The translations under genes and the position numbers were made by a program. From IMG/VR virus record IMGVR_UViG_2687453477_000003: a stretch of DNA of 20,000 bases; one strand, given 5' to 3'. The DNA comes from an uncultured virus (IMG/VR IMGVR_UViG_2687453477_000003) (lineage: Duplodnaviria > Heunggongvirae > Uroviricota > Caudoviricetes). Position 1 is the first letter of the stretch. Each line of letters starts with the position of its first letter. Below, piece after piece: positions 1-20,000 of this stretch. The notes beneath the pieces were generated by a model. It was given only the letters and a program-made list of their open reading frames with translations, was not told the DNA's origin and ran no database searches.

Positions 1-314
1 TCCGCATTCAAGTTTGCAGCTATCGCGCCCATGTTCACTCGGTAGTAGAGCCGGCAAGGAACACCCTTCTTCATCTCCTCAAGGACTCCGCACTTCACCA
101 GTTTCTTGCGTGCACCCTCCTGCTCGGACCTGGTCATGCCCGTCTCGGCTTCCCACTCGTCCATGGTCTTGTAGAACCAGCCGTCCGCATCTTCGGTGCG
201 GCAGGTCCAATACACCGCCTGCGAGAGCATCAAGGCACCAGTGATGCCGGCGCCCAACGATACGAACGCACGCTGGAATGCAATCGGACGGTCAAGCATG
301 TCCGCGAGATTCAT
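1..314 (-). CDS. Phage replication initiator protein, N-terminal wHTH part (runs off the window edge)
   Basis: Not in the ORF track. Manual translation from ATG at 314 gives MNLADMLDRPIAFQRAFVSLGAGITGALMLSQAVYWTCRTEDADGWFYKTMDEWEAETGMTRSEQEGARKKLVKCGVLEEMKKGVPCRLYYRVN..., open to position 1. The LSQxxYW...GWFYKTxxEWxxETG pattern and the position downstream of cro fit phage replisome organisers. Confidence 0.8.
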   Translation of the reverse strand, partial: MNLADMLDRPIAFQRAFVSLGAGITGALMLSQAVYWTCRTEDADGWFYKTMDEWEAETGMTRSEQEGARKKLVKCGVLEEMKKGVPCRLYYRVNMGAIAANLNA

Positions 315-351
315 ACCTGGCCCAACCTTCGATCACTGACAAGCGCCATGG

Positions 352-591
352 TTAAATCGCTTGTAGTGACGGGACTGGGCGCTGACGCAAGCAGGCCCAA
401 TCGACATCCGGTCGCATCTCTTCACAGGTGACCAGCCCGCCAGTTGCTCGCTCAATAGATGGACAGTGCTCCGCAGGAACCTGCCGCACACCATTGGCCC
501 ATTGCGACACAAGGACTGGTGAAACATCGATTTCGCGAGCGAGCCAGGAGCCGGCTCCGCGACGCTGGTCAAGGTAAGGTTTCAGCTTCAT
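352..591 (-). CDS. cro: Cro-like HTH regulator (YdaS/Cro family)
   Basis: 79 aa with HTH 'LAREIDVSPVLVSQW' and the Cro/YdaS tail 'IERATGGLVTCEEMRPDVDW'; divergent from the repressor. Confidence 0.88.
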   Translation of the reverse strand: MKLKPYLDQRRGAGSWLAREIDVSPVLVSQWANGVRQVPAEHCPSIERATGGLVTCEEMRPDVDWACLRQRPVPSLQAI

Positions 592-625
592 TTTTCAGCT
601 TCCGTAGACAGACGCCAGCCAAATA

Positions 626-687
626 TAGCGTAACGCTAGATTAATTCCCATAGCGTAACGCACATATACACAATTAGCGTTTTGCTA
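626..687. promoter_or_regulatory. Three repressor/Cro operator sites (OR-like), consensus TAGCG-N3-CGCTA
   Basis: TAGCGTAACGCTA 626-638, TAGCGTAACGCAC 651-663 and TAGCGTTTTGCTA 675-687, spaced 24-25 bp apart between cro and cI. Confidence 0.85.
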
Positions 688-693
688 TGGAAT
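665..693 (+). promoter_or_regulatory. Putative PRM-like promoter for the repressor
   Basis: TATACA (665-670), 17-bp spacer, TGGAAT (688-693). This places +1 at about the ATG at 701. Confidence 0.4.
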
Positions 694-700
694 CGACAAC

Positions 701-1174
701 ATGAAAGACATTGATGAAATTCGTCGAGCAAACATGCGCCTACTCGAGCGGGAGTTCGGGGGGCTGGCGGCTGTCTCTGATCGAATTGGGATGTCTCCAT
801 CGCAGTTCGGCAACCTCCGCGATGGAGTCAAGGACTCCAAAACGGGGGTGCGGCGAGGCATGCGGAAGACTACCGCTCGTCGGATTGAAGAGGCTACTGG
901 TAAACCAGCCGGCTGGCTGGATACCGACCACAGTCAGGGAGGGCAGGATGAGGTCAGAGAACGACCCACGCCTCCTCTCCTTCGAGCCTACGAACAAGCA
1001 TCTGCTTCCGATAGAGCAATAGTAGATCTACTGCTAGGAATCGTTACCCAACCTGCCTGGTTGGACACAGCCGCTCTAATGGCGCTGCGCTCACTCAGAT
1101 GTGCTGCGGAGGAAGCCGTCGTCAAAAGCTCAACTGAGGCGACCAATGCTAAAGCTCGTCTGGTCGGACGGTAA
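701..1174 (+). CDS. cI: CI-like phage repressor lacking the S24 autopeptidase domain
   Basis: N-terminus 'DIDEIRRANMRLL...ARRIEEATGKPAGWLD' is typical of prophage repressors. It is only 157 aa, has no LexA-type peptidase motif, and is flanked by operator clusters. Confidence 0.82.
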   Translation: MKDIDEIRRANMRLLEREFGGLAAVSDRIGMSPSQFGNLRDGVKDSKTGVRRGMRKTTARRIEEATGKPAGWLDTDHSQGGQDEVRERPTPPLLRAYEQASASDRAIVDLLLGIVTQPAWLDTAALMALRSLRCAAEEAVVKSSTEATNAKARLVGR

Positions 1175-1229
1175 CCCCGTCAAGAGCGACTAGCTGCCCC
1201 TTCCCTCTCAAACCCTCCTTGCCAACCTG

Positions 1230-1255
1230 AAGCCCGGCCTTGAGCCGGGCTTTTT
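1230..1255 (+). terminator. Rho-independent terminator after the repressor
   Basis: AAGCCCGGC-CTTGA-GCCGGGCTT hairpin followed by a T run. Confidence 0.85.
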
Positions 1256-1319
1256 CGTCTCTCACTACCACTAACCCCACTGCCCATACGGCACAGACCT
1301 GGATGCCGGACTCGACATT

Positions 1320-1381
1320 TCGCGTTTTGCGAAAAAATCTAGCGTTTCGCTATTTACATATGAATAGCGTTACGCTAGTTT
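1320..1381 (+). promoter_or_regulatory. OL-like operators and PL-like sigma70 promoter of the early operon
   Basis: Operators TCGCGTTTTGCGA 1320-1332, TAGCGTTTCGCTA 1340-1352 and TAGCGTTACGCTA 1365-1377. The -35 TTTACA (1353-1358) and -10 TAGTTT (1376-1381) are 17 bp apart, and the -10 overlaps the best operator. Confidence 0.8.
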
Positions 1382-1387
1382 TGCTCA

Positions 1388-1684
1388 TGCCAACTCACCG
1401 CAAGACCAGAGTTGAAAGCAGGCCGCAGCGAGCCAAGGCCTTGCCGAAAAGCAGAACGGGTTCAGGGGGAGCCTCGCCCCGTGGCCAGCAGCGTAGATGG
1501 CCCTAGATCAAGGGAGAGCCAGTGGGCGAAGAGCCGCGACTGGCTGTCGGGACCTCAGGTCCCCCGAGAAAGCATTCGCCCAGCCGGAGGTGGCGCGTAA
1601 CGCCGGCCAGCAATACCGATTTCCTAGATGCCCCTTGCCAGTACGGGAGGGGCATACGGGAAACCACAACGAGAGGAAACACCG
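1388..1684 (+). ncRNA. Candidate structured 5' leader RNA of the early operon
   Basis: About 300 nt with no convincing ORF, containing consecutive hairpins and a possible pseudoknot (see findings). Confidence 0.45.
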
Positions 1685-1858
1685 ATGTTCAAGAAAGGCC
1701 AGTCCGTGATCCTGACCAACCCGCGTGGCGTCGCGAAGGAAGGCAAGTTCCTGCGCACCATCAACAAGGGCACCGGCCGCGGTGGCGGTGAGTACCTGGT
1801 CGTCGAAGTGAACGGCAAAGAGCTGCAGGCCCGCGCCTGCAAGGTGAAAGCCGCATAA
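1685..1858 (+). CDS. Small basic beta-rich hypothetical protein (57 aa)
   Basis: SD GAGAGGA before ATG 1685, host-like codon usage, MFKKGQSVILTNPRG... Confidence 0.8.
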   Translation: MFKKGQSVILTNPRGVAKEGKFLRTINKGTGRGGGEYLVVEVNGKELQARACKVKAA

Positions 1859-1933
1859 GGAGCATGCCCCGGTTCGCCGGGGCATCACCCGCGCCTGCCT
1901 GGTTTCTCAAAGATCAACCTGACCCAGCCAGGG

Positions 1934-2081
1934 CGCATCGGAGATCGCCATCCCCGCGACTGCCTCGCGGGCCGGCCCCGGACGATAGTGCCGGTGCCCA
2001 GTTGCAGGGCGGAAATCCTGCTGCCTGGGTTCGTGCAGAGCTGAGCAGCAGCACTGCCTGCCGATGGCGATCTCCGATGCG
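1934..2081 (+). ncRNA. Candidate structured RNA closed by a perfect 19-bp inverted repeat
   Basis: CGCATCGGAGATCGCCATC (1934-1952) pairs with GATGGCGATCTCCGATGCG (2063-2081) and encloses several hairpins. Confidence 0.5.
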
Positions 2082-2137
2082 TTGAGCATCTTCCCCCGCT
2101 TTCGACCTGATCGCCGGGGCATCACCGAGGAAAGGAC

Positions 2138-2401
2138 ATGAGAGCCGACCGCAAGCCAATCACGTCGGAACAGAGGGCTGAGGCCAAGCGGCTGATGGAT
2201 GCCGAGGGTCCGATCAAGGGAATGATGCGAGTCGCCTATCGCTGCGACATCTGCGAGCAGATTTTCATGCACCGCTTCATCCCCTACGGCCTAGGTCGCG
2301 GCCACCGCTTCAACTTGTGCATGTGCCAGCTCACTGCGAACAACATGCACAACACGACTCGCGTTCTGGAAATGCGAGATCACGAGAATCAAAACGAATA
2401 A
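2138..2401 (+). CDS. Hypothetical protein, possible Zn-binding (CDIC...CMC)
   Basis: Strong RBS (GAGGAAAGGA) within the repeat; 87 aa with Cys pairs. Confidence 0.75.
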   Translation: MRADRKPITSEQRAEAKRLMDAEGPIKGMMRVAYRCDICEQIFMHRFIPYGLGRGHRFNLCMCQLTANNMHNTTRVLEMRDHENQNE

Positions 2402-2435
2402 CCCGCCGCCCTGCCGGCATCACCGAGGAAAGGAC

Positions 2436-2720
2436 ATGAAACTCTACACAAGAAACGATGGGCTTCTTGCTCTCAAGAAGGAACGCATTGAAGCATGCAA
2501 GGCGGCGGGAGTTACCGTGCTTGGATTCGGTGAGCATCTGCCCAAGGATGGAATCCTGATAGCTGACTGCCGTCCGCGCGGATTCGTTGGAGGTCGTGTG
2601 CTTGAGCGCGATCCCGCAGCAACGATGCTGTACGTCGGAGACGTATTCAAGCCGGAAAAGACCTACTACTTCGAGAGTTTCGAGCGCGCCTTAAGGAAAG
2701 CCAAGAAGCTCGCAGCCTAA
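2436..2720 (+). CDS. Hypothetical phage protein
   Basis: Same RBS repeat; 94 aa bounded by repeat copies on both sides. Confidence 0.75.
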   Translation: MKLYTRNDGLLALKKERIEACKAAGVTVLGFGEHLPKDGILIADCRPRGFVGGRVLERDPAATMLYVGDVFKPEKTYYFESFERALRKAKKLAA

Positions 2721-2782
2721 CCCGCCGCCCTGCCGGTAGCAGGGCATCACCTACCCCACCGCAATCTATCCGGAGATACCCG

Positions 2783-2995
2783 ATGAAGCGAAACGCCAAC
2801 CCGGCGGCGACCGTTGCTGCCTGGAATTCCGCATACCCCGCCGGCACCGAGGTCGACTACCGATTCCATCGCCACGCCACGCCGAAGCGCACCCGTACCA
2901 CTACTGAAGCCCAAGTCCTCGGCGGCCACACCGCTGTCGTCTGGCTCGCTGGCGTGTCCGGTTGCGTTGCCCTTTCCCACTGCGAGCCGGCCTGA
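2783..2995 (+). CDS. Hypothetical protein, paralogue of the C-terminal domain of the downstream CsrA fusion
   Basis: SD GGAG; 70 aa; aligns by eye with the C-terminal half of the next ORF. Confidence 0.8.
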   Translation: MKRNANPAATVAAWNSAYPAGTEVDYRFHRHATPKRTRTTTEAQVLGGHTAVVWLAGVSGCVALSHCEPA

Positions 2996-3029
2996 GCCCG
3001 CGCGCCCAGCATCCTGAACGGAGGCACAC

Positions 3030-3401
3030 ATGCTGATCTTGACCCGCCGCCCCGGCGAAACCCTGCATATCGGCGACAACATCACCGTCACGGTCCTCGG
3101 CAGCCAGGGCGACCAGGTGCGCCTCGGCATCACCGCCCCGGACGACGTCGCCATTCACCGCTCCGAGATCTACCAGCAGATCGGCAACGTCCGTCCGGTG
3201 CCGCCGGCGGAGCTGGTCGAGGCCTGGAACAGCAGGCATTCCGGCCCGGCCACTGTCGACTATTGCGCGTACCGGGACGCCACACCCGTTCGAACTCGCA
3301 CGCTCGGGCTGGCGCGGCTATCCGCCGCCGGCATGGCGGTCGTGTGGGTCGAGGGCCAAGCCACGCCGGTGCTGCTGCGCAACTGCACCGCTGTCTCTTG
3401 A
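3030..3401 (+). CDS. csrA: CsrA/RsmA-family RNA-binding protein fused to an extra C-terminal domain
   Basis: [24 protein letters not shown]...[19 protein letters not shown] matches the CsrA consensus, including the RNA-binding Arg44; SD GGAGG. Confidence 0.9.
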
Positions 3402-3408
3402 TCCGCTC

Positions 3409-3430
3409 CCCTGGCGCTCCGGCGCCAGGG
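3409..3430. other. GC-rich hairpin between convergent genes (possible terminator)
   Basis: CCCTGGCGC-TCCG-GCGCCAGGG; no clear U tract. Confidence 0.45.
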
Positions 3431-3457
3431 CACAATGGGAAGTGATCAAGAAGGTTC

Positions 3458-4027
3458 TTATTGGGAAACTAACGACTTACATCTGGACTCCATTCGCTTT
3501 CTTGCTGTTTCAGCTTTAGAAACAATTCTTAAGAGACCCTCACCATCAATTTTGTAATATATCTTTCCAGCCTTGGGAGCTATGTAATCTTCAAGATCTT
3601 TAGTCAGTTGAAAAACGTCTAAGAAATCAGCTAAATCCTCGCAATTTCTCAATTTATCCAGGTCAACAAACTTGAACAGCTCTCTGGCATTCCTAAGCAT
3701 ATTCACCTGATTTTTTATTTGTTCTTCATAGACATATTCACGATGTTCTTCAACGACCTGAACAATGATTCTCTCTGCATAATGGGCAATTGAGACCATC
3801 TTCCTAAGCCTGTTCTCTTGCTCCTCCTCACGATCTAACTCCGACTGCCTATGCTGTGTATCAGCTATATAAAACGCATAACAGATTGCCAGCACCGAAC
3901 CGATAGCCTGAACCCAGGCTGCCGCGACAGAGTTTGTACCTCCATCAGCTGCAACCATAAATATAATCGCCACAACAACCAAAAAAAGCCCAACTCCGAC
4001 AACCTTAACTCCAGTCTTCCCATCCAT
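3458..4027 (-). CDS. AT-rich moron: membrane protein with two N-terminal TM helices and a helical soluble domain
   Basis: 189 aa, opposite strand, abruptly AT-rich; hydrophobic segments VVGVGLFLVVVAIIFMVAA and AAWVQAIGSVLAICYAFYIA. Confidence 0.8.
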   Translation of the reverse strand: MDGKTGVKVVGVGLFLVVVAIIFMVAADGGTNSVAAAWVQAIGSVLAICYAFYIADTQHRQSELDREEEQENRLRKMVSIAHYAERIIVQVVEEHREYVYEEQIKNQVNMLRNARELFKFVDLDKLRNCEDLADFLDVFQLTKDLEDYIAPKAGKIYYKIDGEGLLRIVSKAETARKRMESRCKSLVSQ

Positions 4028-4076
4028 AACAAGTAACTCCTGTGTTTTTCTAATTTATATAGCACTTTCTCCGCCC

Positions 4077-4144
4077 GCATTCGCATGAACGCTCCCCGCC
4101 TCCCCATCGGGCCAGCCCGGCGGCGCGAGCGTTCAGCCGAATGC
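4077..4144 (+). other. Long imperfect hairpin (possible RNase III processing site)
   Basis: GCATTCG..TGAACGCTC..CCGCC pairs with GGCGG..GAGCGTTCA..CGAATGC, upstream of an RBS. Confidence 0.5.
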
Positions 4145-4168
4145 AGGTGAACCACGGAGAGCATCCCG

Positions 4169-4312
4169 ATGTGGACATACCGCGAGCGCCGCAACCGCGC
4201 GGCTTTCAGCAACGCGCAACTCGCTTACGACCGTGCCGTCGACCCGCTCTGGGACCAGCCGGAACCGGAGCCCGAGGACGAGCAGGAGGACGACGATGGC
4301 CTGGGCGAATGA
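4169..4312 (+). CDS. Small phage protein with acidic tail (47 aa)
   Basis: Manual translation MWTYRERRNRAAFSNAQLAYDRAVDPLWDQPEPEPEDEQEDDDGLGE; SD GGAG; overlaps the next start. Confidence 0.65.
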   Translation: MWTYRERRNRAAFSNAQLAYDRAVDPLWDQPEPEPEDEQEDDDGLGE

Positions 4313-4517
4313 ACGCGCGGTGCTGATGATCGAGGAAGGCATTACGGCGATGCGCCGATCACCGTTCCCGCGCCCGGACCAGAAGTTCGTCCACGGCCAA
4401 ATTGAACTGGCCTATGCGGTCGGCTTCATCGACACCCGTATTTACGACGACATGCGCCACCGGCTCGACGCCGCGTCGGACGCCCGCTGGGCAGAACTCA
4501 GGAGCACTCGGGTATGA
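4296..4517 (+). CDS. Hypothetical phage protein (73 aa)
   Basis: Internal ATG of ORF 4233-4517 with SD GGAGG; ATGA overlap with the next gene. Confidence 0.7.
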   Translation: MAWANERAVLMIEEGITAMRRSPFPRPDQKFVHGQIELAYAVGFIDTRIYDDMRHRLDAASDARWAELRSTRV

Positions 4518-4885
4518 ATCCAATCACCCGCTTTCAAGTCCGGGCCGGCCGAGACGCAGCTAGCCGCTGTGAGTTCGTTCGGGAAACGAAGGCCTACTAC
4601 GTTCGAGCCGACGGCACGCGCATCGCGAAGCGCGCTGATTGGTACAGGTTCTACGCCACCGAACAGGAAGCGCAGTCTGCAATCGAGCGCGACAACCGCA
4701 AGCGGGCGGAACGCGCAGCACGGCGGCGCGTTGAAAGCTACGGCCCCGAATTACTCATCGCCCTGGAGCAGGCGTACTGCGCGCTGGTCGGCTATCTGCC
4801 GCAGCATCGCAACGCGATCACAACTGCGGCGATCGAGGCGGCCCGAAGCGCAATCGACAAAGCCAAGGGAGGGGCCTCCGCATGA
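4514..4885 (+). CDS. Hypothetical phage protein
   Basis: 123 aa; 4-bp overlaps at both ends; C-terminal 'PELLIALE...AARSAIDKAKG' module common in phage early proteins. Confidence 0.75.
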   Translation: MNPITRFQVRAGRDAASRCEFVRETKAYYVRADGTRIAKRADWYRFYATEQEAQSAIERDNRKRAERAARRRVESYGPELLIALEQAYCALVGYLPQHRNAITTAAIEAARSAIDKAKGGASA

Positions 4886-5001
4886 AGCCAAATGCGACTG
4901 GCGCCCGCCGGGCGCTCACCGAAGTTGCGTCGGCCATCGGCGTGCTGGCCCTGGTGGCTCCGTTCTACGGCTGGCTGATCTACAGGATGCTCCCGACATG
5001 A
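4882..5001 (+). CDS. Small membrane peptide (39 aa)
   Basis: Manual translation MKPNATGARRALTEVASAIGVLALVAPFYGWLIYRMLPT; ATGA overlaps on both sides. Confidence 0.6.
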   Translation: MKPNATGARRALTEVASAIGVLALVAPFYGWLIYRMLPT

Positions 5002-5135
5002 ACGCGAAGCGCAAAGCCATCTGGTACGGCGCCCTCGGCGCAGCCGCTCTCTACATCATCCTGATGCTCGGACCAGCTATCGGCGGCCGCATCACTGCAG
5101 AACACCCCGCTACGGCACCAACCGCCGCTAAGTGA
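4998..5135 (+). CDS. Small membrane peptide (45 aa)
   Basis: MNAKRKAIWYGALGAAALYIILMLGPAIGG...; coupled by an ATGA overlap. Confidence 0.6.
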   Translation: MNAKRKAIWYGALGAAALYIILMLGPAIGGRITAEHPATAPTAAK

Positions 5136-5155
5136 TCCCAATTACCGGAGAAACC

Positions 5156-5854
5156 ATGGACGACACCATCCTCATTTACCGCGCGACCTACGGCACTCCC
5201 GAGCAAGTCGCCCAGCTCTACGCGGCCTTCGCGAAAGCTCAGGGGGCATTCGAGCCGATCGCAAAAAACCGCGAAGTCGAAATTCCCATCAAAGACAAAA
5301 ACACCGGCGCGCAACGCGGTTCCTACAAGTTCCGCTACGCCGATCTCGAGGAAATCAACAGCAAGACCCGAAAACCGCTCAGCGAAAACGGCCTGGGCAC
5401 TATGCAGTCGATCGGGCGCAGCACCACGACCACCGGGACCTCGATCTACACGCGCCTGACCCACGCCGGCGGCGCCTGTATCGAGGATGAAATCCCTCTC
5501 CCCGCGCAAGACAAACGCGACATCAAGGACTACGGCGCGATCGTGTCCTACCTCCGCCGCTACGCCAAGACCGCGCTGCTGGACATCGCCGCCGACGACG
5601 ACCTCGACGCCAACGGTGACCGGGACGACGACACCCAACCGGGCGCACAGGCAGAGCAGCAGCCGGAGGGCAACGGCAAACCGTCGTACCCGGACGAGAA
5701 GCTGGAGAAGATGCTGCCGCAATGGCGAAACCTCATCACCAGCGGCAAGAAGACCGCCGACCAGGTTATCGCCACGGTCAGCAGCGGCAACACCCTATCC
5801 CCCCAACAGGTCGAGAAGATCCGCGGCCTGGTCACCGTAGGAGCATCCGCATGA
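5156..5854 (+). CDS. erf: ERF-family single-strand annealing protein
   Basis: 'KFRYADLEEI' and 'GAIVSYLRRYAKTALLDIAADDDLD' match ERF motifs. SD GGAG before ATG 5156 (alternative GTG at 5132). Confidence 0.85.
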   Translation: MDDTILIYRATYGTPEQVAQLYAAFAKAQGAFEPIAKNREVEIPIKDKNTGAQRGSYKFRYADLEEINSKTRKPLSENGLGTMQSIGRSTTTTGTSIYTRLTHAGGACIEDEIPLPAQDKRDIKDYGAIVSYLRRYAKTALLDIAADDDLDANGDRDDDTQPGAQAEQQPEGNGKPSYPDEKLEKMLPQWRNLITSGKKTADQVIATVSSGNTLSPQQVEKIRGLVTVGASA

Positions 5855-7488
5855 TCATCCACAACGTAGTCCAAGGCTCGCCGGAATGGCACGCGCTGCG
5901 TGCCCAGCACTTCACCGCTTCCGAGGCTCCGGCCATGATGGGCGCCTCGAAGTACCAGTCGCGCAGCGACCTACTAAAGCAGAAGAAGACCGGCCTGGCC
6001 GCCGAGGTCAGCCAGCACCAGCAGGCGCTGTTCAACCGCGGTCATGCCGCTGAAGCTGCCGCCCGGCTGATCGTCGAGGAGATGATCGGCGAGGAGCTGT
6101 ACCCGGTCACCGCAACCGAGGGCAACTTGCTGGCGAGCATGGACGGCATGGACATGGCCGAGACCGTCCTGTTCGAGCACAAGCTGTGGAATGCCAACCT
6201 CGTCGCCCAGGTCCGCGCTGGCGAACTGGAGCCGCACTACTACTGGCAGTTGGAACAGCAGTTGCTGGTCAGCGCCGCCGAGCGCGTGATCTTCGTCTGC
6301 TCCGACGGCACCCGCGCCAACTTCGTTCACATGGAATACCGCCCGGTCGCCGGCCGCGCCGAAGCGCTGCAGGCTGGCTGGCGCCAGTTCGCCGCCGACC
6401 TCGAGGCCTTCGAAGTCGAGGCGCCCAAGGCCGAAGCCGTGGGCCGCGCGCCGGAGCACCTGCCGGCCCTGCGCATCAAGGTCACCGGCATGGTCGAGGC
6501 CAGCAACCTGGCAGAATTCAAGGCCACCGCCCTGGGCGTGCTGGCCAAGATCAACACCGACCTGACCACCGATCAGCACTTCGCCGACGCGGCGCTGACC
6601 GTGAAGTGGTGCGAGAACGTCGAGGAGCGCCTGGAGGCGGCGAAGCAGCATGCGCTGAGTCAGACGGCCTCGATCGACGAGCTGTTCCGCACCATCGACG
6701 AGATCGCCGCGGAAACGCGGAACAAGCGTCTGACGCTGAAGAAGCTGGTCGATACTCAGAAGGAAGCCATCCGCTTGAAGATCAAGGGCAAGGCCGAGCA
6801 GGACTTCTGCGACTACGTGGCGGCCATCAACCAGCGCCTGGGCAAGGTGCAACTGCCGGTCATCCCTGTCGACTTCGCCAACGCCATCAAGGGCAAGAAG
6901 ACGATCACCGGACTGCAGGATGGCGCCAACGGCGAGTTGGCCCGAGCGAAGATCGAGGCCGACAAGTGGGCCACGCTCATCGAGCAGAACCTGGCCAGCC
7001 TGCGCGAACTGGCGACCGACCACGCCTTCCTGTTCAGCGATGCGCAGCAGTTGGTGCTGAAGGCCAACGACGACCTGATGCTGCTGATCAACGCGCGCAT
7101 CGCCGAGCACCAGGCGGAAGAGGAGCGCCGCCTCGAGGCCGAACGCGAACGCATCCGCGAAGAGGAGCGCCAGCGCCTGGAACTCGAGCAGCAGGAAGCC
7201 GCTACCGCGCAGCAACCGGATCCCGTAGCCGAGCCGGAGCCAGTTCCCGCTGCACCGGCCCCTGCCCGCGCCGCCGGACGCTCTCGCACTGCGACTGCAC
7301 CGACCACCCAATGGATCGCCCGCGTCACCGACAAGTCCGCGCTCATCGCAGCGATTGCCGCGGGCCACACCACCGAGGACCTGCTGATCATCAACCAGCC
7401 GGCCCTGGACAGCCTGGCCAACAGCAATGGCCAAACGCTGAACCTACCGGGCGTGATCGTCGAGAAGGCACCCGCGAAAGCGGCCTGA
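5851..7488 (+). CDS. YqaJ/lambda-exonuclease-family nuclease with long coiled-coil C-terminus
   Basis: 'QGSPEWHALR..FTASEAPAMMG', 'ASMDG', 'FEHK' and 'YYWQLEQQL' motifs; ATG 5851 overlaps the ERF stop. Confidence 0.88.
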   Translation: MIIHNVVQGSPEWHALRAQHFTASEAPAMMGASKYQSRSDLLKQKKTGLAAEVSQHQQALFNRGHAAEAAARLIVEEMIGEELYPVTATEGNLLASMDGMDMAETVLFEHKLWNANLVAQVRAGELEPHYYWQLEQQLLVSAAERVIFVCSDGTRANFVHMEYRPVAGRAEALQAGWRQFAADLEAFEVEAPKAEAVGRAPEHLPALRIKVTGMVEASNLAEFKATALGVLAKINTDLTTDQHFADAALTVKWCENVEERLEAAKQHALSQTASIDELFRTIDEIAAETRNKRLTLKKLVDTQKEAIRLKIKGKAEQDFCDYVAAINQRLGKVQLPVIPVDFANAIKGKKTITGLQDGANGELARAKIEADKWATLIEQNLASLRELATDHAFLFSDAQQLVLKANDDLMLLINARIAEHQAEEERRLEAERERIREEERQRLELEQQEAATAQQPDPVAEPEPVPAAPAPARAAGRSRTATAPTTQWIARVTDKSALIAAIAAGHTTEDLLIINQPALDSLANSNGQTLNLPGVIVEKAPAKAA

Positions 7489-7609
7489 CCATCCCCTCCG
7501 CCTGCCCCCTCTCCCTCGAACCGCCTGCGCCGGCGCCCGCCGCCGGTGCGGCATCCGGGTGCGCGTTCATCGAGCGCGCAGCCTGATGCCCAACCACTGA
7601 GGACAGACC

Positions 7610-8215
7610 ATGCTCACCAACATTTTCGACTTCGAAACGACGGGTATTCCCGAGTGGAAGTTGCCCAGTGAAGACCCGTGCCAGCCCCACATCGTGGAAG
7701 TTGCCGCTCTGCTCTGCGATGCCGCCGGCAACACCATCGATCGCTTTGAGGCGATCGTGCGACCCAACGGCTGGGAAATCACCCCCGAAATGACCGCGAT
7801 CCACGGCATCAGCCACGAACAGGCGATGGATGTTGGCATCAGCGAGGCCGAGGCTCTGGAGGGCTTTCTTGCGATCAACGGCCGCGCAGCCCGCCGCGCG
7901 GCGCACAACATCAGCTTCGACGACCGTATCACTCGCATCGCGCTGATGCGCTACCAGGACGAGGATGCGGCCAACGCCTTCAAGGAATCGGGTGAGAAGT
8001 TCTGCACCTGCTATCGCTCCCGCGCACAGGTCGCGCTTCCCCGCAACAAGCTGCCGACCTTGGCCGAGGCATACAAGCACTTCACCGGGGAGGACCTGGT
8101 GGAGGCTCACCGCGCGATGCCGGACGCCCAAGCTTGCGCCCGCATCTACTTCGCTTTGCAGGGAGCCGATGTGGCGCCGGCCAGTTCGGTGCCGCCGGCT
8201 GAGGCGGAGGCCTGA
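7610..8215 (+). CDS. DEDDh (DnaQ-like) 3'-5' exonuclease
   Basis: ExoI 'FDFETTG', ExoII 'AHNISFD', ExoIII 'AHRAMPD'. Confidence 0.92.
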   Translation: MLTNIFDFETTGIPEWKLPSEDPCQPHIVEVAALLCDAAGNTIDRFEAIVRPNGWEITPEMTAIHGISHEQAMDVGISEAEALEGFLAINGRAARRAAHNISFDDRITRIALMRYQDEDAANAFKESGEKFCTCYRSRAQVALPRNKLPTLAEAYKHFTGEDLVEAHRAMPDAQACARIYFALQGADVAPASSVPPAEAEA

Positions 8216-8218
8216 GCC

Positions 8219-8716
8219 ATGGCACGCGGAGTGAACAAGGTAATCCTGGTCGGCCATCTGGGCCAGGATCCAGACGCAAGATCTACCCCCAGCGGGAAGG
8301 CAGTTACGTCCCTCAGCCTGGCCACTAGCGAAAGCTGGAAAGACAAGCAGACCGGCCAGCAGCAGGAGCGCACCGAGTGGCACCGGGTCGTGCTCTTTGG
8401 CCGGCTGGCCGAAATCGCAGCGCAATACCTGCGAAAGGGCTCCCAGGTCTACATCGAAGGCAGCCTACGCACCCGCAAGTGGCAGGGCCAGGACGGCCAG
8501 GACCACTACAGCACCGAGGTAGTGGTGGACATCAACGGCAACATGCAACTGCTCGGCGGCAAGCCTGAGCAGGCAGGCCAGTCGCGTGGCCCTGGCCGCG
8601 AGCCGCCACCGCGGCCGACCACTCACCACCAGCCGCAACCGGCAACCGACTACGACAGCTACGACGACGACATTCCGTTCGATGACCCCTATCGCCTGCT
8701 CTGGCGTCTCGTGTAA
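8219..8716 (+). CDS. ssb: Single-stranded DNA-binding protein
   Basis: [18 protein letters not shown]...[30 protein letters not shown]; acidic DDDIPF near the end. Confidence 0.96.
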
Positions 8717-8742
8717 GCGCCAGGCCACCCAGGAGACACCCC

Positions 8743-9963
8743 ATGTGGTTCCGCAACCTGCAAATCTACCGCCTCACCCAAGACCTGCAAATCGACGCCG
8801 CGGCGCTGGAGCAGGCCCTGGCCAGCAAGCCGGCACGCCCCTGCGAAAGCCAGGAACTGACCACCTACGGCTTCGCCGCTCCGTTCGACAAGGGCCCGAA
8901 CGCACCGCTGGTGCACGCCAGCCGCGGCTTCCTGCTCATCTCCACCCGAAAGCAGGAGCGCCTGCTGCCCGGCAGCGTAGTGCGCGACGAACTGGCCGAG
9001 AAGGTCGAGCAAATCGAAACCGACCAGATGCGCAAGGTGTTCAAGAAGGAGCGCGACCAGCTCAAGGACGAGATCGTCCAGACGCTGCTGCCACGGGCTT
9101 TCATTCGCAAGTCCAGCACGTTCGCCGCGCTGGACCTTGAGCAAGGCCTGGTGCTGATCGACACCAACAGCGCAAAGAAGGCCGAGGACCTACTGTCCAC
9201 CCTGCGCGAAGCCCTGGGCTCGCTGCCGGTACGCCCGCTCAGCGTGAAGGTCGCGCCCACTGCAACCCTCACCGACTGGATGAAGGACCAGGCCGCCGGC
9301 GGCGACTTCCACGTGCTGGACAGCGCGGTACTCGCCGACACCCACGAGGACGGCGGCAAGGTCGTGGCCACCCGCCAGGACATGACCAGCGAGGAAATGC
9401 AGTTACACCTGTCCTCCGGGAAGCTGGTCACCCAGGTGGCCCTGGCCTGGTCGGACAAGCTCAGCTTCGTGCTCGACACCAAGCTGGCGATCAAGCGCCT
9501 GCGCTTCGACGACCTGCTGCAGGAGCAGGCTGAGAAGGACGGCGGCGACGATGCCGCCGGCCAGCTCGACGCCAGCTTCGTCCTGATGATGCTCACCTTC
9601 CGCGAGTTCATACCGCAACTGCTGGAGGCCTTGGGCGGCGAAGAGTTCCCGCAGGGAATCGACGGTGCGTACGATGAGCCCGAGCCAGCGCCTGGCGCCG
9701 GCATCGACGTAACCAAGGCGCTAGGGATGCGCGACGGTATCACCGCGACCCTCCATATCCCCCAGGTCAACGGGCCCGGTGACGACCCGCTGCTGAAGGA
9801 GGCCATCCGCTTCGTCCGCGAGACGCGCCGCGCTTCGATCTCCGCCATCCAGCGCAAACTCAAGATCGGCTACAACCGCGCGGCACGCCTGGTAGAGGAA
9901 ATGGAATTGCTGGATATCGTCGGGCCGATGCAGGGAGACGGATCTCGCGAGGTTCTGTCGTGA
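8743..9963 (+). CDS. rdgC: RdgC recombination-associated protein fused to an FtsK gamma domain
   Basis: [11 protein letters not shown]...[10 protein letters not shown]...LLPRAF...[10 protein letters not shown] (RdgC); C-terminal '[25 protein letters not shown]' (FtsK gamma). Confidence 0.92.
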
Positions 9964-10058
9964 AGTCGCCCCCATCGACGATGCAGAACGAAACGCTCGG
10001 GCACATCCGAGCGTTCTGGGCGGAGAAAGGCCACACGTGCAGCATTCGGTTTCAGTAG
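9960..10058 (+). pseudogene. Truncated LexA-type DNA-binding-domain gene
   Basis: GTG overlapping the rdgC stop gives [25 protein letters not shown], resembling LexA helix 1 up to the 'GxPP' turn. It then stops next to the moron. Confidence 0.45.
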
Positions 10059-10068
10059 AGACGGCGAG

Positions 10069-10383
10069 TTACAACCCCTTTTGAAGTGAGCGCTTGGCAT
10101 GCGCGACTATGCCGGCCTTGAGCATTTCTGCCCAACTCTCGAAAGGAGTCTCACTACGGACATAAGCGTCCCATGGCTCGTCTGGAATCGCCCGTAGATC
10201 TTCCGCAGTTTCAACCTTATAACCGGCACCACGAGCAAACTCGTCGAAATTCGCAAACTTGCTGTTAGACGAAATAAAGCTGGGACTCATGATCTCGCTA
10301 AACGGCACTTGATGCGTGCCATCGAGTTGCTTGAGGTTTTGCTGCAGACGCTTCAGGCCAGACAGATTCATCTTGATAGGCAT
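10069..10383 (-). CDS. Moron-encoded hypothetical protein (104 aa)
   Basis: ATG 10383 with SD GGGGGA; opposite strand; lower GC. Confidence 0.75.
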   Translation of the reverse strand: MPIKMNLSGLKRLQQNLKQLDGTHQVPFSEIMSPSFISSNSKFANFDEFARGAGYKVETAEDLRAIPDEPWDAYVRSETPFESWAEMLKAGIVAHAKRSLQKGL

Positions 10384-10519
10384 AGATCCCCCTAGTTGGT
10401 CAAGTAATAGCACCGTGACTTCACCATCGAGTTTTAGGGCAATCGATCTGCATTTCAAGCTCAGTTTATTCCTCTAGGTCGTGGTCACCAGCTCCAGGCT
10501 GCGACCTGACCCTCGATAC

Positions 10520-10547
10520 AGCGCCCCACCTGGGGCGCTTTCTCTTC
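10520..10547 (+). terminator. Probable intrinsic terminator
   Basis: AGCGCCCC-ACCT-GGGGCGCT followed by TTCTCTT. Confidence 0.6.
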
Positions 10548-10610
10548 CAGCACGCACCGGACTGGGTGTTCGACGCTGTGGGCGCATGGAGTCGGCAACG
10601 GGCGGCGTGA

Positions 10611-11306
10611 TCAGCTAAGAAAGTCTATGAGCTTCGATCCGAGCGGAGTAGTCCGTCCAGCGAGCATCCCTTCTCTGCTCAGGGTCCCAGCAAGACTGTC
10701 GATACTTATAAGGCCGCGTTGATATAGGTCCTTCCATATAGCGTTTCGGATTTCTTCATGGCCTTTAAGTTCTGGGATCCCGAGATCAACGACGCTCGTT
10801 AACCCACCCATGTTCCAGTTCGGAATCGTGATGTCATGTTCAGCAAACCACTTAGTTGGGTTGTAGAAGAGTTTCAGAAGCTTAATGTGGGTAGGTGTGC
10901 AGACATCTACAAAGTTGAGGAAGAGCTGACGGTAGTCGTCAGGTGGACAGGTGGGTAAGGCAGAGTTTTTTACCGCATTCCGTAGCGCCTCGAGCTTCTC
11001 TTCCTCATGGTTGCGCAAGGTGATGGAGCAGACCTCAGAAACGGTGCTGATGAAGGCATCGTTTTCCTGTAGCCCATCAATGGTCACCACGCCTTTTTCC
11101 AGCAGATCGTTGATAACCTCGCCGATTTGAACCATCGCCTCCGTTCTCCGCTTATTGAGCGGGGATTCCAGCACCGAGTTGAAGACATCAGCAAGCGCTC
11201 CGCCGGCGACTGGGATCGCCCCCAAAGTCACTCGAGCCAGCCTATGAAACTTCTCTGAGTCTGGTTCGTTCGCCGGGTCAAACGCGTCAGTATCAATTTT
11301 GTCCAC
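10611..11306 (-). CDS. Moron protein resembling Abi-alpha/DUF4393-like proteins; candidate anti-phage factor
   Basis: GTG 11306 with SD GGAAGGGGG. N-terminal 'AIPVAGGALADVF', central 'EEKLEALRNAV...FLNFVD' and C-terminal winged helix 'DLYQRGLI...TTPLGSKLIDF'. ORF is secure; family is tentative. Confidence 0.6.
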   Translation of the reverse strand: MDKIDTDAFDPANEPDSEKFHRLARVTLGAIPVAGGALADVFNSVLESPLNKRRTEAMVQIGEVINDLLEKGVVTIDGLQENDAFISTVSEVCSITLRNHEEEKLEALRNAVKNSALPTCPPDDYRQLFLNFVDVCTPTHIKLLKLFYNPTKWFAEHDITIPNWNMGGLTSVVDLGIPELKGHEEIRNAIWKDLYQRGLISIDSLAGTLSREGMLAGRTTPLGSKLIDFLS

Positions 11307-11426
11307 GAATTCCCCCTTCCTTGATCCGGCCCCATGCCGGGCCATCCAACTCTAGCCCCAACGACATCACTGCGCCATCACGCATAGCGCAGTGCGTCCT
11401 CACGTTCGCGAAAAGGAACCCGCCGC

Positions 11427-13340
11427 ATGATCAAGCGCACCCTCTACCACTTCCACTTCTGCTGCGGCCTGGGCGGCGGCGCCAAGGGCTTCAACCGCTC
11501 GCGACCGCGCGTCGGCAATGTCGAAGCGCAATGGGAATGTCTCGGTGGCATCGACGTCGATGCGGGCGTATTGCGCGATTTCGCCAAACTGGCTGGCGTA
11601 CCAGGCACCCAGCTGGACCTGTTCACCCGCGACCAATACATCCGCTTCCATGGAAAGGAGCCGCCCGCCGGTTGGCGGGAGGCGACTCCGGAGGATATTC
11701 GTCGCGCCGCCGGCGGGCGCCGACCGGATGCGGTGTTCATCAGCTCCCCCTGCAAGGGCGCCTCTGGCCTCCTCTCCGAGAAGATGAGCCTGACCCCGAA
11801 GTACCAGGCGCTGAACGAGTTGACGCTGCGCTGCATCTGGCTGATGGGCGAGGCATGGGCTGATGACCCGGTGCCGCTGATCGTCTTCGAGAACGTCCCA
11901 CGCCTTGCCAGCCGCGGCCGGCACCTGCTTAACCAGATCAACAGCCTGCTCGGCGGCTTCGGCTACGCCGTGGCGGAAACCACTCACGACTGCGGCGAAC
12001 TCGGCGGCCTGGCGCAGTCCCGGAAGCGCTTCCTCCTGGTGGCACGCCATGTCGAGAAGGTGCCGCCCTTCCTGTACGAGCCTGAGAAGAAGTCGCTCCG
12101 CGCCGTCGGTGACATCCTCGGCCGCATGCCGCTGCCCGGCGATATCGAGGCTGCCGGTCCAATGCACCGCGTACCGTCCTTGCAGTGGAAGACCTGGGTG
12201 CGCCTCGCTCTGGTGCGAGCCGGCAGCGACTGGCGCAGCCTGAACGACCTGGCCGTCGAAGACGGCTACCTGCGCGATCTGATCATCGTGCCGGAGTACC
12301 ACCGGGGCGTCCTGGGCGTGAATCACTGGGGCGATTCGTGTGGCGTTGTCGCCGGCGCGAGCCGCCCGATGAACGGGCGGTTCTCAGTCGCGGATCCTCG
12401 CGCGCCGGCAAACGCCCTGCAGTACCAGCAGTACGGCGTGCGCCGCTGGACCGACACCTCGGGCGCCATCATCGGCGTCAAGTCGCCCGGCCAGGGCACG
12501 TACTCCGTCGCCGATCCCCGCGGCCAGAGTTTCGGCAAGTACCCGGTCACCGACTGGGACGGTCCGTCCGGCACCGTGATCGCGGCCAGTACTACCGGCC
12601 AGGGTGCTTTCGCAGTAGCAGATCCGCGCCCGGGCGGCGTCCGGCACAACAACGTGTTCCGCGTCGTCAGCATGGGGAGCCACGCCGGAACCATCACTGG
12701 CGGGCACTCGCCGAGCTCCGGCGGCCAGGCTGTTGCCGATCCCAGGTACCACAACTGGCACCCTGGGGCGAGCAGCCGCAAATTGCACGTCGGCGAGTGG
12801 GGAAGCGCTACCGGCACGGTCACCGGCTCCCAGCAGGTGGCCAGCGGCGCTCTGTCGATCGCTGATCCGCGCGTGCTCGATCGCACCAAGGGCGACGCCT
12901 ACCTGACCGGCGGGCACTACGGTGTCGTCGGGTTCGACCAGTCCGCCGGCGCAGTGTCGGCCAGCGCCAGACACGACAATGGCCGGTGGAGCGTTGCCGA
13001 TCCGCGCATGCCGGCCGCGAATGACCGTCTGACCTGCATCATCCGCAGCCTGGACGGCACCTGGCACAGGCCCTTCACCACCCTGGAGTTGGCCGCGCTG
13101 CAGAGCCTGGTGGACCCGGAAGAACAGTTGATCCTCGACGGCCTGAGCGACAGCGACTGGCGCGAGCGCATCGGCAACGCCGTGCCGCCAGCCGCGGCCG
13201 AGGCCATCGCCGGCGTGATGGGCACCACTCTGCTGCTGGCCGAGGCCGGCGAAACCTTCCTACTCAGCAGCACGCCGATCTGGGTACGGCAGGTCGCGGT
13301 AGGGTTGAGCGTGGCTCAACAGGAGAACGCGGAGCGCTGA
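11427..13340 (+). CDS. C5-cytosine DNA methyltransferase with repeat-expanded variable region
   Basis: Motif I FCCGLGG, IV SPCKG, VI FENVP, VIII QSRKRF, IX RPFTTLELAALQS, X IGNAVPP. Confidence 0.92.
   Translation: MIKRTLYHFHFCCGLGGGAKGFNRSRPRVGNVEAQWECLGGIDVDAGVLRDFAKLAGVPGTQLDLFTRDQYIRFHGKEPPAGWREATPEDIRRAAGGRRPDAVFISSPCKGASGLLSEKMSLTPKYQALNELTLRCIWLMGEAWADDPVPLIVFENVPRLASRGRHLLNQINSLLGGFGYAVAETTHDCGELGGLAQSRKRFLLVARHVEKVPPFLYEPEKKSLRAVGDILGRMPLPGDIEAAGPMHRVPSLQWKTWVRLALVRAGSDWRSLNDLAVEDGYLRDLIIVPEYHRGVLGVNHWGDSCGVVAGASRPMNGRFSVADPRAPANALQYQQYGVRRWTDTSGAIIGVKSPGQGTYSVADPRGQSFGKYPVTDWDGPSGTVIAASTTGQGAFAVADPRPGGVRHNNVFRVVSMGSHAGTITGGHSPSSGGQAVADPRYHNWHPGASSRKLHVGEWGSATGTVTGSQQVASGALSIADPRVLDRTKGDAYLTGGHYGVVGFDQSAGAVSASARHDNGRWSVADPRMPAANDRLTCIIRSLDGTWHRPFTTLELAALQSLVDPEEQLILDGLSDSDWRERIGNAVPPAAAEAIAGVMGTTLLLAEAGETFLLSSTPIWVRQVAVGLSVAQQENAER
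12306..13007 (+). repeat. Six intragenic repeats of about 32-45 aa, each ending (V/I)ADPR
   Basis: Six ADPR-terminated units sharing roughly 'V..W...sG.V.g.....G..sVADPR'. Confidence 0.88.
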
Positions 13341-13388
13341 CCACGCGCACTGGACGAACCCGAAGCACATACGCATCCAGTATTCACC

Positions 13389-13681
13389 ACGCACTTCGAC
13401 ATCCGCCGCCTCCGCTTCAAGGGCAAGCCCATCGAGGACCGAAAGCTCTCCAGCGTCCAGCCCATCCGCGGGGACGTGTGCCTGCAGTGGGAGCAGGAAT
13501 CACCGATGGGACGCCCTTCGCAGGTGGCACTCGTCCTGCATGTCCAACCGAAAACCGCCACCCCGCCACTCTCTACGATGCGCAGATACACACCATGGCC
13601 ACCCTCGGGATGACGATCACCGGAACGGAGATCATCGACGGGGTGGCTTATGCGCAGTCGTAGCATTGCAGGGTGACTTAG
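13389..13681 (+). pseudogene. Decayed small phage gene (start loss, frameshift, nonsense codon)
   Basis: ACG-HFDIRRLRFKGKPIEDRKLSSVQPIRGDV... shifts frame near 13555 to ...TLYDAQIHTMATLGMTITGTEIIDGVAYAQS*HCRVT*, with TAG where a TGG would give QSWHCR. Confidence 0.6.
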
Positions 13682-13696
13682 CAGTTCAGAGCATCC

Positions 13697-14554
13697 CTAT
13701 TGCTCTTCACCGTTAGCCTCAACATCAGCGTGATCGTTCCATGTCCTCAACATCCAAGATGGCAACTGATCATGTCTTTTAACGCCAACCCTGGCATTCG
13801 AATAAGGCATGTGTGGTTCGAGGACGGTCCTGACCAATATTTGATCATTGGTAATTTGAATAGGAGCCACCAGATCTGGGGCGGCGGTAATATCCTCTCG
13901 ATCACGCAAGTAAAGCGGAACAAGATAATTCATGCTTCCAAAATACCAGTAAGGAAGCTGCAAGCTCCTATTTATTGACCATTGTATGGCACCAGAAATT
14001 GCGCACATCTGAGCAACAGGCGGAGCATCTTTTAAGAACTCAACCCTATCGGCATTGTCTTTCAGCATATGATCATGCTGCATCACAATCTCTGCCCCCT
14101 TTGGCATTTGTAGCCCAGTTGGTATCTCAGGGGCAGATGGCAGAGATGGAGCGTTGATATGGGGGCCACCTTTAATTAACTTCCATGGCGCCTTTCCTTC
14201 CTCATCTCCGGCCATGAATACAAGATACAAAGGCGTACCGTATCTAGTCTGCAAGCTACCGGCAGTGAGATAAAATTGATCTTCCCCGAAGGTAACTCTT
14301 CCCTGTTCGACACTCCAAGCAACATTCACTGCGAGATATTTCTTTAGCGCCTGAAGATTTTTCCCCCAGTTCTCACTGAGAGCATTGCTTTTAATCTCCT
14401 CCAAGACAGGCATCGGTATATATGCAAAGTCATGAAGCCGCTTCACGATTTTCTGCGTATACCCACTTCCGATATCAGCCTGCAGTTTTTCGATATTCAA
14501 CTCCCTATCTCCAATAGCGCCGTCATTGACGGTAATATCTTTTCTTGACACCAC
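13697..14554 (-). CDS. DUF3825-like protein in AT-rich moron
   Basis: Motifs 'DFAY..ALSENWG..LKKYL', 'GSLQTRYGTPLY', 'HMLKDNADR', 'YLVPLYL..PDL' and 'RTVL..PYSNAR' recall DUF3825; GTG start with SD GGAGGGG. Confidence 0.65.
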   Translation of the reverse strand: MVSRKDITVNDGAIGDRELNIEKLQADIGSGYTQKIVKRLHDFAYIPMPVLEEIKSNALSENWGKNLQALKKYLAVNVAWSVEQGRVTFGEDQFYLTAGSLQTRYGTPLYLVFMAGDEEGKAPWKLIKGGPHINAPSLPSAPEIPTGLQMPKGAEIVMQHDHMLKDNADRVEFLKDAPPVAQMCAISGAIQWSINRSLQLPYWYFGSMNYLVPLYLRDREDITAAPDLVAPIQITNDQILVRTVLEPHMPYSNARVGVKRHDQLPSWMLRTWNDHADVEANGEEQ

Positions 14555-14679
14555 GAGTCAACCCCTCCATACCATAGCACCAATACGGCAAAAGATCCCC
14601 TCCACAAGTACTCGCATTCAAACAGGATGACCAAACGCAACAAGGAAGCAGGCTTCGCGATTCAAACTAAACTAATTCT

Positions 14680-15045
14680 TCAGTCATCCAGCAAGTCTTC
14701 AAGCATTTTATCAACATCTGCAGCATTGTGCCGGGCGGCAGCAAACAGCTGACGCAATGCCGGAGAATAAGATGATGTTTCGTAAACAACAACACCCTCG
14801 CGAACCACTGCGAACTTTACGTCCGAAGTCCAACTCCATTCATCTTCGTCGCGGTAATACTTCGAGCGAACCTCGTACACGGCTAATATTCTTCCCTTGT
14901 ATTCCGCCTCCAGATACACTGAAATAAAATCTTCCGTAGCCCGAGTAAGACTGTCTGGAGCTTTTGTGGAGACCCACTTAACCGCACCCTCAGAAGTTCC
15001 TCGCAGCACTAGCATCATCAGTTTTTCAATTTTATCAGGATTCAT
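14680..15045 (-). CDS. Moron hypothetical protein (121 aa), translationally coupled to the upstream gene
   Basis: ATG 15045 overlaps the stop of 15042-15509 (ATGA); alpha/beta pattern 'T..G.VKW'. Confidence 0.75.
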   Translation of the reverse strand: MNPDKIEKLMMLVLRGTSEGAVKWVSTKAPDSLTRATEDFISVYLEAEYKGRILAVYEVRSKYYRDEDEWSWTSDVKFAVVREGVVVYETSSYSPALRQLFAAARHNAADVDKMLEDLLDD

Positions 15046-15509
15046 ACCGTGCCCACCCAATTCAAATCCTTCACCCTCTGATTCAACATTACAACAACTG
15101 CATTCATCCTACCTGCCACTTCCCAGCATTCGTCAATAGAAAGCTCTGCCACGCTCCGCTCGAACAGTAGATATTTTTTTATGCGCATCATATCCAGCAG
15201 GGACTTCACCTCGCGCAACTCCTTGTCCTTGACCTTGCCCTGAGCATTCTTAAGAAGCCCCCTTACAGCATGAAACCTCTGAATAACAAGCTCCTTTTTT
15301 CCGGTATCTTGCCATTCAGTCAAACTTAAAATATACAACTCCACCCCCTGCTGAAGCTCTGGGAGCATTTCATTCAATCTAACTTTAGAGAAAAAATTAT
15401 TCTTGATGTACCGAGTCTGATAGGCAACAAATAAAGTCACAAAAAAACTAATCAGCGAAAGAATATCCGCTACGCCGCCAACAACTGGCGGCAACGAAAT
15501 CCCATTCAT
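15042..15509 (-). CDS. Moron membrane-anchored helical protein (155 aa)
   Basis: ATG 15509 with SD GGGAG; TM segment VGGVADILSLISFFVTLFVAY; AT-rich. The track's longer 5' extension overlaps plus-strand genes. Confidence 0.78.
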   Translation of the reverse strand: MNGISLPPVVGGVADILSLISFFVTLFVAYQTRYIKNNFFSKVRLNEMLPELQQGVELYILSLTEWQDTGKKELVIQRFHAVRGLLKNAQGKVKDKELREVKSLLDMMRIKKYLLFERSVAELSIDECWEVAGRMNAVVVMLNQRVKDLNWVGTV

Positions 15510-15602
15510 ACAAACTCCCTCAACCTGGCCCCACCACACTATATCCGGAGACGCATCATCATGCCTACAGACAACAAGCAGCGAGCCAAGGAGGGCTACG
15601 CG

Positions 15603-15725
15603 ATGCGTAGAGCGTTGACCGCCCTCGGCATCATCGCAGCCCTCGGCCTGGCCGTGGTGGGGCTGGTGGAGATATTCCCGATCCTTCGCACGCTGGCGGC
15701 CTGGCAGATGGGGTGCTTCGGATGA
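15603..15725 (+). CDS. Small membrane peptide (40 aa)
   Basis: MRRALTALGIIAALGLAVVGLVEIFPILRTLAAWQMGCFG; SD AGGAGG; an in-frame upstream ATG exists at 15561. Confidence 0.6.
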   Translation: MRRALTALGIIAALGLAVVGLVEIFPILRTLAAWQMGCFG

Positions 15726-16144
15726 AGCAGAAACCAGGCATCGCCCTTCCCCGCTGGCTACTGCGGACCACAACGATGCAGATGCACAGCGTCGACGTGG
15801 TATTGGTGATGGCCCTGGTGCTCCAGCACCACGGCACGGCCGACGCTGTTCGCCGCGCCGCCGGTCAGCTTCGCGACAGAGTGTGTGCCGAGCACCGGCC
15901 CAAGATGACCGCGCTCATGCGAATGCAAGACGACGCGGCGGCGCTGCAAGTGGCGCTCAACATCGTCCAACGCGCCACCGACGCCCTGGGCATCCTGCCG
16001 GGAACGCCATTTCCGGCCGGGCCGGTACTGACTAACCGTTACCTCGAAACCCAACTTGCACCCGGTCCGTATCAATGGACCCGGGAGGTATCTCTATGCG
16101 CAACACCCAGCAGCACCAAGACGTCCCCCGCTTCATCGACTTGA
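15722..16144 (+). CDS. Hypothetical phage protein
   Basis: ATG 15722 overlaps the previous stop; GC-rich core codon usage; 3' end overlaps the excisionase. Confidence 0.65.
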   Translation: MKQKPGIALPRWLLRTTTMQMHSVDVVLVMALVLQHHGTADAVRRAAGQLRDRVCAEHRPKMTALMRMQDDAAALQVALNIVQRATDALGILPGTPFPAGPVLTNRYLETQLAPGPYQWTREVSLCATPSSTKTSPASST

Positions 16145-16329
16145 ATATGGTCAAGTTGAGAACGGGGATGGGTACCACGTTCATCTACGACCATATGAAG
16201 AAAGGGGACTTCCCCAAAGGGCGCAAGTTTGGCCGTGCCACTCGCTGGGCAGAGGTTGAAATCGACCAGTACTGCAACGGAACCTGGACGCCGCAGGCGC
16301 CAACAAACGAAGCGGGAGCCCCGGAGTGA
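16096..16329 (+). CDS. alpA: AlpA-family excisionase / recombination directionality factor
   Basis: 'FIDLNMVKLRTGMGTTFIYDHMKKGDFPKGRKFGRATRWAEVEI' matches the AlpA pattern; SD GGAGG before ATG 16096. Confidence 0.9.
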   Translation: MRNTQQHQDVPRFIDLNMVKLRTGMGTTFIYDHMKKGDFPKGRKFGRATRWAEVEIDQYCNGTWTPQAPTNEAGAPE

Positions 16330-16341
16330 TCACTCCGGGGC
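16318..16341. repeat. Perfect 24-bp palindrome at convergent stop codons
   Basis: GCCCCGGAGTGATCACTCCGGGGC equals its own reverse complement. Confidence 0.85.
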
Positions 16342-16677
16342 AGCCTGCTCCAACCGAACCAAGTAACCACGGCAGTGCTGCACGTAGCGCACTCGAGACA
16401 GTCTCCAACCATGGCCAGTTAGTGGTTCATCGAACTCAAGGCGCTTAATCACTTGGCTAACGGCGTTTGGGTTCATCATCTTCGTTGGGTCTATTCGACC
16501 CACGAACGCTAACTAGTGCTCCCCCCTCCGCAGAAACCGCCTGACTTACTTAATCGTTAGGCGCGACAGAGCCACGATCTACGGCGGCCCGTCCTCCCCG
16601 TCCCTGCGCACCTTTCCAGGCAGTTGTTTCACCCTTCCGAGTCGCCACTAACTCTGCCACCGGGTCGAAAGTCTACC
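16330..16677 (-). pseudogene. Decayed 3' remnant of a tyrosine integrase related to the intact one
   Basis: Colinear matches: TCATCATCTTCGT 16473/19025, AACCGCCTGAC 16535/19090, TTCACCCTTCCG 16628/19183. Ends ...YLVRLEQAAPE*, similar to WADFLDQRELAEG*. Confidence 0.85.
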
Positions 16678-17220
16678 TTAAGGGTTCCGCCCTTCGAACG
16701 TCTCGTAGGTCAAATCAACCATACTTTTATATCGATCTGTAACAGAATCCGAAAGACGCATATAAAGATCAATAGCTTTAGAGTTTACTACAACAATACG
16801 CCGCTCACGATCTGCCTCAGGCATTTTGTTACTAATTTCTGAGTCAAGAGTTGCCGAGTCACGCAGATCAGCTATCTTTTCTACGGCAAAATTCATAATT
16901 TTAGGCTCTGCTGTCCAATGCGTTAGCTTCCGGCATTTTCGCTCAAGCAAGGAAACTTTATGCTCAACAAAATTACATTTCAAATCAACAGAACACGCAA
17001 ATAACCGTGCAGCCAAATCTGTATTATCGTCTTCGCATCTCCCCCAAAAGTCGGAAACATCACTCACGATCTCTTGAAGCATCTTCTCTATCGCTGCAAC
17101 TATAGCATTCGCCTCAGATTGTCTAGCAAGCGATCGTGAATTATGATAAACAAAAATCCAACCAACGATTCCAACAATTACTGAAACGACCGCGGCCCAG
17201 TTAAAATCACCGCCCACCAT
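16678..17220 (-). CDS. Membrane-anchored helical protein, third gene of the kinase-STAS cassette
   Basis: 180 aa; single N-terminal TM WAAVVSVIVGIVGWIFVY; start overlaps the STAS gene by 14 bp. Confidence 0.8.
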   Translation of the reverse strand: MVGGDFNWAAVVSVIVGIVGWIFVYHNSRSLARQSEANAIVAAIEKMLQEIVSDVSDFWGRCEDDNTDLAARLFACSVDLKCNFVEHKVSLLERKCRKLTHWTAEPKIMNFAVEKIADLRDSATLDSEISNKMPEADRERRIVVVNSKAIDLYMRLSDSVTDRYKSMVDLTYETFEGRNP

Positions 17221-17563
17221 TATTTTCAGGCCTCGCCTCGCGAATGTACTTATCTATATTATTCAAGACACTTTTATAACGACTTTTATAACCGACCCGC
17301 TTCCTTACTTCTTCTGGAGTGAAGCCCTCATATTTAATTAGACCCCCAAATACCTCATCCAGAAAAGACGACCCACTCCCCAGCACCCCAGTTAAGTCAA
17401 CTTCAACGTAATCATACTCTTCTAAGGCTTTGAGCAAGAACTCCCTTCTGAATCGAACACCATTAAACTCCGGATTATCAACTTCGGAGCGACCATAAGG
17501 CATATCAGTAAAATCTTTTGCTACATCGATTATCTTAATCAAACCTTTATTCATTTCAATCAC
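17207..17563 (-). CDS. STAS-like domain protein (DUF4325-like)
   Basis: 'GVRFRREFL...VEVDLTGVLGSGSSFLDEVFGGL' signature; GTG start overlaps the kinase stop (alternative ATG at 17554). Confidence 0.82.
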   Translation of the reverse strand: MIEMNKGLIKIIDVAKDFTDMPYGRSEVDNPEFNGVRFRREFLLKALEEYDYVEVDLTGVLGSGSSFLDEVFGGLIKYEGFTPEEVRKRVGYKSRYKSVLNNIDKYIREARPENNGGR

Positions 17564-18660
17564 CCTGGGACCTTAAGCTTGATATTCCATTGAATCAAGG
17601 TTCCATGAAACTCAAACGGAAGCGGCCTAGCCTCCTCCTTCTGCCCCTTTGTTTGGTATTGATACCAACCACTACCACTATAGATCATTAGCGTTCCCAT
17701 TGGATTCGCTTCGACAAAATCTTTTGCTTCGGATAGACCTTTTCCGCGCCCGCTAGTATTGAAGCGAGACTTCCCATAGTCAACAGCGGCCTTAATACTT
17801 GCAGCATCGCGAAATGCTCTTACGGGAAATGACGGACTCTTTTTCAGCAGCTTTTTCAAGGCACTATAAGTATCTCTCATCATATCAACCATATTTGGCT
17901 TAATGGACAAGGTTTTTGGAATACCCACACCCATGTCATAAACACCTATAAAAAGCTGATCCTCAATTAGACGAACAACAATCCACCAATTCTGCAAATG
18001 AGCAGGGAGATCCAGTTCGAATTCTTTAGCATACCCATGTTGCCAAACATTCCCAACAGATTCCGTAATCGCAGCGAAAGCCAATCCGCCCTGTTCATCC
18101 TCTTTAGAACTTTCAAATATATCTTTCACATATGAAATAACAGACCGGAGCTCCGTTTGCTCTGCCCCACCCTCTTTATCCTCGGATGAAGCAGTACAGA
18201 TAGGAACCCCGGGAACCTTCGCATCCTTAAAGTTAGGACGTCGCTCTCGCATCAAGTCCCAAAAGCCTAAAATCTGAAATTTTTTTGCTATATTAAGATT
18301 ACAACAAGCAGTTGATTTAATAATTTTTGAATTTCCATGAAGCTTTTGCAACTGCTCTATATTTGCATACAAGACAAGTAGTGCTGCAACTTTTACAGCG
18401 CGCACAGATTTAAAGTCAAGAAGAACCAACCCACTAGAGCAAGCTTGTCTGATACTGTTTATAAAGGTCCAAAATTCATCATAGCCCGGACCAAAAAAAT
18501 TAAGCTCTTCCGGCGCAACAACTACAATTCGAGAGCCGATCCGTGATTGGAGTTTCAGCTTTCTTTGAGGATCATATCTACGTGGATTCCTAGCGATCAA
18601 CAATGCACGCCTAGTAGCATTCCTTTGCCGAATAAAATCAGAATCCCTTAACTTTTTCAT
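17560..18660 (-). CDS. GHKL (HATPase_c) ATPase/kinase with N-terminal STAS-like domain
   Basis: N box 'AITESVGNVWQHG', G1 'VYDMGVGIP', G2 'GRGKGL', final 'FHGTLIQW'; N-terminal 'VVAPEELNF...VLLDFKSVRAV' STAS-like strands; no HisKA domain. Confidence 0.82.
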   Translation of the reverse strand: MKKLRDSDFIRQRNATRRALLIARNPRRYDPQRKLKLQSRIGSRIVVVAPEELNFFGPGYDEFWTFINSIRQACSSGLVLLDFKSVRAVKVAALLVLYANIEQLQKLHGNSKIIKSTACCNLNIAKKFQILGFWDLMRERRPNFKDAKVPGVPICTASSEDKEGGAEQTELRSVISYVKDIFESSKEDEQGGLAFAAITESVGNVWQHGYAKEFELDLPAHLQNWWIVVRLIEDQLFIGVYDMGVGIPKTLSIKPNMVDMMRDTYSALKKLLKKSPSFPVRAFRDAASIKAAVDYGKSRFNTSGRGKGLSEAKDFVEANPMGTLMIYSGSGWYQYQTKGQKEEARPLPFEFHGTLIQWNIKLKVPG

Positions 18661-18767
18661 CGCAAACAGTCGCTCGTAGAACCAAAATACGAAAGATCAT
18701 ACATGAGCGAAGTAGAGGATTCACAGGGCAAGTCTCTTTTTTTACCGTGATGCTCACAGGTCACATG

Positions 18768-20000
18768 TCAGCCCTCAGCCAGCTCCCGCTGATCCAGAAA
18801 ATCAGCCCAGGCCTGCATCATTTCCCTTCGCTTTTCCACATGTGCAGCATGGTTATAAGCCGCCCTGGCCTTACTCGGATCCGCATGTGACAGTTGCCCC
18901 TCAATCAACGTCGTGTCGTAGCCCATTTCATGCAGCGCAGTGGAGAAAGTCCCTCGCAACCCATGACCAGTCAGCAGCCCATCGAACCCAAGGCGCTTGA
19001 TCGCCTGGTTGATGGTGTTCTCGCTCATCATCTTCGTCGGATCATTTCGACCTGCGAACGCGAACGGGTATTTTCCCGTCTTCTGCAGCAACCGCCTGAC
19101 CTCCTCAATCGCTTGCCGCGACAGCGGCACGATGTACGGAGGTACCTCTTCCCCGTCCTTGCGCACCTTGCCGCGCAATTGCTTCACCCTTCCGGGCGGG
19201 ACAGTCCATATCCCCTTTTCTAGATCGAAGTCTGCCGGCGCAGCCTTTCGAAGCTCGATCGTACGTACCGCGGTCAGAAGCATCAGACGAACGGCGATCC
19301 TTGTGATCTCGGACCCCTGGTAAGACCGCAGTCTCACAAGAAGGGCTGGAAGCTCTTCGCCATCATGCGCAAGAATCGGATTGTGCTCAGTCGGCGGCTG
19401 TTCTTTCGCCAGAATGTCCAGGTCCGAGGCAGGGTTGTCCTCTCGTAATCCGGCCGCGATCCCAACGCGGAAGATCTGGCGTAACCAACTCCGCGCCTTC
19501 TCCGCGACGTGCAGCGCTCCCCGGCGCTCGATGGCTCCGACAACCGCAGCCAGGTCACGACGGTGAATTTCGCGAAACTTCATATTCGCCAGGGCCGGGT
19601 ATAGGTCATTGTCCAATACTCTGCGCGCCTGGTTTGCGCTGCCTTTCCGGCTATCGTCCGCCCAGCGCCCCTGTTTCAACTCCAGCCACTGTTCAGCCAC
19701 GTGTCGAAACGTCTCCTCGACGCTGACCGTCTTCCGGTCCGCTCGATGCTGCCCCCGCGGATCGATACCTTGGGCCACCAACGAACGCGCCTCGTCACGG
19801 CGCTGCCGGGCATCACGCAGGCTCAACTCGGGATACGTCCCAAGCGACACTCGCTTCTGCTGGCCATTCAGCGAAAAGCGGAAGTGCCAGCTTTTGGTGC
19901 CCTTGTGAGAAACGAAGAGAGAGAGGCCGTCAATGTCGGCGAGGGTGTAGTCTTTAGCTTCTGCTTTTGCCTGGCGGACAGCAGTATCCGTGAGCGGCAT
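18768..20000 (-). CDS. int: P4-like tyrosine integrase
   Basis: Arm-binding N-terminus 'MPLTDTAVRQAK..DIDGLSLFV..LGTYPELSLRDAR'; catalytic 'AVRTIELR', 'HGLR', 'LSH', 'AYNHA'. Confidence 0.96.
   Translation of the reverse strand: MPLTDTAVRQAKAEAKDYTLADIDGLSLFVSHKGTKSWHFRFSLNGQQKRVSLGTYPELSLRDARQRRDEARSLVAQGIDPRGQHRADRKTVSVEETFRHVAEQWLELKQGRWADDSRKGSANQARRVLDNDLYPALANMKFREIHRRDLAAVVGAIERRGALHVAEKARSWLRQIFRVGIAAGLREDNPASDLDILAKEQPPTEHNPILAHDGEELPALLVRLRSYQGSEITRIAVRLMLLTAVRTIELRKAAPADFDLEKGIWTVPPGRVKQLRGKVRKDGEEVPPYIVPLSRQAIEEVRRLLQKTGKYPFAFAGRNDPTKMMSENTINQAIKRLGFDGLLTGHGLRGTFSTALHEMGYDTTLIEGQLSHADPSKARAAYNHAAHVEKRREMMQAWADFLDQRELAEG

What the first reader, a model, noticed from the sequence alone, without database searches (positions are those of the whole stretch)
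16678..18660. Three-gene STAS-GHKL kinase / STAS / membrane-protein cassette: candidate partner-switch anti-phage system
Seen: an AT-rich, overlapping three-gene operon directly downstream of the integrase. Gene 1 has GHKL N/G1/G2 boxes but no His-phosphotransfer domain, and its N-terminal STAS-like part lacks the acceptor Ser ('DFKSVRAVKVAAL'). Gene 2 is a stand-alone STAS-like protein with 'DLTGVLGSGSSFL'. Gene 3 is a single-TM helical protein. Established: SpoIIAB/RsbW-type GHKL kinases phosphorylate a Ser in the DSSG loop of SpoIIAA/RsbV STAS proteins in partner switching. Inference: the cassette contains no sigma factor or phosphatase, so the switch may instead control the membrane protein as an effector, for example in abortive infection or superinfection exclusion. 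I cannot match it to a named system from memory, but cannot exclude that one exists.
Basis: partly seen in the sequence, partly recalled or inferred. Interest (0 to 1): 0.85.

Follow-up and report, generated by a model that had tools for sequence, protein, structure and literature searches.

The report
Prophage kinase switch with membrane effector
A bacterial virus carries three extra genes that look like a recently described phosphorylation-triggered toxin switch, but with an unknown membrane protein in place of the usual RNA-cutting toxin, so it is probably an untested way for infected bacteria to block rival viruses.

Summary
An F116-like Pseudomonas phage carries a 42%-GC three-gene insertion just after its integrase: a STAS+SpoIIAB-type GHKL kinase, a stand-alone DUF4325 STAS protein, and a one-TM four-helix-bundle protein of no known family. 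The trio is a conserved unit. Gene 2 followed the kinase in 57 of 57 readable loci and a gene-3 homologue in 56 of 57. Many loci sit at prophage cargo sites, including the P2 gpA-portal defence hotspot. The kinase and STAS are distant homologues of VapK/VapS in the anti-phage toxin-antitoxin system VapKSC (EMBO J 2026). This cassette has no PIN toxin and lacks VapK's ssDNA-binding aromatic. Rousset 2022 listed the same arrangement in supplementary hotspot tables, unnamed and not among the tested systems I saw. Best reading (0.55): phosphorylation of the STAS antitoxin frees a membrane-anchored effector that aborts superinfection. Binding, toxicity and defence are all inferred, not shown. Side finding: phage phi297 matches this locus minus the cassette, apparently deleted between the integrase and a decayed integrase repeat. 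Verdict: new variant of a known kind.

The parts
17560..18660 (-). Gene 1, 366 aa: basic N-terminal helix, acceptor-less STAS domain (about 38-141) and SpoIIAB/RsbW-type GHKL kinase (about 149-365); distant VapK homologue
17207..17554 (-). Gene 2, 115 aa (alternative GTG start at 17563): stand-alone DUF4325 STAS protein. S62 lies in register with VapS S48; S63 is invariant in the family
16678..17220 (-). Gene 3, 180 aa: N-terminal TM helix running into a four-helix bundle predicted to be cytoplasmic; no known family; candidate effector
18768..20000 (-). Tyrosine integrase, 96% identical to the F116 integrase gene except the last 120 nt or so (about 72%)
16330..16639 (-). Decayed second copy of an integrase 3' end (about 75% identical to 18934-19194; internal stops). 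Forms a direct repeat that brackets the cassette
16473..16485 (.). 13-nt stretch shared with 19025-19037: the apparent crossover that yields phage phi297's cassette-less locus
16096..16329 (+). AlpA-family excisionase/regulator, convergent with the cassette; marks the far boundary

Best explanation
This is a prophage-borne defence cassette that works like VapKSC with a different effector. In the lysogen, unphosphorylated gene-2 STAS binds the cytoplasmic four-helix bundle of the membrane-anchored gene-3 protein and keeps it inactive. A cue from an incoming phage binds the cleft between the STAS and GHKL domains of gene 1 and turns the kinase on. The kinase phosphorylates gene 2 (S62 or S63), gene 3 is released, and it oligomerises in or perturbs the inner membrane. 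The cell arrests or dies, aborting the infection. Shown here: folds, catalytic-motif conservation, homology to VapK/VapS, fixed three-gene linkage, prophage-hotspot placement and predicted topology. Inferred: phosphorylation, gene 2-gene 3 binding, toxicity, the trigger and protection.
For: The kinase aligns with VapK-like proteins from PIN-bearing loci over 259 columns (hhalign 95%, E 3.5e-8). The STAS aligns with VapS-like proteins (86%, E 4.8e-6) and both are DUF4325. Gene order is kinase-STAS-effector, as in vapKSC, where VapS inhibits VapC, S48E releases it and the operon gives about 2-log protection (PMC13373217). Linkage: gene 2 in 57 of 57 and gene 3 in 56 of 57 readable loci; 29 of 31 in a DUF4325-first survey, two of them seed loci. 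ATP-binding residues are invariant in 38 of 38 kinases and S63 in 40 of 40 STAS proteins. Gene 3 has few conserved residues, so it is not an obvious enzyme. It has more K/R after the TM than before in 72 of 81 homologues (mean 3.6 vs 0.75), which puts the bundle in the cytoplasm, where the STAS can reach it. Six of 22 viral loci lie between P2 gpA and portal, the published defence hotspot. Rousset's tables list the arrangement in the P4 and P2 hotspots. The cassette is accessory cargo in F116-like phages.
Against: There is no experiment and no complex model. Gene 3 matches no toxin family, only generic helical bundles. VapK's ssDNA-stacking F54 aligns with A88, a variable column, so the trigger is unknown. 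The VapS-register Ser (S62) is Ser in only 20 of 40 homologues; it is Arg in 13, Pro in 6 and Val in 1. Only 1 of 20 genome loci had a clear PADLOC defence system (Septu) within 5 kb. Seven of 20 genome loci showed no phage, integrase or IS gene among neighbours of 150 aa or more.
Confidence: 0.55

Rival explanations
1. The cassette is anti-phage but wired differently. Gene 3 is a membrane sensor/anchor or a superinfection-exclusion protein that blocks DNA entry without killing. The switch activates it (STAS binding turns it on), or the kinase itself is the output.
For: The gene 3 bundle resembles chemoreceptor and sensor four-helix ligand-binding domains among its generic hits. 14 of 81 homologues add a C-terminal TM. 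The ssDNA aromatic is missing. P. aeruginosa SiaB-SiaC appears among the kinase's fold hits (6kko, Z 9.9); in that system the unphosphorylated STAS-like protein activates its target (recalled).
Against: The positive-inside bias puts the bundle in the cytoplasm, unlike periplasmic sensor domains. In both characterised relatives, phosphorylation releases an inhibition.
Confidence: 0.2
2. It is a stress-responsive or addiction-type toxin-antitoxin module that stabilises the prophage or imposes dormancy after DNA damage. Any anti-phage effect is incidental.
For: It lies between integrase and excisionase, and a cassette-less derivative exists (phi297). Some copies are on plasmids beside other toxin-antitoxin loci. 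The VapKSC authors note that the line between defence and stress response is fuzzy.
Against: It recurs at the P2 gpA-portal and P4 hotspots, which are rich in validated defences. An integrated prophage gains little from addiction (inference).
Confidence: 0.13
3. It is a signalling cassette for lysogenic conversion. The kinase or STAS cross-talks with host partner switches or sigma factors (biofilm, motility, envelope stress), and gene 3 localises the complex.
For: The folds are those of SpoIIAB/SpoIIAA, RsbW/RsbV and SiaB/SiaC. Seven of 20 genome loci sit among housekeeping genes.
Against: No sigma factor or PP2C phosphatase was seen among 213 neighbours. The same trio occurs from Pseudomonas to Haemophilus, Shewanella and Yersinia, with a similar arrangement in Leptospira, which fits a host-specific target poorly.
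Confidence: 0.08

Closest known systems
VapKSC (Chambers et al. 2026, EMBO J, PMC13373217)
   Same: Three-gene operon: STAS+GHKL kinase without HTH, stand-alone STAS with a Ser in the same register, then the effector. The kinase and STAS profiles align with VapK-like and VapS-like proteins.
   Different: The third gene is a TM plus four-helix-bundle protein, not a PIN RNase. VapK F54 corresponds to A88. The invariant Ser is S63, one residue after the VapS-register S62. The three VapK-like kinases form their own clade (FastTree support 1.0, midpoint root). The authors kept only loci with vapC.
CapK/CapS (same paper)
   Same: STAS-GHKL kinase plus STAS substrate, linked to immunity.
   Different: No HTH on the kinase, no wHTH on the STAS (115 aa), and no downstream immune operon to repress.
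'HATPase_c | DUF4325, 1 TM in protein 3' hotspot entries in Rousset et al. 2022 (PMC9122126; Table S1B system 69, Table S5B systems 61 and 19)
   Same: Same arrangement. By eye, system 69 proteins 2 and 3 are nearly identical to those of my locus L017, and system 61 protein 2 to L042.
   Different: Listed only as E. coli hotspot content (9, 68 and 155 occurrences). Not named, not interpreted, and not among the 26 cloned systems I saw in Tables S2A/B.
SpoIIAB/SpoIIAA, RsbW/RsbV and SiaB/SiaC partner switches
   Same: GHKL Ser kinase and STAS folds.
   Different: No sigma factor or PP2C phosphatase in the locus; the kinase carries its own acceptor-less STAS domain; the cassette is mobile prophage cargo.

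Membership tests
VapKSC | Kinase with STAS + GHKL domains and no HTH | tested here: met
   AF2 model and VIA-align; hhalign to VapK-like profile 95%
VapKSC | Stand-alone STAS protein with a conserved Ser/Thr at the start of helix 2 | tested here: met
   DUF4325. S62 is in register with VapS S48, read from the paper's model file. S63 is 40 of 40 and S62 is 20 of 40.
VapKSC | Third gene is a VapC/PIN nuclease | tested here: not met
   No PIN hit in 38 gene-3 members; all-helical TM protein. True PIN third genes were recovered at L073, L119 and L141 as a positive control.
VapKSC | ssDNA-stacking aromatic (VapK F54 / CapK W68) | tested here: not met
   By-eye register puts F54 on A88. That column has no aromatic among its six commonest residues (34 of 38 sequences). 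Two of my three VapK-like proteins also lack an aromatic there, so the feature is not strict.
VapKSC | STAS binds and inhibits the effector until phosphorylated; operon protects against phage | not testable with these tools
   Needs toxicity, pull-down and plaque assays
CapK/CapS | HTH-STAS-GHKL kinase plus STAS-wHTH repressor upstream of an immune operon | tested here: not met
   No HTH family on gene 1 or gene 2; gene 2 is 115 aa; no further co-oriented operon after gene 3
SpoIIAB/RsbW-type partner switch | GHKL kinase without DHp domain, intact N/G1/G2 boxes, plus STAS acceptor | tested here: met
SpoIIAB/RsbW-type partner switch | Cognate sigma factor and PP2C phosphatase in the locus | tested here: not met
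   None among 213 neighbours of 150 aa or more in 42 loci at E <= 1e-5, best 5 families shown per protein. One tyrosine-phosphatase-family gene lies on the opposite strand in L006.
Rousset 2022 HATPase_c|DUF4325|1TM hotspot entry | HATPase + DUF4325 + one-TM protein in a P2/P4-type hotspot | tested here: met
   Same family by eye via L017 and L042; homologues between gpA and portal in 6 of 22 viral loci

The most novel reading that the evidence does not exclude
This is a third and, in Gammaproteobacteria, commoner branch of the CapK/VapK module. A serine-phosphorylation switch gates a new membrane-anchored four-helix-bundle executioner. The kinase has lost ssDNA sensing and instead reads a cue specific to foreign phages, which lets an inducible prophage carry it without killing its own lytic cycle.
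Probability: 0.35. Interest if true: 0.76.

Novelty: new variant of a known kind. Interest (0 to 1): 0.58.

Why it matters
VapKSC and CapKS were described only in 2026, as ssDNA-activated switches. This cassette suggests the module also drives a non-enzymatic membrane effector. It appears more frequent than vapKSC in the genomes sampled here: 16 against 1 of 30 Pseudomonas loci, and 14 against 1 of 21 loci from the Enterobacterales-level sample, one seed locus counted in each. If confirmed, it would give a function to a large unannotated family (3396 clusters at 50% identity match the kinase profile at E <= 0.001). It would add a candidate immune effector fold and an entry missing from PADLOC. 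It also offers a near-natural plus/minus pair (this phage versus phi297) for testing in P. aeruginosa.

Tried and rejected
PADLOC and NCBIfam gave no meaningful hit for any of the three genes. PDB sequence searches found nothing significant. The weak haemagglutinin and Vpu hits for gene 3 are helix or TM noise. Foldseek and VIA-align for gene 3 returned only generic four-helix bundles; this neither names nor excludes a family. The ESM Atlas named only KilB, at 0.89 with 139 shared features, a lead below threshold. A single-protein genome scan found nothing; the alignment scan worked. The window's assembly is not held, and the nearest record did not match. No complex model could be made, so STAS-gene 3 binding is open. 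The promoter/terminator scan found nothing above shuffle level and no consensus promoter in the 107-bp gap. RNA data: 19 RNA runs from 7 studies hold the cassette, and contigs in 4 of 4 laid runs cover it. The runs were chosen for holding it and contigs may be DNA, so this is not used as proof of transcription; missing cover of other prophage genes proves nothing. Pairwise identities of the three genes correlate (Spearman 0.41-0.47, 60 loci), which shared ancestry alone explains; not used. 'Variable third gene' was rejected for this clade. 'Host flank rather than phage' was rejected: the att-like tRNA piece lies upstream of the integrase in L023, so the cassette is inside the prophage. Literature searches for a named, tested version found only the CapK/VapKSC paper. 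DefensePredictor's supplements and all bioRxiv supplements were not seen and could list this system.

Full report
SETTING. The window is the early and immunity region of an F116-like (Hollowayvirus) Pseudomonas aeruginosa temperate phage. A 3.6-kb query over 16400-20000 matched 27 phage records, all Pseudomonas phages, and none over 80% of its length. The 20 rows shown match only the integrase and a short repeat, about 1.2 kb. In phage CF24a the AlpA gene abuts the integrase end, so the three genes are an insertion. In a near-identical prophage (L023, 99.4% over 15577-20000) a tRNA-like piece, below Rfam's gathering score, lies upstream of the integrase. The cassette is therefore inside the prophage.

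OBSERVATION. The three ORFs, the low GC (41.9% against 63.9%) and both quoted motifs are real. Gene 1 folds confidently (pLDDT 85.7). Residues 38-141 match STAS domains (SpoIIAA 1tid_B Z 8.3) and 149-365 match SpoIIAB (Z 12.2, rmsd 3.6, 139 aligned) and RsbW (Z 11.0). E200, N204, H208, D242, G244, G306 and G308 are invariant in 38 of 38 aligned homologues. Naming these the N, G1 and G2 boxes is from my own knowledge. Its STAS has Val at the acceptor position. Gene 2 is DUF4325. Gene 3 is a long first helix (8-60) that begins with a hydrophobic segment, followed by three more bundle helices. It has no family in Pfam, NCBIfam or PADLOC and only an unknown-function PHROG.

A FIXED TRIO. The kinase alignment retrieved 20 genome loci and 40 viral loci. 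Three were unreadable downstream (two at contig ends, one with a broken kinase). In the other 57, the next gene was a gene-2 homologue in 57 and the third a gene-3 homologue in 56; the last joined in a later iteration. These loci are redundant (40 clusters at 90% identity, the window included). To reduce query bias I searched 400-401 genomes each of a Pseudomonas genus sample, a class sample and an order sample with Pfam DUF4325. This gave 30, 59 and 21 positive genomes. Of 81 loci fetched I dropped one from an unpublished genome. 31 of 80 had a kinase of this family followed by a stand-alone STAS, two of them my own seed loci. In 29 of those 31 the third gene joined the gene-3 profile at E < 1e-3; the best reversed decoy scored E 0.28. 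Three of the 80 that I inspected were vapKSC-like, with a PIN third gene (L073, L119, L141). Most class-sample loci were longer fused proteins (one checked: HTH-GHKL-STAS). Only the top 30 class matches were fetched.

TOPOLOGY OF GENE 3. Among 81 distinct homologues, 62 have an N-terminal window of hydropathy 1.6 or more and 14 have a second C-terminal TM. K/R residues are denser after the first TM than before it in 72, against 6 the other way and 3 equal. By the positive-inside rule (recalled) the bundle is cytoplasmic. The best-conserved positions are G20, W21, R/Q34 and E36 near the membrane; no catalytic-looking cluster stands out.

CONTEXT. Among 20 genome loci, 12 had phage or integrase genes among neighbours of 150 aa or more, one an IS, and seven neither. 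PADLOC found one clear system, Septu in L017. Among 22 viral loci scanned, six lie between P2 gpA and portal, five directly after an integrase (two are the window's own type) and three shortly after a repressor gene. No sigma-factor or PP2C family was seen among the 213 proteins. Plasmid and phage records show the same three-ORF layout in Vibrio, Leptospira, Pasteurella, Novosphingobium and Marinobacter phage AS1. In Acinetobacter the kinase is cut by an IS. One of the eight records viewed had the STAS gene without a kinase.

WHAT IS KNOWN. Chambers et al. 2026 (PMC13373217; I read the abstract, introduction, results, discussion, bioinformatics methods, part 1 of 3 of Dataset EV3 and passages of a model file) describe two systems. 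In CapK/CapS an ssDNA-activated kinase phosphorylates a STAS-wHTH repressor. In VapKSC, VapS inhibits a PIN toxin until S48 is phosphorylated; the operon gave about 2-log protection against one phage, lost in the D28A, S48A and F54A mutants. They kept only loci with vapC, and 'transmembrane' did not occur in the 13 of 14 supplements searched. My VapK-like and VapS-like profiles, built from PIN-bearing loci, align with genes 1 and 2 (95% and 86%). A 2017 PIN classification also notes a VapC group coupled to DUF4325 genes (PMC5499597, one passage). By eye, VapS S48 falls on S62 and VapK F54 on A88. S62 is Ser in 20 of 40 homologues, while S63 is Ser in 40 of 40. In two homologues with a shorter loop the invariant Ser falls in the canonical register, so S63 is the better family-wide acceptor candidate. 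Rousset et al. 2022 (PMC9122126; passages, one results section and supplementary table rows) list 'HATPase_c | DUF4325' with 'one TM in protein 3' in the P4 hotspot (system 69, 9 occurrences) and the P2 hotspot (systems 19 and 61; 155 and 68). System 69 is nearly identical by eye to L017. None of the 26 cloned systems I saw is this one, and neither term occurs in that file. PMC13586616 (passages, one supplement), PMC13092281, bioRxiv 2025.09.30.679545 and PMC7159879 (passages only) did not describe it. Eight literature searches found no named or tested version. Unseen supplements and subscription papers may hold one.

MECHANISM. The most likely reading (0.55) carries VapKSC logic over: the STAS is the antitoxin, the kinase is the sensor, and the membrane-anchored bundle is the executioner of abortive infection. 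Every biochemical step is inferred. The trigger is the least certain. The ssDNA-stacking aromatic is absent, though two of my three VapK-like proteins lack it too. A prophage induced by DNA damage would be harmed by a generic ssDNA-triggered killer (inference), which favours a foreign-phage cue. F56 is aromatic in 38 of 38 kinases and is a candidate replacement. The rivals are different wiring or superinfection exclusion (0.2), an addiction or stress module (0.13) and host signalling (0.08).

HOW IT MOVES. Beyond gene 3 lies a decayed copy of an integrase 3' end (16330-16639; about 75% to 18934-19194), ending like F116's integrase, while the working integrase has a different last 120 nt or so. 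Phage phi297 is identical to the window over 16071-16485 (415 of 415) and 19025-20000 (976 of 976), joined within a shared 13-nt stretch. The simplest account is that the cassette entered with a duplication of the integrase end, and phi297 lost it by recombination between the repeats. The direction is inferred.

EXPRESSION. Contigs of RNA runs from four studies cover the cassette, and one contig bridges parts of all three genes. The runs were selected for holding it, and contigs cannot prove transcription.

VERDICT. The cassette is real, conserved and probably defensive. It is not a member of VapKSC, because the defining PIN toxin is absent, but it likely works like it. New variant of a known kind; interest 0.58.

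Noticed in passing
window 16330-16639 and 18934-19194; L152 (phi297) 1-1378: A decayed integrase-end repeat brackets the cassette. phi297 equals this locus with 16486-19037 removed and carries a shorter, chimeric integrase end (372 aa), which may affect its integration.
   Followed up: yes
window 13697-14554, 14680-15042 and 15042-about 15506 (- strand): A second low-GC block of three minus-strand ORFs: a DUF3825 protein (E 3.9e-10), an unknown 120-aa protein and an ORF with an N-terminal hydrophobic stretch. It replaces what other F116-like phages carry here (L023, L024 and CF24a diverge at 15577). Possible second defence cargo.
   Followed up: partly
window 10611-11345 (+), 10069-10458 (+), 3458-4027 (-): Further lower-GC accessory ORFs with only unknown-function PHROG hits. 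3458-4027 has N-terminal TM segments and runs against the early genes, like a moron.
   Followed up: partly
L093 1444-2379; L097 1429-2775; L098 409-1758: Natural fusions of the kinase and the DUF4325 STAS in one ORF; L093 is followed by a gene-3-like TM protein.
   Followed up: partly
L102-L134, many loci (e.g. L104 685-1701): A common single-gene form of about 345 aa, HTH-GHKL-DUF4325, makes up most top DUF4325 hits in the class sample; not the CapK architecture (Pfam checked for L104 only).
   Followed up: no
L078, L080, L092, L086-L089: Other DUF4325 arrangements without a gene-3 homologue. L092 has a 330-aa kinase-like ORF and a short STAS, resembling Rousset Table S5B system 112.
   Followed up: no
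L052 3436-5350; L011 6261-6805; L065 1291-3800: Damaged copies: a broken kinase with gene 3 retained (L052), a split gene 3 (L011), and an IS3-truncated kinase between two IS copies (L065).
   Followed up: no
L017 675-2704: A Septu (PtuAB) system sits just upstream of the integrase that precedes the cassette.
   Followed up: no
window 11427-13340 (+): A large ORF (637 aa) with DNA cytosine-methyltransferase-like motifs by eye, as in other F116-like phages (recalled; not scanned).
   Followed up: no
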